The translations under genes were made by a program, and so were the position numbers. This document shows positions 1 through 64,000 of a stretch of 64,000 nucleotides of DNA, piece after piece (position 1 is the stretch's first letter; every line of letters begins with the position of its first letter). The stretch is from Myroides sp. (lineage in GTDB: Bacteria; Bacteroidota; Bacteroidia; Flavobacteriales; Flavobacteriaceae). Location of the stretch: the NCBI GenBank assembly GCA_036643355.1, contig JAVXSC010000001.1, positions 62,205 through 126,204 of the forward strand, read 5' to 3'. Below the pieces are notes generated by a model. That model searched no databases and was not told where the DNA came from. It saw only the letters and a program-made list of their open reading frames with translations.

Positions 1-112
1 ACTTTTTTATAATGCACTACGGGTTTTTATATATAAAAAAGAAACATTCTTATTGCAATGAAAGGATACGATTTCAGTAAAATGTGAAACATAAATAATT
101 AGTTCTGATATG

Positions 113-225
113 TTAAAAGAATACTTATATTTGAAATATATAAAGCGAAACAAAGATTAAAAACATTCGCATATCTTGCTATATGGGTATGAAATAGAGT
201 AGAATGTTTTGCTTATATATAAGTT
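113..225 (+). repeat. Promoter plus attI-like leader, copy 1
   Basis: 113-133 is identical to 10682-10702 and contains the -7 box TATATTTG. 169-225 matches 10740-10796 at 56/57. Identity stops right after GTT (223-225). Confidence 0.85.
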
Positions 226-322
226 ACAGGCAAGCGTGGAAAAATGCACTAAAATCACAAAAACGCTTTTCACAGTAATTTAAATAAATCTAACAGTTTT
301 ATGTTTTTAAAAAATTAGACTG

Positions 323-2830
323 ATGCAGTATAATGTCCCCAAACACATTAAAGGTCTCACAACTGAGGAATTAAAAACCTCTCGAAAAAAATTTGGTTTC
401 AATCAAATAGACGCTATTAAAAAAAATGCGTGGTATAGGATGTTGCTCGATATTTTGAAAGAACCAATGCTGCTTTTGCTTATTGCGGTAACAGTTATTT
501 ATATAATAGTTGGCAATTATTCCGAAGCTATTTTTATGTTGGGCGCTATTATTGTCGTTTCTGGCATTTCATTCTATCAAGACAATCGCAGTAAAAAAGC
601 ACTGGAAGCGTTGAAAAAATTGAACGAACCGTTAAGTACTGTTATCAGAGATTCAATCGTGATGCAAATTCCCACAAACGAAATTGCCGTTGGCGATTTA
701 TGCATTGTCGAAGAAGGAAAAATGATTAGTGCTGATGGCGAAATTGTGCACAGCAATGATTTTTCAGTTAATGAAGCCTCACTAACAGGTGAAAGTTTTT
801 CAGTATTTAAAAGTCAAGAAACCGAAGATAGAAAAATATATAGCGGAACGCTGGTAGTATCTGGTTTGGCCATCTTTAATGTAGAGAAAATTGGAGCAGA
901 AACCAAACTAGGGAAAATCAGTCAATCCATTCAAGATATCAAAGAAGTTCATTCGCCACTGCAAATTCAGATTACCAAATTTGTAAAGGGAATGGCGATT
1001 ATTGGTGTTATCGTGTTTCTGATGGTTTGGGGATTTAGTTACTGGAAATCAGGAGATATCATACAAAGTTTACTCGCTGGATTAACCTTGGCCATGTCTG
1101 TGCTTCCAGAAGAAATCCCTGTAGCCTTTACTACTTTTATGGCTTTAGGTGCCTGGAAATTAATGAGTGAAGGTGTGATAATTAAACGTAGTAGTGTGGT
1201 CGAAACATTGGGCAGTACTACAGTGATCTGTACGGACAAAACGGGAACTATTACTGAAAACTCCATGCGACTGAAACTTTTATTTGATTACAAATCAAAC
1301 AAGGTTTTTGAGGATACGCAATTCAATACACCTGAGCTTTCAGAGCTTATTCGTTTCGCTATGTGGAGTAGTGAACCCATTCCGTTTGATCCCATGGAAA
1401 AAACACTGCATCAAATTTATGAGCAAACACAATCCAATGATGAGCGGAAGAATTTTCAAATGATACACGAATATCCATTAGAAGGGAAACCTCCAATGAT
1501 GACGCATCTTTTTGAAAATAGTTTAGGTGAAAGAATTATTGCAGCCAAAGGTGCGCCCGAAGCCATTCTTGCCGTTTCTAATCTTACGGAAAGCGAGAAG
1601 GACAATTTACGACAACATATCATCAATTTCGGAGCGCAAGGGTACCGAGTACTGGGCGTGGCTAAATGTAATTTTGAAGGCAATCACTTTCCTGAAAAAC
1701 AACAAGATTTTTCTTTTGACTTTTTAGGATTCACTGTTTTCTACGATCCACCGAAAGCGAACATTCAAGAAGTATTTAAAAAGATATATGCTGCAGGCAT
1801 CAAGGTAAAAGTCATCACAGGAGACAATGCAGATACAACAAGGGCTATTGCGCATCAAGCAGGAATTATAAACGAAACAGCAGCAGTAAACGGAACCGAT
1901 ATCGTTCATCATACAGAAACCGAATTGATGGAACTTTATAAAAGCACCACACTGTTTACGCGTATGTTCCCCGAGGCAAAATTGGCAATTGTAAACGCTC
2001 TTAAAAAGAACGATGAAGTGGTGGCCATGCTGGGAGATGGCGTGAATGATGCACCTGCTTTGAAAGCAGCTCATATTGGTGTAGCGATGGGAAATAAAGG
2101 AACAGAAATCGCAAAAGCAGCGGCAGCATTGGTTATTGCAAATGATGATTTAGACAAATTGATCACTGGAATAGCGGCTGGAAGAAGAATTTATTCCAAT
2201 CTCAAAAAAGCCATTCAATATATTATATCCATTCATATTCCGATTATTCTAACGGTTTCTTTACCCTTGTTTTTGGGTTGGATATATCCGCATATTTTCA
2301 CACCGGTACATGTTATTTTCTTGGAGCTAATAATGGGGCCAACCTGTTCTATTGTCTATGAAAATGAGCCGATGGAAAAAAATACAATGCTAGAGAAACC
2401 ACGTAAAATGACCGAGACATTCTTGAGCTGGAAAGAATTAAGCATTAGTATTATTCAGGGATTGGCCATTACCGCAGGCGTTCTAACTGCATATCAGTTT
2501 GCTGTACAAAACGGTAGTAATGAAGCAACTACACGTTCAATAGTTTTCACAACTTTAGTGTTTGCAAATGTGTTTTTGAGTATGGTTAATCGCTCATTCA
2601 TTTACAGTGTATTTGATAGTTTTAAAAATAAAAATAGATTGTTCCCATTAATACTTGGAGCATCTTTGGTTTTACTTATTGCAATACTCTATATTCCGCC
2701 ATTCGCTTCTTTCTTTCAATTGAGTAGTATAAATTTCCAGCAATTCTTAATCTCAATTTTAATTGCTGCCGTGTCGGTATTGTGGGTCGAAGTGTATAAA
2801 TGGGTTAAAAGGTTGAAAATAAATAGCTAA
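323..2830 (+). CDS. Cation-translocating P-type ATPase (P2/Ca2+-type like)
   Basis: TGES, PEEIP, DKTGT phosphorylation site, KGAPE, TGD and GDGVND motifs; multiple TM segments. Confidence 0.95.
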   Translation: MQYNVPKHIKGLTTEELKTSRKKFGFNQIDAIKKNAWYRMLLDILKEPMLLLLIAVTVIYIIVGNYSEAIFMLGAIIVVSGISFYQDNRSKKALEALKKLNEPLSTVIRDSIVMQIPTNEIAVGDLCIVEEGKMISADGEIVHSNDFSVNEASLTGESFSVFKSQETEDRKIYSGTLVVSGLAIFNVEKIGAETKLGKISQSIQDIKEVHSPLQIQITKFVKGMAIIGVIVFLMVWGFSYWKSGDIIQSLLAGLTLAMSVLPEEIPVAFTTFMALGAWKLMSEGVIIKRSSVVETLGSTTVICTDKTGTITENSMRLKLLFDYKSNKVFEDTQFNTPELSELIRFAMWSSEPIPFDPMEKTLHQIYEQTQSNDERKNFQMIHEYPLEGKPPMMTHLFENSLGERIIAAKGAPEAILAVSNLTESEKDNLRQHIINFGAQGYRVLGVAKCNFEGNHFPEKQQDFSFDFLGFTVFYDPPKANIQEVFKKIYAAGIKVKVITGDNADTTRAIAHQAGIINETAAVNGTDIVHHTETELMELYKSTTLFTRMFPEAKLAIVNALKKNDEVVAMLGDGVNDAPALKAAHIGVAMGNKGTEIAKAAAALVIANDDLDKLITGIAAGRRIYSNLKKAIQYIISIHIPIILTVSLPLFLGWIYPHIFTPVHVIFLELIMGPTCSIVYENEPMEKNTMLEKPRKMTETFLSWKELSISIIQGLAITAGVLTAYQFAVQNGSNEATTRSIVFTTLVFANVFLSMVNRSFIYSVFDSFKNKNRLFPLILGASLVLLIAILYIPPFASFFQLSSINFQQFLISILIAAVSVLWVEVYKWVKRLKINS

Positions 2831-3044
2831 AATTACACAGTTAACGAAAACGCCAGCCCGTAATCGAGTAGACGGCTCCGCCAGTAACTGACGGAGTGCG
2901 CCTCTCACACCACCGAGCGTACGGGTCACGTACTCGGCGGTTCGCAAAGAGATGGGTTAAGTTGTAAATGTAATTCAGTTAAGGAAACATATCCTCTTTT
3001 CTTCAAGCGTTGTAAAGTAATGGTAGTGCCTAGAATAGGACTTT

Positions 3045-3094
3045 ACTCACGCTTTCTTATTGTTTTTTTTGGTGTTCGTGAATGCAAAGCATTT
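3045..3094. mobile_element. 50-bp insertion 1 in RT ORF (TTT at both junctions)
   Basis: Removal restores AIAQ-SPIL; 42/50 identical to 3721-3770. Confidence 0.85.
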
Positions 3095-3720
3095 GTGCTA
3101 TTGCCCAACCGCCTTTCCGTGTTCTGCTCCAAGCGTAGGCATGGTCTTGGTCTACACCTAATCGAATCAGGTTTTTCCTTTTCCTTTCGGGTTTTTTCCA
3201 ATGATGCCAAATGCAATAGCGCAGTCGGTTGCGAAGCCAACCATCTAAATCTCGTAATTTGCCCAAAATACTCGTGCCTTGGAAATAGTTCAACCATCCG
3301 CGTTGCACTTCTTTTATCTTGGCAATACGCTCTTCAAATGTGGCTGGTGTGGTTTTTCGGGTGATTGTTTTAAGTCGTTCTTTTAGTTTCTTCCATGCTT
3401 TTTCCGATACAATGAGTTGATACTTGTTCTTGCTTCCTTTCTCGTACGTAGGTGCAAATCCAAAACCCAAAATTGTGAAGTGGATTGGTTTTCTGATACC
3501 GCTCTTTTCTTCATTTATAGTTAATTTGAGTTTGTTTTTCAAAAACTTTTCAATTACCACTCTTGTAGCTTTAGCTTGATTGTGGCTTTTACAATAGATA
3601 CTAAAATCATCCGCATAACGTACAAATTTGTGTCCTCTTCGAGTCATTTCCTTATCCAATTGATGCAGTAAAATGTTCGACAATAATGGACTTAAAGGGC
3701 TTCCTTGCGGAACGCCTTTT

Positions 3721-3770
3721 ACTCACGCGTTTATATTTGTTTTTTTTGTATTCGTGAATGCAGAGCATTT
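3721..3770. mobile_element. 50-bp insertion 2 in RT ORF (TTT at both junctions)
   Basis: Removal restores KRR-KGVPQG; 42/50 identical to 3045-3094. Confidence 0.85.
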
Positions 3771-5089
3771 CTTCTCTTTCGTAGCTTTCCGTTGATTTTA
3801 ATAGGTGCTCTGAGCCATTTGCGTATGAGTTGCATGGTAGCATTGCATTTCACTTTTTGATAGATTAAATTCAGTAATAAACAGTGGTCAACTTCATCAA
3901 AGAAGTTTTTCAGGTCAATATCCACAATGTGGTTTAATCCTGAATGGATGTAATCCCGAGATTGTCCAACGGCTTGTCGGGCATTCTTGTGAGGTCTAAA
4001 TCCATAGCTGTAACTACTAAATTCGGGCTCAAAAAGTGGTGCAATAGTTTGTGCTAAGGCTTGTTGCAACACACGTTCTGTAGTGGTGGGAACACCCAAT
4101 AATCGAGTTTTCCCATTTCCTTTCGGAATTTCAATACCTAAAATGGGTTGTACTTGGTAGTTGCCTTGTTTGATTGCTTCAATCAGTTGTAGTTTCTTTT
4201 CAGAAAACACCTTGCGGAGCTCTCTTATAGAAACACCATCAACACCCGCACTGCCTTTATTGGCAATCACGTGTTCCAATGCTCTTTGAAGATTAAACGG
4301 TTGTACTACTCTAGTTATCATTTTAGTTGTTTTAAACTGTTTTCGTTAAGTAGGGCTACTATACGTTCCCTTACCTATTGAAAACCTCTTTACGTTCAGT
4401 CCTTCCTTGTTTGTGAGACCTATGCAGTTTCTATTTGCACCTCGTTTAACCTCAAGTACTATGACCTCTGCTGACTTCTTGGCTTGATTAACTCGTAACC
4501 ACCAAGACCTCCCCTGGTAAATGCTTTTTCCTTCCGTCTATCGCCGGTACATCTACATAACAATAATCTGATTTAATAGCATGTTCAGAACACTGTTTTG
4601 GACTTCGTATTGCTGTGGATACTCATCCTTATTGCTATGCCTCTTATGTACTTTCTGTTCGTCGGTACAGACTTTTGCAGTTTACCCACCCGCCTGCTGG
4701 CTCATTCGCTAAAAATGTCCACTGGACATTTTCTTTACGCTCTGCCCTCTTCAGTGCATACCTCACGATAAACCACCTTACAGCTTGCTAACGATTCGGG
4801 GTTTCAATCCGCTCGTAAGGGACTTGCACCCTCTGGAAAAATAACACCCCGAAAACTTGGTTCATAAAACTAAATTTGTATTTTTGAACTATTTGAAAAG
4901 CTTTCGGGGTGTGTCCTGCATATGCAGGGCACACACAGGCGTTTGGCTCAATGGCGGGTTAAGTGGTTAATTGAACATTCTACCTCGCATCAACTTTTGT
5001 GGTGTATTGACAGTTTTGTGCTCCGAAATCCGCCACTGCGCCAAGCGCCAAAACGTTAGCTGTAATGCTCCAAAAAAAATGTTCCAAAA

Positions 5090-5971
5090 ATGAAAGAGTA
5101 CGAAAGTATAGAAGAAACATTGCTATTTTACGGAGTAAAAGTCTGTGAGCCTTATTATATCTCCACAGGAAAGGAAATTTTAAAATTTCCTGAAAGGCCG
5201 TTCCGTATGGATTTTTATGCCTTTTGCATCTGTATTTCCGGATATATTGATTTAGAAATAGACAACAAAAAATTCACCGTCTCGCAAAATGGTTTTCTGG
5301 TTTCTGCACCGTCCACGGTAGTTCGATTTTTGTCACATTCAAAAAATTTCAGGATGAAACTGCTGTTTTTTGACAAAAATTTTCTGCTTAAAAATATATC
5401 TAACCCGTTTTTCATCGAAGGGCTCAATTTGTTTTCCGATTCCAATTTTACAGTGACTTCGTCTGATAAAGAACAATCTACACGTTTAATCCTGCTGCTC
5501 CAATATCTTGAACAGCAAACAGAACGAAAAAATCATCGTCTAAAAGATGTTATCCGCACTATCATTATCAATCTGCTTTTGGAAATCAGTATCGTCATAG
5601 AAACCGAAAACAAACAGAGCATTAAAAACGCTCTTTCTGACCCCAACAATATTTATCAGAAATTTAAAAATTTAGTTCAGGAAAACGTATTGTCGCACCG
5701 GGGCGTACAATTCTATGCTGAAAAATTATATATCAGCAACAAGCATCTTATAGAAATCATAAAAAAACACTCCGGCAAAACGCCTCATGTCATGATAGAT
5801 GAAACACTGATTAAAATTACCTACGTGTTGTTAGGAAATCCAGAAAAAACAATCTCTGAAATTGCCTTTGAATTGGGATTCAGTTCTACGTCAGCCTTCG
5901 GAAGATTTTTTAAAAAACAAGTGGGCATTTCACCACAGGAATTCCGAAACCAGCTCGCTATCAAAAAGTAA
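5090..5971 (+). CDS. AraC family transcriptional regulator
   Basis: C-terminal ISEIAFELGFSSTSAFGRFFKKQVGISP double-HTH signature. Confidence 0.93.
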   Translation: MKEYESIEETLLFYGVKVCEPYYISTGKEILKFPERPFRMDFYAFCICISGYIDLEIDNKKFTVSQNGFLVSAPSTVVRFLSHSKNFRMKLLFFDKNFLLKNISNPFFIEGLNLFSDSNFTVTSSDKEQSTRLILLLQYLEQQTERKNHRLKDVIRTIIINLLLEISIVIETENKQSIKNALSDPNNIYQKFKNLVQENVLSHRGVQFYAEKLYISNKHLIEIIKKHSGKTPHVMIDETLIKITYVLLGNPEKTISEIAFELGFSSTSAFGRFFKKQVGISPQEFRNQLAIKK

Positions 5972-6056
5972 AAAAGGGTATATAAATCCTGAATTTCAGG
6001 ATACCTAACGATTGTAGCATTTCCTAACTTTAAGTAGAATTTAAAATATAATAACT

Positions 6057-7826
6057 ATGTATTATAGTAATGGAAATTATGAAGCATTTGCCCGTCCTCT
6101 GAAACCGGATGGCGTGGACGAAAAATCAGCTTATCTTATCGGATCCGGATTAGCATCTCTTGCCGCCGCAACCTTCCTGGTGCGTGATGCCCAAATGAAA
6201 GGCAATAGGATCCATATTTTGGAAGAGCTTGCCCTTCCCGGTGGCAGTATGGACGGCATCTGGAACGAGCAGAAGGGCTACATCATTCGTGGCGGCCGGG
6301 AAATGGAAATACATTTTGAAACATTGTGGGATTTGTTCCGCTCCATTCCGTCTTTAGAGACAGAGGGCGTTTCTGTCCTGGACGAATTTTATTGGTTGAA
6401 TAAAAAAGATCCAAGTTTTTCCCATGCACGTCTGATAGAAAAACAAGGACAGAGGGTTGCTTCCGATGGAAAACTTACTTTATCTCAAAAAGCCATTCAG
6501 GAACTGATAGAATTATTTCTGACCCCGGAAGAAAAACTACAGGATGTAAAGATTAATGAGGTTTTTACAGACGAATTTTTCAAATCCAATTTCTGGGCGT
6601 ATTGGGCAACGATGTTTGCGTTTGAGCCTTGGGCAAGTGCGATGGAAATGCGCCGTTATTTGCTGCGTTTTATTCATCATGTGGGACATGTTGCCGATAT
6701 GTCCTCTCTTCGTTTTACCAAGTATAACCAATACGAATCACTGATTAAACCTTTGGTGAAATATTTGGAAAGTCACGGTGTGCGATTCCAATATAACACT
6801 CAAGTGCAAAATGTAATTATAGATCATATCGACGGTAAAAAAGTTGCAAAAAAAATAGAACTTGTCCAAGACGGAAAAGCAGAGACAATCAGCCTTACAG
6901 AAAATGATTTGGTGTTTATTACCAATGGTTCTATCACGGAAAACAGCACATATGGCGATAACCATACCCCTGCTCCTGTAAAACATACTATCGGTGGAAG
7001 TTGGCAATTATGGAAAAATATCGCACAACAGGATACGGACTTTGGTAGGCCTGAAAAATTCTGTGAAAACATTCCCGAAGCAAACTGGGTTATTTCCGGT
7101 AGCATTACCTTTTCCGACAACAGAGTGGTTCCTTACATTGAAAAAATATGCAAAAAAGATCCGCTTAGTGGTTCCATCGTTACCAGCGGACCTGTAACCA
7201 TTCAAGACTCCAATTGGTGGTATGGTTTCTCTATCAGTCGCCAACCGCATTTTAAAATCCAAAAAAGCAATGAGTTGATCGTTTGGGTATATGGTTTATA
7301 TTCAGATAAATCAGGGAATTTCGTTCACAAAAAAATTACAGAGTGTACCGGAATAGAACTTTGTGAAGAATTGCTGTATCATTTGGGTGTTCCTGAAACA
7401 GAAATAAGCGAAATAGCGGCAAGTGCCAATACCATTCCTTGTCGTATGCCTTATATTACGACGTATTTTATGCCGCGTGCACTGGGTGACCGCCCATTGG
7501 TTGTACCCAAAAACTCGGTAAACCTGGCTTTCATCGGAAACTATGCTGAGACAGAAAAAGATACTGTTTTTACTACCGAATACTCCGTGCGTACCGCCAT
7601 GGAAGCAGTTTATACCCTATTAAACGTGGACAGAGGTGTACCGGAAGTATTTGCTTCGTCTTTCGACATCCGGGTATTGTTAAAATCCATTTATTACCTG
7701 AATGATGAAAAAGGATTAAAGGATATCAAATTGCCTTGGCTCATTTCTATTTTAGAAAAATATGGTCTCAAAAAAATAGAAGGCACCTATTTGGAAGAAC
7801 TTCTGAAAGAATCTCAATTAATCTAA
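6057..7826 (+). CDS. ohyA: Oleate hydratase (myosin-cross-reactive antigen family)
   Basis: [15 protein letters not shown]-terminus, GSGLAS FAD motif, [21 protein letters not shown]. Confidence 0.93.
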
Positions 7827-7840
7827 ATTTTTAAAATAAA

Positions 7841-9436
7841 ATGAGTACAAATAATTCCGAAAGACACGCATATTTCGTTGGTGGAGGATTGGCAAGTTTG
7901 TCAGGTGCAGTTTACCTTGTGGAAGACGGCGGATTCAAAGGAGAAAATATCCATATCATTGAAGCACTGCCTATTTTAGGCGGAAGCAACGATGGTGCCG
8001 GCTCCAAAGAAAAGGGCTTCATCTGCCGTGGCGGGAGAATGCTGAATGAAGAAACCTATGAAAATTTTTGGGACTTGACCTCCAGAATTCCTTCTTTGGA
8101 AGTGCCCAATATTTCGGTAAAAGATGAGATTTTGGCTTTCGACCACGCCAATCCTACGCACGCCCATGCACGCCTGATTGACAAAGACGGAAACCGCCTG
8201 CATGTAACCGATATGGACTTTAATACGCAGGATAGGATGAAATTCCTGAAACTTTTCTTTGCAGACGAAAACGATTTGGACAATGTTACGATCCGCGACT
8301 GGTTCGATGACCATTTCTTCACCACCAATTTTTGGTATATGTGGCAAACTACGTTTGCTTGGCAGGAATGGAGCAGTATTTTCGAGTTTCAACGTTACAT
8401 GAAACGGATGCTGTTGGAATTTTCCCGCATCGAAACATTGGAAGGTGTTACCCGTACGCCCTACAACCAATACGAATCCGTGATTTTGCCTTTGAAAAAA
8501 TTCCTCGACAAATACAACGTGGATTTTTCTTTAAGAAAAACCGTTACCGACCTCAATTTCAAAGAGGGCGACGGCATTACCGTTTCTGAAATTGTATGTG
8601 AAAACGCTGAAGGAAATACTGAAAAAATTACGGTAAACGAAGACGATTTGGTATTTTTTACCAACGGCTGCATTACGGACAATTCCGACAATGGCGATTA
8701 CAAAACACCCGCAAAATACCTTCCGGGCAATCCGCCAAGTTTTGCATTGTGGCGTAAAATAGCCGACAAAAAACCGGGCAAACTCGGTAATCCCGATCCG
8801 TTTTTTACCAAACCGGATGAGACCAAATGGTATTCGTTTACCCCTACTTTCAAGGGCAACAAAATGCTTCAATTGATTGAGCAATATAGCGGTAACAAAC
8901 CCGGAAGTGGCGCATTGATGACCTTTAAAGATTCTTCGTGGAGAATGTCGATTGTGGTAGCGGCCCAACCGCATTTTAAAGCACAGGGCGATGATATGAC
9001 CATACTTTGGGGGTACGGTTTGTATCCGGATGCGATTGGAGATTTTATAAAAAAAACGATGATTGACTGTACCGGCGAAGAAATTCTGACCGAGCTTATC
9101 CACCACCTGCATTTTGAAAAATACGAGCAGGAGATAAAAGACAGCGTTATCGACGTCATTCCTTGTATGATGCCATATATCGACGCATTATTCCAGCCAA
9201 GAGCCAAAGCAGACCGTCCGGCTGTGGTGCCGGAAGGAAGTACCAATCTGGCACTTATCAGTCAGTTTGTGGAAATTCCGGAAGATATGGTTTTTACCGA
9301 AGAATATTCGGTACGGGCTGCAAGGACAGCCGTTTACACGCTTTTAAATTTAGATAAGAAAGTCACTCCCGTAACAGAATATTGGAAACGCCCCGATGTG
9401 TTGGCAAAAGCCATTCATACATCTTATAGAAGTTAA
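7841..9436 (+). CDS. Second oleate hydratase, short-N-terminus type
   Basis: GGGLAS, RGGRMLN, YNQYES, FTEEYSVR. Confidence 0.9.
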   Translation: MSTNNSERHAYFVGGGLASLSGAVYLVEDGGFKGENIHIIEALPILGGSNDGAGSKEKGFICRGGRMLNEETYENFWDLTSRIPSLEVPNISVKDEILAFDHANPTHAHARLIDKDGNRLHVTDMDFNTQDRMKFLKLFFADENDLDNVTIRDWFDDHFFTTNFWYMWQTTFAWQEWSSIFEFQRYMKRMLLEFSRIETLEGVTRTPYNQYESVILPLKKFLDKYNVDFSLRKTVTDLNFKEGDGITVSEIVCENAEGNTEKITVNEDDLVFFTNGCITDNSDNGDYKTPAKYLPGNPPSFALWRKIADKKPGKLGNPDPFFTKPDETKWYSFTPTFKGNKMLQLIEQYSGNKPGSGALMTFKDSSWRMSIVVAAQPHFKAQGDDMTILWGYGLYPDAIGDFIKKTMIDCTGEEILTELIHHLHFEKYEQEIKDSVIDVIPCMMPYIDALFQPRAKADRPAVVPEGSTNLALISQFVEIPEDMVFTEEYSVRAARTAVYTLLNLDKKVTPVTEYWKRPDVLAKAIHTSYRS

Positions 9437-9454
9437 CAAATAAATAAAAATACA

Positions 9455-10354
9455 ATGATAACATTTAAAAATGTAACCGTGGCAGGAAGTGGTGTTTTGG
9501 GTTACCAAATTGCTTTCCAGACAGCTTTTTACGGTTTTAATGTAACCGTTTACGACATCAATGATGAGGTATTGGAAAAAGCCAAAGCGAAATTTGATAT
9601 TTTGGCGGAATCGTATAAAAAAGATTTGAAGGCAACGGAAGAACAGCTTGCAGCCACTAAAGCAAATTTGCAATACAATTCCAATTTGGCAGAAGCGGTG
9701 CAAGATGCCGATTTGCTTATCGAAGCCGTTCCGGAAAATCCGCAGATTAAAATCGGGTTCTACGAACAGTTGGCGAAAGTAGCACCCGCTAAAACTGTTT
9801 TTGCGACCAACTCTTCCACTATGCTACCAAGCCAGTTTGCCGAATATACAGGTCGTCCTGCACAATTCGTAGCCTTACACTTTGCCAATGAAATCTGGAA
9901 ACACAATACCGGAGAAGTGATGAAACATCCCGGTACTTCAGACGAAACATTTAATTCCGTTTTAGAATTTGCCAAACAAATCGGAATGGTGGCATTGCCA
10001 ATATACAAAGAGCAGCCGGGATATATCGTAAATTCCTTATTGGTACCGCTTTTGAGTGCTGCGTTGGATTTGTATGTGAACGAAGTGGCAGATGTGGAAA
10101 CCATCGACAAAACATGGATGGTCGCAACCGGTGCACCAGTTGGACCATTTGGTATTTTGGATGTGGTAGGCGTTACTACTGCATACAACATCAATAAAAT
10201 GGCCGCTGATAAAACACAGAATCCTACAAAAATAAAAGCGGCGGCGATGTTGAAAGAAAACTACATCGATAAAAACAAACTTGGTGTAGCCACTGGAGAA
10301 GGTTTCTATAAATACCCGAATCCAGCTTATTGGGAAAAAAACTTTCTGAAGTAA
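9455..10354 (+). CDS. 3-hydroxyacyl-CoA dehydrogenase
   Basis: GSGVLG Rossmann motif, EAVPE, ATNSS, LHF, GPF..LD.VG, G.GFY.Y. Confidence 0.92.
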   Translation: MITFKNVTVAGSGVLGYQIAFQTAFYGFNVTVYDINDEVLEKAKAKFDILAESYKKDLKATEEQLAATKANLQYNSNLAEAVQDADLLIEAVPENPQIKIGFYEQLAKVAPAKTVFATNSSTMLPSQFAEYTGRPAQFVALHFANEIWKHNTGEVMKHPGTSDETFNSVLEFAKQIGMVALPIYKEQPGYIVNSLLVPLLSAALDLYVNEVADVETIDKTWMVATGAPVGPFGILDVVGVTTAYNINKMAADKTQNPTKIKAAAMLKENYIDKNKLGVATGEGFYKYPNPAYWEKNFLK

Positions 10355-10378
10355 TTTTTCTGAAAGATCAATATATTG

Positions 10379-10415
10379 AAACGCTCTTTTTTTCTGTTAA
10401 GAAAGAGCGTTTTTT
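10379..10415 (+). terminator. Intrinsic terminator
   Basis: AAACGCTCTTT...AAAGAGCGTTT followed by a T run. Confidence 0.8.
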
Positions 10416-10437
10416 GTATGCTGATAAGCACTACAGC

Positions 10438-10613
10438 TAATAACTAAGCTTTAGCTTCGCTCTGTTCGGGCAAAGCCCTGGGGTCGTCTTGTCTGGAAGA
10501 CAAGAGATGAAAGCCCGTTGAACGGAACCGGAGTAGCTTAATACGTATTATGGAGTTTTCAAAGTGTAGCTTTAAGACATACTAGCAGTAATTTTACGAT
10601 TACTGCTTTTTTT
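10438..10613 (+). repeat. 176-bp structured trailer repeat, copy 1, ending in a terminator
   Basis: 6 mismatches versus 11446-11621; several internal stems; AGCAGTAAT/ATTACTGCT hairpin plus T run. Confidence 0.92.
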
Positions 10614-10681
10614 GTGATTAAAATTGTTTACTTTGTGCTGATCATTTACATCTTAATTATTAAATACCTTTTAGCAAGATT

Positions 10682-10796
10682 TTAAAAGAATACTTATATT
10701 TGGTATAAACACAATACGATATAAAAAACATAAACATATGCATATCTTGCTATATGGGTATGAAATAGAGTAGAATGTTTCGCTTATATATAAGTT
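10682..10796 (+). repeat. Promoter plus attI-like leader, copy 2
   Basis: Matches 113-225 in two blocks; ends in GTT at 10794-10796. Confidence 0.85.
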
Positions 10797-10821
10797 GTGT
10801 GCAAACTTTAAAAATAGAAAT

Positions 10822-11436
10822 ATGCCCAAATTAGAAAGGAATTTAATTATTGAAAGATGTCCTCATTGTAATGTTGATAAACCAAATTTAATCATCGCAG
10901 CTCAATTTGAAACTAATTCATTCAATAATTCGAATGTTAGACATTGGAAAGCTTATTCTTGCCAAAGATGCGGCGGAGTGACTACAGCTTGGGCATACCC
11001 TGCTAACATGGAAATTCGTGAAATGTTTCCTAAATCTTTGAAAGTGGATGAATCTATTCCAGGTAGAGCAAAAGAATATTTAAATCAAGCAATTGATAGT
11101 AAACACGCACCAGCAGGTTCAATAATGCTTTCAGCAAGTTCTGTTGATTCAATGCTTAAAGAGAAAGGATACAAAGTCGGAAATCTTTACTCTAGAATTA
11201 ATAAAGCTGTGGATGATCATTTAATAACTAAAGAAATGGCTGAATGGGCACATGACGTAAGATTAGATGCAAATGATCAAAGACATGCAGATGAAGATGC
11301 TGAATTACCTAATGAAGATGACGCACAAAGAATAATCGATTTTACTTTAGCTTTAGCACAATTTTTATTCGTTATGCCTTCAAGAGTTCAAAATGGAATT
11401 AATCAAGCAAAAATTGTAAACGAAACTAAACAATAA
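10822..11436 (+). CDS. Zn-ribbon plus DUF4145 (HEPN-like) protein
   Basis: CPHC...CQRC; C-terminal LYSRI..A...HLIT..MAEWAHDVRLDANDQRH. ATG at 10822 preferred over the TTG that overlaps the GTT core. Confidence 0.8.
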   Translation: MPKLERNLIIERCPHCNVDKPNLIIAAQFETNSFNNSNVRHWKAYSCQRCGGVTTAWAYPANMEIREMFPKSLKVDESIPGRAKEYLNQAIDSKHAPAGSIMLSASSVDSMLKEKGYKVGNLYSRINKAVDDHLITKEMAEWAHDVRLDANDQRHADEDAELPNEDDAQRIIDFTLALAQFLFVMPSRVQNGINQAKIVNETKQ

Positions 11437-11445
11437 GTCAGCACA

Positions 11446-11621
11446 TAATAACTAAGCTTTAGCTTCGCTCTGTTCGGGCAGAGCCCTCGGGTCGTCTTGT
11501 CTGGAAGACAAGAGATGAAAGCCCGTTGAACGGAACCGGAGTAGCTTATTACGTATTATGGAGTTTTCGAAGTGTAGCTTTAAGATATACTAACAGTAAT
11601 TTTACGATTACTGCTTTTTTT
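11446..11621 (+). repeat. 176-bp structured trailer repeat, copy 2
   Basis: 170/176 identical to 10438-10613. Confidence 0.92.
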
Positions 11622-11782
11622 ATGGTTAATTTAGCATTTTTTGTTTGTCTAAACCATTGATTATAGGCATAAAACCTTGAATTATGAATACCTAATGAAT
11701 TTATGAAATATTAACTAAATTTGAAAGGAGTTTGTGTACTTTTTTCACAGACTGACGTTGTGCGTAATTTTACCTAATAGAA

Positions 11783-12616
11783 ATGTCAGATTTAATAAAA
11801 ATTGAAAAACTTAAACTAGAGAAGCTATTTGATATGAGTGGTGGTTACGTTTTAGACTTTTCAAATAGAACATTTTCGGACTTCGTATATGAATCAATTA
11901 ATATTGAAGCTTATTCAGATCAATATTCTGATTTAGGTGAATCTAAAGCACATAGATTACGAACGATATGGAATAAAGAATCTAATTTTAAGGTAGGCAA
12001 GTTATTAACTGATATGGTTTCACATTGGAAAGAATCTAAAATATTATCACTAACTGAGATTTCAAATTCTGAACAAGTTTTACATGAAGAATGTGTAAAA
12101 ATTGCTTACCGACTTTCTCAGGATATTATTGTTGATGAGATTGAAGTTATTAAAGAAGTTGGTAATGATAAGGATATTAATTTACTTGCTAAATCAATAC
12201 GAGAAAGTATAGAAAAAAATGAACCAGAAGTTGCTTTAGACAGATTACATACATACGTTATGAAATTTCTAAGAAGATTATGCGAAAATCATAAAATAGA
12301 AGTCAAAAGCGATGAATCGTTAAATGCAATTTTTGGTAAATATGTAAAGTTTATTACCAATAATAATTTAATTGAATCTAAGATGTCTGAACTAATTTTG
12401 AAGTATTCAATAAATGTTATTGAGGCTTTTAATGATGTAAGAAATAATAGAAGTTTTGCACACGACAACAAAATACTAAATTATGATGAAAGTATTCTTA
12501 TATTCAATAATGTAACAAACTCTCTTAAGTTTATTGAATCCATTGAAAATAAACTAGAACAAGAAACTAAATTGAAACAAACTGAATCTCCTAATTGGGG
12601 AAGCTTACCTTACTAA
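11783..12616 (+). CDS. Abortive infection family protein (Abi_C/HEPN C-terminus)
   Basis: N-terminal GGYVLDFSNRTF..SKA.RLR domain; C-terminal FNDVRNNRSFAHDN R-x-H motif. Confidence 0.78.
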   Translation: MSDLIKIEKLKLEKLFDMSGGYVLDFSNRTFSDFVYESINIEAYSDQYSDLGESKAHRLRTIWNKESNFKVGKLLTDMVSHWKESKILSLTEISNSEQVLHEECVKIAYRLSQDIIVDEIEVIKEVGNDKDINLLAKSIRESIEKNEPEVALDRLHTYVMKFLRRLCENHKIEVKSDESLNAIFGKYVKFITNNNLIESKMSELILKYSINVIEAFNDVRNNRSFAHDNKILNYDESILIFNNVTNSLKFIESIENKLEQETKLKQTESPNWGSLPY

Positions 12617-13008
12617 AACTAACTGCACATAGGATAGATATTAAAGGAGAATCTATGCGCAAAAAATTAAAAAATAATTACTAAATTTATACCCAGATGA
12701 ATCGATTTTGAGCACCTACTTTACTATGCTCACTTTCATCCGCTGCGAATGGTTCACTTTATCCGTTCTATCCAGCATCCTTCTAATTGCTATTGTTGTG
12801 ATTCGGCATCGATCAGCAAAGAAAAAATATGAGCACCCAGACTATCTTCAGCATCTTGAAACAGACTGATAAAAAAATTTCATTTTAAGACCGAGGCTTA
12901 AACCGAATATTACATTTTTAAAGTTAACGCTACTGTACTACTTTCTACAAAGCTGTTTTACAATTACATATACTTTTTGTAACTTCATAAAAATTAAAAT
13001 TGCGTATT

Positions 13009-13368
13009 ATGAAAAAATCAGTTTTATTACCAGCAATGTTATTCGCAGCATCGGTTATGCTATGGTCTTGCGATAACAAAAAAGCAAAAGACAAAGACGG
13101 TGGAACAGCCGAAATTGAGAACACAGACCTAGTAGCAAGCGGAACCTACACGGGAACTGCAAAGGAAGTTGACCCCGAAGAACAGGAAATTTATGTGGAG
13201 ACTGCGGATGGAAAAATTTTGGAACTTTACTTTAACGAAACTACCAAAGTTACAAAAGGCGGAACCGATGTTCCTTTTGGTGAACTTAAAAAAGGGAATA
13301 GTTTGGAAGTAACCGTAGAGAACAACGGCAACAGTTTAAAACCTATTGAAGTTAAGATTCTGGATTAA
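13009..13368 (+). CDS. Hypothetical lipoprotein
   Basis: MKK, hydrophobic stretch, LWSC lipobox. Confidence 0.8.
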   Translation: MKKSVLLPAMLFAASVMLWSCDNKKAKDKDGGTAEIENTDLVASGTYTGTAKEVDPEEQEIYVETADGKILELYFNETTKVTKGGTDVPFGELKKGNSLEVTVENNGNSLKPIEVKILD

Positions 13369-13408
13369 CGCAGTTTCTTAATAAAATTATTAATTCAACA
13401 TTAAAAAT

Positions 13409-13446
13409 AACAACCCCTTATGAGTATATACTCACAAGGGGTTGTT
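13409..13446. terminator. Bidirectional terminator between convergent genes
   Basis: AACAACCCCTT..GAG/CTC..AAGGGGTTGTT inverted repeat. Confidence 0.75.
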
Positions 13447-13508
13447 TATTTATGTAAGGTGCAAATAGGCAATAATGCTTTGACCCGTGTTAGTTGATCA
13501 TGGTTTAA

Positions 13509-14180
13509 TTAGTTGCCTATTGCAGTTGTATACCTACTGCTAACTGTTTCCCAATTAACAACTGTCCACAACGCAGTAAGATAATCAGCTCTTTTATTTT
13601 GGTATTTTAAATAATAGGCATGTTCCCATACATCAATTCCAAAAACAGGGATTCCTTTTACTTCAGCTACATCCATTAAAGGATTATCCTGATTAGGAGT
13701 AGAGGTTATAACCAATTTTTTTTCGGGAGTAACAACTAGCCATGCCCATCCCGAACCAAATCTTCCACCAGCCTCTTTATTGAGCGCTTCTTTAAATGCT
13801 TCCATACTACCAAAAGCATCGTTTATTGCTTTTGACAGCTCTTGCGAAGGCTGCGTGTTCTTTTTAGGGGTAAGAACACTCCAGAACAGTTCATGATTGT
13901 AATGACCCCCTGCATTATTTCTAACAGCAGCACTGTGCTCTGAAATATTTGCCAGAATATTTTCCAGTTGTTCTTTTTCTAAAGCCGTACCCGCAACAGC
14001 CTTATTAAGGTTGTTTACATACCCAGCCGCATGCTTTGAATAATGAAGTTCCATTGTTTGTGCATCAACAACATTTTCAAATGCATTGTAGGCATATGGA
14101 AGAGCAGCCTGTTTAAATTGTGCAGATATTGTCTGCGTAAATGCAATCCCTAAGACTGCCATTGTGATGATTGTTTTCAT
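13509..14180 (-). CDS. Fe/Mn superoxide dismutase with signal peptide (Mn-type signature)
   Basis: HYSKH, NNAGGHYNH, FGSGWAWL, NQD, DVWEHAYY. Confidence 0.93.
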   Translation of the reverse strand: MKTIITMAVLGIAFTQTISAQFKQAALPYAYNAFENVVDAQTMELHYSKHAAGYVNNLNKAVAGTALEKEQLENILANISEHSAAVRNNAGGHYNHELFWSVLTPKKNTQPSQELSKAINDAFGSMEAFKEALNKEAGGRFGSGWAWLVVTPEKKLVITSTPNQDNPLMDVAEVKGIPVFGIDVWEHAYYLKYQNKRADYLTALWTVVNWETVSSRYTTAIGN

Positions 14181-14244
14181 TGATAATTTAGGTTTTAATT
14201 TAATTTTTACTGAGTTAAAAAGCTTGTTATGATTTTTCTTTTGA

Positions 14245-15138
14245 TTAGTAAGGCTTGCTTTTTTCTTTAAATGGTTCTACGTGAATAAGCACATGTCCTA
14301 AGTTAGGTATATGATGCCTTAAATAATCTTTCAGGCGATGTGCCGTATCATGCCCTTCGGTCACTGTAAGCTTGCCACTTACCATCGCGTGCAGATCAAC
14401 GTGGTATTTAGATCCTGACTTTCTAACAAAACACTTTTCCGTTCCTTCAATTCCATCTACTTCTACAGACTTCATTTTTATCTCATTTATCAGATCCTGA
14501 TAAACATTTTCATCCATGATTTCTCCAAAAGCTGGTCGGAAAATAAGATAACAGTTGTAAAGAATGAATCCCGAAGCTAACAAGGCAGCAAAGTCATCGG
14601 CACTTTCATATCCTTTTCCAAGCAGCAACGCGATAGAAATTCCAAGAAATGCTGCAACAGATGTTATCGCGTCACTGCGATGATGCCATGCATCGGCTTT
14701 TAATGAAGAACTGTTTGTTTCCCTGCTTTTCTTGATCACAAATCTATAGGATGCTTCCTTCCAAATGATAATTGCTCCCAATACAAACAATGTCCAAGGC
14801 TTAGGAAGTTGATGCGGTGTACCGATATTCTGTATACTTTCGTACGCAATTATGGTTGCAGATATTATTAGGAAGCCTACTACCGCAAAAGTGACGAGAG
14901 GTTCGATTCTACCGTGACCGTACGGATGATTCTTATCAGCAGGTCGTTGTGCATACTTTAATCCGAATAATACCAGAAAAGAAGAGAATATATCTGCAGT
15001 TGATTCAATTGCATCTGCAATCAATGCATAAGAATTTCCAAAATAACCTGCCAGATATTTCAACAACGCCAGCAGAAAATTACCAATGATACTAAAATAG
15101 ATAGCTTTTGCAGCTTGTTTTTCCCTTGTTTCTTCCAT
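14245..15138 (-). CDS. Cation diffusion facilitator transporter
   Basis: S.ALIADA.ES, HPYGHGRIE, ADAWHHRSD, HVEP. Confidence 0.93.
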   Translation of the reverse strand: MEETREKQAAKAIYFSIIGNFLLALLKYLAGYFGNSYALIADAIESTADIFSSFLVLFGLKYAQRPADKNHPYGHGRIEPLVTFAVVGFLIISATIIAYESIQNIGTPHQLPKPWTLFVLGAIIIWKEASYRFVIKKSRETNSSSLKADAWHHRSDAITSVAAFLGISIALLLGKGYESADDFAALLASGFILYNCYLIFRPAFGEIMDENVYQDLINEIKMKSVEVDGIEGTEKCFVRKSGSKYHVDLHAMVSGKLTVTEGHDTAHRLKDYLRHHIPNLGHVLIHVEPFKEKSKPY

Positions 15139-15140
15139 AA

Positions 15141-16277
15141 TTACTCTTCGGTTTTGTTCTTAAGTGCCATAAGTAATGAATAGGCTCCTTTACCAATTAT
15201 ATTTTTATTTAGTAATGAGCTATGATTTTGTATAGAAACAAATCCTTCATTAGCAGTGCCTATTTCAACTTGCATCATACGGAACTTTCCTGCAGCTATC
15301 TGTTCAAAAACATAATTCTTGCCTTCAAAAGATACAACGGCATCTGCCGGTAAAGTAAAAGCATCAACATTATCCAGATCAATCAACGCATTAATATATA
15401 GTCCGTTTATTAATTCTGACTTATTTGCATTTATCAATTTGGCGATAACTTCTGTACTGCCGTCTTCTAAAATACTGTTGCCCTTGGTTATAATTTTCGC
15501 TTTTAGTTTGTTATCGGCATCGCCGTTTGTAAAAAGAGTTACATTTTGACCAATTGCTATTTTAGGCAGATCTTTTTCAAAAACCTTTACTTTTAAGATC
15601 AACCCCTGCGGATTTATCAACTCTACCAGCACGTCAGAAGGGGCTACGTATTTGCCTTTATTTACATTTACCCCGCTTACAACACCACTAAACGGAGCAA
15701 CGATATTTATACTTCTTTGAATTTTTCCTGCTGCTACTTTTGATGGATTTATGTTTAACAACCTTAGTTTTTCTTCCAATCCGTTTTTTATTGCCAGTAA
15801 AGATTTATACTCTGTTTCTGCCTGCTGCATTAGCTTATCGCTTGTAGATTTGGTCGTATTCAGTTCTTTTTGTCGATTATAATTTGGGGCTGCACTTAAT
15901 AATTGTGCCTGAGTAGTTAGATAATCCTGCTGAATCTGTATGAACTGATTGTCTTCGATAATTACAATTACATCGCCTTTCCTAACAAATTTACCAGGTA
16001 AAACACGAACCGATTTTACATGTCCGCCCAAAGCACTGGATATTGATACTTTAGAATCGGGATCAATATCAACCTTGCCGTTTAACTGCAACGTACCCGA
16101 AATCTGCTTTTTCTGCATCTTCACCGTACTAAGCTCAATTGTTTTGAGCTGTTCTTTTGTTAATATCAACTCATCCTTGGTAGCTTGAGATAACGCTTTT
16201 CCAGTTTCTTCTTTAACTGTTTCGTTTTTACATGACAGTACCAAAAAAGCACTTATTATTATAAATAGATATTTCAT
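15141..16277 (-). CDS. czcB: RND efflux periplasmic adaptor (CzcB-like lipoprotein)
   Basis: Lipobox LSC, MFP lipoyl and hairpin motifs, adjacent to CzcA. Confidence 0.88.
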   Translation of the reverse strand: MKYLFIIISAFLVLSCKNETVKEETGKALSQATKDELILTKEQLKTIELSTVKMQKKQISGTLQLNGKVDIDPDSKVSISSALGGHVKSVRVLPGKFVRKGDVIVIIEDNQFIQIQQDYLTTQAQLLSAAPNYNRQKELNTTKSTSDKLMQQAETEYKSLLAIKNGLEEKLRLLNINPSKVAAGKIQRSINIVAPFSGVVSGVNVNKGKYVAPSDVLVELINPQGLILKVKVFEKDLPKIAIGQNVTLFTNGDADNKLKAKIITKGNSILEDGSTEVIAKLINANKSELINGLYINALIDLDNVDAFTLPADAVVSFEGKNYVFEQIAAGKFRMMQVEIGTANEGFVSIQNHSSLLNKNIIGKGAYSLLMALKNKTEE

Positions 16278-16284
16278 TTAATTT

Positions 16285-19200
16285 TTATTTAGCGTAAAAA
16301 ATATAGTTCAACTGCGTAACCGCCTGGTTGTATTGATTTAGTGTTTCGAAATAATTACTTTGAATGGTAATTGCTTGATTATTTAGCATAATCCACTGTA
16401 AGTAATCTATTTCGCCGGCTGCAAACTGCTCTTCAGCCGTTTTAAATATTAATTCAGCGTTAGGGAGTTGCTTTTCTTTATAATCTTTCAGAATTTCTTT
16501 TTGCGTATAATAATTTTCTAAAGATTCCTGCAGTTTATTTTTAAAAAGCAACGTTTGATAAGCAAACTCGTTTTCTGCAATTTCTACTTTTTGTCTGCTT
16601 GCATTTACAACAGATTTTTGTGCTTTTGTAAAAATGGGAATACCAATTCCCAACTGAACAGAATTGAACATACCTTTATTAATATCCTGCATGGTTTGTG
16701 TATAATAGCCTACATTCAAATTAGGTAAAAACTTAGCTTTTTCTAATTTAACAGCGGCTTCGTTGCTTACTATCTGCTGTTTAAGCAACTGCAATTCAGG
16801 ATGATCTACGTTATTATCTGCAAGTAATTGTTCGCTGTTTATCTCACTGATAATTTCACCTTCCGGCTGATAAGGTTCAGTAGCATTTAATAATAGCTGA
16901 AATTTTAAAAGCGTGATGTCGTACACCGTTCTTAGTTCTTTCAGTTGGATTTTTATTTGTGAACGCTGCAAATCGGCCGATGCTTTTTCCATTACATTTG
17001 CTTCGCCATGTGTTAAGCGATTAGATGTTTTCTCTAAAAAATCGACAAAAAGACTGTCGACACGTTGTAATAACTGCTGTTTTTGGGTAAGAATCAATAA
17101 TCGGTAAAAAACTTCGGTCACTTCTTTTTCCAAATTAGCTGCCGTAATTTTTTCGTTGACCAAAGCTTCTTTCCATTGTTGGTTTAAAAAGTCTTTTTTT
17201 CGATTATAAACCGTAGGAAAAGAAATTTCCTGGCTAATGCCAATTTTGTAGTCATTTGATAAACTGTTGATCCTACCAAATTCGCCCGAGACAGCAGTTT
17301 GAGGAATGACTAAATAGCTTTCTTTTAATTTTTGCTGGTACTGCGTTTGCAATGTACTGTTTTTTACAACTAAACTGTTTTCATTAGCGATGGTTAAAGC
17401 TTGCTGTAACGTTACTTTTTGTTGTGCAAAACTTGACACACTACATAGCAAAAGAATTATTACAGCTAAAGATTTGGTCATTTTTTTCCTTTTTTTAGGT
17501 CTCGATATTTTTTCGAACAAAATATAAAGTATAGGTAGTACAAATAAGGTTAAAAAAGTTGCCAGCATTAAGCCGCCAATTACCACGGTTGCCAGCGGAC
17601 GCTGTACTTCGGCACCAGAACCCGTGCTTATAGCCATAGGTAAAAAGCCTAACGACGCAACAAAAGCCGTCATTAATACAGGGCGCAGCCTTACTTTTGT
17701 TCCCAACAGCACTATACGTGTTGTATTGGCAATTCCGCTGTCTTTTAACCTGTTAAATTCGGCAATCAGCACAATACCGTTTAGTACTGCCACACCAAAT
17801 AATGCAATAAAACCAACACCTGCACTTATACTGAACGGCATGCCGCGCAATGCCAAGAAATATACACCGCCAATTGCCGATAACGGAATAGCCGTGTAAA
17901 TTAACAGACTGTATTTTACCGACCTGAAGGCAAAGTACAACAACAGAAAAATTAATGCCAGCGATACCGGTACAGCAATTCCCAAACGAGCTTTTGCCTG
18001 ATTTAGATTTTCAAACGCTCCACCATATGAAATGGTATAGCCTGTTGGCAATTTAATTTCGGCATCTACTTTACTTTGCAGTTCTTCTACAATACTTTGT
18101 ACATCACGGTTTCGTACATTAAAACCTACCACTATTCGGCGTTTTGTATCTTCTCTCTGTATTTGGTTGGGGCTGTTTTTTAATTCAACCTTGGCAAGTT
18201 GCGCCAACGGTATCTGTGTTCCATTGTTCGTGGGAATCAATATATTTCTGATGTCATCGATATTTTTTCTCTTGGCATCATCCAATCGAACAACCAGATT
18301 AAACCTGCGTTCGCCTTCGAATACCATTCCTGTACTTTGACCGGCTAATGCTGTATTTATAATACGGTTAACATCGGCAATATCTAGATTGTAGCGGGCA
18401 ATTGCGTTGCGATCCATCTCTATGACAACCTGCGGCATTCCGCTTACCGGCTCTATATACAGATCTTGTGCACCTTGAACGGTTTGAATGATCGCTCCAA
18501 GCTTTTGAGCATTTAATGCCAGCGAATCTAAATCTTCTCCAAATATCTTACAAACAACATCCTGGCGTGCACCGGTCATTAACTCGTTAAAACGCATCTG
18601 TACCGGAAATTGAAAGCCCGCCGTTAGCCCGGGAATGGTATGGATTGCCTTGCTCATCTTCTCTGATAGCTCAGGAAATGTATTAGCCGATGTCCATTCT
18701 TTCTTGGGTTTTAATACAATAATCATATCGCCGGCATCCATAGGCATTGGTTCGGTAGGTATTTCGGCACTTCCTATTTTTGTTACCACTTTTTCAACTT
18801 CGGGAAACTGATCTTTAAGTATTTTTGCCGCCTTACTGGTATATTCAATGGTAGTATTAATGTTGCTTCCGGGTAAAATACGCGCCTCTACCGCAAAATC
18901 GCCTTCTTCTAAAGATGGGATAAACTCGCCCCCCATTCCAGATAATACTACAACCGCACCCACAAACAATGCCCCTACTACCCCTAATATCAACTTTGGA
19001 ATGCGAAGCGCTTTTATAAGATACTTTTGATGGAAGTTTTCTACCCTGCTCATAACCCTGTCTGAAAAGTTTGGTCGTTCTTTTTTCTTCTTGCTTAAAA
19101 TAAGCGAACTCATCATGGGAACATACGTTAGCGATAAAATAAAGGCACCAATTAAAGCAAAGGCAACTGTTTGCGCCATAGGCTTGAACATTTTACCTTC

Positions 19201-20616
19201 GATACCGCTTAATGTAAATATGGGCAGATACACTATTAAAATAATGATTTGACCAAAGACCGCACTATTAACCATTTTTGTTGCAGATGAAACTACCTGA
19301 TTGTCCATGTCAGCGTTGTTGAGGCGGTTATTTAACCCGAACTTTTTACGATGCGCCAACTGATGCATGACGGCTTCGACAATAATAACGGCACCATCTA
19401 CAATCAAACCAAAATCTAAAGCTCCCAGACTCATAAGGTTACCACCCACGCCAAACATATTCATCATGATTATGGCAAACAGCATAGATAAAGGAATTAC
19501 AGATGCTACCAGAAAACCTGCACGGAAATTACCCAAAAAGACAACCAATACAAAAACCACAATCAGCGCACCTTCTGCCAGGTTTGTTTTAACGGTACTT
19601 ATGGTATTATCTACCATTTTTGCCCTATCTAAAAAGGGTTCTATTACCACACCTTCGGGTAGTGTTTTCTGAATTTCTGCCAGGCGTTCTTTTATATTCT
19701 GAACCACATCGTTACTGTTTGCCCCTTTAAGCATCATTACTATTGCACCTGAAACTTCGCCCTGATCATTATAAGTCATAGCACCATAACGTATAGCAAA
19801 ACCAATGTTTACTTTGGCAACATCGCGAACAAAAACAGGTGTTCCAGAATTTGACTGTTGAACCTTAATATTTTCGATATCCTGGATAGATCCTATTAAA
19901 CCTTCGCTGCGGATAAACAATACCGCCGGACCTTTTTCTATATAAGCCCCACCTGTATTTTGGTTGTTTTTTTCTAAAGCGTTAAAAACATCGTTTATTG
20001 TGAGGTTATGTGCCTGTAACTGTTGCGGATTTATCGATATTTCGTATTGTTTTAATTTTCCGCCAAAACTATTTACATCGGCAACACCTTTTACGCCCAG
20101 TAACTGTCGTCTTACAACCCAATCCTGTATGGTGCGTAATTCTGTTTCATCGTATTTATGTTCATAGCCTTCTTTAGCACGAACTACATACTGATAAATT
20201 TCTCCCAATCCGGTAGAAATCGGTCCCATTTCCGGTGCTCCAATACCATCTGGTATCTGGTCTTTTACCTGTTGTAAACGTTCGGCTACCTGTTGGCGCG
20301 CCCAGTATATATCGGTATCATCATCAAAGACAATGGTTACCAACGATAAACCGAAACGAGAAAAACTGCGTATTTCTTCAATACCGCTTATATTGCTGTT
20401 TGCCTGTTCTACCGGAAAAGTTATCAAGCGTTCTATATCCAGCGCACCAAAAGACGGGGCTACCGTAATAACCTGTACCTGATTGTTGGTAATATCGGGT
20501 TGTGCATCAATTGGTAGCTTTGTAGTTTCATAAGTACCAAAAAACACTAAGGCTAAGGTAAACAGCCCTATAATGAGTTTGTTCCGTACGGAAAACTCAA
20601 TTATTTTATTAAGCAT
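16285..20616 (-). CDS. czcA: CusA/CzcA heavy-metal RND transporter with fused C-terminal TolC-like domain
   Basis: DAQPDIT, GALDFGLIVDGAVIIVE, RLRPVLMTA, plus about 400-aa outer-membrane efflux-like tail. ATG at 20616 preferred. Confidence 0.93.
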   Translation of the reverse strand: MLNKIIEFSVRNKLIIGLFTLALVFFGTYETTKLPIDAQPDITNNQVQVITVAPSFGALDIERLITFPVEQANSNISGIEEIRSFSRFGLSLVTIVFDDDTDIYWARQQVAERLQQVKDQIPDGIGAPEMGPISTGLGEIYQYVVRAKEGYEHKYDETELRTIQDWVVRRQLLGVKGVADVNSFGGKLKQYEISINPQQLQAHNLTINDVFNALEKNNQNTGGAYIEKGPAVLFIRSEGLIGSIQDIENIKVQQSNSGTPVFVRDVAKVNIGFAIRYGAMTYNDQGEVSGAIVMMLKGANSNDVVQNIKERLAEIQKTLPEGVVIEPFLDRAKMVDNTISTVKTNLAEGALIVVFVLVVFLGNFRAGFLVASVIPLSMLFAIIMMNMFGVGGNLMSLGALDFGLIVDGAVIIVEAVMHQLAHRKKFGLNNRLNNADMDNQVVSSATKMVNSAVFGQIIILIVYLPIFTLSGIEGKMFKPMAQTVAFALIGAFILSLTYVPMMSSLILSKKKKERPNFSDRVMSRVENFHQKYLIKALRIPKLILGVVGALFVGAVVVLSGMGGEFIPSLEEGDFAVEARILPGSNINTTIEYTSKAAKILKDQFPEVEKVVTKIGSAEIPTEPMPMDAGDMIIVLKPKKEWTSANTFPELSEKMSKAIHTIPGLTAGFQFPVQMRFNELMTGARQDVVCKIFGEDLDSLALNAQKLGAIIQTVQGAQDLYIEPVSGMPQVVIEMDRNAIARYNLDIADVNRIINTALAGQSTGMVFEGERRFNLVVRLDDAKRKNIDDIRNILIPTNNGTQIPLAQLAKVELKNSPNQIQREDTKRRIVVGFNVRNRDVQSIVEELQSKVDAEIKLPTGYTISYGGAFENLNQAKARLGIAVPVSLALIFLLLYFAFRSVKYSLLIYTAIPLSAIGGVYFLALRGMPFSISAGVGFIALFGVAVLNGIVLIAEFNRLKDSGIANTTRIVLLGTKVRLRPVLMTAFVASLGFLPMAISTGSGAEVQRPLATVVIGGLMLATFLTLFVLPILYILFEKISRPKKRKKMTKSLAVIILLLCSVSSFAQQKVTLQQALTIANENSLVVKNSTLQTQYQQKLKESYLVIPQTAVSGEFGRINSLSNDYKIGISQEISFPTVYNRKKDFLNQQWKEALVNEKITAANLEKEVTEVFYRLLILTQKQQLLQRVDSLFVDFLEKTSNRLTHGEANVMEKASADLQRSQIKIQLKELRTVYDITLLKFQLLLNATEPYQPEGEIISEINSEQLLADNNVDHPELQLLKQQIVSNEAAVKLEKAKFLPNLNVGYYTQTMQDINKGMFNSVQLGIGIPIFTKAQKSVVNASRQKVEIAENEFAYQTLLFKNKLQESLENYYTQKEILKDYKEKQLPNAELIFKTAEEQFAAGEIDYLQWIMLNNQAITIQSNYFETLNQYNQAVTQLNYIFYAK

Positions 20617-20705
20617 TAAAATCTTATTTAAATTATTATTAATCAAAAACATATAGCATTACACCCTATCTTTTGGATAGGATACATACTTTCAATAAAA
20701 ATTGA

Positions 20706-21083
20706 TTAACAACGTTTTGGCGGTTGCCAAATAGAAGATAGATAAGAATTAGGAATTATTCCCTGACGATAAAAAACAATTGTCTTAAAGTGTGTATCAA
20801 CAGTTATCTTATCGGGTAAGTTTAAGTTTTCGGCAGGTATAACCACTATGTTCAAAAGATCCGAATGTTGCATAAACGGAAGTTTCATATCGGTTTCCCA
20901 ATCGGCATCTTTTTCATGTCCGCCGTAGTGATGCACGATATAATCCATAAAAGTCATGCTATTATCTTCTTCTGCATGTTCAACGAAGTGATTGATCAGC
21001 ACAGGTACTTTCAACAACTGAACCAATTCTGTTGTTGAAAAAAAATAGGCTGCAATTATAAATAGTACCAGAAACTTCTTCAC
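20706..21083 (-). CDS. Small His-rich hypothetical protein upstream of czcA
   Basis: TELVQLLKVP.L..HF.EH...HY...D...DMKLPF...IWQPP pattern. Confidence 0.75.
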   Translation of the reverse strand: MKKFLVLFIIAAYFFSTTELVQLLKVPVLINHFVEHAEEDNSMTFMDYIVHHYGGHEKDADWETDMKLPFMQHSDLLNIVVIPAENLNLPDKITVDTHFKTIVFYRQGIIPNSYLSSIWQPPKRC

Positions 21084-21158
21084 TTTCGCAAAGCTACTAA
21101 TTTTATTGTTTTTTGAGTAAACTAACTCATTAAAATAATATTAAATGTAACTTGAGCT

Positions 21159-22535
21159 TTAATTTTTATTATAAAATTCGATCACTTTATCAGGATATTT
21201 AACCGCATACGCAGAAATGAGCTGCATAATATAGGTGTTGCTTTTATAACGAATAAGGAAATCTTTCAGTTGTTCGGCACCTGTAACAACTGCTTCATTT
21301 GAAATATAGCCCATGCCGTAAAAATGCCCATCCTGAACCCAGATACAGCTGCGCTCATCTTTAGTCCTACCCTTATCCAAAATATAATAACTCGGTTTTA
21401 GTTCCGTTACAAAATCTACTGCCTGCTGTACCAGCTGGTTATGCTGTTCTACCATTGGTAAATCAGATAGGTTATTAGCAACCACACCTTCACTTTCGGT
21501 GCTTACGGCATATTTACAAAAACGGTAGTCTAAAGCAAATTTTTCCTGCAGGCTGCGCAGCAAGCTGACGCCTTCGTTTACAGTACCAAAAACTTCTATA
21601 CATGGCGTAAGTTTGCTCACCTTACCAACTGCAAGGTACCTGTAACCGTTACGGGCGGTATATTCGTAAAGCCCGTATTTTGGTTCGAACCTTTTTAATG
21701 CAGTATTGTAAATTGGCCATAACTTTTTGATCTCCGAACACTCTAAAAGTAATGCCATGAGTTCGGTAGCACATACTTCAAAAGAAATACCATGGATGTC
21801 CCGCAAAAAATGCTGTCTTTGAGGTGTAATCTTATGCCCGGAAAAATGAGAAGCTACCCTTTTTTTAAGGTTTACCGCTTTACCTACATACACAACTTTT
21901 TTTTGAGCATTGTAAAAATAGTAAACACCCGGTTTTTCAGGAAGATTTTCAAAATCTTCAGGAGGTAGGTTTGGCGGCAGCCGCTGATCCAGTGCTGTTT
22001 TTTTTATCATCTTTTGTATTTCACCTTCACAGTCATCTTTTAACAGTAGCGATAAAAGTACTGCTGTAGCATCGGCATCACCCCCGGCACGGTGGCGGTT
22101 TTCCAGAGAAATACCAAGTGAACGACAAAGATTTCCAAGACTGTAGGAAGGAAGACCGGGTTTGATTTTGCGTGCTGCACGAACCGTACACAATTTAGGT
22201 GCTGTCCAATTATAACCTGCGTCTTCCAACTGGTGCCGAACAAACGAATAATCGAAATTAACGTTATGAGCCACAAAAATGTGGTTAGAGAGCAGTTCTA
22301 ACAGTTCTTTAGCGATGTCTTGAAACAATGGTGCCTCATAAACCATTTCGTTACTGATCCCCGTAAGAGCAGTAATGTATAATGGTATGTGCTGTTGCGG
22401 ATTTACAAGGGTTTCCCAACGTTCGATCACTTCCTTTCCATTATGTATAAGCACAGCAATTTCGGTTATTCTGCTTCCGCCTGCATTTCCGCCCGTAGTT
22501 TCTATATCTACCACCGCATATTCCATCTTCTTCAT
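21159..22535 (-). CDS. DEDDh 3'-5' exonuclease (Pol III epsilon-like) fused to GIY-YIG/UvrC-like domain
   Basis: VVDIETTG, VAHNVNFD, HRA..DA; LPEKPGVY..YVGKA.NL..RV.SHF. Confidence 0.92.
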   Translation of the reverse strand: MKKMEYAVVDIETTGGNAGGSRITEIAVLIHNGKEVIERWETLVNPQQHIPLYITALTGISNEMVYEAPLFQDIAKELLELLSNHIFVAHNVNFDYSFVRHQLEDAGYNWTAPKLCTVRAARKIKPGLPSYSLGNLCRSLGISLENRHRAGGDADATAVLLSLLLKDDCEGEIQKMIKKTALDQRLPPNLPPEDFENLPEKPGVYYFYNAQKKVVYVGKAVNLKKRVASHFSGHKITPQRQHFLRDIHGISFEVCATELMALLLECSEIKKLWPIYNTALKRFEPKYGLYEYTARNGYRYLAVGKVSKLTPCIEVFGTVNEGVSLLRSLQEKFALDYRFCKYAVSTESEGVVANNLSDLPMVEQHNQLVQQAVDFVTELKPSYYILDKGRTKDERSCIWVQDGHFYGMGYISNEAVVTGAEQLKDFLIRYKSNTYIMQLISAYAVKYPDKVIEFYNKN

Positions 22536-22645
22536 TTGCTATGATCCCTGTAATCTATTTTAATGTATCTGTTTCAAATTTACGATTTTAATCAGCAATT
22601 GGCTGACACATGATGACGTTTGAATTTACTAAAAAATTTCTCACC

Positions 22646-23266
22646 TCATCTTATGACTCTTCTAAATGTAAGATTAATTCGTGGCAGCACTTCTTTTGAA
22701 GTTTTTGGTACGGCATGTTCCCAGAAACTGTTGGTTTTGCCTGCCATTATCAGGAACGAGCCGTGATACAACGGTATATCAACCTGAGGCACCTCTTTCC
22801 TAAATTTATGCCTTAAGCGGAAGATACGTGTTTCGCCGAAAGTTACCGATGCGATGATTGGATTGCTACCCGACCTTTCGATCTTATCACTGTGCCATGA
22901 TACACTGTCGCTGCCATTGCGGTACAGGTTTAAAAGCACGGCATTGAACTTTAGATTAGTTTCTGTTTCTACCCGCTCGCGGATTTTATTCAGGTCGACA
23001 GTAAATTCGGGTGCATTACCTGAGGGTATATTCTCTTCTTTATCCTGATGCCAGGAAATCATTCGGGGTGCCGTAACAATTTTATCGTACATTGGCATTT
23101 CATATTCACGCCATGGGGTTGCGGTTAATAACTTATCATAAAAATTGTCGGATTCTTCCTTGCTGAAAAAATTATCAATCAGCATTACATCGGCATCTGG
23201 CAGATTAAACTCTTTGGTTCCTCTGCTGCCTGTTGTAAATAGTTCGGTATCGTTAAAAAGTTTCAT
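22646..23266 (-). CDS. alkB: AlkB-like 2OG-Fe(II) dioxygenase
   Basis: LLNLYRNGSDSVSWHSD, WEHAVPK, RINLTFR. Confidence 0.9.
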   Translation of the reverse strand: MKLFNDTELFTTGSRGTKEFNLPDADVMLIDNFFSKEESDNFYDKLLTATPWREYEMPMYDKIVTAPRMISWHQDKEENIPSGNAPEFTVDLNKIRERVETETNLKFNAVLLNLYRNGSDSVSWHSDKIERSGSNPIIASVTFGETRIFRLRHKFRKEVPQVDIPLYHGSFLIMAGKTNSFWEHAVPKTSKEVLPRINLTFRRVIR

Positions 23267-23369
23267 ATATTTTTTTATTTATTCATTATATCTTTGATAT
23301 TGTACGTTGTAGTATTTTGAAACAAATCTGATACATTGTTTGGGTTTTGTTTTAATTTTTAATGTTCTT

Positions 23370-24218
23370 GTTCTCGACTACCGCTCGAACTGACGTGGAT
23401 TGTGAGTTTTAGAAATATATAGCTTCGGGATCTCCATTGCAGTAAATAGGTATATTTCTGTTTTTCTTTTCTTTTACGCCCAGGCTTTATTTTACAGCTT
23501 GGAAGTCGTGAATCTTACGGTTTGAAAGATTAAAAGAAACAAAAATCTTTTTTTTGATCTTGCCTCAGCTCAAAAACGGTTGAACTTTTCCTTGTTCACT
23601 ATCTGATCGAAATGTCGCTCCGCTGCCCGATCATCTTACGCTCTCTTCGTCGGTTCAACTATTGTTTTTTACGTCCAGCTCTATTTTATATTTTGGAAGT
23701 CGTGAACCTTACGGTTTCGTCTGTTCAACTATTCCCGATTAAAATCGGGACAGGCTGTTTTTTTGCTAATGGCGCTTTGATTCTCGATATCTAAGCAAAT
23801 TTGTTTTAATCATTACTTATTTTGGTTCTAGACTACCTCTCGAACTGACGTTGGATTGGAGTGGTAGAAATATTTTGCTTTGAAATCTCTATTTCAGTAA
23901 TAGATACACTTCGGTTTCTCTGTACTTTTAGGTGCTTTATATTATTTTAGAAATATTAAATTCCCTATACTCTCTTCTCGTGAGACCCCTTGTCAAGCAA
24001 GGGGTGACCGTAAACTGTTATTTTTAGTTTGGATGTATTGGTTCTCGACGGGGCTAGAAAAAAGTATCAAAAATCTTTTATTGCGGTCAAGCTTTTGATA
24101 CATGTGGATTGATTTATTTTGTTTTTGTATTAGGGTATTTTAGTGAAGAGTAATTGGTTCTCGACTACCGCTTGAACTGACTTGGGGTTGGAGATATCTC
24201 GACTACGCTCGATATGAC
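23370..24218 (-). repeat. Cluster of REP-like palindromes (GTCA foot on minus strand) at 23370-23394, 23825-23849, 24157-24181, 24196-24218
   Basis: Repeated GTTCTCGACTACCGCTCGAACTGAC variants; partial copy near 51073. Confidence 0.75.
23531..23779. repeat. Long nested-hairpin repeat, copy 1
   Basis: Direct repeat of 33366-33545 with about 70 extra internal bp. Confidence 0.85.
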
Positions 24219-24263
24219 ATCTATTTGCTATCGTTAAAAAGATTCATATACTATAGCTCTGAA

Positions 24264-27200
24264 TTATTGTTTCATTACATCTTTAATGTTGTACTGTTCA
24301 TTGATCTTACGTCGTGGCAGCCCAATCTCATGCTCCTGCGGATAAGGTTTGCGCTGGGTCATGGAAACATCTTCCTTTATCTGACGATGCACATCGAATT
24401 CGCGCTGTTTGTCGTGCGAATAACGCGGATCGGGGATGAACGGCATTTTTGCCATTTTAAGTATTGTTATTGTAGGAAAATGATAGTCGACCTCTACCCT
24501 GCCCAATAATAAATAACAACCGCCTCCTTGAAACGGATATTGTTCCAGACAATCGGGAAAATGTGCCGTATCGAAATAATTTCCTTCCACATCAATCCAT
24601 GTACCAAAGAACATAGCCCCTTTTTTTGTGGGTACGTGTTTACGGGAAATAAGGTATGCCAGCATCTTTACTTCGCCTTTGTGATGGTGTATCAGGTCTT
24701 TCGCCATTACTTCACCCCTATGCTTTGTCTGCAGCAGATCGAAAGGTGTGCACGATACTGTAAAACCAATTAACTCGATCTCGTCAAAAGCATCTTCGAA
24801 TTCCGAACGGGACAGTTCCGGAAGTCTGAATTCTTTCACCGGCTCCTGTAACAAGGTAAGATTGCGGTTTTCGGGTTTAAAGTTTACCAAAAGCAACCGT
24901 GCCTGTACCAGCAGCTCGTTTTTATTCTTGCCCGTGAAACGGAACGCACCAATAAAGATAAGTATCTGTACTGCTTCGATACCTATAGGAATACGCCTAA
25001 CAAAATCTTCAAGTGAAGTGAACGCTCCATTTTTTCTACGCTCACCAGGTATATTTTCTGCCAGCTTTGCTTCCAATCCCTGAAGGAGCATAAAACCCAG
25101 ATACACATTGTTACCGTAAAGCGTGGTGTGGTATTCGCTGTTATTGACACAGGGGTTTAAAATTACGGCACCCGACATTCGTGCTTCGTGCACATAGACC
25201 TCGGTACGGTAAAAGCCCCCCATATTGTTGATGACTGCCACCATGAATTCCAAAGGGTAATATACCTTAAGGTACAGACTTTGGTAACTTTCTACTGCAT
25301 AGGAAGCCGAATGCGCCTTGCAGAACGAATAGCCTGCAAAGGATTCGATCTGACGGTACACTTCGCGACTTAATGCTTCGCTATGCCCTTTTTTAGCACA
25401 GGCGGTAAAGAAATTATCTTTCACCTTCTGTAATGCCGCCAGCGAACGCCCCTTGCCGCTCATTGCCCGCCGCAGGATATCACCGTCTGCAGCTGTGAGT
25501 CCGCCAAAATGCATAGCGATCTTGATGACGTCTTCCTGATACACCATGATGCCGTAGGTATCGCCCAGATGTTCCTGAAATACCTCGTGGAAATATTCGA
25601 ACTGATCGGGGTAGTTGTGTCGGAAGATGTATTCCTTCATCATACCCGACTGTGCCACACCCGGACGGATGATGGATGATGCCGCTACCAGCGTTTTGTA
25701 ATTGTCGCACTTAAGCCTTCTCAGCAACCCACGCATGGCGGGAGATTCAATATAAAAACAGCCTATGGTTTGTCCGCGGCTAAGGAATTCATTACACTGC
25801 TTCTCATTTTTAGAAATGGACGTATCCCTGATATCTACCGTAATGCCCCGATTTTGTTCGATCAGCTTTACCGCATCGTTGATGCTGCCGATGCCCCTTT
25901 GGCTTAAAATATCGAATTTTTCGAAACCGATGTCTTCTGCAATGTGCATATCGAACTGAACGATGGGAAAACCTTTGGGCGGCATTTCGAGTGCGGTGTA
26001 GTTGGTAATGGGTTCTTCGGAAATAATGATACCGCAAGAATGCATGCTGCGCTGGTTGGGATATTTTTCCAACATTTTTCCGTATTTGTGCACCAGCTTC
26101 ACCACCGAATTATCATCGTGCCGTTCCATGGGGTTCTTTGCAAGTGCATCAAGTTCCTCTTTTGGGAGTCCGAACACTTTACCTACTTCACGGAAGATAG
26201 AACGGTATTTGAATTCTACGTTGGTACCGCAAAAGGCTACGTGGTCTTTACCGTAACGGTTGAAAATATATTCCAAGATGGTATTTCGGTCCTGCCAGCT
26301 CCAGTCGATATCAAAATCGGGCGGGGTTTTACGGTTCAGGTTTAGGAAGCGTTCAAAATAAAGATCGAGCTCTATAGGACAAATATCGGTAATACCCAAG
26401 CAATAGGCAATGATGCTGTTGGCACCGCTGCCACGTCCAATGTGCATCAATCCCAAACTGGTACTATACCGTACAATATCCCATGTGATGAGGAAATAAC
26501 CACTGAATTCCAGTTCATGGATTACCTTTAATTCTTTTTCGATACGCTTTATTGCAACAATATTTTCTTCCTCATACCTTCTCTTAAAACCTTCCGTTGC
26601 CAACTTTTGCAAAAGTTCCTTATCACTTTCCATACTTCCTGTAAAATGCTTTTTATTTTTCGGGGTTCTATATACAAATTCAAAATGGCAATCTTGTAAT
26701 ATTTTCTCAGTATTAGCTACAATTTCAGGATGATTTTTGTATAGGCGTAAAAGCTCGTTTACAGGCAGCATTGTATCATTTATACTACAAAAATCATCTT
26801 CGGACAGTTTAGATAATACAACATTCTGATCAATTGCCCGTAAGATCCTATGGAGGTTATGTTCGTTTTTTCCTGAAACGGTCACCGGGTTCCAAATGAC
26901 CATTTTGGGAAGGTATTCCTGCCATTCTTTTTGAATGAGAAAATTAAGCTGTTCGGGTTTCACCCCAATAAACTCATTCTGACTGAGTGTCTTCGGACGG
27001 TTTGAAAAAGGATAAATAATATATACGTTTGTAAATTCCGGTGCTTTTTGCGGTAGTTGAACCCCATCGCAGTTGTATGCGGTAAGCAGCCTGCACATTT
27101 CGCCGATGCCTGCACGGTTTTTAGCCAGCCCGATATAGAGCAAACGATTATCTGATCGGAATTCCATTCCTACAACGGGCTTAATATCTGCCTGTTTACA

Positions 27201-27350
27201 GGCTTTTACAAAATCGTAAATTCCGGTTACCGTATTGATATCGGTAAGCGCAAGCACCTTTACATCACAGGCTTGAGCCTGAGAAACGAGATCGTTTACC
27301 GAAAGGGTACCGTACCTGAGGCTGTGATAAGAATGACAGTTTATATACAT
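24264..27350 (-). CDS. dnaE: DNA polymerase III alpha subunit, error-prone DnaE2-like
   Basis: PHP N-terminus, GRGSGANS, PPDFDID, KFDILS, FAGYSFCKAHS; operonic with dinB. Confidence 0.95.
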   Translation of the reverse strand: MYINCHSYHSLRYGTLSVNDLVSQAQACDVKVLALTDINTVTGIYDFVKACKQADIKPVVGMEFRSDNRLLYIGLAKNRAGIGEMCRLLTAYNCDGVQLPQKAPEFTNVYIIYPFSNRPKTLSQNEFIGVKPEQLNFLIQKEWQEYLPKMVIWNPVTVSGKNEHNLHRILRAIDQNVVLSKLSEDDFCSINDTMLPVNELLRLYKNHPEIVANTEKILQDCHFEFVYRTPKNKKHFTGSMESDKELLQKLATEGFKRRYEEENIVAIKRIEKELKVIHELEFSGYFLITWDIVRYSTSLGLMHIGRGSGANSIIAYCLGITDICPIELDLYFERFLNLNRKTPPDFDIDWSWQDRNTILEYIFNRYGKDHVAFCGTNVEFKYRSIFREVGKVFGLPKEELDALAKNPMERHDDNSVVKLVHKYGKMLEKYPNQRSMHSCGIIISEEPITNYTALEMPPKGFPIVQFDMHIAEDIGFEKFDILSQRGIGSINDAVKLIEQNRGITVDIRDTSISKNEKQCNEFLSRGQTIGCFYIESPAMRGLLRRLKCDNYKTLVAASSIIRPGVAQSGMMKEYIFRHNYPDQFEYFHEVFQEHLGDTYGIMVYQEDVIKIAMHFGGLTAADGDILRRAMSGKGRSLAALQKVKDNFFTACAKKGHSEALSREVYRQIESFAGYSFCKAHSASYAVESYQSLYLKVYYPLEFMVAVINNMGGFYRTEVYVHEARMSGAVILNPCVNNSEYHTTLYGNNVYLGFMLLQGLEAKLAENIPGERRKNGAFTSLEDFVRRIPIGIEAVQILIFIGAFRFTGKNKNELLVQARLLLVNFKPENRNLTLLQEPVKEFRLPELSRSEFEDAFDEIELIGFTVSCTPFDLLQTKHRGEVMAKDLIHHHKGEVKMLAYLISRKHVPTKKGAMFFGTWIDVEGNYFDTAHFPDCLEQYPFQGGGCYLLLGRVEVDYHFPTITILKMAKMPFIPDPRYSHDKQREFDVHRQIKEDVSMTQRKPYPQEHEIGLPRRKINEQYNIKDVMKQ

Positions 27351-27352
27351 GG

Positions 27353-28513
27353 TTAGCTGTTTTCTTTAGCGTTAAAATTAAAACCGGCGGCACGCCCTAC
27401 CTTATCGTATCCGAACCTGTTCTTGATACGGTCCATTGCCTGATAAAGAGCCGCCATTTCCTGCGTGTCTTCAAACAGGTTGATCTGCAGGTTTCCGCGT
27501 ACCAGTCCCGTAAAACGGATACCGATGAGGCGGATGCGCATACGGCGGCTGTACAGCCTGTTAAAGAGTTCCCGTACCGTTTTTGTAAGTATGTTGTCTG
27601 CAGAAGTGTATGCAATTTTTGCCTGTTTTGTTTCGGTATCGAAATTGGCATAACGGATTTTTACCACTACGGTAGAAACCAGCCATTGTTCGCAGCGCAG
27701 CTGATAAGCCAGTTTTTCTACCATACCGCTGATGAGCGCGTGGAGCATGTTCAGGTCGATGGTATCCTGATCAAAGGTATGTTCTGTTGAGACCGACTTG
27801 CGTTCGGTATAAGGCTCTACCTGTGAGAAATCGATCCCGTTTGCCTTTTTCCACAAATCGATGCCGTTTTTACCGATCATCTGCTGCAGTACCTCCACAG
27901 GCATTTCTGCCAGTGTGTGTATCTGGCGCACACCTATTCTTGAAAGCAGCTGGAAGGTAGCATCGCCCAGCATGGGTATTTTTTTTATGGACAGCGGATT
28001 GAGAAACGGACGGACGCCGTTTAAAGCTATTTCTCTTTTACCGGCAGGTTTGGATTCGCCCGTACCGATTTTAGCCACCGTTTTATTTACTGATAAGGCA
28101 AAAGAAACGGGAAGCCCTGTGTGGCGGGTTACCGACTGCATGAGTTCCTGCGTCCACTGATAAGCACCGAAGAACCTGTCGATCCCTGTAATATCCAGAT
28201 AATGCTCGTCTATGCTTGCTTTTTCAACAACGGGTGCCTTCTCTTCGATGATCTCGGTAACGGTACGTGACAAACGGGAATACTTTTCCATATCGCCTTT
28301 GATCACTTTTGCTTCGGGGCACAGACGCAGTGCCATTTTAAGGGGCATTGCAGAGCGTACGCCAAAATACCTGGCTTCGTAGGAACACGATGCAACCACT
28401 CCCCTGTCACCACCCCCGATGATGACCGGAACATTGTATAAACTGCTGTTTCCCAAACGTTCGCACGATACAAAAAACGTATCCATATCCATGTGCACTA
28501 TTGCCCGCTCCAT
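27353..28513 (-). CDS. dinB: DNA polymerase IV
   Basis: HMDMDTFFVS, SYEAR.FGVRSAM, SIDE. Confidence 0.95.
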   Translation of the reverse strand: MERAIVHMDMDTFFVSCERLGNSSLYNVPVIIGGGDRGVVASCSYEARYFGVRSAMPLKMALRLCPEAKVIKGDMEKYSRLSRTVTEIIEEKAPVVEKASIDEHYLDITGIDRFFGAYQWTQELMQSVTRHTGLPVSFALSVNKTVAKIGTGESKPAGKREIALNGVRPFLNPLSIKKIPMLGDATFQLLSRIGVRQIHTLAEMPVEVLQQMIGKNGIDLWKKANGIDFSQVEPYTERKSVSTEHTFDQDTIDLNMLHALISGMVEKLAYQLRCEQWLVSTVVVKIRYANFDTETKQAKIAYTSADNILTKTVRELFNRLYSRRMRIRLIGIRFTGLVRGNLQINLFEDTQEMAALYQAMDRIKNRFGYDKVGRAAGFNFNAKENS

Positions 28514-28535
28514 ATTACCGATGTTATTACAGAAA

Positions 28536-28592
28536 CAAAATTAATACACCGTGTATCAAAATTAATTATATTTGCTGATACAAATTGTATCA
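28536..28592. promoter_or_regulatory. Divergent promoters with two palindromic operators TGATACA-N3-TGTATCA
   Basis: Perfect site 28576-28592, one-mismatch site 28542-28558; -7 boxes at 28567-28574 (+), 28536-28543 and 28557-28564 (-). Confidence 0.75.
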
Positions 28593-29363
28593 ATGTCTAT
28601 TTTATCAGAAAACATAAGGTATCTGCGTGCCCAACTTGGGGTCTCTCAAAAGAAGGTTGCAGATGATTTAATTATTACGCGTGTAAGGTATGCGAAATAC
28701 GAAGACGCAACATCGGAACCTCCCGTGGAACTGCTTATAAGAATGTCGAGATACTTTCACATAAGCATTGATCTGATGGTTTCTGCCGACCTGCGTAAAA
28801 TTCCGCTGAAGGAAATTATGGAACTGCCGGACAACCGCATACTGCTGCCTGTTAAAGTGGATCATAATGGAGAGAATATTATTGAGATTATTCCACATAA
28901 AGCATCAATGGGTTACTTGAACGGTTATGCAGATCCCGAATATATTGAAAACCTACAAACCATTTCCCTGCCCTTTCTGGGAGCGGGCACCTACCGTGCA
29001 TTCCCCGTTGAAGGAGATTCGATGCCACCGTACAAGGACGGAGCATTTATTATTGGGAAATACCTTGAAAAAGCTACCGAACTGAAAAAAGGAAAAAGCT
29101 ATCTGTTTGTTACCCGAAGCGAGGGAATTACCTATAAAAGGTTATTACAAGCTGCAGAAGAAACCATTACGGTAGCTGCTGACAATACTTTTTACGAACC
29201 TTACAGCATACCGCTTGCAGATATTTTTGAGATATGGGAATATGCCTGCAGCATTTCGACACACGAGTTTACAAAAGATGATTTTAACATAGATCAGCTG
29301 CAGATTATAGAGCTGCTTAAGGAACTGAAAACGCAAGTAAAGGAATTGAAGAAAAATAATTAA
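28593..29363 (+). CDS. XRE-HTH plus S24 peptidase repressor (LexA-like)
   Basis: N-terminal HTH, ASMGY cleavage-region motif, VEGDSM (Ser), YKR (Lys). Confidence 0.9.
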   Translation: MSILSENIRYLRAQLGVSQKKVADDLIITRVRYAKYEDATSEPPVELLIRMSRYFHISIDLMVSADLRKIPLKEIMELPDNRILLPVKVDHNGENIIEIIPHKASMGYLNGYADPEYIENLQTISLPFLGAGTYRAFPVEGDSMPPYKDGAFIIGKYLEKATELKKGKSYLFVTRSEGITYKRLLQAAEETITVAADNTFYEPYSIPLADIFEIWEYACSISTHEFTKDDFNIDQLQIIELLKELKTQVKELKKNN

Positions 29364-29399
29364 TATGAATTTTAATTTATTGGTTGCAGCTTACTAAAT

Positions 29400-29600
29400 T
29401 CAATCTAAAAACGCTGCAACTTCCTGATACGTGAGTCCGCTGTACATACAGAATTCGGTAACCGATACGTAACTGTTTTCGGGTTTATCGAACATTTGAC
29501 GTACCGCTTTTAGAATACGGATGCTTTGACGGTAGCTTTTACCGGTGATGCGCTGAATGTCTTTGGGATAAATACACAGTCTTGCTTCGTGCTTCTTCAT
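29400..29600 (-). CDS. Small putative DNA-binding protein
   Basis: CIYPKDIQRITGKSYRQS HTH-like pattern, basic. Confidence 0.7.
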   Translation of the reverse strand: MKKHEARLCIYPKDIQRITGKSYRQSIRILKAVRQMFDKPENSYVSVTEFCMYSGLTYQEVAAFLD

Positions 29601-29610
29601 AGCTCTTTTC

Positions 29611-30210
29611 TTATAAATTAAACGAGTTGGTAAATTCTATGTGGTTTAGTTTACGGTACAGGAATTCGGTGAAATCTTTGCCGTACTTTTCTATAAGCGC
29701 GCCTTTATTTAATCGGCTACTAATGTGCGTATTATCTGCTGCATGTAACAAGCGATACTGCAACAATTCTTTTATTACTTCAGTATCCAACTTCAATGGT
29801 TCCAGTCCCAGATCATCAAAACAGTACGGTAAATCATGAAAAAGATATTGCTGTAACGTATAGTTGCCAAATCTTTTGTAACAAAACGCTACTTCCCTAC
29901 TACTGCGTATGATATACTGTCGGTTGGTTTGAAAGAATGGTTTTAACAAATGCAGCAGGCTGGTTTTGCCACTGTTTCCCGCTCCGGTAACCAATAATCC
30001 TTTTTTCAGATCAATTCCGTATAGTGCACATTCTTCTTTGTTTGCTGTTGCGTAAACTAACAGTCTGTATAGCTGTTGTCTTTGTGACGAATGGATGAGG
30101 TAACTGCTGCCATACAGAATTCGACCCTGCTGTTGCAGATACTGTATGCATTTGAAATAGTTATAGAGACGGTTACCGTTTTTGAGTTCGAAGGTTTGAT
30201 TGATGTCCAT
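29611..30210 (-). CDS. P-loop ATPase (DnaC/IstB-like)
   Basis: KGLLVTGAGNSGKT Walker A, YCFDDLG Walker B. Confidence 0.8.
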   Translation of the reverse strand: MDINQTFELKNGNRLYNYFKCIQYLQQQGRILYGSSYLIHSSQRQQLYRLLVYATANKEECALYGIDLKKGLLVTGAGNSGKTSLLHLLKPFFQTNRQYIIRSSREVAFCYKRFGNYTLQQYLFHDLPYCFDDLGLEPLKLDTEVIKELLQYRLLHAADNTHISSRLNKGALIEKYGKDFTEFLYRKLNHIEFTNSFNL

Positions 30211-31365
30211 AATCGCTTATTTATTCTGCTAAATAAGTAGGTAACCGATTGGACTATTCCCACCTTGGGAGAAAAAAATGGATGAGGGATGATGGATTCC
30301 GAAGGGAGGGACAAATTGTGGGGTGTTTTTTAACTGTATATTGTAGTGGGGAATTATTGAACTGATGAATCGTTGAATCGTTTATATGCTGATATGCGTA
30401 TTCGTTAATCCAACTACTTTATACTCCAAAATCAAATTGATTACTCTTAGGTTAAATGAATATTCTCTGTTTTCATACTCGACTCTTCGTGACTGAAATA
30501 CTTGGTTTTTTCTCAACTTTGTAAAGATACAAAGTTGCAAAAATCTCTTTTTTTGCCCTACAACCCAAAGCCTAAACGTTGGCATTTACTTCTAAAATTT
30601 CGAATGCTCGCTTCGCGCCGAAATTTCCTTACGAAGTTGCATTTAACGTTTTTAACGGCTTTGGCTTAATGGGCTGGGTATTCATAACAATACGTGTTTG
30701 CATTACAATTGCATTTTCAATCAAAATCCTTATGCTCAACAAATCCAGATTCAATAGCGACATTATTTTTTAACGAGTGTCAACTCTTTGATGAAACAAC
30801 AGTTCACGGTTTCCGAACCATAAAATAGCAAACCAGACGTAAAAGGAATAAATCAAATACGACCGTAGGGAGCGATTATTTGATTTCCTTTAAGAAAAGT
30901 TTGTTGACCGTTTAAAAAATAGAGTCTTGATCTTTTGTAACTTTTATCTCTACTCTCCTATTATCAATTAATGAATCGATGAATCTTCGATTTGTATTAA
31001 GACAAAAGTTAAAGAAAAGTCTTACTAATCCAGATTACTCTATACTATCACTATTTTAATTAAACAACATACATTCATCTTCGGTTGTATATTTCAAAAT
31101 TCACTTTAGTCTTCAAAATGCAATAAAGTAAAAGCTTAAATAAGACTTCTCCATACACTCCAAAAAGTGCTTTAATTTTGTTGTTTTGTAACAGATTTAT
31201 CTATAAAACATATCGTATACTGTCACTTAATGCCATGTGATGTCATTTGGAATCGACTGAAAATATACACATTCTTTTATGCACAACTTTGTCACAGGTA
31301 ATCCTACATAAGTTGCAACGAAAGGAACCACAAACATTTTTATTCATTCAAAAAAATTAGAAATT

Positions 31366-32121
31366 ATGGCTTCACAAGACGGCATTTTTAAAATTAAGGG
31401 AACACTGGGTGGCGTTACCTTTTACAAGACCAAAGACGGACATTTAGCGCGAGAAAAAGGCGGGATAGACAAAAAGCGTATGGCGAAGGATCCTGCATTT
31501 AAACGGACACGTGAAAACGGAAGTGAATTTGGAAGAGCCGGCACCTACGGAAAGTACCTGCGAAGCGCTTTTAGACCTATGTTGAACAATACGTCGGACA
31601 AGCGGGTGGTAAGCAGACTGGTTAAGGATTTGATGACGATTATTAAAACCGATACGGTTAATGCCCGTGGGGAGCGTACCCCGATTGAAGGGAATTTTGA
31701 ACTGTTGCGAGGATTTGAGTTCAATAGTAACGGACTTTTAAGCAATACTCTTTACGTACCTTACAACGCTTCTATTGATCGTGCGTCTGGGGATGTGAGT
31801 GTGGAACTTCCGGAATTGGTTCCCGAACAAATGATCAGTGCACCGGCAGGAACAACGCACTTTAAGATTGTTGCAGGTGCCTCTGAAGTAGATTTCCAAG
31901 CGGGAAACTCTTTAACGGTTTACACAGGAACCGCAGAAATTCCGTGGAACAGCGATACAATGCCAGCCTTAACACTTGACCTGGAACTTACAGCAGCAAG
32001 CGTACTGCCATTGGTACTGCTTTTGGGTGTGGAATTTTACCAGGAAATAAACGGTGTGTTCTATATGCTGAACAACGGTTCGTTTAACGCACTGGCGGTG
32101 GTTAACCTTAACAAGCAGTAA
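31366..32121 (+). CDS. Hypothetical protein (basic N-terminus, beta-rich C-terminus)
   Basis: Long ORF with A-rich start context; first gene of a tightly coupled four-gene operon. Confidence 0.85.
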   Translation: MASQDGIFKIKGTLGGVTFYKTKDGHLAREKGGIDKKRMAKDPAFKRTRENGSEFGRAGTYGKYLRSAFRPMLNNTSDKRVVSRLVKDLMTIIKTDTVNARGERTPIEGNFELLRGFEFNSNGLLSNTLYVPYNASIDRASGDVSVELPELVPEQMISAPAGTTHFKIVAGASEVDFQAGNSLTVYTGTAEIPWNSDTMPALTLDLELTAASVLPLVLLLGVEFYQEINGVFYMLNNGSFNALAVVNLNKQ

Positions 32122-32122
32122 T

Positions 32123-32536
32123 ATGCTGATGCTTAAACGTATTTATCTTGCAACGGCGGTGCACGGTGAACTTATCCTAAACGGAAAGCATATTGCCTAC
32201 ACCATAGAACTGCCGTGGCGGGACAACAAAAGGCGTATTTCGTGCATACCTGAAGGATCTTATGTTTTGAGAAAAAGGTATTCGGAAAAATTCAAATGGC
32301 ATTTTGTATTGCTTGATATACCCAACCGTAGCTGTATACTGATACACCCAGCGAACGATGCGCAGAAGGAACTACAGGGCTGCATTGCACCGGTAACACA
32401 ATTCACCGGCGAAGGAAAAGGTACTGAATCGCGGAAGGCAATGCAAAAACTGATGGATGTGTTGGAAACGTACCGACGAAACGGTTCAATTACTATATGT
32501 ATAACTTCAAATATCTTAAAAAATGGAAAACAATAA
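32123..32536 (+). CDS. DUF5675 family protein (putative peptidoglycan-acting enzyme)
   Basis: TIELPWRDN..RISCIPEG.Y, RS.ILIHPAN....LQGCIAP. Confidence 0.8.
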   Translation: MLMLKRIYLATAVHGELILNGKHIAYTIELPWRDNKRRISCIPEGSYVLRKRYSEKFKWHFVLLDIPNRSCILIHPANDAQKELQGCIAPVTQFTGEGKGTESRKAMQKLMDVLETYRRNGSITICITSNILKNGKQ

Positions 32537-32768
32537 TGTAATGGAGCGTGCAATGGCACCGACTCCCAAATTCTTTAAAACGCTACGTACCGTAGGACTT
32601 GTACTGGCAGCCGTAGCAGGAACTATTTTAACTGCGCCGATAGGATTGCCGGTAGCAGTGGTAAACATTGCGGGTTATCTGGCAGTTGCCGGCGGCGTAT
32701 TGTCTGCAGTATCGCAGATCACTGTTGACGATGCAAAAGCTACGGTTAAAAAAGAAGGCAATGGCTGA
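32523..32768 (+). CDS. Small two-TM membrane protein (holin-like)
   Basis: Two hydrophobic helices, charged C-terminus, overlaps both neighbours. Confidence 0.7.
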   Translation: MENNNVMERAMAPTPKFFKTLRTVGLVLAAVAGTILTAPIGLPVAVVNIAGYLAVAGGVLSAVSQITVDDAKATVKKEGNG

Positions 32769-32937
32769 GGGCAGAAATTGGTTTATGGGTGGGATGCTGC
32801 TTTCCTGTTCGTACAGCCTGCTACAGGCTGATGTATTTAAGACGGTACTACTGGCGATTATAGGTACGCTGACGAGCTATCTTTTTGGCAGACTGCTGGC
32901 GGTAGCAGCCAAATGGCTGCGTAAGAAAAAGGATTAA
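32761..32937 (+). CDS. Small membrane protein (58 aa)
   Basis: ATG overlaps the previous ORF; hydrophobic helix and basic tail. Confidence 0.6.
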   Translation: MAEGRNWFMGGMLLSCSYSLLQADVFKTVLLAIIGTLTSYLFGRLLAVAAKWLRKKKD

Positions 32938-32943
32938 TAATTG

Positions 32944-32980
32944 AAAAGGGATTGTCTTGCATGAGACAGTCCCTTTTTTT
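32944..32980 (+). terminator. Intrinsic terminator
   Basis: GGGATTGTCTT/GAGACAGTCCC followed by a T run. Confidence 0.8.
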
Positions 32981-33235
32981 GATTCGTTTTTTAATCGTTG
33001 AACCGTTGATTCGTTTATATGTTGGGTGCGGGAGGTTGGGTGCGGGGTGTGCCTTCGACATTTCGATGGGCTCAGTGACCGCGGGCTCAATAACCACCTC
33101 AGGCATCGTTGGAAGGATTTTATCCCACGGATGCACAGATTATAACTTGGTTTGTTTTTTAATCGATGATTTGTTAAGGTGTTGAATCGTTTATATGACA
33201 GATGTTGGGTGTTGGATGATTGATGTAGTGGTGTT

Positions 33236-33270
33236 TGTATACTGTATACTGTATACTGTATACTGTATAT
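33236..33270. repeat. Tandem heptamer (TGTATAC) x5
   Basis: Four perfect units and one imperfect unit. Confidence 0.9.
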
Positions 33271-33365
33271 TGAATTGATGTATATTGTAGTGGTAGAAAA
33301 ATTTTGCTTCTAAATCTCTATATCAGTAACAGATACACTTCGGTTTTTCTCTTCTTTTAATAGAC

Positions 33366-33545
33366 TAAAAGAAGCAAAAATCTTTTTTTTTTGATCTTGC
33401 CTCAGCTCAAAAACGGTTGAACTTTTCCTTGTTCACTAGCTGATCGAATCGTCGCTCTGCTCCCCGATCAGCTTACGTTCACATCGTCTGTTCAACTATA
33501 CCCGATTAAAATCGGGACAGGCTGTTTTTTGCTAATGGCGCTTTG
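33366..33545. repeat. Long nested-hairpin repeat, copy 2
   Basis: Matches 23531-23779; the adjacent 33290-33350 also matches about 23860-23920. Confidence 0.85.
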
Positions 33546-33676
33546 GATTTGTGTGGGTTGAAATATTGCTTTTATAATAAAAATTGGTACTTCAACTTTG
33601 GATTGTCGAAATGAATAAGATAAAGACATATTTTAATAAGGCAAATATTAATTAAAGTATTAGTGGTTATTTTTAT

Positions 33677-34132
33677 TTATCTACCAAGCTGTATATCAAT
33701 TATTTTTTTACTAACCTTTTCATTGTAAAGATCAGAAACAAGAGAACTACCATATTTATCGGATAAAGCAGATCGCTTTTTATAAATACCTTTTTGGAGC
33801 TGTTCGTATTTATGATGCAGCTCGTACATAATTTCATATTCACTTACGGCTTCTTCAACAGTTTTAAACTTACTTTGATCGATTCTTGTAACAATCCACG
33901 TTTTAAAGTCTTCTTGTGTTTTACCATAATTTTTAGGTAGTTTTGCAGCAAATTTAAAGCCACGATCCATGTAGGCATTGTATTCTGCCGAAGTATATAA
34001 CTTTATAGCTTCTATTTTCAACTCTTCAAATAATTCATCATTTAATACTTGTTCTTGATCATTTTGTGCAAATGAATTCTGAAAGAAAAGAGCACAATAA
34101 GAAAATACAATTATTTTAATTAACTTTTTCAT
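33677..34132 (-). CDS. Hypothetical secreted protein
   Basis: Signal peptide ending SFA-Q. Confidence 0.75.
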   Translation of the reverse strand: MKKLIKIIVFSYCALFFQNSFAQNDQEQVLNDELFEELKIEAIKLYTSAEYNAYMDRGFKFAAKLPKNYGKTQEDFKTWIVTRIDQSKFKTVEEAVSEYEIMYELHHKYEQLQKGIYKKRSALSDKYGSSLVSDLYNEKVSKKIIDIQLGR

Positions 34133-34322
34133 AATTGATTTTTGGACGTTATGTATGTAAAACGAATATGAAGAGGAATTTATTACCTGAAAACTATTTT
34201 TATGAAAGAATGATTTGGAGACCCATGTTCCAAAAACAACTTATTTTCTTGCAATTTTTTGAATGGCAATCTAAAGTTTACATACCGCCTTGGATTTGTG
34301 TGCAGTTGCAAAAAACGGCTAT

Positions 34323-35010
34323 AGTATACCACCTTTAGCGGATTAAAGTGAGCATAGCGCAACGGCTAAAAGTGAACCACCTGCAACGAGTGAAGGTGAA
34401 CCACTAAAAATTGATTCTATCTGTAAAGATTTTCCGATCTTTTTTATTAAAAAGATCATGGCAAATACACAAAGAGATATGCGAAAAATAAAACAGATTT
34501 TTAAACTCTACAGCGAAGGTGTAAGCAAGCGAAAAATAAGCCTGATTATAGGACTTTCACGCAACACCGTCAGCAAGTATATTGATTTTTTTAAACGTTA
34601 CAACCTTACCAGCTACTAAGTGTCGGCTATGACACTCGAGGAACTTAATAACTTATTTAAGTCCGATCATAAGAACAAAAGTCCCCAGTTATTAACTTTA
34701 GAAAAGTACTTTCCTTATTTTGATAAAGAGCTTCGCAAAACCGGAGTTACCAAAGAACTGCTCTGGCAGGAATATTATGCCAAACATCCCGATGGTTATA
34801 AAATTACCCAGTTTAGATATTGGTATCGGGAATGGACGAAAGAGGTATATCCAGTGATGCACTATACCCATAAAGCTGGCGACAAACTGTTCATTGATTT
34901 TACCGGGAAGAAGCTCTATATTGTAGACCCGCATACAGGAGAAATACAAGACTTGGAAGTTTTTATCTGTGTTTTGGGCAGCAGCCAATATACGTATGTA
35001 AAAGCCTGTG
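34323..35010 (+). mobile_element. IS21-family remnant (left end plus truncated istA with internal stop)
   Basis: Repeated AAGTGA(A/G)C boxes; ORF from 34458 with HTH, TAA at 34617, then LLWQEY...H.AGDKLFIDFTG..S.YTY; ends near 35010. Confidence 0.85.
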
Positions 35011-35159
35011 AAAAATTTTTAACTTTTTGTCTTCATATGTTAACATTATTAGGATTTAAAGTTGTTTATTAAATAATTAATTTTTAAATTATCAAATAAT
35101 TAAGTTATCGAATTGTTGATTTTTATTAAATAAAAATATAAAATGATGATAATGTATTT

Positions 35160-35369
35160 ATGTTAAAATTTCACTATATTAGTAAGCGTAATAATTCACT
35201 AATCTCACCCTTTATATTTACAGAATCAGACCTAATTTTAATTAAAGATTGTTTGCTCCAAAGAGTGGGTCAAAATCTAAAAAAGTTTAGAAAGTACAGT
35301 GAAGAAGATTTGAACAGTCTTCGTGTTGTTGAAAAAATAAACTTGTTTATGGGTTTTAAACAAGTTTAA
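35160..35369 (+). CDS. Small hypothetical protein, similar to 62687-62845 (start uncertain)
   Basis: FTESDLILIK...EKINLF; hairpin downstream. Confidence 0.45.
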   Translation: MLKFHYISKRNNSLISPFIFTESDLILIKDCLLQRVGQNLKKFRKYSEEDLNSLRVVEKINLFMGFKQV

Positions 35370-35507
35370 AGTATCTCACAGAACAAAAACACCATATCAT
35401 AAGGTGGTTTTGATTTTTTAATCGAGATACACATTTAATTCAGATAAGAAATTTTCAATCTCATCGGCTTTACCTTCTAATGTTATTTGATAACCATTTG
35501 GTGTTAT

Positions 35508-35819
35508 GGTTATCATAGAACTATGAAAAATGTGGTTAAACTGAATCATTTTTATCATCCAGAGGAATTAACTCAAGCTTTAAATGAATTTGTTGTAAAT
35601 TACAATAATAACAGATATCACGAATTTTTAAACAACTTAACACCAGCTGATGTATATTTTGGAAGATCTGATAAAATCCTTGAGCAAATAGCCGTTATTA
35701 AACAAAAAACAATTGCTAAAAGAAGGCAATTGTACAATCAAGAAAAAATACTAAATTTATAAACCAAACACTATCTTAATTTTTACAAGAAGGTGTCCAA
35801 ATTAGTTTGAAGACGTACA
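35508..35819 (+). mobile_element. IS481/IS3-like transposase C-terminal remnant with right end
   Basis: YHRTMKN...YNNNRYHE.L.NLTPADVY.GR; end-like sequence ...TGAAGACGTACA. Confidence 0.75.
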
Positions 35820-35820
35820 T

Positions 35821-35853
35821 TTGTATTTTATTGGTATTGATGTGTCTAAATTA
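35821..35853 (+). pseudogene. Possible IS110 transposase N-terminal fragment
   Basis: YFIGIDVSK motif only. Confidence 0.4.
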
Positions 35854-36203
35854 AATTGTAGGCTTCCCTATTTTGTACAAGTTAAAACTATACCATATTC
35901 TACTACGTTTTACAAATGCGGGACTCATTTAATCGAAAGCGTAGGTGTAGTTTTAAAGCATTCCTTAAACTGTATTTTCTTTCTTATAAGTTTACTTGCC
36001 TAATTCCTTCTAAGGAATTCTGCAATCTCTAATAACTATTATCCTCTATCATGACTATTTCTTTGACTAGGTCAATATTATTGAAAAAAATATGTATCCA
36101 AGACATTTTCTCGGTAATTCTTGTTAAAATATTTTATTAAAAAGTTTGGTGTTGGTTAACCTGGTTGGGTATATTCTATTTCCATAACCTAACTCCAATT
36201 GTA

Positions 36204-37391
36204 TTACTTTTTTGTAGGTTCATTTAACTCTATTGTTTGGCTTTTTAAAATTCTTCGAGTTTTCCATTTTAAAGCAATAAAACTCAGCGTTCCGCAAACT
36301 AAAGCAATAATAAGCATATTTATAATATACGGATACGTTAAATCGACTGTTCCGTTTTCGATAATCAGAATTCGGAAAGCAGGTAAAAAATGTGTTAACG
36401 GGATTCCCCTTGAAATTATCTGAATCCATTCCGGCATTTGACTTAAAGGCCACGTAAATCCTGAAATCATAAAGCTTGGCGTTGCCACAACCATTAAAAT
36501 TTCGGTTGCTTTTAATTGGTTCGGAATTAAAATACTAATCAAAATTCCGATGAAGCAAACTGCTACTATAAAAACACCTGCAATTAAAGTAAGGGCGCCT
36601 AAATTATTGTAAAATGGAATGTTAAACCACCACGTAAATGCCCAATACATAAGCCAAACCGCAAAACTCATAATTAAATACGGAATGATTTTAACTGCAA
36701 TTAAAGAGAATGTATTTTTAGTTTGTTTTACTAAATTGATAAAAGTTCCGTTTTCGAATTCGGAAGCGAAAGAAAGAGCTAAACCAAGTAATAAAACCTG
36801 TTGTAAAACGGTAGCCAAAACGCCCGGCCACAAGAAATACATATAGTTTGTACTTCGATTATTTTTTTTAATAAAAGTTGTTTTAAATGGTTCGTATTGG
36901 CTCATAATCAAATTTTCGGGCGTTCCTTGTTTACGCAAAGTTTCTATTTGAGTTCCTACTTTTAAAGTTCCCAAAACAACCTGCAAAGCACCCGAAGCGT
37001 AATTTGCTGTTAAAACATTCGATGTATTTACAATGGTAGTAATTTCGGGATACTGCTTTGTTAAGACATCTTTTTCGAATCCTTTTGGAATTAAAACCAC
37101 ACAAGCCGCATCTTTTTCAATCATCAATCGATCTAAATTTTGTGTATCGAATTGCAAAGCCGAAATCGATAAAATTTCGTTATCCTGCATCATTTCAATT
37201 GCTTTGGCACTCATAGAAGATTGATCTTCGTCTACAACAACAATCGGTAAATCGGTTACTTTACCTTTACTGTAAACATATCCAATTAAAATTCCATATA
37301 ACAACGGAGCACCAAAAAAAAGCATTTTCAATACATCATTGCCCCAAAACAATTTAAATTCTCTTTTTAATAAGTTTATAAACGTTTTCAT
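36204..37391 (-). CDS. ABC-2 type transporter permease
   Basis: LPIVVVDEDQS periplasmic loop, SGFTWP..MP, several TM segments. Confidence 0.9.
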   Translation of the reverse strand: MKTFINLLKREFKLFWGNDVLKMLFFGAPLLYGILIGYVYSKGKVTDLPIVVVDEDQSSMSAKAIEMMQDNEILSISALQFDTQNLDRLMIEKDAACVVLIPKGFEKDVLTKQYPEITTIVNTSNVLTANYASGALQVVLGTLKVGTQIETLRKQGTPENLIMSQYEPFKTTFIKKNNRSTNYMYFLWPGVLATVLQQVLLLGLALSFASEFENGTFINLVKQTKNTFSLIAVKIIPYLIMSFAVWLMYWAFTWWFNIPFYNNLGALTLIAGVFIVAVCFIGILISILIPNQLKATEILMVVATPSFMISGFTWPLSQMPEWIQIISRGIPLTHFLPAFRILIIENGTVDLTYPYIINMLIIALVCGTLSFIALKWKTRRILKSQTIELNEPTKK

Positions 37392-37392
37392 G

Positions 37393-38346
37393 CTATTTCT
37401 TTATTGTTACCGTAGATTTAGCTAACAGATCTTTCGCATCTTGCAATTTCGTGGGACGAACTGTTACTTCATATAAAGGATCTTGAATATCATAATCGGG
37501 ATAAGCCGTTGCAATATTTGCATACGCGCCAATTTGTTTTACGTTTTGAATGGTTCCTGCAATGTCAACATTTTTATACGGAACATGAACCGAAACCGCT
37601 TTTCCTTTTTCGTAAGCCGAAATACTACTTTCAGGAACCGTAAATCTAAAATAAGTTGTTTCAGGCAACGAACCTTTAAACAATGTATAACCAGGTAAAG
37701 CCAACTCCCCCAATTTAAGCGTTACAGCATCGATTTTCATATCTTGAGGTGCGATAATATAACGTTCTTTTTCTGCAACAGCAACTTCTTGTAAAGCTCC
37801 TAAAGCACGGTCTTGTTGACCTAAAGCCATTGTTTGCTGTTCTAGTCTAACTCCGTTTTTAACATCTGCTATTTCGGCACCTACCGCGATTAACTGTGCC
37901 TGCGCTCCTTGATATTTAGCAAAAACCTCGTCGTATTGTTGTTGCGGAACTAACGAATCTTTTACCATTGCTTCTAATCGGTTTAATGATTTTTTAGCAA
38001 ATTGGTATTGCTCATTTAAAGCCGCTTTTTTAGCATTCAATTGTTTTAATTGATTCGAAGTTGCTCCGTGAACACTCATTTCGTATTGGGCTTCAGCCGA
38101 TTTCACAGCTCCTTGTGCTTGTGCTTTTTTAGCGGCAACTTCCGGAATATCTAAAATTGCCAATGTATCTCCTTTTTTCACAAAATCGCCTTCATTTACT
38201 AAGATTTTATCAATTCTGCCCGCTAATTTTCCCACAACGGCAATTTCATCTCGTTCTATTTTTCCTTGGATTGATTTTGCAACTTCCGATTTATTCGAAC
38301 ATGAAGCTATTGCGCAAATTCCTATAAATACTAATATCTTTTTCAT
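37393..38346 (-). CDS. HlyD family secretion protein
   Basis: GRIDKILVNEGDFVKKGD lipoyl motif, coiled coil. Confidence 0.9.
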   Translation of the reverse strand: MKKILVFIGICAIASCSNKSEVAKSIQGKIERDEIAVVGKLAGRIDKILVNEGDFVKKGDTLAILDIPEVAAKKAQAQGAVKSAEAQYEMSVHGATSNQLKQLNAKKAALNEQYQFAKKSLNRLEAMVKDSLVPQQQYDEVFAKYQGAQAQLIAVGAEIADVKNGVRLEQQTMALGQQDRALGALQEVAVAEKERYIIAPQDMKIDAVTLKLGELALPGYTLFKGSLPETTYFRFTVPESSISAYEKGKAVSVHVPYKNVDIAGTIQNVKQIGAYANIATAYPDYDIQDPLYEVTVRPTKLQDAKDLLAKSTVTIKK

Positions 38347-38348
38347 AA

Positions 38349-39725
38349 CTAATTACTTTTTATATATTGAAGCAAACTTCCTGAAGCTTGATAAACATCT
38401 ATTGCTGCCTGACGCTGTTTTATGGTTGTTTCTATTTTATTTAAAGACTCTTTGTAAATATCATTTTCGGCAGATAATCGATCTGTAACACTGATTAAAC
38501 CAGCTCGATATTGTTTAGAAGCAACTTCGTTATTATTTTTTGCAATAACTTCGCGCTGTTTCGCTATATCTAATTGTTTTAAAGACGTTTCGTAATCTTT
38601 TTTTGTTTTTTCTAATTGAAGCGCAATTTTTTCTTCTGTATCAATTCGTTTTGCTTCAATTTGTTTTTTACTTAATTGTGCTGTTTCTAATTTATGCTTT
38701 CGTTCAAAGCCCGAAAACAATTCCCATTTCATTGCAACTCCAACCATCCAAGTAGGATTCATTGTTAATTCATCCATTTTTAGATTTGCGGTTCTATTAA
38801 TAGTCGATAACGGAATTTCTATTTCGCTATTGAAAATCGAAGTGTAAGAATATCCACCAAAAGCCCCGATTGAAGGTAAAAATGTTCCTTTTTCTTTCTT
38901 AATAGCATAAGATGCGGCTTTATCGAACGCTTCTAAAGCGAGCATTTCGTTTCTATTGTTTGAATTTACATCTTCAAAAATCAAAATCGGATCTACATTA
39001 TGTTGAATATTTAAAATTTGTTCGGTAGACCAACCTGTTGCTTGTTGAATTTTTAAAGCCAATAATTCTCTTTTATTCAAAACATCTTCTTTCTTTGTTT
39101 CTAATTCTAAAGATGCTAATTTAATTTTATCGCGATCGTAAGGAATCGCCAAACCTTGAGCAATTGCTTTTTCAACTCGTTCCGTTTCTTTATTTAATCT
39201 TTTTTCACTTTCTTGAATTAAGGATTCTGCTACATTCAACATTTCTAATTGATCTAAATCGAGTAATATTTCACGAATAACTTGATCTTTTCGTAATTCC
39301 ATCATATAGCCGGTACCCTCTGCTTTATTTTGTAGCGCTTTTGCTCCATTATAAATTTGTCCACCGCTAAACAAAACTGCTTTTGCCGTAACGCCAGCAT
39401 GAAAAGCCTGACCTTTTGTTGAAAAATTAGAAGAGCCCCCAAACAATTCCGTTCCCGTAATAGGCAATTGAACAGTTGGAATATCTAATGAACCTTCGCT
39501 ATTTAAATATCCATAAAGCGCATTCGCTTCAACTCTCGGCATATATTTAGCTTTCACGGAACGAACTTCGTTTTGAAGTTTTTCTTTTTCTAAACCATTC
39601 GTAATGATTTCACCATCTTTATTTAAAGCAGATTGTATCAAACTGCTTACTTCCTTCTCTACCTGAATTTGACTAAAACCAAGTTGAGAAAACATGATTC
39701 CTAAACATAAAAAAAATCGTTTCAT
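38349..39725 (-). CDS. TolC family outer membrane protein
   Basis: Signal peptide, OEP repeats, operon context. Confidence 0.88.
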   Translation of the reverse strand: MKRFFLCLGIMFSQLGFSQIQVEKEVSSLIQSALNKDGEIITNGLEKEKLQNEVRSVKAKYMPRVEANALYGYLNSEGSLDIPTVQLPITGTELFGGSSNFSTKGQAFHAGVTAKAVLFSGGQIYNGAKALQNKAEGTGYMMELRKDQVIREILLDLDQLEMLNVAESLIQESEKRLNKETERVEKAIAQGLAIPYDRDKIKLASLELETKKEDVLNKRELLALKIQQATGWSTEQILNIQHNVDPILIFEDVNSNNRNEMLALEAFDKAASYAIKKEKGTFLPSIGAFGGYSYTSIFNSEIEIPLSTINRTANLKMDELTMNPTWMVGVAMKWELFSGFERKHKLETAQLSKKQIEAKRIDTEEKIALQLEKTKKDYETSLKQLDIAKQREVIAKNNNEVASKQYRAGLISVTDRLSAENDIYKESLNKIETTIKQRQAAIDVYQASGSLLQYIKSN

Positions 39726-39728
39726 AGT

Positions 39729-40172
39729 TTATTTTATATTTTCATAAATTACCTGAAAAGCATCACGAACAGCTAAAATCTGCTCTTCTGTTAATCCTTT
39801 TATAGCTTTTTCAATAGTTTCACTTACTACATTTAAAATGGGATCTTGCATTTGTTTACCGCTATCAGTCAGAAATATCAAATTTAATCGTCGATCAGTT
39901 TCATGATTTCTACGCTCCACAAAACCTAATTTTTCCAAATTATCCACTAAACGGGTAACACTGGGCTTGTCTCGACTTGTAGCTTCAGCTAGAAACTGTT
40001 GTGAAACCCCGTCTGAATGATACAAAATAGCCAAGATAGACCATTGCTCGCGAGTTAAGTTTATTCCTTCATTTTTAAACTGCTGTCCTAAATATCTATT
40101 CAACAATAAGGGTACTCTGCCTGCCAATAAGTTATATTTATTTTCATTTGTTAACAAATCTGTAGCATTCAT
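39729..40172 (-). CDS. MarR family regulator
   Basis: LT.EQW, TRLVDNLEK.G.VER...DRR. Confidence 0.93.
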   Translation of the reverse strand: MNATDLLTNENKYNLLAGRVPLLLNRYLGQQFKNEGINLTREQWSILAILYHSDGVSQQFLAEATSRDKPSVTRLVDNLEKLGFVERRNHETDRRLNLIFLTDSGKQMQDPILNVVSETIEKAIKGLTEEQILAVRDAFQVIYENIK

Positions 40173-40176
40173 AATT

Positions 40177-40232
40177 ATAGTTGTTTAAGCAACCACAAAG
40201 TTACAAAATAAATAGTTGTTTATACAACTATT
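40177..40232. promoter_or_regulatory. Two putative MarR operators flanking the -7 box
   Basis: AATAGTTGT-TTAT-ACAACTATT (40211-40232), degenerate copy 40177-40196, minus-strand TAACTTTG at 40196-40203. Confidence 0.7.
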
Positions 40233-40413
40233 ATTGAATAATTATTTAGTTTCGAATTTAAGGCCTTTTATTTTATTTGATTCACCTTCATGAGTGCTTA
40301 CACTTCTTCGTCAGTTTGATTTTAATTTGCAAGCTGTTTTAAACGAAGGAAGCCTGGCAAAGTTAATTTACAGAACTTTGACAGGCTTCCATTTTAGAAT
40401 AATTGTGGTATAT

Positions 40414-40707
40414 TTATTTAGCCGCTAAAACATCCAATTTCTCAATAGATGGTGCAGTAGCCAACAATTCAGGTGCATTTTCCATTAACGCCTTTGCAAT
40501 CTTACCACCAAGATGTGCTTCTCTGCCTTCTTCATCTGAAAAAGTGTCAAAAATGCCAAATGTAGAAGAGTCAATACGGAACGCATACCATGTAATAGTG
40601 CCCGCTTCTTCATTAGCAAGTGGTAATGCACTTGTAATAAACTCTTCAACATTTTTTTCTTTTCCAGCTTTTGCTTCTAGTCGAACTAATAATCCTAATT
40701 TTTTCAT
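40414..40707 (-). CDS. Antibiotic biosynthesis monooxygenase (ABM) domain protein
   Basis: L.AK.GKE..V, E.GT..W, FGIFDTF....REAHL. Confidence 0.85.
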   Translation of the reverse strand: MKKLGLLVRLEAKAGKEKNVEEFITSALPLANEEAGTITWYAFRIDSSTFGIFDTFSDEEGREAHLGGKIAKALMENAPELLATAPSIEKLDVLAAK

Positions 40708-40807
40708 GTCTTTTTATTTTTAAATTAAACCAATTTTGTTTTAACAAATGTAACTAACTTAAGCTTGTAGTGCTTTTTTATATAGTTCAAAAACTTATGA
40801 AAAAAGG

Positions 40808-41668
40808 TCAAGTTTTCACAACATTTTTTGGGCTATAACCAAATTCATTTTTAAAGGCTGTGCTAAAATTCGATAAGCTATCATAACCAAAGTCCATATA
40901 GATTTCTGATGGTGTCGCTTCATTATTAAGCAATATTTTTTTGGCTTTGTTGAGCCGTTTTAGTTGAAACCATTTTCCAGGAGACTCTTGATATAATTTT
41001 GTGAATTTTCGCTTAAAAGTAGATAAACTCATATTGCATAGAAAAGCGACCTCTTCAATATTCAAACTCGTGTACAGATTTTTTTCAATGACCATTTTAA
41101 AAGATAATTCTCTTTCGTTGATTAACAATGAATGTAGATAAACAAAAAAACTTTGCCCATACTTATCAGCCAGATACAGCATAATTTCTTCAAATTTCAA
41201 TTCCAGAATTTTTTGAGAGATTGTTTGATTCAAGCCATAAATTTGTTTAATAGAATTAATAAAATGGATAATAAAATTGTCTTTTTCCATAAGGAAATAA
41301 GGACTACTGGTAGCTGCTTTATTAAAGTCATTTGGGTTAAATAAATGCCCATATTTCAATAAAAAATCATTAATGTTTTTTTGAGAAAAGAAAAAGAGTA
41401 GGCAACTATAACTATTTGCCCCAACAATTTCTGTTGTTAAAAAATTCCCCGACGCAAGGAGCAAGGATTGTGTATGATCTATTGAAACGATGTCATTAGA
41501 AAAGTGAATGTCTTTTTGTCCGTCCAGCAAAAAACTGAATACATTTTTGTTTAGGTTAATCTTATTTTTGGAAATATGTTTATAAACCTCGTAATTAGCA
41601 ATTTGCAGGTCTGATGTGCCCGTGTCGTTACCTTCAAATAAATGTTCGGGAAGATTTGTAATGTCCAT
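40808..41668 (-). CDS. AraC family regulator
   Basis: MSLSTFKRKF, GYDSLSNFSTAFK. Confidence 0.92.
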   Translation of the reverse strand: MDITNLPEHLFEGNDTGTSDLQIANYEVYKHISKNKINLNKNVFSFLLDGQKDIHFSNDIVSIDHTQSLLLASGNFLTTEIVGANSYSCLLFFFSQKNINDFLLKYGHLFNPNDFNKAATSSPYFLMEKDNFIIHFINSIKQIYGLNQTISQKILELKFEEIMLYLADKYGQSFFVYLHSLLINERELSFKMVIEKNLYTSLNIEEVAFLCNMSLSTFKRKFTKLYQESPGKWFQLKRLNKAKKILLNNEATPSEIYMDFGYDSLSNFSTAFKNEFGYSPKNVVKT

Positions 41669-41807
41669 AATAGTGTTGTTTTAAAAAACATTTTGGCATT
41701 GTAAATATATTAAATTTCTATTTCAAAAATTGTTTGCTCAAGTTTGGATGAAGAAGTTGTTTAACCTTAAATACAAAGTTTCGGGGCTTGCCTGTTACAA
41801 GCTGCCC

Positions 41808-42319
41808 TTATTTCTTTGTCTTTTTAATTGCGTCCAAGTATATTTTTTTGATACTGTTTTTTTCTTCTTTGAGGCAAAGAGTTTCTATTATAGCAAATAA
41901 GTCTTTGTTGTATTTGGTCTTGACTTTTAGAATTTCGCCTAAAGCAAACTCCATCGTACAACTGTTCCTTCGTGTTCAGTATTAGTCAGCAAATTATCAA
42001 TAGATTTTTCCAATTTTGTTGGAAATAAATGTGCAATATTACCAATCACTTTTGCACTTTCCCATTTTATTCTTGGTGCTTTTTCTGTTAATGTATAAGT
42101 AACAAATGCTAAAACAGTGTCATCTGCTAAGTCTGGATTTTGTTTGGTAGCATATTCCATTGCTTCAATACAGGTCGCCTTTGCGGGGTCTTTTTGTTTT
42201 TCAGCATAAGTAATAAGTTCGTCAAATGGTAAAGATTTGTCCAAAATCCACTTGCTAATAGTTTCTGTTTTTTCTTTTGGTTTTATTGTCTTATCTTTTA
42301 TTAATTCGTCTATTATCAT
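41808..42319 (-). pseudogene. HEAT-repeat protein, frameshifted
   Basis: PRIKWESAKVIG; reading continues in another frame (FALGEILK...IKKTKK*) after about 41947. Confidence 0.7.
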
Positions 42320-42331
42320 TGTCGATAAAGT

Positions 42332-42595
42332 TTAATTTCTCCAACGTTCTAAATTTCCAAGCATAAAAGGTATTGAAAAAATCCAAGCAAAAATTTTACT
42401 TTTTCTACCTTCTATCATTCCCTTTTTTGTCATTTCAGAAAATTCTTTTAGGGTAACATTTACTCCTTTAAATTCTCCATTTTCATAACAAAAGTTACAA
42501 TATTTAGTCTTTTATGCTCCATCTTTTTCTGTTTCACCACCTTACGTGTCTTTGCTTGAATGCATTATGCAACTTTGGCAATTTTTATAATTTCG
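42332..42595 (-). pseudogene. Putative zinc-ribbon domain protein with two internal stops
   Basis: CQSC.M...G.EKDG...YCNFCYENGEF...LERW. Confidence 0.7.
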
Positions 42596-42753
42596 TTTTA
42601 GGGGTGCTTGTAACTCTCAAATATACGCAATCACATTTATTTAAGACATTATCTGTCAGCGACAACCACAATAAAATCTTTTAGATTACCTATACCGAAG
42701 AAGACAATAGGGATTTCCAGCTTTTTATATCAAACTATTATTATTATTATTAT

Positions 42754-43146
42754 TTAAAAGTGATCAAATCCTTGATTAGAAACAATTTTAGTATCTATAC
42801 CTTTTCTTTTCAAATCAATTTTGATAGCCTGATGCCCCGTACCTTTAGGTACTCGTGAACAAACAATATAGGCTCTTTTCTCATTATTAATACTTAACCT
42901 ATCATGAGTCGCTATTATCTGCATCTTAGCATGCTCAAGGTTTGTTTCTTTTAATTCAACATAAATATCTAATCCTTTAGGATTAACCATCAACATAAAA
43001 TCACAACGGATAGTAGCATCGTTGATTTCGCATCCGTCAACCTCAATACGGACAGTTTCTACATCATTAGTATTATTTAATGTGAGCTTTCTGCCATTTT
43101 CTTCAAAAACCTTAATTTTCCGTTTATCCGTTTTTCTACATGCCAT
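42754..43146 (-). CDS. Hypothetical protein with nuclease-like CD..(Y)VELK motif
   Basis: VDGC...RCDF...YVELK; overlaps the stop of the upstream remnant. Confidence 0.65.
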   Translation of the reverse strand: MACRKTDKRKIKVFEENGRKLTLNNTNDVETVRIEVDGCEINDATIRCDFMLMVNPKGLDIYVELKETNLEHAKMQIIATHDRLSINNEKRAYIVCSRVPKGTGHQAIKIDLKRKGIDTKIVSNQGFDHF

Positions 43147-43341
43147 CGTCCTCAAATTCAATATCTAACAAATGATCAAAAGTAACACCAATAGTATTAG
43201 AGACTTTATCTAATAATGTTGCGTCTATAATCCCATCATCTTTCTTCATTAAATTCAAATTTTCCTTTCCTGTGATAGCATTAGCATTTACAACATCATA
43301 ACTTAACAATTGGTCTTGTGGAATTAAGCTAAAAACCTTAA
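43136..43341 (-). pseudogene. C-terminal remnant, probably of an AAA/ABC-like ATPase
   Basis: Open frame ending GIIDATLLDKVSNTIGVTFDHLLDIE; no start; family inferred from resemblance and coupling. Confidence 0.45.
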
Positions 43342-43351
43342 TTATTTTACG

Positions 43352-43716
43352 ATGATCTTTTTTCGCAATATTTCCAATTTCGCCAAACTTGACAGCGTAG
43401 TAATTGGTTATTTAAAACTCAATTTTGGGCAATCGCAAACCGAATTAAAGGACGAAAAAGCCCTTGAAATTGAAAGAATTTATGTGCTTAAAGAATTCCA
43501 TGGAAAAAAAATAGGGCAGATTCTATACGATAAAGCCCTAGAAGTTGCCAAAGATAGGAAAGCCGATTATGTATGGTTAGGAGTTTGGGAAGAAAACCCT
43601 AGAGCCATAAGCTTTTACAGGAAAAATGGTTTGTTGAATTTGACAAACACATTTTTGTTCTAGGTGATGACGAGCAAACTGATATTCTGATGAAATTAGA
43701 GTTGACGAAAAACTAA
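43352..43716 (+). pseudogene. GNAT acetyltransferase (PaiA-like), 5' truncated and frameshifted
   Basis: LEIERIYV..EFHGKKIG, WLGVWEENPRAISFY; continues in another frame as HIFVLGDDEQTDILM. Confidence 0.8.
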
Positions 43717-43721
43717 AAAGT

Positions 43722-43850
43722 AGCAACATTTGGAAACAGCACGCAGAAAGTCTTAATTCAAGTTTTGTACATTAGTATAAAAATTGTATTTTATTTGAAG
43801 GCTTCGGCTGTGAAATGCCTATTATTCCCCAAGCGTCATAACGTTACCTG
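43722..43850 (+). other. Degenerate attC-like site
   Basis: CCAAGCGTCATAACGTT (to 43845) matches CCAAGCGCCAAAACGTT at 5041-5057 at 15/17. Confidence 0.5.
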
Positions 43851-44159
43851 TTATTTAAAAGAAAAGAAAGTGCAAAAAACAATTTTGAAATAAAGCTTAT
43901 TGATTTATTTTGGCTTAAAAGTGACGATGAAGACCTGAATGTTACAATTAACGCGCATAGATCATGTGGAGTATTTATGATACCGATGGGTTGGTCTAAT
44001 TTTGAAACGGTAGGAATATATAAGAGGATAGAATGAATATCAATAGAATTTAATACTAAGACTTGGTGTTAAAATATATCTAAAGTAGTTGTCTGCACAA
44101 GTTTTAGATTATTTAATTTCATAAATTTGAGAAAACTAAAAATACTAAATCTTATAACT

Positions 44160-44453
44160 ATGAAATGTCCCAATTGTAATGAAACGCTGCTGATTACAGA
44201 AAGGCAAACTGTTGAAATAGATTATTGCCCATCGTGCAGAGGTGTATGGTTAGACAGAGGCGAATTAGACAAACTGTTGGAGTTTGCATCTAGTCAGAAG
44301 ACGGGTGAACGTTACAGCCAGCACACTGATAGGATTCATGACAAAGACCGTTATGAAAGCCGAGACCGAAATTATAACGATAAGGAAAAATACGATCAGC
44401 AATATCCCCGAAAAAAGAAATCGTTTCTATCTGATTTTTTTGATTTTGATTAA
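44160..44453 (+). CDS. zf-TFIIB domain protein
   Basis: MKCPNC...VEIDYCPSCRGVWLDRGELDKL...KKKSFLSDFFD. Confidence 0.88.
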   Translation: MKCPNCNETLLITERQTVEIDYCPSCRGVWLDRGELDKLLEFASSQKTGERYSQHTDRIHDKDRYESRDRNYNDKEKYDQQYPRKKKSFLSDFFDFD

Positions 44454-44564
44454 TTATCTGATTATTAATTTACAAAATTAATTGGTAGTGTATTATCGAT
44501 TTTAGTCAGTATTTAAAAGTATAAGAATTATAATAAATTAATAAAACACAAAAGATAAATTCAT

Positions 44565-44637
44565 TATATTTGAATTCATAAGTGTTTTTTTTGGTTATAA
44601 AAGAGGTTGCAAGTTTCTTACTTCAACCTCTTTTTTT
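44565..44637 (+). ncRNA. Candidate sRNA unit A
   Basis: -7 box TATATTTG, body TTCATAAGTGTTTT.., GAGGTTG/CAACCTC terminator; body 23/24 identical to 53591-53614. Confidence 0.55.
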
Positions 44638-44906
44638 GTTTGATTTTAAAAACAGAAAATCAGTATTTTTACAGGTCATGTGAAAAAACAACTTTTAACT
44701 ACCTACCCTTTTTTACTGTATGGTTTGTTGAAAAAGATACCGAAAGTGACAGCACCTAAACATAATAACAGATTCAATGGTAATTAAAGTTAAGATAGAG
44801 GCGCCAAAAAACATTGAGACATCTATATTTTAGTATTTCTACGATAAGCTTATAGATCTTTTAATGTTAAAGTTAATGACTGCCCAAAACAAGATATAAA
44901 TTACCA

Positions 44907-45854
44907 TTAATCTATGGAAACTCCAACCTGCGAAATAAAGTCATTCCAGATTTCCTCAGCTACCTGATTAGCTGAAAAATGTTGATCCCCTTTACTTAAT
45001 CTATTGAATGCTGAAGATGCTTTGGACCAAAACTGATCATATTCACCATTTTCAACATTATAAACCTTGTCCATCTGCATCGAGTTTGAATTAACCTTTT
45101 CTGTAAATGAATAAGTTAAATCTGCAAAGTGGTGTTGACCTTCTTTTAGCATCTTGATCGTAACAAAACAATCTTTATTGTTTGCCCTATTAGAAATTAA
45201 ACAGGTAAAATATTCACTATTATCTGTAATAAAACGAGCCTGAAGATTATCAACAAAATTCAATTCTGTAACAGAAGACCGAAAATAATCTTTTATTTCA
45301 TCGAACCCCTTTTCCTTAAAATTAAATTTATCTACTTCGCTGAAGTATTTTTTTACCTTATAATTTCTAGCTAACTTCTCCTCTGTCGGGATAGTAATAT
45401 TTTCAGCCGTGACCGATGGACCAGTGACTGAAACCAAGCGCCTTAATTCATCTGTTACGTTTAAAAACGCATTATTAGGGTTTGTCCATTCACTTACTGA
45501 CTTACCGTCTTTTGGAAGCGCCTTTAAATTTCCGAAAGGTGTTTTTTGCCAGTCGCAAGGTTCAACAATTATTGGCACAATAATTAGTTTACCATTTTTT
45601 TGCATTTCCTGCGCAGCTTTAAATTCATTATTGTAACAGTAATCTGAATGAATATAATCAGGGCTTAATAAAGCTATAAATAGCTGGGAAGATCCCAATT
45701 CTTTTGCTATGACATTATCAAGGTTTTCCCCTACATGAATTTCTTTATCGGTCCAATCGCTGATCAAGCCCTCCCTTCTAATCTGAGCAAGGTGCACTTT
45801 TAAGCGTTCAAGATAAGTTTGATCTTTGTGACTGTACGAGATAAAAGCCTTCAT
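44907..45854 (-). CDS. TIR domain protein
   Basis: FISYSHKD, LLSPDYIHSDYC..E, IVPII..PCDW, ALP.DGK. Confidence 0.9.
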   Translation of the reverse strand: MKAFISYSHKDQTYLERLKVHLAQIRREGLISDWTDKEIHVGENLDNVIAKELGSSQLFIALLSPDYIHSDYCYNNEFKAAQEMQKNGKLIIVPIIVEPCDWQKTPFGNLKALPKDGKSVSEWTNPNNAFLNVTDELRRLVSVTGPSVTAENITIPTEEKLARNYKVKKYFSEVDKFNFKEKGFDEIKDYFRSSVTELNFVDNLQARFITDNSEYFTCLISNRANNKDCFVTIKMLKEGQHHFADLTYSFTEKVNSNSMQMDKVYNVENGEYDQFWSKASSAFNRLSKGDQHFSANQVAEEIWNDFISQVGVSID

Positions 45855-46369
45855 AATTCGTTATTTTTTTTATTAAGGTTGCTGTATTTTTGATTCGATC
45901 TCTATAGTTACTATTTAGTTTGGCTCCTAATACCTGTCAATCAAACTTATTTATTAACTAAGCCTAAAGATAACGAACTATATGTAAATGACAAGACAAA
46001 ACTGTTGAGTTACAAAAAGAAAATTTTTAATTTAGTTGCTATATATGATTGGAATGACTGAAACATTGGGATATCGATTTTTATTCTGTTATACAGCCGA
46101 AAAATAAAAAAAGCGAGCTATAGCCCGCTTAATAGATACCGCCCCTCCTTTTGTTAGTTCGACTTCTTAATAATTTTGTTTACTAATATTACAAAACAAA
46201 TTAGAATTACCAAACCACCAATCGAATAAAGCCAAACTATTTCAGTTTTTTTGGCGTCACTTTTAGTTAAATTAAAAGCATTGCCTGTACATCAATCTAC
46301 TTACAATCGTTTGGAGTATTGTTTTGTGTAAAATTTTATTTTTCTTTTTTATATTTTTAAATAACTTTT

Positions 46370-46544
46370 TATATTTGAAAACGTGTTTATTAATATTGTA
46401 GTTTTTGCAATTAAGGAGGTGGCTTCGGCAACCTCTTTTTTATTAAAAAAAAATTTGATTTTGTAAATTTTATAATACATTTGAAGTTCATATCAACCTA
46501 TTTAATTGTTTATAAGCATCAACATTATTTGTTGATGCTTTTTT
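46370..46544 (+). ncRNA. Candidate tandem sRNA units B1 and B2
   Basis: Two -7 boxes (46370, 46476), each followed within about 60 nt by a terminator; homologous to 53670-53849. Confidence 0.55.
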
Positions 46545-46737
46545 ATGTGAAAGACATGCCGCTTTTTGTTTTCTTTTTCAAGCTAAACTATTCCAAACTT
46601 CAGCAACTTTAGTACATTTTAAAAATTCCTCAATGATCGATTAAATATATGGATTAACATTTAAAGTGCTACAATACTAAAAAAGATCCCTATCTGAAAT
46701 CAGATTTAGAAAGCACTGGGAATTACTAACTGTTAAA

Positions 46738-48996
46738 TTAGTCATCTTGGCGATCGTGCTCCAAAAGGTGCTGCTTTCTGTCCAGAGAAAATACAAACCA
46801 TACAAAAGCAAACAATCCGATAGCGAAAACCGAATCACCAATAACACGAAGCCATTTGATATTATCCATTCCGGGGCCCTTTAAGAATTCGGCAGAACGG
46901 GCATACCACATACCTTCGTTTACACTGGCGATTGCCTGTAAAACACCCATTGGCAGTAAACTAAGCACCAGCATGAGCATTAGGCCGATGTTGATAGACC
47001 AAAATGCAAAACCAATCAGTTTGTCATTCCATTTCTGAATGCGGTACATACTTCTAAGGGTAAAAAGCATCAGTCCCAGACCAAGCATTCCGTAAACACC
47101 GAACAAGGCACCGTGAGCATGCGCCGAGGTGGTATTCAGTCCTTGGATATAATACAGGGCTAGTGGCGGATTGATTATGAAACCCAATATACCAGCACCG
47201 AAGAAATTCCAAAAGGCAACTGCAACTAGGCAGTATATGGGCCATTTGTAATCCACGAGCCATTTGGTAGCCTTACTAAGGCGGTAGTTTTCATAAGCTT
47301 CATACCCGATAAGTACCAGAGGTACTACTTCCAATGCACTGAATGTGGCGCCGATTGCCATGATCGCCGTTGGCGTTCCACTGAAATACAGATGATGGAA
47401 GGTACCCAGAATACCGCCTGAAAGAAAAATTACTGTTGAAAGAATAACCGTAACCGTAGCCGTTTTTGTACGGAGCAAGCCCAACCTTACAAATAGGAAT
47501 GCCGACACTACTGTTGCAAAAACTTCGAAGAAACCCTCTACCCACAGATGTACGACCCACCACCTCCAGTATTCGGCAATGGCCAGATTGGTCTGGCGGC
47601 CCCACATTAATCCGGCGGCGTAAAATATGGCTATAGCTGCCGATGCTACAAGGAACATTGTAAGCAATCCTTTTTCTGCCGTTCGGTTTCTGATAACGGG
47701 AATTAACGGGCGAAACATCAATGCAAGCCAAACAAATAGCCCTATGCAAAGGAAAATTTGCCAAAACCTTCCAAGGTCAACATATTCATAGCCCTGATGA
47801 CCAAACCAGAAATTAGTTTCGAGACCCAATTTCTGCATTACACCCATCCACTGACCCGCCATAGAACCCAAGACAATAACCAGTATGCATACAAAGAGGA
47901 AATTAACACCCAGTTTTTGATATTTTGGATCTTTGCCGGCAACCGACGGTGCAATATACAGACCTGTTGCCAGCCAGGCAGTCGCGATCCATAAGATGCC
48001 CAGCTGCACATGCCACGTTCTGGTAACGGCATAAGGAAGAATGCTTGAGAGATCGAAACCGTAGAAAGCATCATCCTCTACACCGTAATGGGCTGTTACG
48101 ACACCTGCCGTCACCTGAATAAGTATAAGTATGCTTATTACCCAGATATATTTTTTAATAGCCAACATAGACGGTGTGAGCACCTGCCGCATAAGCGGAT
48201 CTTCGACCGGCATTTCCGGCATATGATCCCTGCGCAGACGGGCGTGATAGAAAACCATTCCCCCCACCCCGATCAAAAGCAGGATGATGCTGACTCCCGT
48301 CCAAATCAACAGGTTGCCGGTAGGTTTGTTGCCAACCAATTCTTCCGGTGGCCAATTGTGCGTGTAGGTTATATTACTGTCCGGGCGCTCTGTTACACAT
48401 GCCCAGGTTGCCCAAAAGAAAAAGCCACTCATCTGACGCATCCGTACACTGTCCTTTATGGCGTTTTTAGGAATCGCGTAATTGTTCCGCAGTTCGTCAA
48501 GATCGGGATTATTCATGAACAGCCCCGCATAATATCCGTTGAGGTGTTCAATCGCGTCGGCCCGTATAGGAGAGACCGTTATTTCGCCACTCTCGTGGTC
48601 ATAAGTGTTTTTACGAAGTTCAAGCTGTAGGCGGCGCTCCAAACCGGCCTGATTCTCACTTGGCAGGGTTTCGTAAGGCATTGCATACTCTGACTGTGAC
48701 CATCGGTTCAAGATATAAAGTGCTTCACGATGAAGCCAGTCGGCAGTCCAGTCAGGAGCAAGATAAGCACCGTGACCCCATACGGAGCCAACTTCCTGTC
48801 CCCCAATACTCTGCCACACATTCTGCCCGTCTTTTATATCCTGACCTTCAAAAACTACCTGCCCGGAAGTAGTAACCACCCGTTGTGGCAAGGGAGGTGC
48901 TTTTTGATAAATTTCGTGACCGTAATACCCCAGAATCCCCAACGATACCGTCGTGATCAGAATAAAGGCAATCCATAGTTTTCTTTCCTGACTCAT
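46738..48996 (-). CDS. norB: Quinol-dependent nitric oxide reductase (qNor)
   Basis: GSVWGHGAYLAPDWTADWLH, WWVVHLWVEGFFEVF, GTFHH, AHAHGALFG. Confidence 0.95.
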   Translation of the reverse strand: MSQERKLWIAFILITTVSLGILGYYGHEIYQKAPPLPQRVVTTSGQVVFEGQDIKDGQNVWQSIGGQEVGSVWGHGAYLAPDWTADWLHREALYILNRWSQSEYAMPYETLPSENQAGLERRLQLELRKNTYDHESGEITVSPIRADAIEHLNGYYAGLFMNNPDLDELRNNYAIPKNAIKDSVRMRQMSGFFFWATWACVTERPDSNITYTHNWPPEELVGNKPTGNLLIWTGVSIILLLIGVGGMVFYHARLRRDHMPEMPVEDPLMRQVLTPSMLAIKKYIWVISILILIQVTAGVVTAHYGVEDDAFYGFDLSSILPYAVTRTWHVQLGILWIATAWLATGLYIAPSVAGKDPKYQKLGVNFLFVCILVIVLGSMAGQWMGVMQKLGLETNFWFGHQGYEYVDLGRFWQIFLCIGLFVWLALMFRPLIPVIRNRTAEKGLLTMFLVASAAIAIFYAAGLMWGRQTNLAIAEYWRWWVVHLWVEGFFEVFATVVSAFLFVRLGLLRTKTATVTVILSTVIFLSGGILGTFHHLYFSGTPTAIMAIGATFSALEVVPLVLIGYEAYENYRLSKATKWLVDYKWPIYCLVAVAFWNFFGAGILGFIINPPLALYYIQGLNTTSAHAHGALFGVYGMLGLGLMLFTLRSMYRIQKWNDKLIGFAFWSINIGLMLMLVLSLLPMGVLQAIASVNEGMWYARSAEFLKGPGMDNIKWLRVIGDSVFAIGLFAFVWFVFSLDRKQHLLEHDRQDD

Positions 48997-49069
48997 GTGT
49001 TGACGATTTTAGATTAATTGTATTATTAAGGATAAAATTTTTAGTAAAAGGTTGTTTGAAAGTTGTGCT

Positions 49070-49420
49070 CTACTGCGGAATACTTTTAGTCACCAGAACA
49101 ATGCTGCGTTGATGGGCATATATGCAGTGCGGTACATGTGCCTCTAAGGTGAGTAACTGTGTGCTGTCAAGTTCATGTTCGCCGTCATCTGTCCGGAATG
49201 ATACACTGCCTTTAACCACCTGAACACTGATAGGTCCCGGGGCAGTATGCCTCTTTAATTCAATATGTGCATGCAATGCAATGAGCACGATCTGCATTCC
49301 CACCTGCGTGTATAACGGGTATGTATTGATGTTTTTATCCAAACGAGCTTCTAAATCCTTTATAGCTCGCGCAAGATCAAGAACACTAACGGATGATTTT
49401 GTTTTTGTATTTGTATTCAT
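49070..49420 (-). CDS. Cupin domain protein
   Basis: HTAPGPISVQV..G...PH. Confidence 0.8.
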   Translation of the reverse strand: MNTNTKTKSSVSVLDLARAIKDLEARLDKNINTYPLYTQVGMQIVLIALHAHIELKRHTAPGPISVQVVKGSVSFRTDDGEHELDSTQLLTLEAHVPHCIYAHQRSIVLVTKSIPQ

Positions 49421-49743
49421 TGCTTTCTTTGTAAGGTACTCTTTTTAAAAACATAAACAGTTGAAATTCAATTTAATTAGTAAAACTATTGACACATGCA
49501 ACTACGTTACATCTTAGCTGCATTTTAATTATCATTAGTTTCCTTTACAAGTGGCGCTTATTTCGGTAGGCTATAATCATAAAGATAGAGGTTCGGAAAA
49601 CAGCAGTGTCTTTTGTTGCTAAAAATTATTTGGTTTTTGAATGTGGGGAGCCCGTGTCATTTACCTCACTTCAAAAAGACAGATATAGTTTCTGACCGGG
49701 GTGAATAGTATAAGTTGCTTTTTGCGTAAATGTTCTTGAAAGA

Positions 49744-49896
49744 TTAGGCGATGTCCGTATCGATCTGTTCTGTCAGTACATTATCGTAAACACTTTTTTC
49801 TTCCCTGTCTAACAAATGGATTATTGCAATAATTACAAGAGGTGTTAGAACCGCTATGACCACTATAAAAAACCTTTGACCTTTAGTGGGCCGCAT
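49744..49896 (-). CDS. Small single-TM hypothetical protein
   Basis: Hydrophobic helix; ATG directly after the upstream stop. Confidence 0.5.
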   Translation of the reverse strand: MRPTKGQRFFIVVIAVLTPLVIIAIIHLLDREEKSVYDNVLTEQIDTDIA

Positions 49897-49897
49897 G

Positions 49898-50104
49898 CTA
49901 AACATACAGTACTTTAAGAGGATTGAAAGCTCCAACTACCTCTATTTTATTCTCACGGTCGTTAGAATCATACCATTTGCTGGTAGTAGCATCAAAATAA
50001 GACAAAACGGTAAAATACATGTTGTTCAACTTTTTGTTTACCATGTACAAACCGGATTCCTGAAGGCGGCTTTCGGGATAAATAAGCCATCTGACTACTT
50101 TCAT
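49898..50104 (-). CDS. Small hypothetical protein
   Basis: ATG with A-rich context; coupled to the next ORF. Confidence 0.5.
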   Translation of the reverse strand: MKVVRWLIYPESRLQESGLYMVNKKLNNMYFTVLSYFDATTSKWYDSNDRENKIEVVGAFNPLKVLYV

Positions 50105-50473
50105 AATTTATAATTTAAGTTCTAAAAATTTTAAAGCAGCTTTTACTGCTTTTTACAAGTTAGTGATAATCAATGAGCTTTAATCTTAAAAGAACAATTA
50201 TTACAAAAACAAATTACCCAAAGTGTAAGTAAACCAAATATGAACATTTGATAAATGACTTGTCCTAAAATAGGTTTACACAAAAGTGTAATTTATGAAA
50301 ACAGAACAAAAACTATCTACACCACGAAGCACCCTTAATTGCATCCGCTGCAAGTGGTAACCTTTATGCGTTCTATAAAAAAAGAACACATTAAAATTGT
50401 GAATATCTATTTAAAAAACACCCTTTACTCTTCACTTTTAAACCTATCTTTGCCATCCTAAAAAAATAAAGAA

Positions 50474-51022
50474 ATGAGTGCAACATGGTATGAATGTAAA
50501 GTAAAATATAGAAAGTTAGATGAAACCGGAAAACAGAAAGTAGTTACAGAACCCTATTTAGTTGATGCTTTATCTTACACAGAAGCTGAAAAGAGAATTA
50601 ACGAAGAGATGAAGGCTTTTATTAGCGAAGAATTTAAAATTACCAACATTACTATGGCGAATTATGCAGAAATTCATCCATTTGAAAATGCAGATCGTTG
50701 GTTTAAATCTAAAATTTCGTTGTTGGCTTATGATGAAGAAAGCGGTAAAGAACGAAAAACTAATTTTTATTTGCTGATACAAGCCAATGACGTAAGAGAA
50801 GCCTTTGATAATACCCTGATTATCATGAAAAACACCATGGGTGACTATACCATTCCTGCTATATCAGAATCGGCGATTACAGATGTTTTTCCTTATTTGA
50901 ACGGAGAAGAAGGTGATGCAGAAAAATTAGAACGATTCAATTTCTTAAAAAATGACTATTTAGAAAACGATCAATGGAAAGAAAATAAAGATGCCGCATT
51001 GATTGATGCGTTAGAGGTTTAG
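50474..51022 (+). CDS. DUF4494 domain protein
   Basis: WYECKVKY.K....G..K.VTEPYLVDALSYTEAE; promoter TATCTTTG just upstream. Confidence 0.85.
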   Translation: MSATWYECKVKYRKLDETGKQKVVTEPYLVDALSYTEAEKRINEEMKAFISEEFKITNITMANYAEIHPFENADRWFKSKISLLAYDEESGKERKTNFYLLIQANDVREAFDNTLIIMKNTMGDYTIPAISESAITDVFPYLNGEEGDAEKLERFNFLKNDYLENDQWKENKDAALIDALEV

Positions 51023-51126
51023 AAAATAGTACCTGGTTTTTAATATTTACTTCTTTTTGTTTTCGTATAGAAATCGAACTGACGTAGATTTAGAGTGGAA
51101 GAACTATTTGGGTTTTACATGTTGGA

Positions 51127-51151
51127 GATTCCGGAACAAGCCCGGAATGAC
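51127..51151 (-). repeat. REP-like palindrome GTCATTCCGG..CCGGAATC
   Basis: Inverted repeat with a GTCA foot. Confidence 0.6.
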
Positions 51152-51402
51152 AGTATTTAGTTAGGGAAATGGGGAATACAGGGGAAGCAATAGCGTACCA
51201 TTTTCCTGTTATCCGGGATGGTACTGATGCCTAAAGATGCTGAAAAACCGCTTAAATACTAAAGACGAACAATTGTTCGTCTTTAGTAATATGACTTATT
51301 AGATTAGTAACAGCATGCAACATAGTTCTTAAAATTTGCTGTATAGTACAGCATTTCCGATGACGTGGAAATTATCTGTTTTTCAATGCGGGCAATATTA
51401 GA

Positions 51403-52281
51403 TTATTTCTTAACTATCTTAGTGTTATATGTACCATCTGCATTGGTGAATGATAAAATATATACACCAGCTACCAAGTTGCTTAGGTTTATATAACCTA
51501 AATTTGTGTTGGTAGATTTAATGATTTTTCCTGAGATATCATATACAGTAACCGTACCTTCAAATTCGGGAAAATTAACAGTACCGGTTGTTGGGTTTGG
51601 GTATATTTTTAAATGATTTAACGAAAAATTCTGCGCAGCTAAAGCTTGTGTTGTTAATTTAATATTGTCTATTGTAAGTACAGACGATATACTTACCTGA
51701 TTAACCGGTGTAACAGTAGGACCATTCATTTTATCCATTAATGTACAATCGAATTCAACTTCTACTGTGTCGGGAAGATCATTTGAAACATAATTTATTA
51801 CGCATGTAAACGGCATATAAGTTTGGGCTGTTGTTAACTGTACAACACCTAAACCTACCAAAACGGCATTACCGGTAGCAGGGTTTAACTTTGTTAACCT
51901 AACGGTTGCTTTTGCAACATCGTCTATGATTACGTTGTCGTCATCATAAACCTGATTGTCTGTGTAGGTATAAAAACCTGTTAAGGAATACGGACGGTAG
52001 TTAATGGGTGCCACCTGTACCGCCATGTCTAAATCGTACGTGTACCATATAGATAACCTAAGAGCGGAATTTCCGTTTTGGGCTGCAGCTACAGGCGGAT
52101 GAAAAAAGTTAATGTACGGGTTATTAGGTATACCATTTACCCTTGTCCAATTTACCGGCCGGTTGGTACCCCAAGTAGTGTTTATTGGATTTACCCAATT
52201 TTCAAAATCTGTATTCTGAAGCTGTGCATATCCAGCTACATGAGTTAACAGCAATGCGCCGAAAAGTATTAAATTTTTCAT
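51403..52281 (-). CDS. T9SS type A sorting domain protein
   Basis: Signal peptide; IYPNPT..YDISGK..L..GVY..KIVKK C-terminal domain. Confidence 0.92.
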   Translation of the reverse strand: MKNLILFGALLLTHVAGYAQLQNTDFENWVNPINTTWGTNRPVNWTRVNGIPNNPYINFFHPPVAAAQNGNSALRLSIWYTYDLDMAVQVAPINYRPYSLTGFYTYTDNQVYDDDNVIIDDVAKATVRLTKLNPATGNAVLVGLGVVQLTTAQTYMPFTCVINYVSNDLPDTVEVEFDCTLMDKMNGPTVTPVNQVSISSVLTIDNIKLTTQALAAQNFSLNHLKIYPNPTTGTVNFPEFEGTVTVYDISGKIIKSTNTNLGYINLSNLVAGVYILSFTNADGTYNTKIVKK

Positions 52282-52355
52282 AATTATAAAATTTAGTGAT
52301 TAATACTGTAAAAATACAATCATCAAAAATCTTGGATGTTATAAAAAAACCGAAA

Positions 52356-53213
52356 TTAATTATAGATTTGAAGAATTGCTGTCTGAAGTTCTGTTGGTGT
52401 AAGTCCGGTTTTAGACTTAATAAAACCGCTAAAATTTGCCTGACTATCAAAATTAAGCAGGAAAGCAATTTCTTTTAAAGATTGATCGCCAAGTAATAAA
52501 AGTCTGCGGATTTCGAGTATTAATTCTTCATGAATCAACTCGAGCGCGCTTTTACCTAAAGTTGTTCTACACGCTGAATTTAATTTTTCGGAACTGCAAT
52601 TGAGCAGTGTGCAGTATTCAGAAACTTTTTTATGAGAATATATGTAGTGAGGCAACAGCGATAAAAAGCTGGTAATTATCTGTGAACCCTGAACCAATTG
52701 TTGATCAGTATATTGCTCTGATAACGTTATAAGTAAGATTTGCAGGTAACTATATGCTTTATATGTTGCAAGATTGGACAGGTTCTTGTTTTGAAGTAAG
52801 ACCTGCATGTGACCGGCAAGATCATACAGGTGATTAAACGTTTCTTTTGGAAGATTAAAAGCTGAATTTGGAAAGTATAAACGATAATGCTTTAGTGGAG
52901 TTATAAATTCGAAAATATTTTTTCGGAACTGAATAATAATACCCTTAGCGCTATCGCGCTGCATCAGATGTATCTGTCCAGGATAAATCATAAATAGCTG
53001 ACCAGCCTCCATTTGGTATGTGTTAAAGTCAATCTGTTGTTTTCCATGACCTTTAGATACAAATATAATTTCAAAGTAATCGTGTCTGTGCGGATGCTGA
53101 AAATCATACGGATTGGTATAGTCAAGCGACTCTATCATCAGGAGTTTATTTGGGTTTGGCAATGAAACCGGTAATATGTGCTTACTATTAGAATCCATAT
53201 TGCTAAAATACAT
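52356..53213 (-). CDS. AraC family regulator
   Basis: HPHRHDYFEI cupin N-terminus, SLKEIAFLLNF. Confidence 0.92.
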   Translation of the reverse strand: MYFSNMDSNSKHILPVSLPNPNKLLMIESLDYTNPYDFQHPHRHDYFEIIFVSKGHGKQQIDFNTYQMEAGQLFMIYPGQIHLMQRDSAKGIIIQFRKNIFEFITPLKHYRLYFPNSAFNLPKETFNHLYDLAGHMQVLLQNKNLSNLATYKAYSYLQILLITLSEQYTDQQLVQGSQIITSFLSLLPHYIYSHKKVSEYCTLLNCSSEKLNSACRTTLGKSALELIHEELILEIRRLLLLGDQSLKEIAFLLNFDSQANFSGFIKSKTGLTPTELQTAILQIYN

Positions 53214-53483
53214 TTTTATTTTACAAGTAGTTTACAACTATTATCTACTAATTGAGTTGTTAACTAATCTTAAGTTTTTTTTTTATAAAAGTTGGATATT
53301 GCTGTGTTTCGATACCATTTAGTAAAATTTTATCGCTTTCAAAACTCATCCACGCTTAAAATCAGTTGCCAATTTTAGTTATGCATCCGGAGAAAAAAAG
53401 ACTGAAGCCATTGCTAAATCCAATAGGCTGGTGCTGTGGGTAAATTTTTATTTTTCAGCTTTTAAAATTTTAAATAAATTTTT

Positions 53484-53935
53484 TATTTTTGAAAAAGCGT
53501 TCATTTAAATATAGTTTTTTTTCTGAAAAAGAGGTTGTTTAGTTTAATACTACAACCTCTTTTTTTATTTAACTATTTTATAAATATATCATTCATAAGT
53601 GTTTTATTTGGTTAAGAAAAAGCAGCTGTTTTAATTTTTAGACAGTTGCTTTTGATATTTAAAAAATATTACATTTGAAAAATATCCACATTAAGATTGC
53701 ATTGAAGTTAAGTATTGAGGTTGTTTCTGCAACCTCTTTTTTATTAAAAACAATTTGATGTTGTGGTTTCTTAATTATACATTTTAAATTCATATCTACC
53801 TATTAATTATTTAAAAGCATCTGTCTTTATTTACAGGTGCTTTTATTTTCTAAAATAATTTTTTAATTTTGACTCCGCAAAAATTTAGTTGTTTTATAGA
53901 AGAAGCGGTTGCGAGCTTATACGTAACCGCTTCTT
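53484..53935 (+). ncRNA. Candidate array of five tandem sRNA units C1-C5
   Basis: Five terminator-like hairpins about 90-100 bp apart; -7 boxes at 53484, 53670, 53778 (degenerate) and 53864; no ORF. Confidence 0.6.
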
Positions 53936-54519
53936 AGTTCTTTAAAGTTATTCACCCAACCAAGTAGAAACTTTTTCCTGTGCGCGGGTTTTGTTTACAA
54001 TGTTCACGTAATAACTTCGCATTCTGAATAACAGACTTTCATTTATTAATTTGATCGGCAATTGATTATTTAGAACTGCATAAGTATTACTATGAAATGC
54101 GCAGTAAACAGATGGAACTTGAAGAACTACAGTAACTAGCTGAAAAAATGATAATTTAAAATAATTTAAAGAATATAGCCTCTCTACTACTTTATTACAG
54201 TGATTTACAGCAATCATCTCCCTAAGTTTCTTCAATGAATCACTTCTTTATACCATTTTACACATTGTAAGTTAAGTATATACAGTTATTCGACATAGTG
54301 AATGGTTTGTAGGTCTATTAAGGAACCCTTAGAAAAAATGAAGTAAAAACTTTTAGAAGAAACTTTAATAAAGAAAAAAGAAACAGACAGAATTTTATAC
54401 GAAGCCGATTATAGCATCATAATTTAAACGGCAAACAAAATTAGACCTAATGCTATAAAATCCTACTGGCGAAGCAACAGGATTTATAAGAATATAATAT
54501 AACTAATACGAGCAGTTTA

Positions 54520-54819
54520 TTATGCGTTCAACAATATAAATCCCGTATGTTCCATTCCTGATCCATCAAAATATGAATAAACCATTTTAATACGGGACCC
54601 GACAAAGTTTGTACGAAACTCACCAACCTCATCAAATCCAGCATTGGTTCCCGCCGTATAAATATCTTTAAAATAAATTTTTGTATTTAATCCGGATTTG
54701 ATAATTTGAACGTGGTTAAAAAAACTTTCCAAACAGACCCCCAGTTCCTTCAACTTTTCTATAATCTCTGATGATTCCCCCTTGCTTAAATAAATCTTTA
54801 ATGCGTTTTCCAGTGCCAT
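54520..54819 (-). CDS. Hypothetical protein
   Basis: 99-aa ORF in an AT-rich region; no family recognised. Confidence 0.55.
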   Translation of the reverse strand: MALENALKIYLSKGESSEIIEKLKELGVCLESFFNHVQIIKSGLNTKIYFKDIYTAGTNAGFDEVGEFRTNFVGSRIKMVYSYFDGSGMEHTGFILLNA

Positions 54820-55269
54820 AAATTTGTATTTTACAAGTATCAAAAATATACTTTCTGTTAACTAATAAATATACAACAAGTTTTGTTAAAAAACAATCAG
54901 AAAAAATCATAAGGAGTTTTGGAGCTACTTGACAAAACGAAATATACAATATGTTACAGACCAACACAATAAAGATCTGTTGCGTTAGGGGGCTGTACAT
55001 TATTGAGTATTTCCGTACTACATAATTACGACGTTAACCCATAAGATTCTGTGCCGCTGATCATTTAGACTGCAGTTTGTATCTATTATTCAGTTCAGGT
55101 ACAGTAGTTCCGATAGTTCGATATTTTACATCACCACTGCACTTAATATGCTACCTTCAACAATATCTTTCCCAAAAAGCGCTAGCAAGAGATTATATAT
55201 AAAATTGATTTCTTTTGTTAATCCTTCACTTAATAAAGCACTCTTAAAAGTATTGCAATATGAAAACTT

Positions 55270-55947
55270 TTATTTTTGTTGTACTTTAGGATAGTATTTC
55301 CTGTGAAAAATTATATAAAATCCTATTACCATAAACAGGAGACCACTCAGTAAGAAGCCGTAATTCCACAAATCCTGATTCTGTGAAAATTCCCGAACAT
55401 TATGAAATTCCAGAATGTGATGGTGCAACAGTCCTTCTACGAAATTAAAAAGACCCCACCCTGTTAAAAATCCGCCTAGTGCAAGTTTCGGAGAAGAATT
55501 AATAGTATGGATTCTCAGCAGTCTGATAAGCGAGATAATTCCTATAATAACCGCTGAAAGAGTCAGCAGATGAAAAATACCATCCCAAAACATATTTACC
55601 GTTTTTCCGATAGCAGTATTTGCGGGTAATTTGTTTGTAAACATCCCGTGCCACTGTAAAATCTGGTGCATAAAGATACCATCGATAAAACCACCGATCC
55701 CGATGCCTAAGATGATTGACGTTATAGACAATGGCACCGGGTTTGGAACGTAGAACTGCGCAGCTCTGTGGTTTAACTTAAATTTCCTCAGCGAAAAATA
55801 ACTTAAAACAACAACAATAATTGTTAAGACCAAAAAACCGGAAATCATTTTTAACAGGTTAGGAAGGAATTCTGTGTTGTACAAGGCATTTTGTACTTCT
55901 GCATTACATGTAATGCAGCCCGCAGGCAACGAAATTAGCTGTATCAT
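55270..55947 (-). CDS. DUF2243 membrane protein
   Basis: GGFIDGIF.HQILQWH, WDGIFH, GWGLFN.VEG..HH.L..H.V. Confidence 0.88.
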   Translation of the reverse strand: MIQLISLPAGCITCNAEVQNALYNTEFLPNLLKMISGFLVLTIIVVVLSYFSLRKFKLNHRAAQFYVPNPVPLSITSIILGIGIGGFIDGIFMHQILQWHGMFTNKLPANTAIGKTVNMFWDGIFHLLTLSAVIIGIISLIRLLRIHTINSSPKLALGGFLTGWGLFNFVEGLLHHHILEFHNVREFSQNQDLWNYGFLLSGLLFMVIGFYIIFHRKYYPKVQQK

Positions 55948-56085
55948 AATTATTATTTTTTTTATTTAAAGATCGTTTACAGAATTCCAGTGCGAAAATG
56001 AGGCTGCAAGCTTTTTTACTAACATTTGCTCGTACCCTACTGCTTTGCTACACCTTTTCCTATAGTTTACCGCAGTAAAGAGCCG

Positions 56086-57597
56086 TTATTCATTCATCTT
56101 TTGTAAGCCGCTGACAGCCGGTGCCGTAAGTAATTTTCCGTTTATATTAAAGCGAGATCCGTGGCACGGGCAGTCCCATGAAATTTCGGCACTGTTCCAC
56201 CGGACTTCACATTTTGCATGGGGGCATGTGCTTTTAAGAATATGCATTTTTCCGGTTGATTCCTTGTATACAGCATAATTTTCATTTTCGTATTTTACCA
56301 CTTTCGCAGTGCCCGGATCTACTTCGGCAAATGATTCAATCCGCTCGGTAAAGAGTTTATCCTTTATAAAATCCGTCAGGACGGCTGTCTGTTCTTTCAC
56401 AAACTCCGAAAAACCCGCCACAGGTTTTATTCTTGCCGGACTGAAAAGCTCCTCATAAATGTTCGATCCTTTTAATATTAAATCGCTTATAATTTTTGAT
56501 GACAGACTTCCAAACATCATTCCATTACCCCTAAAACCCGTTGCTACAAACACATTTCCATCACTGCCTGGCAATACACCGATGTAAGGAAATCCATCGA
56601 TCGGTTCGTAATACTGGCTTGACCAGCTGTACAAAACCTTATCTACGTTAAAATGTGACCGAACGTAATTTTCGAGGTTCGAAAAACACGATCCAGTATC
56701 GTCTGCATGTCCGGTTTTATGATCTTCGCCACCGGCAATGAGCAGTTTTATACCGTTTACTATATGTGTTCTGTAATAATGATAAGGATTTTGAAGATCG
56801 TAGCCTAGCGCATCAGGATAATTACTATCACTTAAAGTGCATGCCAATACATAACTACGGTAAGGTACGTTGGTAAAATGCAGTTTGTTTATTCCAGGGG
56901 GAATGTGTGTAGCGTATACCAATTGTTGGGCTGTAAATTCACCCGTTGAAGTTTCAATAAAGATACGACCCTCTTCCTCTTTATGTTTTTTACAAATACA
57001 GTTTTCCAAGATAATACCGCCCAAGTTAACATATTCTAGTGCAAGTGCTTTTAAATATTTAAGCGGGTGAAACTGTGCCTGGTCTGAAATTTCGACTGCT
57101 TTTTTGAATGGAATAGGGAACTTAATGCTTTTGATATAGTTCATTTGATATTTTACCTGCGCAGCCCCTTGCACCATTTCGTCTAGTTCGTTTGCCTGTT
57201 TTTGGTCTAAAGCAAAAAGTTGTGCTTTTTTTTCTTCGAAATCACAATCAATACTATATGCTGCAATATTGTTTTTAATTACCTGCATGGCATCTTTCCC
57301 GGCAGCAGCAAACAATTTCGCATTTTCCAAACCGAAATCTTTAAAGGCCTGGGCAAACGACGTGTCGAAAAAATCATTTAAATGAGCAGTAGTACCGCCC
57401 GATGTTCCAAAGGCAACATTAGCAGCTTCGACCAGCAGACATTTTTTACCAGCTTTTTGAAGTGACAGGGCAGTTGACAACCCCGTAATACCGCCCCCTA
57501 CCACGATAACATCATATTTTGTAGTTTGAGTTCCGGTCTGTGTAAAACTTTTGATCTGGTCCTGCCACACACTTTTTCTAGCTCCATCTCTATTCAT
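56086..57597 (-). CDS. FAD-dependent oxidoreductase with C-terminal Rieske domain
   Basis: GGGITG, SGGTTAH, CPH.KC...WDCPCHGSRF. Confidence 0.92.
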   Translation of the reverse strand: MNRDGARKSVWQDQIKSFTQTGTQTTKYDVIVVGGGITGLSTALSLQKAGKKCLLVEAANVAFGTSGGTTAHLNDFFDTSFAQAFKDFGLENAKLFAAAGKDAMQVIKNNIAAYSIDCDFEEKKAQLFALDQKQANELDEMVQGAAQVKYQMNYIKSIKFPIPFKKAVEISDQAQFHPLKYLKALALEYVNLGGIILENCICKKHKEEEGRIFIETSTGEFTAQQLVYATHIPPGINKLHFTNVPYRSYVLACTLSDSNYPDALGYDLQNPYHYYRTHIVNGIKLLIAGGEDHKTGHADDTGSCFSNLENYVRSHFNVDKVLYSWSSQYYEPIDGFPYIGVLPGSDGNVFVATGFRGNGMMFGSLSSKIISDLILKGSNIYEELFSPARIKPVAGFSEFVKEQTAVLTDFIKDKLFTERIESFAEVDPGTAKVVKYENENYAVYKESTGKMHILKSTCPHAKCEVRWNSAEISWDCPCHGSRFNINGKLLTAPAVSGLQKMNE

Positions 57598-57617
57598 GAC
57601 AAATAATATAATGCTGA

Positions 57618-59807
57618 TTAGTAATTTACTTTTTTTCCTGCAATCTCCTTTAAAAACCCAATAAACCTGCGAACATTCTGTACCCTTATTCTGGCCTTTG
57701 TATCTTTTTTTCCAATTTTAAAAGTAAAAGCGGATTTGGGTAGCGCTGCGAACATATCTTCGTCTGTATCGTCATCACCGGCAGCAAGAATGAAAGCATC
57801 TTCACTGAAAGTCACAAATTTCTGTACTGCCTCACCTTTATCGCAATTCGAAAAATGTATTTCGAGCAAATCGTCCGTTTTCTTGTACCGGTACGGGAGG
57901 TTGGTTTTTTTGATATGATTATTAATTTCTTTTTCGAGATTACCGATTGTTGCGGTGATTTGGTTTTGCTCACACATTTTAAAATGCAGGCAAACTCCGG
58001 ATGTTTTTTCTTCCAAAAAAGAACCTTCCATTAAAAGGGCGTATTTTTCGAGGATCTCACAAACTGTTTTACTGTCCTGAATATTGCTTTCGGTCAGCGG
58101 CATCCATTCCGAAAACGGGTCTTTACACCAGGCACCGTGTTCGGCAATCATTGTGATACCACAGTCTGAAAACCACTTGTCCATATCTTTTCTGCTTCGC
58201 CCGCTTATGAGTACCACCTGTGTATTAGGAATTGCAAGTAACGTACAGAGCAGCTCGATAACTTCCGTTCCGGGAGCGGCCATTTCGGGATAAGGTTCCA
58301 GTTCCCTGATACAACCATCGTAATCGAGCAGTATGTACCTACTTTTGGCATTTTTAAACCGGATCATTAACCTTTCTGCCAGATCAGCACTTAAATTTTG
58401 TTCGCATGAATAACTGAGTTCTTCATACATACAGAAGACTTCCTGAAAGACTGTATCGAGCCAATCGAAAACCGTGTAGCCGAAAACTTTTTTCTTTAAT
58501 GCCGTCATGCGCGCTTGTTCCTCACTTACTCCCATTTCAAGTGCATAACTAATTGCCACGACCATTTGCCTAATATCATACGGATGTATTTTTAGTGCGT
58601 AAGTGAGTTCTTCCGCAGCGCCTGCCATTTCGCTCAACACAAGTACACCTGTATTTTCAGTTCTGCACGCGACATATTCTTTTGAAACCAGATTAAGTCC
58701 GTCACGCAGCGAAGTAACCAGGCACACATCGGAAGCGGCATAATAGGCACACAGTGTATCCCTGTTTACCTGCTGATAGTAATAATGCACAGGTCGCCAT
58801 TCCAGCGTTGCATATTCCGAATTAATATTTCCAACCAGCTCATCAACCTTTCTCTTGTGCTCTTCGTATGAAGGAACATCTGACCTTGAAGGCACCACCA
58901 ACATCAACAATACCAGTTTTTCGCGATATCGAGGATAGTCCCGTAACAGCAAACGGAATGCTTCCAATCGTTCCAAAATTCCTTTGGAATAATCAAGTCG
59001 ATCCACAGACAGTATAATACGTTGGTTTGCGAAAACATTCCTAATTTCGGTAGTCATTTTCTGTACATTTTCCTTCAGCACTGACTGTTCGAAATCGTAT
59101 GCATCGATGCTGATTGGATGTGCGGAAACCTTTATGCCGGCAGGCGATTGAGTGTTGAATAGATCGGGATGCGCTTTAGATGCATACTTAAAACAGGCGT
59201 CTTTAAAATTCACACGGTCTTTTTCGGTTTGAAAAACAATGTGACGGCATTTTAGAAGGGCATCCAAAAGATCTGATCTCCAAGGTATAATTCCGAACAC
59301 TTCCTGTGAGGGAAAATGGATGTGATGGAAGTAAGACAGGTTGGAATGGTTCAGGTACAACGGCAACAGCATAAGCTGGTAATCGTGAATCCATAACAAG
59401 GCTTCATACGGAACATAGTCTAAAACAACACTGCCAAACTTACTGTTTACATTACGATATGCAAGCCAGTACTCCTCATTAAAAATGCAATGTCCCGGAT
59501 GATAATGGAAAAGAGGCCATAGAATGGCATTTGAAAATCCGTTGTAATACCCTTCGAATTCTTGCTGTGAAAGAAAAACGGGAATACATCTGAGCGGTTC
59601 CAACAATTCTTTTACAAGCTTTTCTTCTTCTTCACTATCTACTATAATTCCGGGCCAGCCGATCCAGTAACTGTTCTGCTGCTGGAAAACCGACCCTAAA
59701 GCCGTTGCCAGTCCGCCGTTACTGGGTGTTACCGTAAAACCGTTTTCTGTGCGCATAACAGTGACAGGCAACCGGTTAGATACTATATATATTTTTTCGG
59801 GTTTCAT
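57618..59807 (-). CDS. Bifunctional trehalose-6-phosphate synthase/phosphatase
   Basis: VSNRLP, GGLA, WIHDYQL, VDRLDYSKG, DGLNLV.KEY; HAD motifs LDYDG and GDDDTDEDMF. Confidence 0.93.
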   Translation of the reverse strand: MKPEKIYIVSNRLPVTVMRTENGFTVTPSNGGLATALGSVFQQQNSYWIGWPGIIVDSEEEEKLVKELLEPLRCIPVFLSQQEFEGYYNGFSNAILWPLFHYHPGHCIFNEEYWLAYRNVNSKFGSVVLDYVPYEALLWIHDYQLMLLPLYLNHSNLSYFHHIHFPSQEVFGIIPWRSDLLDALLKCRHIVFQTEKDRVNFKDACFKYASKAHPDLFNTQSPAGIKVSAHPISIDAYDFEQSVLKENVQKMTTEIRNVFANQRIILSVDRLDYSKGILERLEAFRLLLRDYPRYREKLVLLMLVVPSRSDVPSYEEHKRKVDELVGNINSEYATLEWRPVHYYYQQVNRDTLCAYYAASDVCLVTSLRDGLNLVSKEYVACRTENTGVLVLSEMAGAAEELTYALKIHPYDIRQMVVAISYALEMGVSEEQARMTALKKKVFGYTVFDWLDTVFQEVFCMYEELSYSCEQNLSADLAERLMIRFKNAKSRYILLDYDGCIRELEPYPEMAAPGTEVIELLCTLLAIPNTQVVLISGRSRKDMDKWFSDCGITMIAEHGAWCKDPFSEWMPLTESNIQDSKTVCEILEKYALLMEGSFLEEKTSGVCLHFKMCEQNQITATIGNLEKEINNHIKKTNLPYRYKKTDDLLEIHFSNCDKGEAVQKFVTFSEDAFILAAGDDDTDEDMFAALPKSAFTFKIGKKDTKARIRVQNVRRFIGFLKEIAGKKVNY

Positions 59808-59882
59808 AAAAGTAATTTTTGTTCATCTATTAGTGATTAATGATAATTATTCTCTTTCACCGAACCTCCAATAAAATGTAAA

Positions 59883-60083
59883 TTATTTTTCAGGATTTTT
59901 ATTTTGCTCCTCTTCAGGCAGTTCTCCGTGCTTATCTCTTTGGTATTCGTCTTCCTGCATTACTTCTGTTCCCATGGGATCTATTTTATCGGAGGTTACT
60001 CCCCCGTTACCAGTATCGCGCTTATGCTTTTCTGTTTCTTCAATCCTCTTTTTTTTACCATTTTGTTTATTATTCCTATTCAT
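59883..60083 (-). CDS. Small hydrophilic hypothetical protein
   Basis: Highly charged, low-complexity 66-aa ORF. Confidence 0.55.
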   Translation of the reverse strand: MNRNNKQNGKKKRIEETEKHKRDTGNGGVTSDKIDPMGTEVMQEDEYQRDKHGELPEEEQNKNPEK

Positions 60084-60761
60084 ACAGTTATCTTTTTTAC
60101 TGATTATTTTCCAGCGATTAAATTCCTCTTTGTTTACAATTATTACCGCTGGTATATGAACAAATGCCGAACCATATTCCGATAATCATTGTACGACTAT
60201 TTACGGATTCTCTAATTTAATAATGTTCAACAAGTGGCAAAATGTATGTTATAAGCAATTAATAAATTTAACATTTTAAGAATCAGTAGCCCGTGCGCCA
60301 GTTTTGTGCAACAATCCTTAAAATTTTAATTTTAAAATAATTTACTTCTAAATTTTTTATATTTCTTACTTTAATAAGACTCACTTTTAAAAAATTGAAC
60401 ATCGTTTCTGTTAAAAAAATGTAAAATAATTAAATAAAGTTAATTTAAAAGAGATTAATATCGTATTTAATAAAAAAAATAGTGATTATACTAAATTTTC
60501 ACAAAATGTCTATTTTTACCCCACTTGGTTTACTGGGCATCGTTTTAATATTTCATGTAAAATCGACTGATGACAATGTTGTTAGAAAGTGCTTTTATTT
60601 TGGCATCGTGTTTGGATTTAAAAATAAGCATTATATTATTAACCAACAGATTACAATTCCTCTTCCTCAGTTTTTTACCACTTATTATAACAGGCAGCTA
60701 ATACTGAATATTAATATTTAATACTTTTTAACCGAGGCGATGCCTCACTAAACTTTATATT

Positions 60762-61076
60762 ATGAAAAACCTTTTATTTAAAACCGCTGGAACCTTACTG
60801 ATAGGTTTTCTTGCAGTAATCTTTACGGGATGTAAAGACCAGCGAAATGCTAATGATGATTATCGCGAGACTTATCCACCTGCCAACGAAACGGAACAGC
60901 GTTCTAGTGAAACGTATGACAGCAATGATACACTGGATCATAACAACGGCATAAACAATTCCCAGCAAAATGAGATGGAAGACAAGCAGACAGGAAACCG
61001 AAATTCGGGTAGCGTACCAGATGACGGAACGGGAACGAACCCATCTACGTATAACAACAAACCAACAGGCAATTAA
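60762..61076 (+). CDS. Hypothetical lipoprotein, disordered
   Basis: Lipobox FTGC; N/T/D-rich. Confidence 0.8.
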   Translation: MKNLLFKTAGTLLIGFLAVIFTGCKDQRNANDDYRETYPPANETEQRSSETYDSNDTLDHNNGINNSQQNEMEDKQTGNRNSGSVPDDGTGTNPSTYNNKPTGN

Positions 61077-61105
61077 CTTAAATTTTAACGACAAACCTAT
61101 AAATT

Positions 61106-61681
61106 ATGAAGAATTTAATTTTAGCTGTTGCATTAGTGCTTGTAACAGCAACCACATTCGCACAGAAAAAAGAAACATTAAAAACACAGACTTCACAGAA
61201 AACAAACACCAGTAAAGATCAAACTACTGGACAGCATGGTACTGAAGCAGACAGACAATTTGTGATGAAGGCACTGGAAGGCGGTAATGCAGAGATAAAG
61301 AAAGGTGGATTAGCCCGATCTAAAAGTAAAAATCCCGACATTGTTAAGTATGGTGATATGATGGAAAATGATCACCACTCCGTGAACGGAAAACTTAAAC
61401 AGGCTGCTAAGGAAAGAGGCTATAAAGTATCGGAACAACTAACTGCGGAAGCTCAGAAAATGTATGATAATTTAAGCAAAATGGAAGGTGAGGCGTTTGA
61501 CAGAGAATTTCTAACACAAATGATAGCAGACCACCGTGAGGCTATAGAGCTTTTTAAACAGCAGGCTGCCAACGGAACCGATCAGGAATTAAAAAAACTT
61601 GCTTCGGATGCACTACCAACGCTTGAAATGCATCTCAAAGAAATAGAACGTCTTCAGAGCACGATGAATGACCGTAAATAA
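61106..61681 (+). CDS. DUF4142 domain protein (ferritin-like)
   Basis: D..FV..A..G...EI, M..DH, FDREFL.QMI.DH, LPTL..HL. Confidence 0.9.
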   Translation: MKNLILAVALVLVTATTFAQKKETLKTQTSQKTNTSKDQTTGQHGTEADRQFVMKALEGGNAEIKKGGLARSKSKNPDIVKYGDMMENDHHSVNGKLKQAAKERGYKVSEQLTAEAQKMYDNLSKMEGEAFDREFLTQMIADHREAIELFKQQAANGTDQELKKLASDALPTLEMHLKEIERLQSTMNDRK

Positions 61682-61983
61682 CAGTAGAAATTCATCTAGA
61701 ATAAAGCATCCAAGAACCCAAAAAGTGTGCTTACCTTAACGGTAAGCATTACTTTTGTTATAAAACTAATATACATATTTCAGCTAAAAATATATTTGTC
61801 AGTTCAAGGGTTTATCTCTAATTTTTCCACGACTACTTCTGTATCCCCTCCTCCTTCTTCCCGGTATTTATTTCCAGATCTACTGAATTGAGTAAAATAG
61901 TATGTAAAAGAAGTCAGTGACAAAATGCACTAAAGGTTACGTACTGCCCGCACACAGATGAAATGGACGTTGTTATGAAGGTA

Positions 61984-62310
61984 TCAATATTCTATCGAGA
62001 AAAATTCACGGTACTCCTCTATCGGCTCAGCATCTTTAATTTCATCTATGCCTAAACCATTTTTTTTCAGAATTGACAGGATCTTGCTCCATGGGCTTTC
62101 AATGATATGCATAGCGGTTTTGAAATTATTCCACACTACTTCGGCAGTTCTTTTTTTAAAACAGGATTGTATAGGAACCTTGGATTTTTGGGGTGGTCTG
62201 TCGAATAAACGAAAATTTCCGTCCGTTTTTAAAATTCTTTTAAATTCTTTAAACAAATTATCAAGACCTTCTATGTAGTGACTAGCCAGCGAGCAATAAT
62301 ACGACTTCAA
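61984..62310 (-). pseudogene. SAM-dependent methyltransferase remnant
   Basis: SLASHYIE.L..LFKEF.RILK..G; N-terminal SAM motif missing. Confidence 0.5.
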
Positions 62311-62686
62311 AACTGTTGTTTTGGAACATCGTACGGGAATTCATTCATATCAGCTAGCTCCAGCCCGGCTTTGATATACTTCTGCATTATACAAATTAAG
62401 CATCTGGTTAAAATCTGTAAAACTGTTCCTTATAAAACTGCTGTATCTAACATGTCCCAATTTCCTCTGCGATCAAAAAACTTATTAAAGCGGTAGTTTA
62501 AACGACAGACTATCTGTGGTCCAACGCCGCCACGACAAGCATAAAAAATTATCTATCTTTTGAATTTTATAAAAAGGAAGTTTCGAGTCAAGCCTTGTTA
62601 AAGTGGACTTTTGGTGAGGATGTACATTCTTTTTGTTAATAATATCAAAATTTTTATATTTGTAGTACTCACCAACAATTAATACT

Positions 62687-62845
62687 ATGTTTACCGAAAA
62701 TGAACTTTTGCTTATCAGACAGGTTTTAGCCAGCGGGTTTACAGAAATCTATAGAAAAAGTCAATCGAACAACGCTGATGAACGCCTTTACATTCAAATT
62801 ATTAAGAAAATTGATCTTTATCTGCTTGATTTTAAAGATAGATAA
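62687..62845 (+). CDS. 52-aa microprotein in its own transcription unit (not in the ORF track)
   Basis: TATATTTG at 62655-62662, ORF MFTENELLLIRQ..., terminator GCGGTAC/GTACCGT plus T run. Confidence 0.6.
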   Translation: MFTENELLLIRQVLASGFTEIYRKSQSNNADERLYIQIIKKIDLYLLDFKDR

Positions 62846-63360
62846 AAAGTATTACTAAGCGGTACAGAACAGTACCGTTTTTTTATTTTGATGTAACCGC
62901 TCTTTTTTAGGCATTCAATCCGAGCAAAATTAATAACATTCTTTTAATTACCCGTGGTGTTTATCTTCAACATTAACAGTATTTTCTTTACAGAAATTTA
63001 TACCAATAAACAAATTTAATTTTTTTTACAATTAGAAAACTATTCATATCAGCTTCACTATATCTGCAAAATTTTTTAAAATTTTCATCAACTCTTTGTT
63101 GCAAACAATCTCTAATCAACATTAAATCTTCTTTCGGAAACATAATATTGTAAAAGATTAAAAATATATACTATTTTTCTTAAAAAACCTAATATTTATC
63201 AGCCTTTTGTTAAATAGTAAGCTTTGATTATTGGAAATCTTTTTAAATGAAGCTGATGCTAAGTTGGAAGAAATACGGAAGGGATAAATATAAACAGACA
63301 AAGCTAAGAACCGCATATAATTTAAACAACTATATGCACACTATAGCATAATAAACTATT

Positions 63361-63588
63361 TTAAAAATTAAAGTTTAATGTTGAAACTTTACTATTGATT
63401 TTTATAAAACCATCGAAATATTCCACTACTTCATCAGAGACACTTTCTCCCGTGTTCAGATACTCATTAAGTGAAATAATTTTGTAAAACTTTTCATTAT
63501 TTAGTACACAATGTAAAAATTCAGGTAAAAAGTTGCCGTCCGCATCTTTTACTAATTTGCATACAATATAATAAGGAAATTGAATCAT
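63361..63588 (-). CDS. Small hypothetical protein
   Basis: ATG with A-rich context; 75 aa. Confidence 0.5.
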   Translation of the reverse strand: MIQFPYYIVCKLVKDADGNFLPEFLHCVLNNEKFYKIISLNEYLNTGESVSDEVVEYFDGFIKINSKVSTLNFNF

Positions 63589-63839
63589 ATTTATTTTTAT
63601 TTTAAGTTAATATACTTATAAAAATTTATTACTACAATAATACGATTTTAACTCTGGAATAACCACCGTTGCTTAAGATTATCATCGATTAGATCATTTT
63701 ATTTTGTTAGACAGCTACCTGAAATGCGAAATCTTTACGGGAAAAACAGCAAACCCTACCAACAGTTTACTTAGCAGCCTTAATAATATCTAGCACAGTG
63801 TTTGATGCTGCTATTACAAATAAATTCTACAAAAGGAGT

Positions 63840-64000
63840 ATGGAAACAACTGTTTTAAAAGAGGCACACCGCTTGGGATTAGGCGGGGTAGCCATAGGAA
63901 CCGCCTTTGAAAACATAACGGATGAAGCGGCCGCAGTGATTTTACAATCGGCTTGGGATTCGGGAATACGTTATTACGATACGTCACCGTGGTACGGACT
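63840..64000 (+). CDS. Aldo/keto reductase, partial (runs off the window)
   Basis: RLGLGGVAIG...AWDSGIRYYDTSPWYG. Confidence 0.88.
   Translation, partial: METTVLKEAHRLGLGGVAIGTAFENITDEAAAVILQSAWDSGIRYYDTSPWYG

Follow-up and report, generated by a model that had tools for sequence, protein, structure and literature searches.

A worn, recombinase-less array of gene cassettes in a Myroides genome and its probable place in an integron-like system of Bacteroidota

The first part of the window (the whole stretch of 64,000 nucleotides of Myroides sp. that was analysed; contig JAVXSC010000001.1, positions 62,205 to 126,204) is a worn array of exchangeable gene cassettes, with two attI-like docking sites, four cassettes and no adjoining recombinase. 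Judged by its sequence, it is quite probably a decayed outpost, lacking a recombinase of its own, of an integron-like system of Bacteroidota. A tyrosine recombinase related to that of rAID-1, and not an IntI, likely moves the cassettes of that system. According to Pfam the cargo comprises an ATPase, hydratases, a DUF4145 protein and an Abi_C protein. The features are listed below in window coordinates.

1-23, minus strand: end of an element that we take to be of the IS982 family, abutting the platform (DDE_Tnp_1_3 gene just upstream at 61410-62150 of contig C1 of the same genome; matching terminal repeats).
110-225, plus strand: attI-like primary site A (the "leader"), with promoter-like box TATATTTG at 126 and crossover G223|TT.
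224-2862, plus strand: cassette 1, P-type ATPase (CDS 323-2830), inverse core 2856-2862 (Pfam; four near-identical contig copies).
2863-4934, minus strand: group II intron, RT frameshifted, antisense at TA|AC of the inverse core (Rfam D1-D4 and D5/6; RT pieces).
4935-5057, plus strand: attC-like hairpin of cassette 1, ending G5055|TT (covariance model match).
5056-10440, plus strand: cassette 2 (5.4 kb), inverse core 10428-10440 (Pfam and NCBIfam; cores 7 of 7).
Genes of cassette 2, plus strand: AraC, 5090-5971; oleate hydratases, 6057-7826 and 7841-9436; 3-hydroxyacyl-CoA dehydrogenase, 9455-10354 (Pfam, NCBIfam).
10441-10636, minus strand: "trailer" 1, the end (3' of the transposase) of an IS91 plus tyrosine recombinase element, at AA|C (90% identity to the full element's end).
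10679-10796, plus strand: attI-like primary site B, box at 10695, crossover G10794|TT (best attI-profile match in the genome, E 0.0017).
10795-11448, plus strand: cassette 3, DUF4145 gene (ATG 10822-11436), inverse core 11441-11448 (Pfam; cores 5 of 7).
11449-11640, minus strand: "trailer" 2, a second IS91-type end (repeat D1, 92% identical).
11642-11756, minus strand: IS1182 element end, directly before G|TT (96% identity to an IS1182 end on contig C2 of the same genome).
11758-12621, plus strand: cassette 4, Abi_C gene (11783-12616), its 3' site cut off (Pfam; junction to IS21 at 12622).
12622-12774, plus strand: IS21 remnant (3' end of istB), containing a fourth "core" of an earlier, sequence-only reading (annotated istB match from exactly 12622; translation).

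That reading had proposed a cassette system of Bacteroidota in which the breakpoints fall at G|TT and TAA. This was supported, and the cargo differs between identical flanks. The ATPase cassette recurred in four metagenome contigs that were 95-99.5% identical from exactly 223 to 2863, began at the GTT, stopped at TAAC and had different neighbours, and the hairpin at 4935-5057 also followed it in contigs L203 and L204. Near-identical ATPase cassettes bore two hairpin bodies, one in L202 and L210 and the other in L203, L204 and the window; hence there is exchange on the AAC side too, something that a strict integron model would not lead one to expect. In genome G101 a duplicated cassette had kept its 3' hairpin and changed its 5' hairpin, and in run X13 the end of cassette 2 was followed by AAC and then by the 28 bases that open an arm of hairpin type. 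Some 30 more distant ATPase homologues, read by eye, had no cassette flanks. The hydratase block was not found in the 230 other genomes of the class that were searched, and among the best 25 of 319 plasmid matches there were only distant Gram-positive hydratases; the DUF4145 and Abi cassettes had no copy in another context among the fetched loci.

All seven core strings quoted in the sequence-only reading were present where it had placed them. It had taken four core pairs as cassette ends, and the first three stood while the fourth fell: the 3' end of an IS21 istB gene occupies 12622-12765, so that GCACATA at 12625 belongs to the istB reading frame and the true end of the Abi cassette has been cut away. 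Other contigs continue into istB-like sequence upstream of 12622. The four pairs matched at 5, 7, 5 and 4 of 7 positions, with p about 2e-4 for the first three jointly on a permutation null from related arrays. R'/R'' complementarity had been called the hallmark of circularising integron cassettes; it is not diagnostic by itself, yet is real when the sites are defined independently. An unselective GTT/AAC core scan across 2216 genes of the genome gave no enrichment (29 with a score of at least 9, versus 18-26 in shuffled pairings). In related arrays, the 7 nt after GTT matched their own cassette's inverse core at 6.09 of 7 positions (67 pairs, counting only neighbours at most 1.6 kb apart and with 11 of 122 candidate sites dropped beforehand), against 2.40 of 7 for non-cognate pairs; none of 10,000 permutations was as high as the cognate value.

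The platform in relatives begins with a recombinase gene. A stretch of 77-139 nt follows, whose end reads ...TATAAACAA|GTT, and after it come up to 20 or more cassettes of the form TT-gene-inverse core-hairpin-G, which lie 3' of the recombinase on the same strand. By sequence comparison the leader is a primary attI-like site, normally single and just 3' of the recombinase gene; the window has the site, with its GTT crossover, and not the gene. In other Flavobacteriaceae genomes, 28 of 36 loci had the motif picked 3' of the recombinase gene, and a profile of these 28 sites (one of them, L131, mis-picked by the pattern) returned both window leaders, each with its end at GTT, as the only genomic matches below E 5 (site A at 152-225, E 0.0027 with the whole genome searched). 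The region of leader A (24-226) has an 88% match in an ICE site of Paenimyroides viscosum. The promoter consensus is TAnnTTTG, and the box in the leader was located by sequence.

The hairpin sites of flavobacteria, about 120 nt long and present in 133 of 150 genus genomes, have the architecture of attC, with inverse core, hairpin, core and cognate complementarity. Covariation in the hairpin arms was 0.351 versus 0.09 when shuffled, and the fold of the cassette 1 hairpin had z -2.1 on the bottom strand and -1.4 on the top strand. A covariance model of 58 related sites matched the window once, at 4929-5061 (E 3e-7), in agreement with the earlier statement that only one junction is a conventional hairpin. 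Rfam gave no match to the sites, Flavo-1 RNA included, and this lead was dropped.

Three kinds of mobile element sit at the sites. The group II intron (2863-4934, minus strand) splits GCCCGTA|AC, as had been read from the sequence, and is inserted antisense, in the bottom strand of the site, as is typical of group IIC-attC introns. The intron-free junction, 2862 to 4935, was found in three of four public runs, and the site is also empty in L203 and L204; a related intron occupies the same position in a Chryseobacterium plasmid array, and in pairwise comparison the closest relatives of the RT are from Bacteroidota plasmids (49-65% identity), those of Enterobacterales being 44% identical. Trailer 1 is 90% identical to the end of a full IS91-type element on contig C53 of the same genome and to L039. 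Distinct trailer starts followed AAT in 11 of 11 cases, related copies of the IS91-type element lay directly after AAC or AAT in all 17 readable cases (scored by eye; two copies cut by contig ends and two divergent ones were left unscored), and all eight distinct IS1182 ends were followed by GTT[AG]. Back-joints between trailers in contigs were rejected as circles, because the repeat makes them ambiguous, and the contigs of the public runs showed no circle junction.

The IS91-type element might itself have mainly built the window array, its rolling-circle transposase, alone or together with the element's recombinase, moving end-leader-cassette units much as ISCR does: it would start at the AA|C end, read through leader and cassette, and stop at the next end or inverse core. 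The full element in the same genome, the position of its copies after AAC or AAT and the hairpin swaps at AAC fit this route, as do trailer-leader and trailer-IS1182 modules that recur around other cassettes (L060, L211, L278). We nevertheless consider it unlikely: the transposase is found in only 14 of 151 genus genomes, far from the distribution of the sites; the leader has its homologue in the site 3' of the other, candidate recombinase; and one copy, L042, lies parasite-like within a transporter-like gene, at a core-like sequence. The IS91-linked recombinase as main integrase was an early reading, later rejected.

The candidate recombinase of the integron-like system occurs in 89 of 150 genus genomes and in 148 of 251 genomes across the family. 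It is encoded upstream of the array, co-oriented with it, and has an extra N-terminal domain of about 90 aa. All catalytic residues are conserved, the insertion of about 40 residues in two IntI controls is absent, and scores on TIGR02249 were 183-212 bits against a cut-off of 265. The gene was present in 1 of 17 genus genomes without a site match versus 47 of 55 with 10 or more, kin among them not being independent; of 60 other genus genomes without the recombinase, 43 still had site matches. The sequence-only reading had the recombinase encoded elsewhere, and no cognate one was found in the window or in the assembly (79% complete), which held only IS91-type, Xer-like and ICE-type genes and, on contig C17, a broken recombinase fragment with no docking site 3' of it. 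In a tree of 26 rows made by quick search, the candidate grouped with two rAID-type recombinases with moderate support (SH-aLRT 85). Folded as a single sequence, the N-terminal domain gave no usable model (pTM 0.39); the domain resembled the XPB N-terminal domain at Z 6.1-6.2 (rmsd 2.0, 56 residues), under the tool's trust level, and Pfam support was weak (DUF5710 in 5 of 55, HARP in 1 of 55).

An IntI-like recombinase had been named as the enzyme to look for, and an ordinary CALIN served in trans by a canonical IntI would share the core grammar and G|TT crossover seen here; in a class 1 integron, moreover, the blaVEB-1 cassette terminates in a site of flavobacterial type. Such a CALIN is, however, very improbable. 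TIGR02249 was found in none of 151 genus genomes and none of 22 family genomes, versus 93 of 301 across the phylum (one in this class), no insertion-bearing IntI was found beside such arrays in Flavobacteriaceae, and a 5'-arm extrahelical base in the L box was present in 11 of 74 distinct flavobacterial sites versus 28 of 33 IntI-linked controls, a count based on alignment and not on structure. Least probable of all is the earlier proposal of a native repeat, [promoter-leader]-cassette-[trailer-terminator], in which the trailer would be recombination site and terminator of a new platform: a trailer-leader unit does recur with other cargo, between other cassettes, in L060 (85.5% identity over 373 nt) and the trailer carries a terminator-like hairpin, but the trailer is continuous with the 3' flank of an IS91 transposase and takes the hairpin's place, the second one runs into an IS1182 end with no leader there, the leader reads as an attI-like site, and identical cassette ends exist with AAC and hairpin in place of a trailer, alleles that largely refute the proposal.

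If the array is a decayed outpost, its recombinase would have acted in trans or come from a former host or ICE. It would bind the double-stranded docking site and the folded single-stranded hairpin, cut at G|TT and insert circular cassettes behind the leader promoter. The three parasites would then have targeted the sites, the intron at TA|AC, the IS91-recombinase element at AA|C and IS1182 before G|TT, and deletions would have left parasite ends behind as "trailers". The ATPase cassette alone retains a hairpin, and the intron splits it, so that the array is probably static, apart from any new insertions at either docking site.

The closest published system is rAID-1, the recombinase-associated acquired interbacterial defence arrays of Bacteroidales. 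In the available part of the preprint (Ross et al., bioRxiv 10.1101/471110), these are defined by (i) a 5' XerD-like recombinase more than 44% identical to BF9343_RS08045 and (ii) at least two co-oriented downstream genes with GC of 41% or lower; close recombinase homologues are restricted to Bacteroidales, and that part defines no crossover, attI or attC. As in the arrays of relatives, an XerD-like recombinase stands at the 5' end of low-GC genes that share its orientation, the repeats between the genes are integron-like, and a motif lies 3' of the stop codon of the recombinase. Two plasmid clusters fitting the rAID-1 description have cognate cores, hairpins and homologous recombinases, to which the candidates are locally 32-55% identical (best full-length identity 40%, E 2e-75). 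The rAID-type sites obey the same grammar but are about 40 nt long with ATT right cores, whereas flavobacterial sites have GTT, and the attI profile had no match in the rAID upstream regions at E<=1. The cargo of rAID-1 is orphan or T6SS immunity genes, whereas here it is metabolic and defence genes, and the window, unlike rAID-1, has no recombinase. The window cassettes (GC 0.27-0.40) lie within the low-GC limit, which discriminates little because the flanking DNA is also 0.38.

Set against integrons as described in the consulted part of PMC8946536, the system shares the TT-gene-inverse core-hairpin-G cassette, cognate cores, the G|TT crossover and a non-hairpin primary site with a promoter-like box. 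It differs in a co-oriented upstream recombinase that lacks the IntI insertion and has the extra N-terminal domain, in hairpins whose 3' spacer exceeds that of integrons by 2-4 nt and which mostly lack the extrahelical base, and in hairpin bodies that swap at the AAC side too. The intron is like group IIC-attC introns, from what is accessible of PMC3001079, in its bottom-strand insertion opposite to the cassette genes; its host site, unlike theirs, departs from the canonical attC. IS91-family elements with an integron-like recombinase (bioRxiv 10.1101/542381, in part) likewise combine a Y2 transposase with a recombinase without the IntI insertion; those here sit backwards at AA|C of cassette sites, a target rule not found in the portions of that literature covered. 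No account of the site anatomy in Flavobacteriaceae was found in the literature excerpts searched, and the motifs and locus tables of Ross et al. may overlap with it.

Resistance genes are also connected with these platforms. In one intact platform the first cassette is erm(F), truncated recombinase homologues lie upstream of tet(X3) and blaVEB-3 on plasmids (the attI profile had no match there at E<=1), and in class 1 integrons blaVEB-1 begins at this same G|TT and has a flavobacterial-type site at its end. The candidate recombinase likely runs a widespread gene-capture system, which probably also supplied some clinical resistance genes. A bolder reading, which we offer tentatively and think slightly more apt to fail than to hold, is that this is a second, Bacteroidota lineage of integrons missed by tools, whose insertion-free recombinase would read hairpins mostly without extrahelical base via an XPB damage-recognition/HARP-like N-terminal domain and exchange at either core, with rAID-1 as a short-site gut branch, and whose cassettes would have given rise to tet(X3), blaVEB and erm(F).

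Surveys made with IntegronFinder list hardly any integrons for Bacteroidetes (PMC9024848) and found none in Elizabethkingia (PMC11523902), and the near-absence contrasts with the abundance of sites in the genus and of the recombinase across the family. The anatomy offers a testable mechanism for rAID-1, hitherto called reminiscent of integrons, and raises the question of whether recombination at hairpins depends on extrahelical bases and on the IntI insertion. An origin of resistance genes is indicated as well. Of this anatomy the window offers a decayed example.

The sequence-only reading had taken gene blocks of the window for cassettes, each opening after a GTT core and closing at the reverse complement of that core, and all the core strings it quoted were found where it had placed them. 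The window spans 62205-126204 of contig C1 of the source genome; its closest named match belongs to a contig of Paenimyroides viscosum, and the source is presumably a member of Flavobacteriaceae, probably a Flavobacterium. As a sign of a cassette, core complementarity was uninformative when sought blind: across 2216 genes of the source genome (G000; a 2.8-Mb, 34% GC assembly, 79% complete), matches were as frequent by chance as in shuffled pairings. We therefore turned to sites that had been defined independently, keeping 111 of 122 candidates in the arrays of 24 retrieved regions, and tested the cores against these. Among 67 pairs of neighbours, the 7 nt that follow GTT matched the inverse core of the same cassette at 6.09 of 7 positions versus 2.40 for non-cognate pairings; none of 10,000 permutations equalled the cognate match, and eight of the 67 pairs scored 3 or less. 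A conserved mismatch occupies core position 8 (0.03), beyond which four further positions are paired, accounting for the 12/14 match previously reported for the hydratase block. The window's own pairs (ATPase, hydratase block, DUF4145 and Abi) scored 5, 7, 5 and 4 of 7; the last is spurious, as the DNA from 12622 onward belongs to the 3' end of istB from an IS21 element.

The sites are hairpins whose arms covary (0.351 versus 0.09, a value inflated by relatedness of the sequences) and whose 3' spacer exceeds the 5' spacer by 2-4 nt; longer 3' spacers also occur among IntI-linked control sites. An extrahelical base was present in 11 of 74 sites versus 28 of 33 such controls. A model built from 58 sites matches the window hairpin, as well as 133/150 genus genomes, and arrays behind a docking site hold as many as 21 sites per 20 kb.

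Using the IS91-linked recombinase as query, we found stand-alone homologues of 340-375 aa directly 5' of the arrays, on the same strand. These candidate recombinases retain every catalytic residue, lack the IntI insertion, and have the predicted fold of tyrosine recombinases to which an alpha/beta domain is added at the N-terminus (pLDDT 88); this added domain weakly resembles the XPB N-terminal domain (Z about 6). The family is present in 89/150 genus, 148/251 family and 86/151 class genomes, tallies made at differing thresholds, the last including an unpublished genome (G785), on which none of the conclusions depends, and the IS91-type gene of the source genome. It was found in 1/17 genomes without site matches, 20/47 with 1-4, 21/30 with 5-9 and 47/55 with 10 or more (matches were counted to a ceiling of 22 per genome, and the genomes, being kin, are not independent). 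The stand-alone recombinase was not found in the 79% complete source assembly. Canonical IntI was detected by model search in none of 151 genus genomes and in 93/301 phylum genomes, nearly all from other classes; the sole example detected in class Bacteroidia (L081, G241:C40) has an attC with an extrahelical base.

In 28 of 36 loci, we picked out a motif with the ending TATAAACAA|GTT, 77-140 nt 3' of the stop codon of the recombinase. The only matches of this docking-site profile in the source genome under E 5 were the two window leaders, both terminating at GTT. Window positions of these leaders and of the other junction pieces:

110..225, leader A, attI-like docking site
10441..10636, trailer
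10679..10796, leader B, attI-like docking site
11449..11640, trailer
11642-11756, IS1182 end, by sequence match

The leader also holds a promoter-like box, which by the TAnnTTTG consensus we take to be a promoter. Because window 24-226 and the trailer-leader unit recur, with different cargo, in a conjugative region (L060), the platform probably came from an ICE; the backbone of that ICE was not found in the source genome.

The trailers match DNA 3' of the transposase of a complete element, elsewhere in the source genome, that combines IS91 with a tyrosine recombinase; the transposase is present in 14/151 genus genomes. AAC or AAT directly precedes 17/17 readable related copies, and the opposite end, where readable, reads GTTCAAC, in most cases with a hairpin body after it. 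AAT precedes each of the 11 distinct trailer starts, whereas trailer-free alleles have AAC, placing the cut at AA|C. IS1182 ends of the window's type lie immediately before GTT in 8/8 cases. The window's group II intron is antisense, at TA|AC, a placement like that of the group IIC-attC introns of integrons (PMC3001079). In a Chryseobacterium plasmid array, an intron related to it occupies the equivalent position, and a different site holds an IS110. Counting the IS110 element that interrupts a hairpin site at L200:12247-13640 (NZ_CP041688.1), the elements that home to these sites are of at least four types. Repeated gene-less cassettes also occur in the L200 array. One IS91-recombinase element lies off target, at a core-like GCTAAC within a transporter-like gene (L042, G101:C1:510669-514676), and four genomes (L095-L098; G150, G093, G173, G165) have solo recombinases of the IS91-linked clade with no transposase or array nearby. 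Near its break, the intron RT gene has a 61-nt repeat (window 3042-3102 and 3718-3778); at each copy, about 50 nt are missing from other runs.

Comparison of sequence contexts indicates that the cassettes move. The ATPase block recurs at 95-99.5% identity in four metagenome contigs, bounded exactly at 223 and 2863, without the intron, with a perfect inverse core, and each time with other flanking genes and other hairpins. Two of the four retain the window's 3' hairpin and diverge after its GTT; the other two have a different hairpin body immediately 3' of AAC. Of two partial contigs, one runs from the ATPase into the trailer and the other has trailer and IS1182 end before the ATPase. In a public run (X13), AAC and the beginning of a hairpin-type arm close the hydratase block in place of the trailer. 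G101 has a duplicated cassette with its 3' hairpin retained and its 5' hairpin changed, which puts the main crossover at G|TT, the position used in integrons. Hairpin exchange on the AAC side may be due to weak choice of strand where the extrahelical base is missing, or the IS91-type element may have caused it by rolling-circle moves. The DUF4145 and Abi cassettes were found in no other context among the fetched loci. One window cassette holds two oleate hydratases and a dehydrogenase (6057-10354); the first hydratase resembles (67%) those carried on plasmids by lactic acid bacteria. Further cassettes and sites are scattered in the source genome (C2:7040-12560, C11:3378-5230, C18:6230-7100, C53:8050-11300, C1:51926-52058); several of them combine perfect cores with TIR, OLD-like or unknown genes. 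Elsewhere in the window (23350-24190), three to four dispersed repeats of ~30-80 nt, of the GTTCTCGACTACCGCTCGAACTGAC family, are flanked by an AlkB-like gene on one side and a DnaE2-type/Y-polymerase cluster on the other.

The system reaches resistance genes. An intact platform of G071 (L112:887-4057, G071:C21) begins with cassettes of erm(F), which is reversed within its cassette, and of an APH(3') gene. Truncated recombinase homologues lie upstream of tet(X3) in Acinetobacter plasmids and blaVEB-3 in Klebsiella plasmids, where the docking-site profile gave no scoring match. At tet(X3) (L195:5067-7245, NZ_CP041297.1; L196), the 5' homologue goes by TnpF or 'xerD', and on the 3' side an inverse core could be made out by eye, together with a 5' arm like that of flavobacterial-type hairpins; the xerD-tet(X3) unit is published, with no cassette reading in the part consulted (PMC8635130). 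A leader-like stretch, also recognized by eye, follows the truncated recombinase before blaVEB-3 (L197:5142-6763). The blaVEB-1 cassette of a class 1 integron (L201:2501-3578) begins at the same G|TT, and its attC matches the 58-site model.

The closest described system is rAID-1, which is characterized by a 5' XerD-like recombinase, co-oriented genes and integron-reminiscent repeats, in more than half of Bacteroidales genomes (Ross et al., bioRxiv 10.1101/471110). Two plasmid clusters that we assigned to this type by their fit to that description carry hairpins of ~40 nt whose cores are cognate (3.8 and 4.6 of 5 versus 2.0 and 3.1), and in a quick tree of 26 sequences their recombinases fall together with those of the flavobacterial systems (support 85). 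The flavobacterial sites, in contrast, are long. The system thus resembles integrons in its working, fails the IntI test, and fits best as the flavobacterial, long-site relative of rAID-1. A search of the openly readable literature returned no account of the flavobacterial site anatomy.

These data show the array anatomy, the cassette breakpoints and the co-occurrence of recombinase and sites. By inference, the recombinase would link folded hairpins with the double-stranded leader, acting at G|TT, while a promoter in the leader would drive the cassette genes. The cassette system proposed earlier is real, though it had been partly misread; the window is a decayed instance of a widespread, apparently under-described system.

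Follow-up and report, generated by a model that had tools for sequence, protein, structure and literature searches.

Tiny non-autonomous repeats are a known kind of mobile DNA, and several described systems resemble the family reported here in one respect or another. HINE/DINE-1 elements, as presented in PMC4067079, are non-coding and carry sub-terminal inverted repeats of 12-15 bp, the 5' one lying at the very end, together with a 3' palindrome; they insert at T runs without target duplication and vary in their number of terminal Ts. In the HELIANO survey, as summarized in PMC11417382, Helitron-type elements went undetected in 4,491 bacterial genomes. IS91, in the account of PMC13181058, forms a single-stranded, end-joined circle, has sub-terminal palindromes and one precise end, carries neighbouring DNA along and uses a short target ending in T-T-C/G, which it does not duplicate. 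Bacterial MITEs are short, non-autonomous and found genus-wide, with terminal repeats of at least 10-15 bp and target duplications of 2-10 bp (as given in PMC11602168). REP/RAYT and Rickettsia palindromic elements are tiny hairpin repeats, some lying in frame within genes (as treated in PMC3733652), and the insert of T4 gene 60 is a 50-nt segment reinserted at the same gene position (as described in bioRxiv 10.1101/2022.08.31.505936).

The window studied here (the whole 64,000-nucleotide stretch of Myroides DNA that was analysed) contains two 50-bp insertions in a group II intron, which we are virtually certain belong to a family of mobile micro-elements. The family has the HINE traits listed above, whereas it is bacterial, measures only 44-55 bp and has arms of 7 bp, and we found no RepHel partner with these ends. 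With IS91 it shares every trait given above except the demonstrated circle, but the element has no transposase and its target can be a single T. Like MITEs it is short, non-autonomous and genus-wide, although its arms are asymmetric and just 1-3 Ts are shared with the target. It resembles REP and Rickettsia repeats in size and hairpins; it differs from REP/RAYT, as portrayed in PMC3733652, in lacking a GTAG or CGTC tag and in not being one long palindrome, and the element itself inserts into REP-like repeats. Compared with gene 60 as that preprint describes it, the family has neither a stop directly behind a take-off codon nor a matching landing codon, no homing nuclease lies alongside, and both length and phase vary. 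No description of the family appears in the main accounts of the literature consulted (PMC8421152, PMC3733652, PMC9769881 and PMC11602168 included), though the supplementary MITE lists of PMC11602168 could hold its sequences; the family is apparently undescribed. What sets it apart is its size, the occurrence of HINE-like ends in bacteria and the way in which it reuses retroelement sites to the base.

The host intron occupies 2863-4934 on the minus strand, where the Rfam scan of the window places RF02001 and RF01998 above gathering and RF00029 below it (2863-2942, E 1e-4). Its empty-site joint, 2862-4935, is seen in public run X1. The intron splits a hairpin site whose first half lies at 2839-2862 and second half at 4935-5062 (plus strand); by its sequence this site appears to be attC-like, and the target in turn suggests that the intron is class C-like. 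The RT/maturase frame (2926-4321, minus strand) is broken twice. Excising both inserts restores a stop-free frame of 431 codons, just as the sequence-only reading had stated, and both pieces of the RT match TIGR04416 (group II RT/maturase). This match ends at about codon 358, and the YADD motif is found at codon 219.

Several features surround or accompany the intron. Adjoining its hairpin site, 6057-9436 holds two tandem oleate-hydratase-like genes behind an AraC regulator, the first of which was confirmed. A third insert, in intron domain I (4682-4749, plus strand, ~59 nt net), belongs to an unrelated hairpin family with a palindromic core, GTCC..GGAC; it is single-copy in the genome, and its family occupies several further intron positions in relatives (L225, L239, L248, L249, L254 and L164). 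In genome G068, one array (L163) contains two full introns and two ORF-less 664-nt derivatives, one of them beside an rRNA gene end.

The site-A element lies at 3045-3094 (plus strand) in RT codon 393, with a left arm at 3045-3051, a T-rich loop, a right arm at 3077-3083 and a terminal hairpin at 3080-3094; its register slides 3 nt to the left. The site-B element, at 3721-3770 on the same strand, interrupts codon 184 just before the GVPQG motif, with arms at 3721-3727 and 3753-3759 and a terminal hairpin at 3756-3770. The initial description of the pair proved accurate: each is 50 bp, the two have the same orientation, 42 of 50 positions are identical, and TTT stands at both junctions of each. 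A third position, site C (3112-3117, plus strand, codon 385), lies 23 nt from site A; it is the site most often filled in relatives and is empty here, the window's allele being CCTTTCC and not CCTTTTC.

Each insert frameshifts the RT. The claim that they knock out the enzyme stands for site B, where codon 184 lies in the RT core and the insert, judged from its position in the reading frame, would abolish RT activity. It does not extend as firmly to the site-A copy, which would replace the last 38 residues only and may be partly tolerated. Since codons 393 and 385 lie past the profile end, an RT with an insert at site A or C may still assist splicing, which perhaps adds to the frequency of these inserts. 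The hairpins proposed at the element ends are no more stable than shuffled sequences (z -0.1 to -1.0) and draw their support from covariation, not energy, whereas the suggested pairing of each variable part with its flank was not borne out (permutation p 0.09-0.92 over 12 tests).

The inserts are real, because the same inserts occur in other assemblies. The site-A insert is identical in metagenome contigs L208 and L212 and has one T fewer in L184, and the site-B insert is identical in G073 and L156. All eight public runs examined (3 DNA, 5 RNA), in which the intron is 95-100% identical to the window's, skip exactly 50 nt at both sites with a 3-nt register ambiguity, so that no insert-bearing run was found among them; the five RNA runs all carry another strain's empty allele and so do not bear on removal from RNA. 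Both states therefore exist in nature. Elsewhere in this 79%-complete genome the subtype has no further copies, which upholds the impression that no other gene here carries a like insert, but about ten family copies with other tails are present in repeat-rich intergenic DNA.

Alleles with a single insert support the earlier supposition that the two were gained in separate events. G073 and L212 carry the same intron with 2 differences in ~1,330 nt, and G073 has only the B insert whereas L212 has only A. The window's intron is a mosaic holding both. At site B its insert equals that of G073, yet the flanking sequences diverge 11 nt left and 6 nt right of it, and in L156 the flank type switches across this site, between the differences closest to it on each side. 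One decayed intron has inserts at A, B and C that differ from one another by only 1-2 nt, which is what local copying would produce. In G068, two intron copies in different hairpin sites are identical at 1971 of 1972 positions, including their C insert, so that inserts either ride through the intron RNA stage or convert the second copy.

The family extends well beyond this intron. An exact-subtype pattern gave 11 matches in 6 of 401 genus genomes (control 0), ten of them in the RT gene of this intron. Searching a species collection with the 20-base hairpin end returned 127 matches in 118 stretches, nearly all from Bacteroidota among the matches listed, with at least 14 in RT genes and, by eye, at least 3 more intron sites; metagenomes yielded 47 matches, 13 in RT and, by eye, 4 in intron domain I. 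A strict tail-free core pattern matched 123 times in 70 of 201 genus genomes, its reversed control giving 0. Plasmid and phage collections contributed one chance match each, the 0, 6 and 66 matches of three patterns in viral contigs were all chance or coding, and no Rfam covariance model matched over the element.

Thirty loci of the core-pattern search show how ordinary genes accommodate copies. Ten copies lie in frame within the N-terminus of a gene that we take, from its sequence, to encode peptidyl-tRNA hydrolase; 13 sit on start codons, either read through in frame or providing a new ATG from the far arm; 4 are in REP-like repeats and 3 elsewhere. Ordinary-gene copies are thus in frame or rebuild the start codon at 23 of the 30 loci. 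The N-terminal extension of peptidyl-tRNA hydrolase represents an old in-frame copy present in many genus members (L345, L349, L353, L357-L359, L361, L363, L364 and L367). Further copies split array tRNAs in the anticodon and T loops, and removing the element restores the tRNA call in 4 of 8 loci tested. Long tRNA arrays with element-split tRNAs occur in marine Flavobacteriaceae (L045, L058/L336, L124, L141 and others), one of which adjoins RtcB and RF-1-like genes. Copies also lie within REP-like repeats, other mobile elements and, at L180, a CRISPR repeat; there the element sits inside terminal CRISPR repeats (2501 and 2679) whose ends resemble the element arms. At L407 (1436-1900), one gene is preceded by a stack of several modules, and after each of them the translation-start region is repeated.

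Among 114 distinct elements with 21 tail types, length ranges from 44 to 55 bp, and the layout consists of asymmetric 7-bp inverted arms, a T-rich loop and a terminal hairpin. The comparison of element sequences was made on matches other than CRISPR repeat-spacer ones. In 18 of the 21 tail types both outermost tail pairs are Watson-Crick. Among the matches listed, the hairpin end is precise and some left ends are truncated. Insertion, as seen against empty alleles, is clean beside a T, with 1-3 Ts shared and no real target duplication; the minimum overlap is one T, seen in relatives at the counterpart of window 2906 with the element reversed. The base following the final T run (n = 114) is C in 82, T in 17, G in 14 and A in 1, that is, C or G in 96, and the 17 T cases are hitch-hikers in Sphingobacteriaceae described below. 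In the intron as in tRNA arrays, copies are found in either orientation. On the strand that it uses, the subtype occupies 3 of 17 CTTT(T)S sites of the intron. A local hairpin was considered as the target rule and rejected, as local folding does not single out the used sites.

One covariation bears on how the ends meet. Base 2 of the left arm is complementary to the right-arm purine in 106 of 109 elements, whereas the position that would pair within the arm-arm stem is free to vary. The covarying pair can form only with the right end joined to the left. Its T-A form occurs in 6 tail types. The covariation may instead reflect descent of two subfamilies, the predicted best fold of the window's joined ends uses the arm-arm stem instead, and neither 201 genomes nor viral contigs yielded a head-to-tail junction.

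Within the intron, copies are far denser than elsewhere. Fifty loci found by RT homology alone contain 7 strict matches in 48,157 intron bases (5 without the window's own), and 12 of the 50 have a loose match. This corresponds to ~145 per Mb against ~0.16 per Mb genome-wide (123 matches over ~0.75 Gb in 201 genomes, estimated from rounded sizes), a several hundred-fold enrichment that is inflated by kin and duplicated copies. The suggested preference for group II introns is upheld in this quantitative sense and in the share of exact-subtype matches, but it is not exclusive, the family being genus-wide.

The same fixed sites, A, B, C and others, have been refilled across lineages. Site C requires 10 state changes on a 35-row tree. 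Its filled alleles are all TTTTC (13 of 13), whereas the 12 alleles of other types are all empty, a tally that takes L194 as permissive from its flanks; the window's allele is of the never-filled type. Site A is filled in 8 of 25 CTTTG alleles and in 0 of 10 others, and L267, outside the tree set, is an exception with a site-A variant in a CTCTG allele. These counts are to be read with the tree's filled alleles having been chosen by insert and with kin not being independent. Identical site-C inserts occur in introns 18% and 8% apart, and insert distance correlates weakly with intron distance (Mantel rho 0.38, p 0.016), so that part of the pattern is inheritance. Elements of unrelated sequence with a like layout fill the same intron sites, as seen in a survey of relatives' intron inserts that took one locus per duplicated sequence. 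At the 2906 position, between domains V and VI, inserts are common to intron copies at different sites with otherwise intact RT (L224/L253, L228/L257 and L243/L259), and are apparently compatible with intron mobility.

In our view the best explanation, to which we give an even chance, is a 44-55 bp non-coding family that inserts beside T and moves as single-stranded DNA by means of a nicking enzyme supplied in trans. We favour single-stranded, rolling-circle-like movement because the layout matches both Helentron-type HINEs and IS91 ends. The enzyme would be HUH- or rolling-circle-like, and the hairpin end would be the fixed, origin-like end. An end-joined single-stranded intermediate may then integrate into exposed or folded DNA, and copies could move from one intron allele to the same site of another. 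Survival would sort the products: ordinary genes would keep only copies that are in frame or rebuild a start codon, and frameshifting copies would accumulate in dispensable, structured mobile DNA, to be carried along when the intron is copied.

Searches for such an enzyme covered Y1, Y2, IS110, small GIY-YIG and Helitron-domain genes, none of which has matching ends; PIF1 hits and, in this genome, 12 tyrosine-recombinase hits also exist. Y1 genes are absent from genomes G000 and G425, and none of the 18 Y1 loci examined has an element within 1.5 kb, which again sets the family apart from REP/RAYT and also from IS200/IS605. Nine Y2 loci occur in 2 of 5 related genomes, none with matching ends, a further difference from IS91. 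One genome (G279, L272-L280) has six tandem integrase and IS91-type elements in attC-like sites of a single cassette array. Small GIY-YIG genes were rejected as candidates: in the 10 of 29 loci read, none has matching ends, and the one that lies ~0.6 kb away from a copy has other repeats at its flanks. At L418 (G068) and L426 (G033), small GIY-YIG genes stand in tandem, with a duplicated tRNA end flanking each of them. A Helitron-domain lead was also discarded, as its one match in 151 genomes is a histidine kinase. No mobility gene is present among the genes near clustered copies. No longer element with the same ends is found among the 127, 47 and 20 end matches listed; the last 20, right ends chosen for an absent T run, are all short elements again, bar one chance match.

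The main rival, which we think unlikely though by no means negligible, places entry or spread at the RNA/cDNA stage, either through RT template switching onto a small hairpin RNA or through filled and empty intron copies converting each other, a kind of homing for which the inserts would need no nuclease of their own. The several hundred-fold intron enrichment, the flank-type switch across site B in L156 and the way in which the same insert variant keeps to the same site all fit such a route, as do the precise hairpin end with some truncated left ends among the matches listed and the accumulation of other, unrelated micro-inserts in these introns. Most family members, however, lie outside introns, and copies occur in both orientations relative to intron RNA and tRNA. 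At site B, sequence differences lie as close as 11 nt left and 6 nt right of an identical insert, which is also very short for homologous conversion. An RNA/cDNA route could thus account for spread among introns but not for the whole family, and RT-linked spread among intron copies may act alongside the single-stranded DNA route.

A second alternative, improbable in our estimate, is that the element is a miniature double-stranded donor whose arms bind protein and whose T run serves as crossover core, the site-specific recombinase being either a bridge enzyme of IS110/IS1111 or a Bacteroidota tyrosine integrase. It would agree with the sub-terminal asymmetric inverted repeats, the lack of target duplication and one copy lying 288 nt from an IS110 transposase gene. 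That neighbour is probably secondary, however: IS110 accounts for 1 of 39 upstream genes and, among the matches listed, is absent before the same gene family elsewhere. A bridge-RNA target is ~14 nt long, and the targets here share ~3-5 nt, far below that length. A double-stranded circle of 50 bp is, moreover, sterically unlikely.

The recombinase alternative also gains from the Sphingobacteriaceae copies, which empty alleles show to be nested near the end of a different, larger insertion of 135-390 bp in the promoter -7 box (the -7 consensus used here is that given in PMC9723704). This larger element is non-coding, consists of stacked hairpin modules, lies in promoters of housekeeping genes and rebuilds the -7 box at its end. 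Allele pairs are L095 against L385/L386, L083 and L391 against L389/L390, and L097 against L378, and bursts occur in 16 of 61 Sphingobacterium-group genomes among the matches listed. A programmed excision switch for these promoters was ruled out, as the empty alleles lack the larger, different insertion and the downstream genes form no regulon.

The inserts are in all likelihood not removed from RNA, against an early suggestion of an RNA-removable or recoding insert. Removal of the inserts from RNA or skipping by the ribosome, as by a tiny intron, a gene 60-like bypass or frameshifting, with RT still made, strikes us as very improbable. The 50-nt length is that of the gene 60 insert, two G068 copies share an insert with no intact copy found in that one-contig genome, and insert-bearing RTs differ mostly synonymously (42 versus 12 codons). 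The synonymous bias is, however, explained by recent insertion, because near-identical empty alleles exist. Against bypass, the entry phase differs between A and B, stops occur in both the entry and the correct frames, and take-off and landing codons do not match. Lengths vary from 44 to 55, both orientations are used, the inserts travel with duplicated introns and multi-insert introns have decayed. The preference of ordinary genes for in-frame or start-rebuilding copies would be needless for a removable insert. Least probable of all is that the inserts are excision scars of a longer transposon, as was once proposed, or an assembly artefact: scars alone would leave no need for an autonomous element to be present, but no long form occurs among the end matches listed, the near-identical copies at three sites of one decayed intron indicate that the short form itself was copied, and identical inserts recur in independent assemblies.

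What stands is the reading as a tiny non-autonomous mobile element, on the evidence of a family with empty alleles, clean insertion, a requirement for C or G after the target T, and site reuse, for which single-stranded movement with an enzyme in trans is our preferred account. More speculatively, and with doubts well outweighing our confidence, bacteria may own HINE-like rolling-circle satellites of ~50 nt, with end-joined single-stranded circles, copies that rebuild start codons and hyperparasites that home from one group II intron copy to the corresponding base of another; if true, these would be among the smallest mobile DNAs described. Descriptions of such a layout have until now concerned eukaryotic rolling-circle elements. 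An element of ~50 bp that leaves no target duplication is missed by IS and MITE finders, although about a third of the sampled genus genomes carry one. The element has altered the N-termini of proteins such as peptidyl-tRNA hydrolase, disrupted tRNAs in arrays and made its way into CRISPR repeats and into elements that target promoters. The enzyme, once found, would shed light on how Helentron-type ends arose, and it could provide an insertion system that is scarless and very compact. For the intron itself, a copy at a few fixed bases in about a quarter of the loci examined makes the element a candidate brake on the spread of the retroelement.

What the first reader, a model, noticed from the sequence alone, without database searches (positions are those of the whole stretch)
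53484..53935. Tandem array of five tiny promoter-terminator units: candidate anti-start-codon sRNA array
Seen: in 450 bp with no ORF, five hairpins recur about every 90-100 bp (ending near 53566, 53654, 53742, 53844, 53935), the first four with T tails. C1, C3 and C5 follow a TAnnTTTG box, C4 a one-mismatch box, and C2 has no clear box. Each predicted RNA is about 55-75 nt: a U-rich single-stranded 5' part plus terminator. Five of the eight such units in the window (A, B2, C1, C2, C4) have TTCAT at or near the 5' end followed by U-rich sequence; C2 is the exact complement of AACCAAATAAAACACTTATGAA. Established: Bacteroidota translation starts are A-rich and largely SD-independent. Inference: a modular bank of trans-acting sRNAs, each pairing across AUG and the upstream A-rich leader of target mRNAs. 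I found no exact target inside this window.
Basis: partly seen in the sequence, partly recalled or inferred. Interest (0 to 1): 0.85.

Follow-up and report, generated by a model that had tools for sequence, protein, structure and literature searches.

The report
FopS-like anti-start-codon small RNA array
Five tiny promoter-plus-terminator units sit head to tail in a Paenimyroides-like flavobacterium; one belongs to a multicopy RNA family, not found in Rfam or our paper searches, that likely dampens translation by pairing over start codons, while the other four look like copies whose targeting part has been rewritten and whose function is untested.

Summary
The array is real: five same-strand hairpins about 90 nt apart, the only five-unit cluster in this assembly. 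Unit C2 carries a 22-nt U-rich seed (TCATAAGTGTTTTTTTTGGTTA type) found in 10 strong copies in this genome and in 60 loci of the Paenimyroides clade. There it usually follows a TAnnTTTG promoter (34 of 56 distinct units) and precedes one of 21 stem types with G·U-biased pairs. The layout and the UUCAU…GGUUA frame match the Bacteroides FopS sRNAs, which block start codons, but the FopS model (RF04319) does not hit, and an RbpB-type protein is missing here. C2 pairs with start regions better than controls; its enrichment for exported-protein targets (24 of 50) did not replicate in a relative. C1, C3 and C4 reuse the family's promoter or hairpin with new 5' sequence; C5's hairpin is unrelated. 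None of the four pairs with start regions clearly better than shuffles. C2 itself has lost its promoter box. Verdict: a new FopS-like multicopy sRNA family plus a local duplication array; the 'modular bank of five targeting RNAs' is possible but unproven. No transcript data.

The parts
53484..53566 (+). C1: TATTTTTG box 53484-53491, predicted +1 at 53496, new 5' sequence containing TTCAT, family-type GAGGTTG/CAACCTC terminator 53531-53559 plus U tail
   Evidence: +1 inferred from the -12..-5 box position in PMC9723704
53581..53655 (+). C2: decayed box TAAATATA 53581-53588, family seed 53593-53614 (one mismatch to the family), GCAGCTGT/ACAGTTGC terminator 53622-53649
   Evidence: (model R1, 40.7 bits; R1 was built with this copy)
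53670..53742 (+). C3: TACATTTG box, unrelated 5' body, short GAGGTTG/CAACCTC terminator 53717-53736
53778..53846 (+). C4: TACATTTT box, TCATA at predicted +1 (53790), rewritten seed, family-type GCATCTGT/ACAGGTGC terminator 53817-53840
53864..53938 (+). C5: TAATTTTG box, U-rich body, strong hairpin 53900-53935 with weak U tail; no homologue found
46370..46544 (+). Paralogous two-unit block: B1 (C1-like promoter, C3-like hairpin) and B2 (C4 seed kept, stem changed by compensatory substitutions)
44565..44637 (+). Copy A: canonical family member with TATATTTG box, full seed and terminator
52356..53213 (-). Divergent AraC-family regulator gene (context)
54520..54819 (-). Convergent ~100-aa gene of unknown family (context); its homologues often lie near family copies

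Best explanation
This is likely a locally duplicated cluster of short sRNA genes derived from a Paenimyroides-clade multicopy family whose U-rich 5' seed is predicted to pair across AUG and the A-rich leader and so repress translation of many mRNAs, as FopS does in Bacteroides. Shown: the promoter-seed-terminator anatomy, the family's copy number and clade restriction, a fixed seed on interchangeable hairpins, and the shared ancestry of C1-C4 with the family. Inferred: housekeeping-sigma transcription of 55-70 nt RNAs starting at or next to UCAU; UCAU pairs with AUGA, the U run with the A-rich -8 to -15 zone, and GGUUA with an upstream UAACC-like stretch; low-specificity damping of many genes, perhaps weighted to exported proteins. 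In the array, C2 keeps the seed but has lost its promoter box, so it would be weak, silent or made by read-through. C4 and B2 carry a second seed that may be under selection. C1, C3 and C5 have no demonstrated targeting role.
For: Exact-seed scan: 60 of 75 genome loci are from Paenimyroides, Flavobacterium, Myroides, Avrilella or Flavobacteriaceae records; 58 of those 60 fold at -12 kcal/mol or better just after the seed, against 1 of 15 in other taxa. In 56 distinct units: 21 stem types, strict box 3-6 nt upstream in 34 (control window 7), G·U 34 against A·C 4. Compensatory pairs: 8 of 15 and 4 of 10 in two hand-picked subfamily alignments. Opposite-strand ORFs from the seed's ATG are only 3-42 codons in the clade, but 5 of 15 hits in other taxa start ORFs of 290 aa or more, so the seed's complement is a natural Bacteroidota start region. 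C2 reaches -12 kcal/mol or better at 242 of 2370 starts, against 132 of 2076 internal AUGs and 76 of 2370 upstream windows. Top-50 targets: 24 exported against 12.2 ± 3.4 for shuffles, 0 of 259 as extreme; C2 23 of 50, 0 of 30; 5 of 39 T9SS-type genes in the top 50. One loose pattern (box, TTCATA, GGTTA) recovers both this family and true FopS. FopS mechanism: PMC11697453.
Against: The exported-target enrichment did not replicate in 800 kb of carrier G043 (9 of top 30 against 7.8; 77 of 200 shuffles as extreme) and was not significant in non-carrier G020. Mean pairing energy over all starts is not beyond shuffles (35 of 259). TAACC is not enriched before exported genes, and the shift among ATGAA genes is not significant (p = 0.20); 0 of 11 TonB-receptor-like genes are in the top 200. 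C1, C3, C4, B1 and B2 do not beat shuffles. No RRM_1 protein in G000 (79% complete) or in 4 of 5 relatives. Seed invariance is partly built in by the search pattern, the G·U count is biased by a finder that accepts G·T, and the copies are related. Gene starts and export classes come from my own heuristic scripts, which missed at least two window genes. No raw RNA reads.
Confidence: 0.6

Rival explanations
1. The family is a real sRNA, but this array is a birth-and-death graveyard: tandem duplicates whose seeds or promoters are decaying, with at most a terminator or insulator role.
For: C2 has lost its box. C1, C3 and C4 seeds fail the shuffle test. The C4 seed was not found in 10 clade genomes. 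A seed-deleted copy ends the second array on G000 C24. The other known copies of the array are about 98% identical strains.
Against: All five hairpins are intact and three boxes are perfect. B2 and C4 keep the new seed (two substitutions, one gap) while three stem pairs changed on both sides.
Confidence: 0.2
2. The conserved U-rich 5' end is a protein or ribosome-binding decoy rather than an antisense seed; its CUCAUAA/UUCAUAA start also resembles the initiator-tRNA anticodon loop (recalled, not tested).
For: A near-invariant 22-mer with no strongly conserved perfect target; target enrichment not replicated. FopS 5' ends bind RbpB (PMC11697453).
Against: The CAU lies in an open 5' end, not a stem-loop. 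The seed's register fits the measured start-region profile, with the A peak at -11 to -13 and U at -1/-2. No RRM protein in 5 of 6 genomes tested.
Confidence: 0.1
3. The RNAs are antitoxins or dedicated regulators of the neighbouring ~100-aa gene.
For: 6 of 8 loci holding a homologue of window 54520-54819 have a family copy within the 3-kb locus.
Against: No overlap with the gene, orientation varies, its start region pairs poorly by eye, most copies have other neighbours, and the protein has no family match.
Confidence: 0.05
4. The repeat is a DNA element (dif-like or attachment site, REP-like palindrome), or a small ORF on the opposite strand.
For: Copies often sit in variable regions, one beside a probable transposase (label recalled). 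CATAA plus a 6-nt spacer loosely recalls a dif site (recalled).
Against: The T run varies between 7 and 8, stems differ in sequence but keep pairing with G·U bias on one strand, the promoter is in fixed register, and reverse ORFs are unconserved at 3-42 aa.
Confidence: 0.05

Closest known systems
FopS, Rfam RF04319 (Bacteroides family of paralogous sRNAs; PMC11697453)
   Same: About 70 nt, single-stranded 5' seed plus intrinsic terminator, TAnnTTTG box ending 4 nt before +1, multicopy, UUUCAU…GU…GGUUA frame predicted to cover AUG and leader.
   Different: No covariance-model hit; the middle of the seed differs (AAGUG-U7/8 against AGUAUUAGAUUUAA); restricted to the Paenimyroides clade of Flavobacteriaceae; RRM protein mostly absent; no susC-like target signal; tandem arrays with rewritten seeds were not described in the sections read.
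GibS, RF04182 (PMC7366714)
   Same: Longer relative of FopS that represses at start codons; the core copy here beside a probable trmH/SpoU gene is likewise a longer form with about 50 extra 5' nt.
   Different: Best GibS score in the array is 18.8 bits against a gathering score of 115; GibS uses a different promoter motif.
Tandem dCas12f guide RNAs of Paenimyroides ummariense (PMC13472631)
   Same: Tandem short RNAs of 85-105 nt in the same clade.
   Different: Those follow dcas12f and share a scaffold; here the neighbours are an AraC gene and an unknown small ORF, and units carry their own boxes and terminators.
Sibling sRNAs such as OmrA/B, Qrr, LhrC1-7 (as listed in the PMC11697453 discussion)
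   Same: Paralogous trans-acting sRNAs.
   Different: Those share seeds; this array mixes at least four different 5' sequences on related promoter and terminator parts.

Membership tests
FopS (RF04319) | Covariance-model hit at or above 56 bits | tested here: not met
   No FopS hit at E up to 10 in 5 family loci or the array; 3 of 3 FopS-type control loci scored 61-81 bits
FopS (RF04319) | Housekeeping TAnnTTTG promoter just upstream | tested here: met
   34 of 56 family units, 22 at exactly 4 nt; 3 of 5 array units strict, C2 decayed
FopS (RF04319) | Open 5' seed plus intrinsic terminator | tested here: met
FopS (RF04319) | Multicopy (12-15 per genome) | tested here: met
   11 matches in G000 and 12, 6 and 4 in three relatives; the range is wider than for FopS
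FopS (RF04319) | R1/R1' seed sequence | tested here: inconclusive
   Ends shared, middle different; homology or convergence on the same start-region consensus cannot be separated
FopS (RF04319) | Partner RbpB (RRM-1 protein) | tested here: not met
   PF00076 absent from G000 (79% complete) and from 4 of 5 relatives; binding itself not testable
FopS (RF04319) | Targets susC-type start regions | tested here: not met
   0 of 11 heuristic TonB-receptor-like genes in the top 200 predicted targets; small n
FopS (RF04319) | Expressed short RNA that represses translation | not testable with these tools
   Only assembled contigs were available
dCas12f tandem guide-RNA array | Adjacent dcas12f/rpoE genes and a shared scaffold | tested here: not met
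   Neighbours are AraC, a T9SS cargo gene and an unknown ORF; no shared scaffold
Type I toxin-antitoxin | Antisense overlap with, or long complementarity to, a small toxin gene | tested here: not met
   No overlapping ORF; no in-window complement

The most novel reading that the evidence does not exclude
Paenimyroides islands carry sRNA 'cartridge' arrays: a reusable promoter-terminator chassis is duplicated head to tail and loaded with new 5' seeds, giving several independent anti-translation RNAs in 450 bp. The FopS-type anti-AUG design would then be a phylum-wide answer to regulating mRNAs that lack Shine-Dalgarno sequences.
Probability: 0.2. Interest if true: 0.78.

Novelty: new variant of a known kind. 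Interest (0 to 1): 0.52.

Why it matters
Trans-acting sRNAs of Flavobacteriaceae are barely characterised, and FopS was reported as a Bacteroidaceae family. A second multicopy family with the same anti-AUG frame, mostly without RbpB, would show how Shine-Dalgarno-independent translation is repressed across the phylum. The array is a snapshot of sRNA birth by duplication and seed replacement (C4 against its parent type), which can be tested directly in culturable Paenimyroides species.

Tried and rejected
Rfam at gathering threshold over the window gave only two group II intron pieces; no tRNA. The sigma-70 scan is uninformative here (12 found, 12.8 expected). A blast-type search of 40 relatives gave only chance-level hits and the seed was in 0 of 40. 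Model R1 has no base pairs because the stems do not align, so it scores sequence only; 3 of 150 genus genomes hit strongly and 5 weak single hits were not family members on inspection. The loose anti-AUG pattern matched 73 of 300 family and 50 of 400 phylum genomes, at about control level; most fetched matches were real gene starts without a terminator. The C4/B2 seed: none in 10 clade genomes, 2 near-identical arrays in metagenomes, 1 hairpin-less viral match. Plasmid and phage collections: one 43-nt chance hit and none. The locus of the core copy holds the RNA in 2 of 30 genus loci. RNA runs: two RNA-on-record runs each had one 213-228 nt contig over C4-C5 and little or nothing else in 20 kb; they were chosen for holding this stretch, are contigs at depth 2-5, and run through terminators, so I draw nothing from them. 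In one search the seed of copy A was cut two bases short; one search used the full seed. A scan for arrays in the sampled G043 and G020 DNA did not run, so array frequency in relatives is known only from seed-centred loci. Four look-ups of earlier findings returned nothing.

Full report
Observation. The region 53484-53935 holds five + strand hairpins at about 90-nt spacing with no ORF. Each predicted unit folds as an open 5' stretch plus a terminator-like stem (z -2.4 to -6.6). C1, C3 and C5 have perfect TAnnTTTG boxes, C4 one mismatch, C2 two. In Flavobacterium psychrophilum this box sits at -12 to -5 (PMC9723704, passages), which puts +1 at 53496, 53593, 53682, 53790 and 53876. A box before a terminator is common by chance in this AT-rich genome (68 of 1663, controls 52 and 60). 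A run of five is unique among 42 terminator clusters.

The family behind C2. C2's 5' sequence recurs exactly 7 times elsewhere in G000; a sequence-only model finds 10 strong copies and one decayed copy (the model was built from such copies). It was absent from 40 sampled relatives and strong in only 3 of 150 genus genomes. An exact scan of the species collection gave 75 loci, 60 from records titled Paenimyroides, Flavobacterium, Myroides, Avrilella or Flavobacteriaceae. Of those 60, 58 fold at -12 kcal/mol or better right after the seed; one is cut by a contig end and one is weaker. Only 1 of the other 15 does, and 5 of those 15 are instead the start of an opposite-strand ORF of 290 aa or more. 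Three of 5 viral-collection hits have box and hairpin. Across 56 distinct units there are 21 stem types, a strict box 3-6 nt upstream in 34 (control 7), and 34 G·U against 4 A·C pairs. Subfamily alignments show compensatory changes in 8 of 15 and 4 of 10 pairs. Caveats: the pattern fixes the seed, my finder accepts G·T, and the copies are kin. Even so, one seed on unrelated stems in fixed promoter register is what a seed-driven sRNA looks like, and is hard to explain as a DNA repeat or a peptide gene (reverse ORFs 3-42 aa).

How the array relates to it. C4 aligns with a canonical copy in promoter, TCATA start and nearly the whole hairpin, but the seed middle is replaced. B2, 7 kb away, keeps C4's new seed while its stem changed on both sides. 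C1 and C3 use the family's other common stem; B1 joins a C1-like promoter to a C3-like hairpin. C5 has no relative. So the array arose by duplication and part-swapping (inference). A second array of three to four units occurs on G000 C24 and twice in P. baculatum, 88-95% alike, ending in a family copy that is seed-deleted in G000. The five-unit array itself was found only in two near-identical metagenome contigs with the same AraC neighbour.

Targets. I called about 2360 gene starts with my own script; it missed at least two window genes, and export classes are heuristic. C2 pairs at -12 kcal/mol or better with 242 of 2370 starts against 132 of 2076 internal AUGs; C1, C3, C4, B1 and B2 score lower at starts than at internal AUGs, and C5 about equal. 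With TTCAT held fixed and the rest shuffled, the family seed's top 50 targets hold 24 exported proteins against 12.2 ± 3.4 (0 of 259), and its top-50 energy is beaten by 8 of 259. C2 repeats this (23 of 50, 0 of 30); the other units do not, C5 being borderline (2 of 30 and 1 of 30). Against this reading: no replication in 701 genes of carrier G043 and no significance in 623 genes of non-carrier G020; no TAACC enrichment before exported genes; no mean shift among ATGAA genes; 0 of 11 TonB-receptor-like genes in the top 200. Three genes from G000's top 50 have homologues with seed-like starts in relatives, from a pattern biased to MK starts. The fair reading is a seed that mirrors the general start-region consensus (A-rich -11 to -13, U at -1/-2, AUGAA, in line with the abstract of PMC6847099 and a passage of PMC7366714), with target preference unresolved.

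Comparison with known systems. FopS RNAs are 12-15-copy Bacteroidaceae sRNAs with an open 5' seed and terminator that bind susC start regions, block translation and bind RbpB (PMC11697453: abstract, passages, sections 8, 12, 14 and 28, oligonucleotide rows of supplementary file 4; figures not seen). A loose box-TTCATA-GGTTA pattern retrieves both this family and loci that Rfam scores as FopS. But RF04319 does not hit our loci even at E 10, the seed middle differs, and RRM_1 is absent from G000 and 4 of 5 relatives. It therefore likely works like FopS but is not filed as FopS. Tandem dCas12f guides of P. ummariense (PMC13472631, passages) differ in context. Eight literature searches showed no description of this family or array; the library lacks most subscription papers, and I did not read the sRNA tables in the supplement of PMC9723704.

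Verdict. Observation confirmed, interpretation partly supported. The solid result is an apparently undescribed, clade-restricted, FopS-like multicopy sRNA family, with an array that records duplication and seed replacement. Expression, repression and any role of C1, C3, C4 and C5 are untested. New variant of a known kind; interest 0.52.

Noticed in passing
L024, L027, L035, L044, L058, L060, L093, L103; G000 C132 near 1635: A palindrome of the CTTAATCTAGATTAAG type; its right part TA(G/C)ATTAAG starts 43-44 nt before the seed in 8 of 56 units and also precedes a different promoter-terminator unit on C132: a likely shared transcription-factor site. C3's 5' end holds a half-site look-alike.
   Followed up: partly
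L025 / L389 / L390 (G000 C42:5127-5260, minus strand): A longer core copy, about 110 nt, with its box about 50 nt further upstream, convergent with a probable trmH/SpoU gene (label recalled); seen at this locus in 2 of 30 genus loci, probably the ancestral copy.
   Followed up: partly
L217, L219, L226, L433-L442: A different conserved unit in other Flavobacteriaceae (core ATACCATAGCATAAGTAGGTTA behind a TAnnTTTG box, then a terminator) in 13 of 120 genomes, often as two nearby copies; in L441 it is followed by ~120-bp tandem repeats. No Rfam hit in L217 or L219.
   Followed up: partly
L240, L242, L243 and G762: FopS-type sequences occur in four genomes with four different family codes; three were confirmed by RF04319, so FopS reaches beyond one family.
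   Followed up: partly
window 54520-54819; L419-L426: Small gene of unknown family; 6 of 8 loci with a homologue have a family RNA copy within the locus.
   Followed up: partly
G000 C24:14994-15330; L034, L072: Second promoter-terminator array of three to four units shared with P. baculatum, including a conserved unit with an unrelated 5' body.
   Followed up: partly
L235, L248: Single box-TTCATA-GGTTA-terminator units in other Bacteroidota with no Rfam hit: further candidate anti-AUG sRNAs.
   Followed up: no
window 4399-4715 (minus strand): Two group II intron fragments, RF01998 and RF02001.
   Followed up: no
window 44907-48996: A 315-aa ORF that looks like a TIR-domain protein (recalled, not scanned) lies between copy A and block B, next to a nitric-oxide reductase gene. 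The window is 36.7% GC against 34.0% for the genome, consistent with an island.
   Followed up: no
window 51403-52281; L177, L178: The T9SS cargo gene beside AraC differs visibly in its N-terminal part between strains while the array region stays about 98% identical.
   Followed up: no
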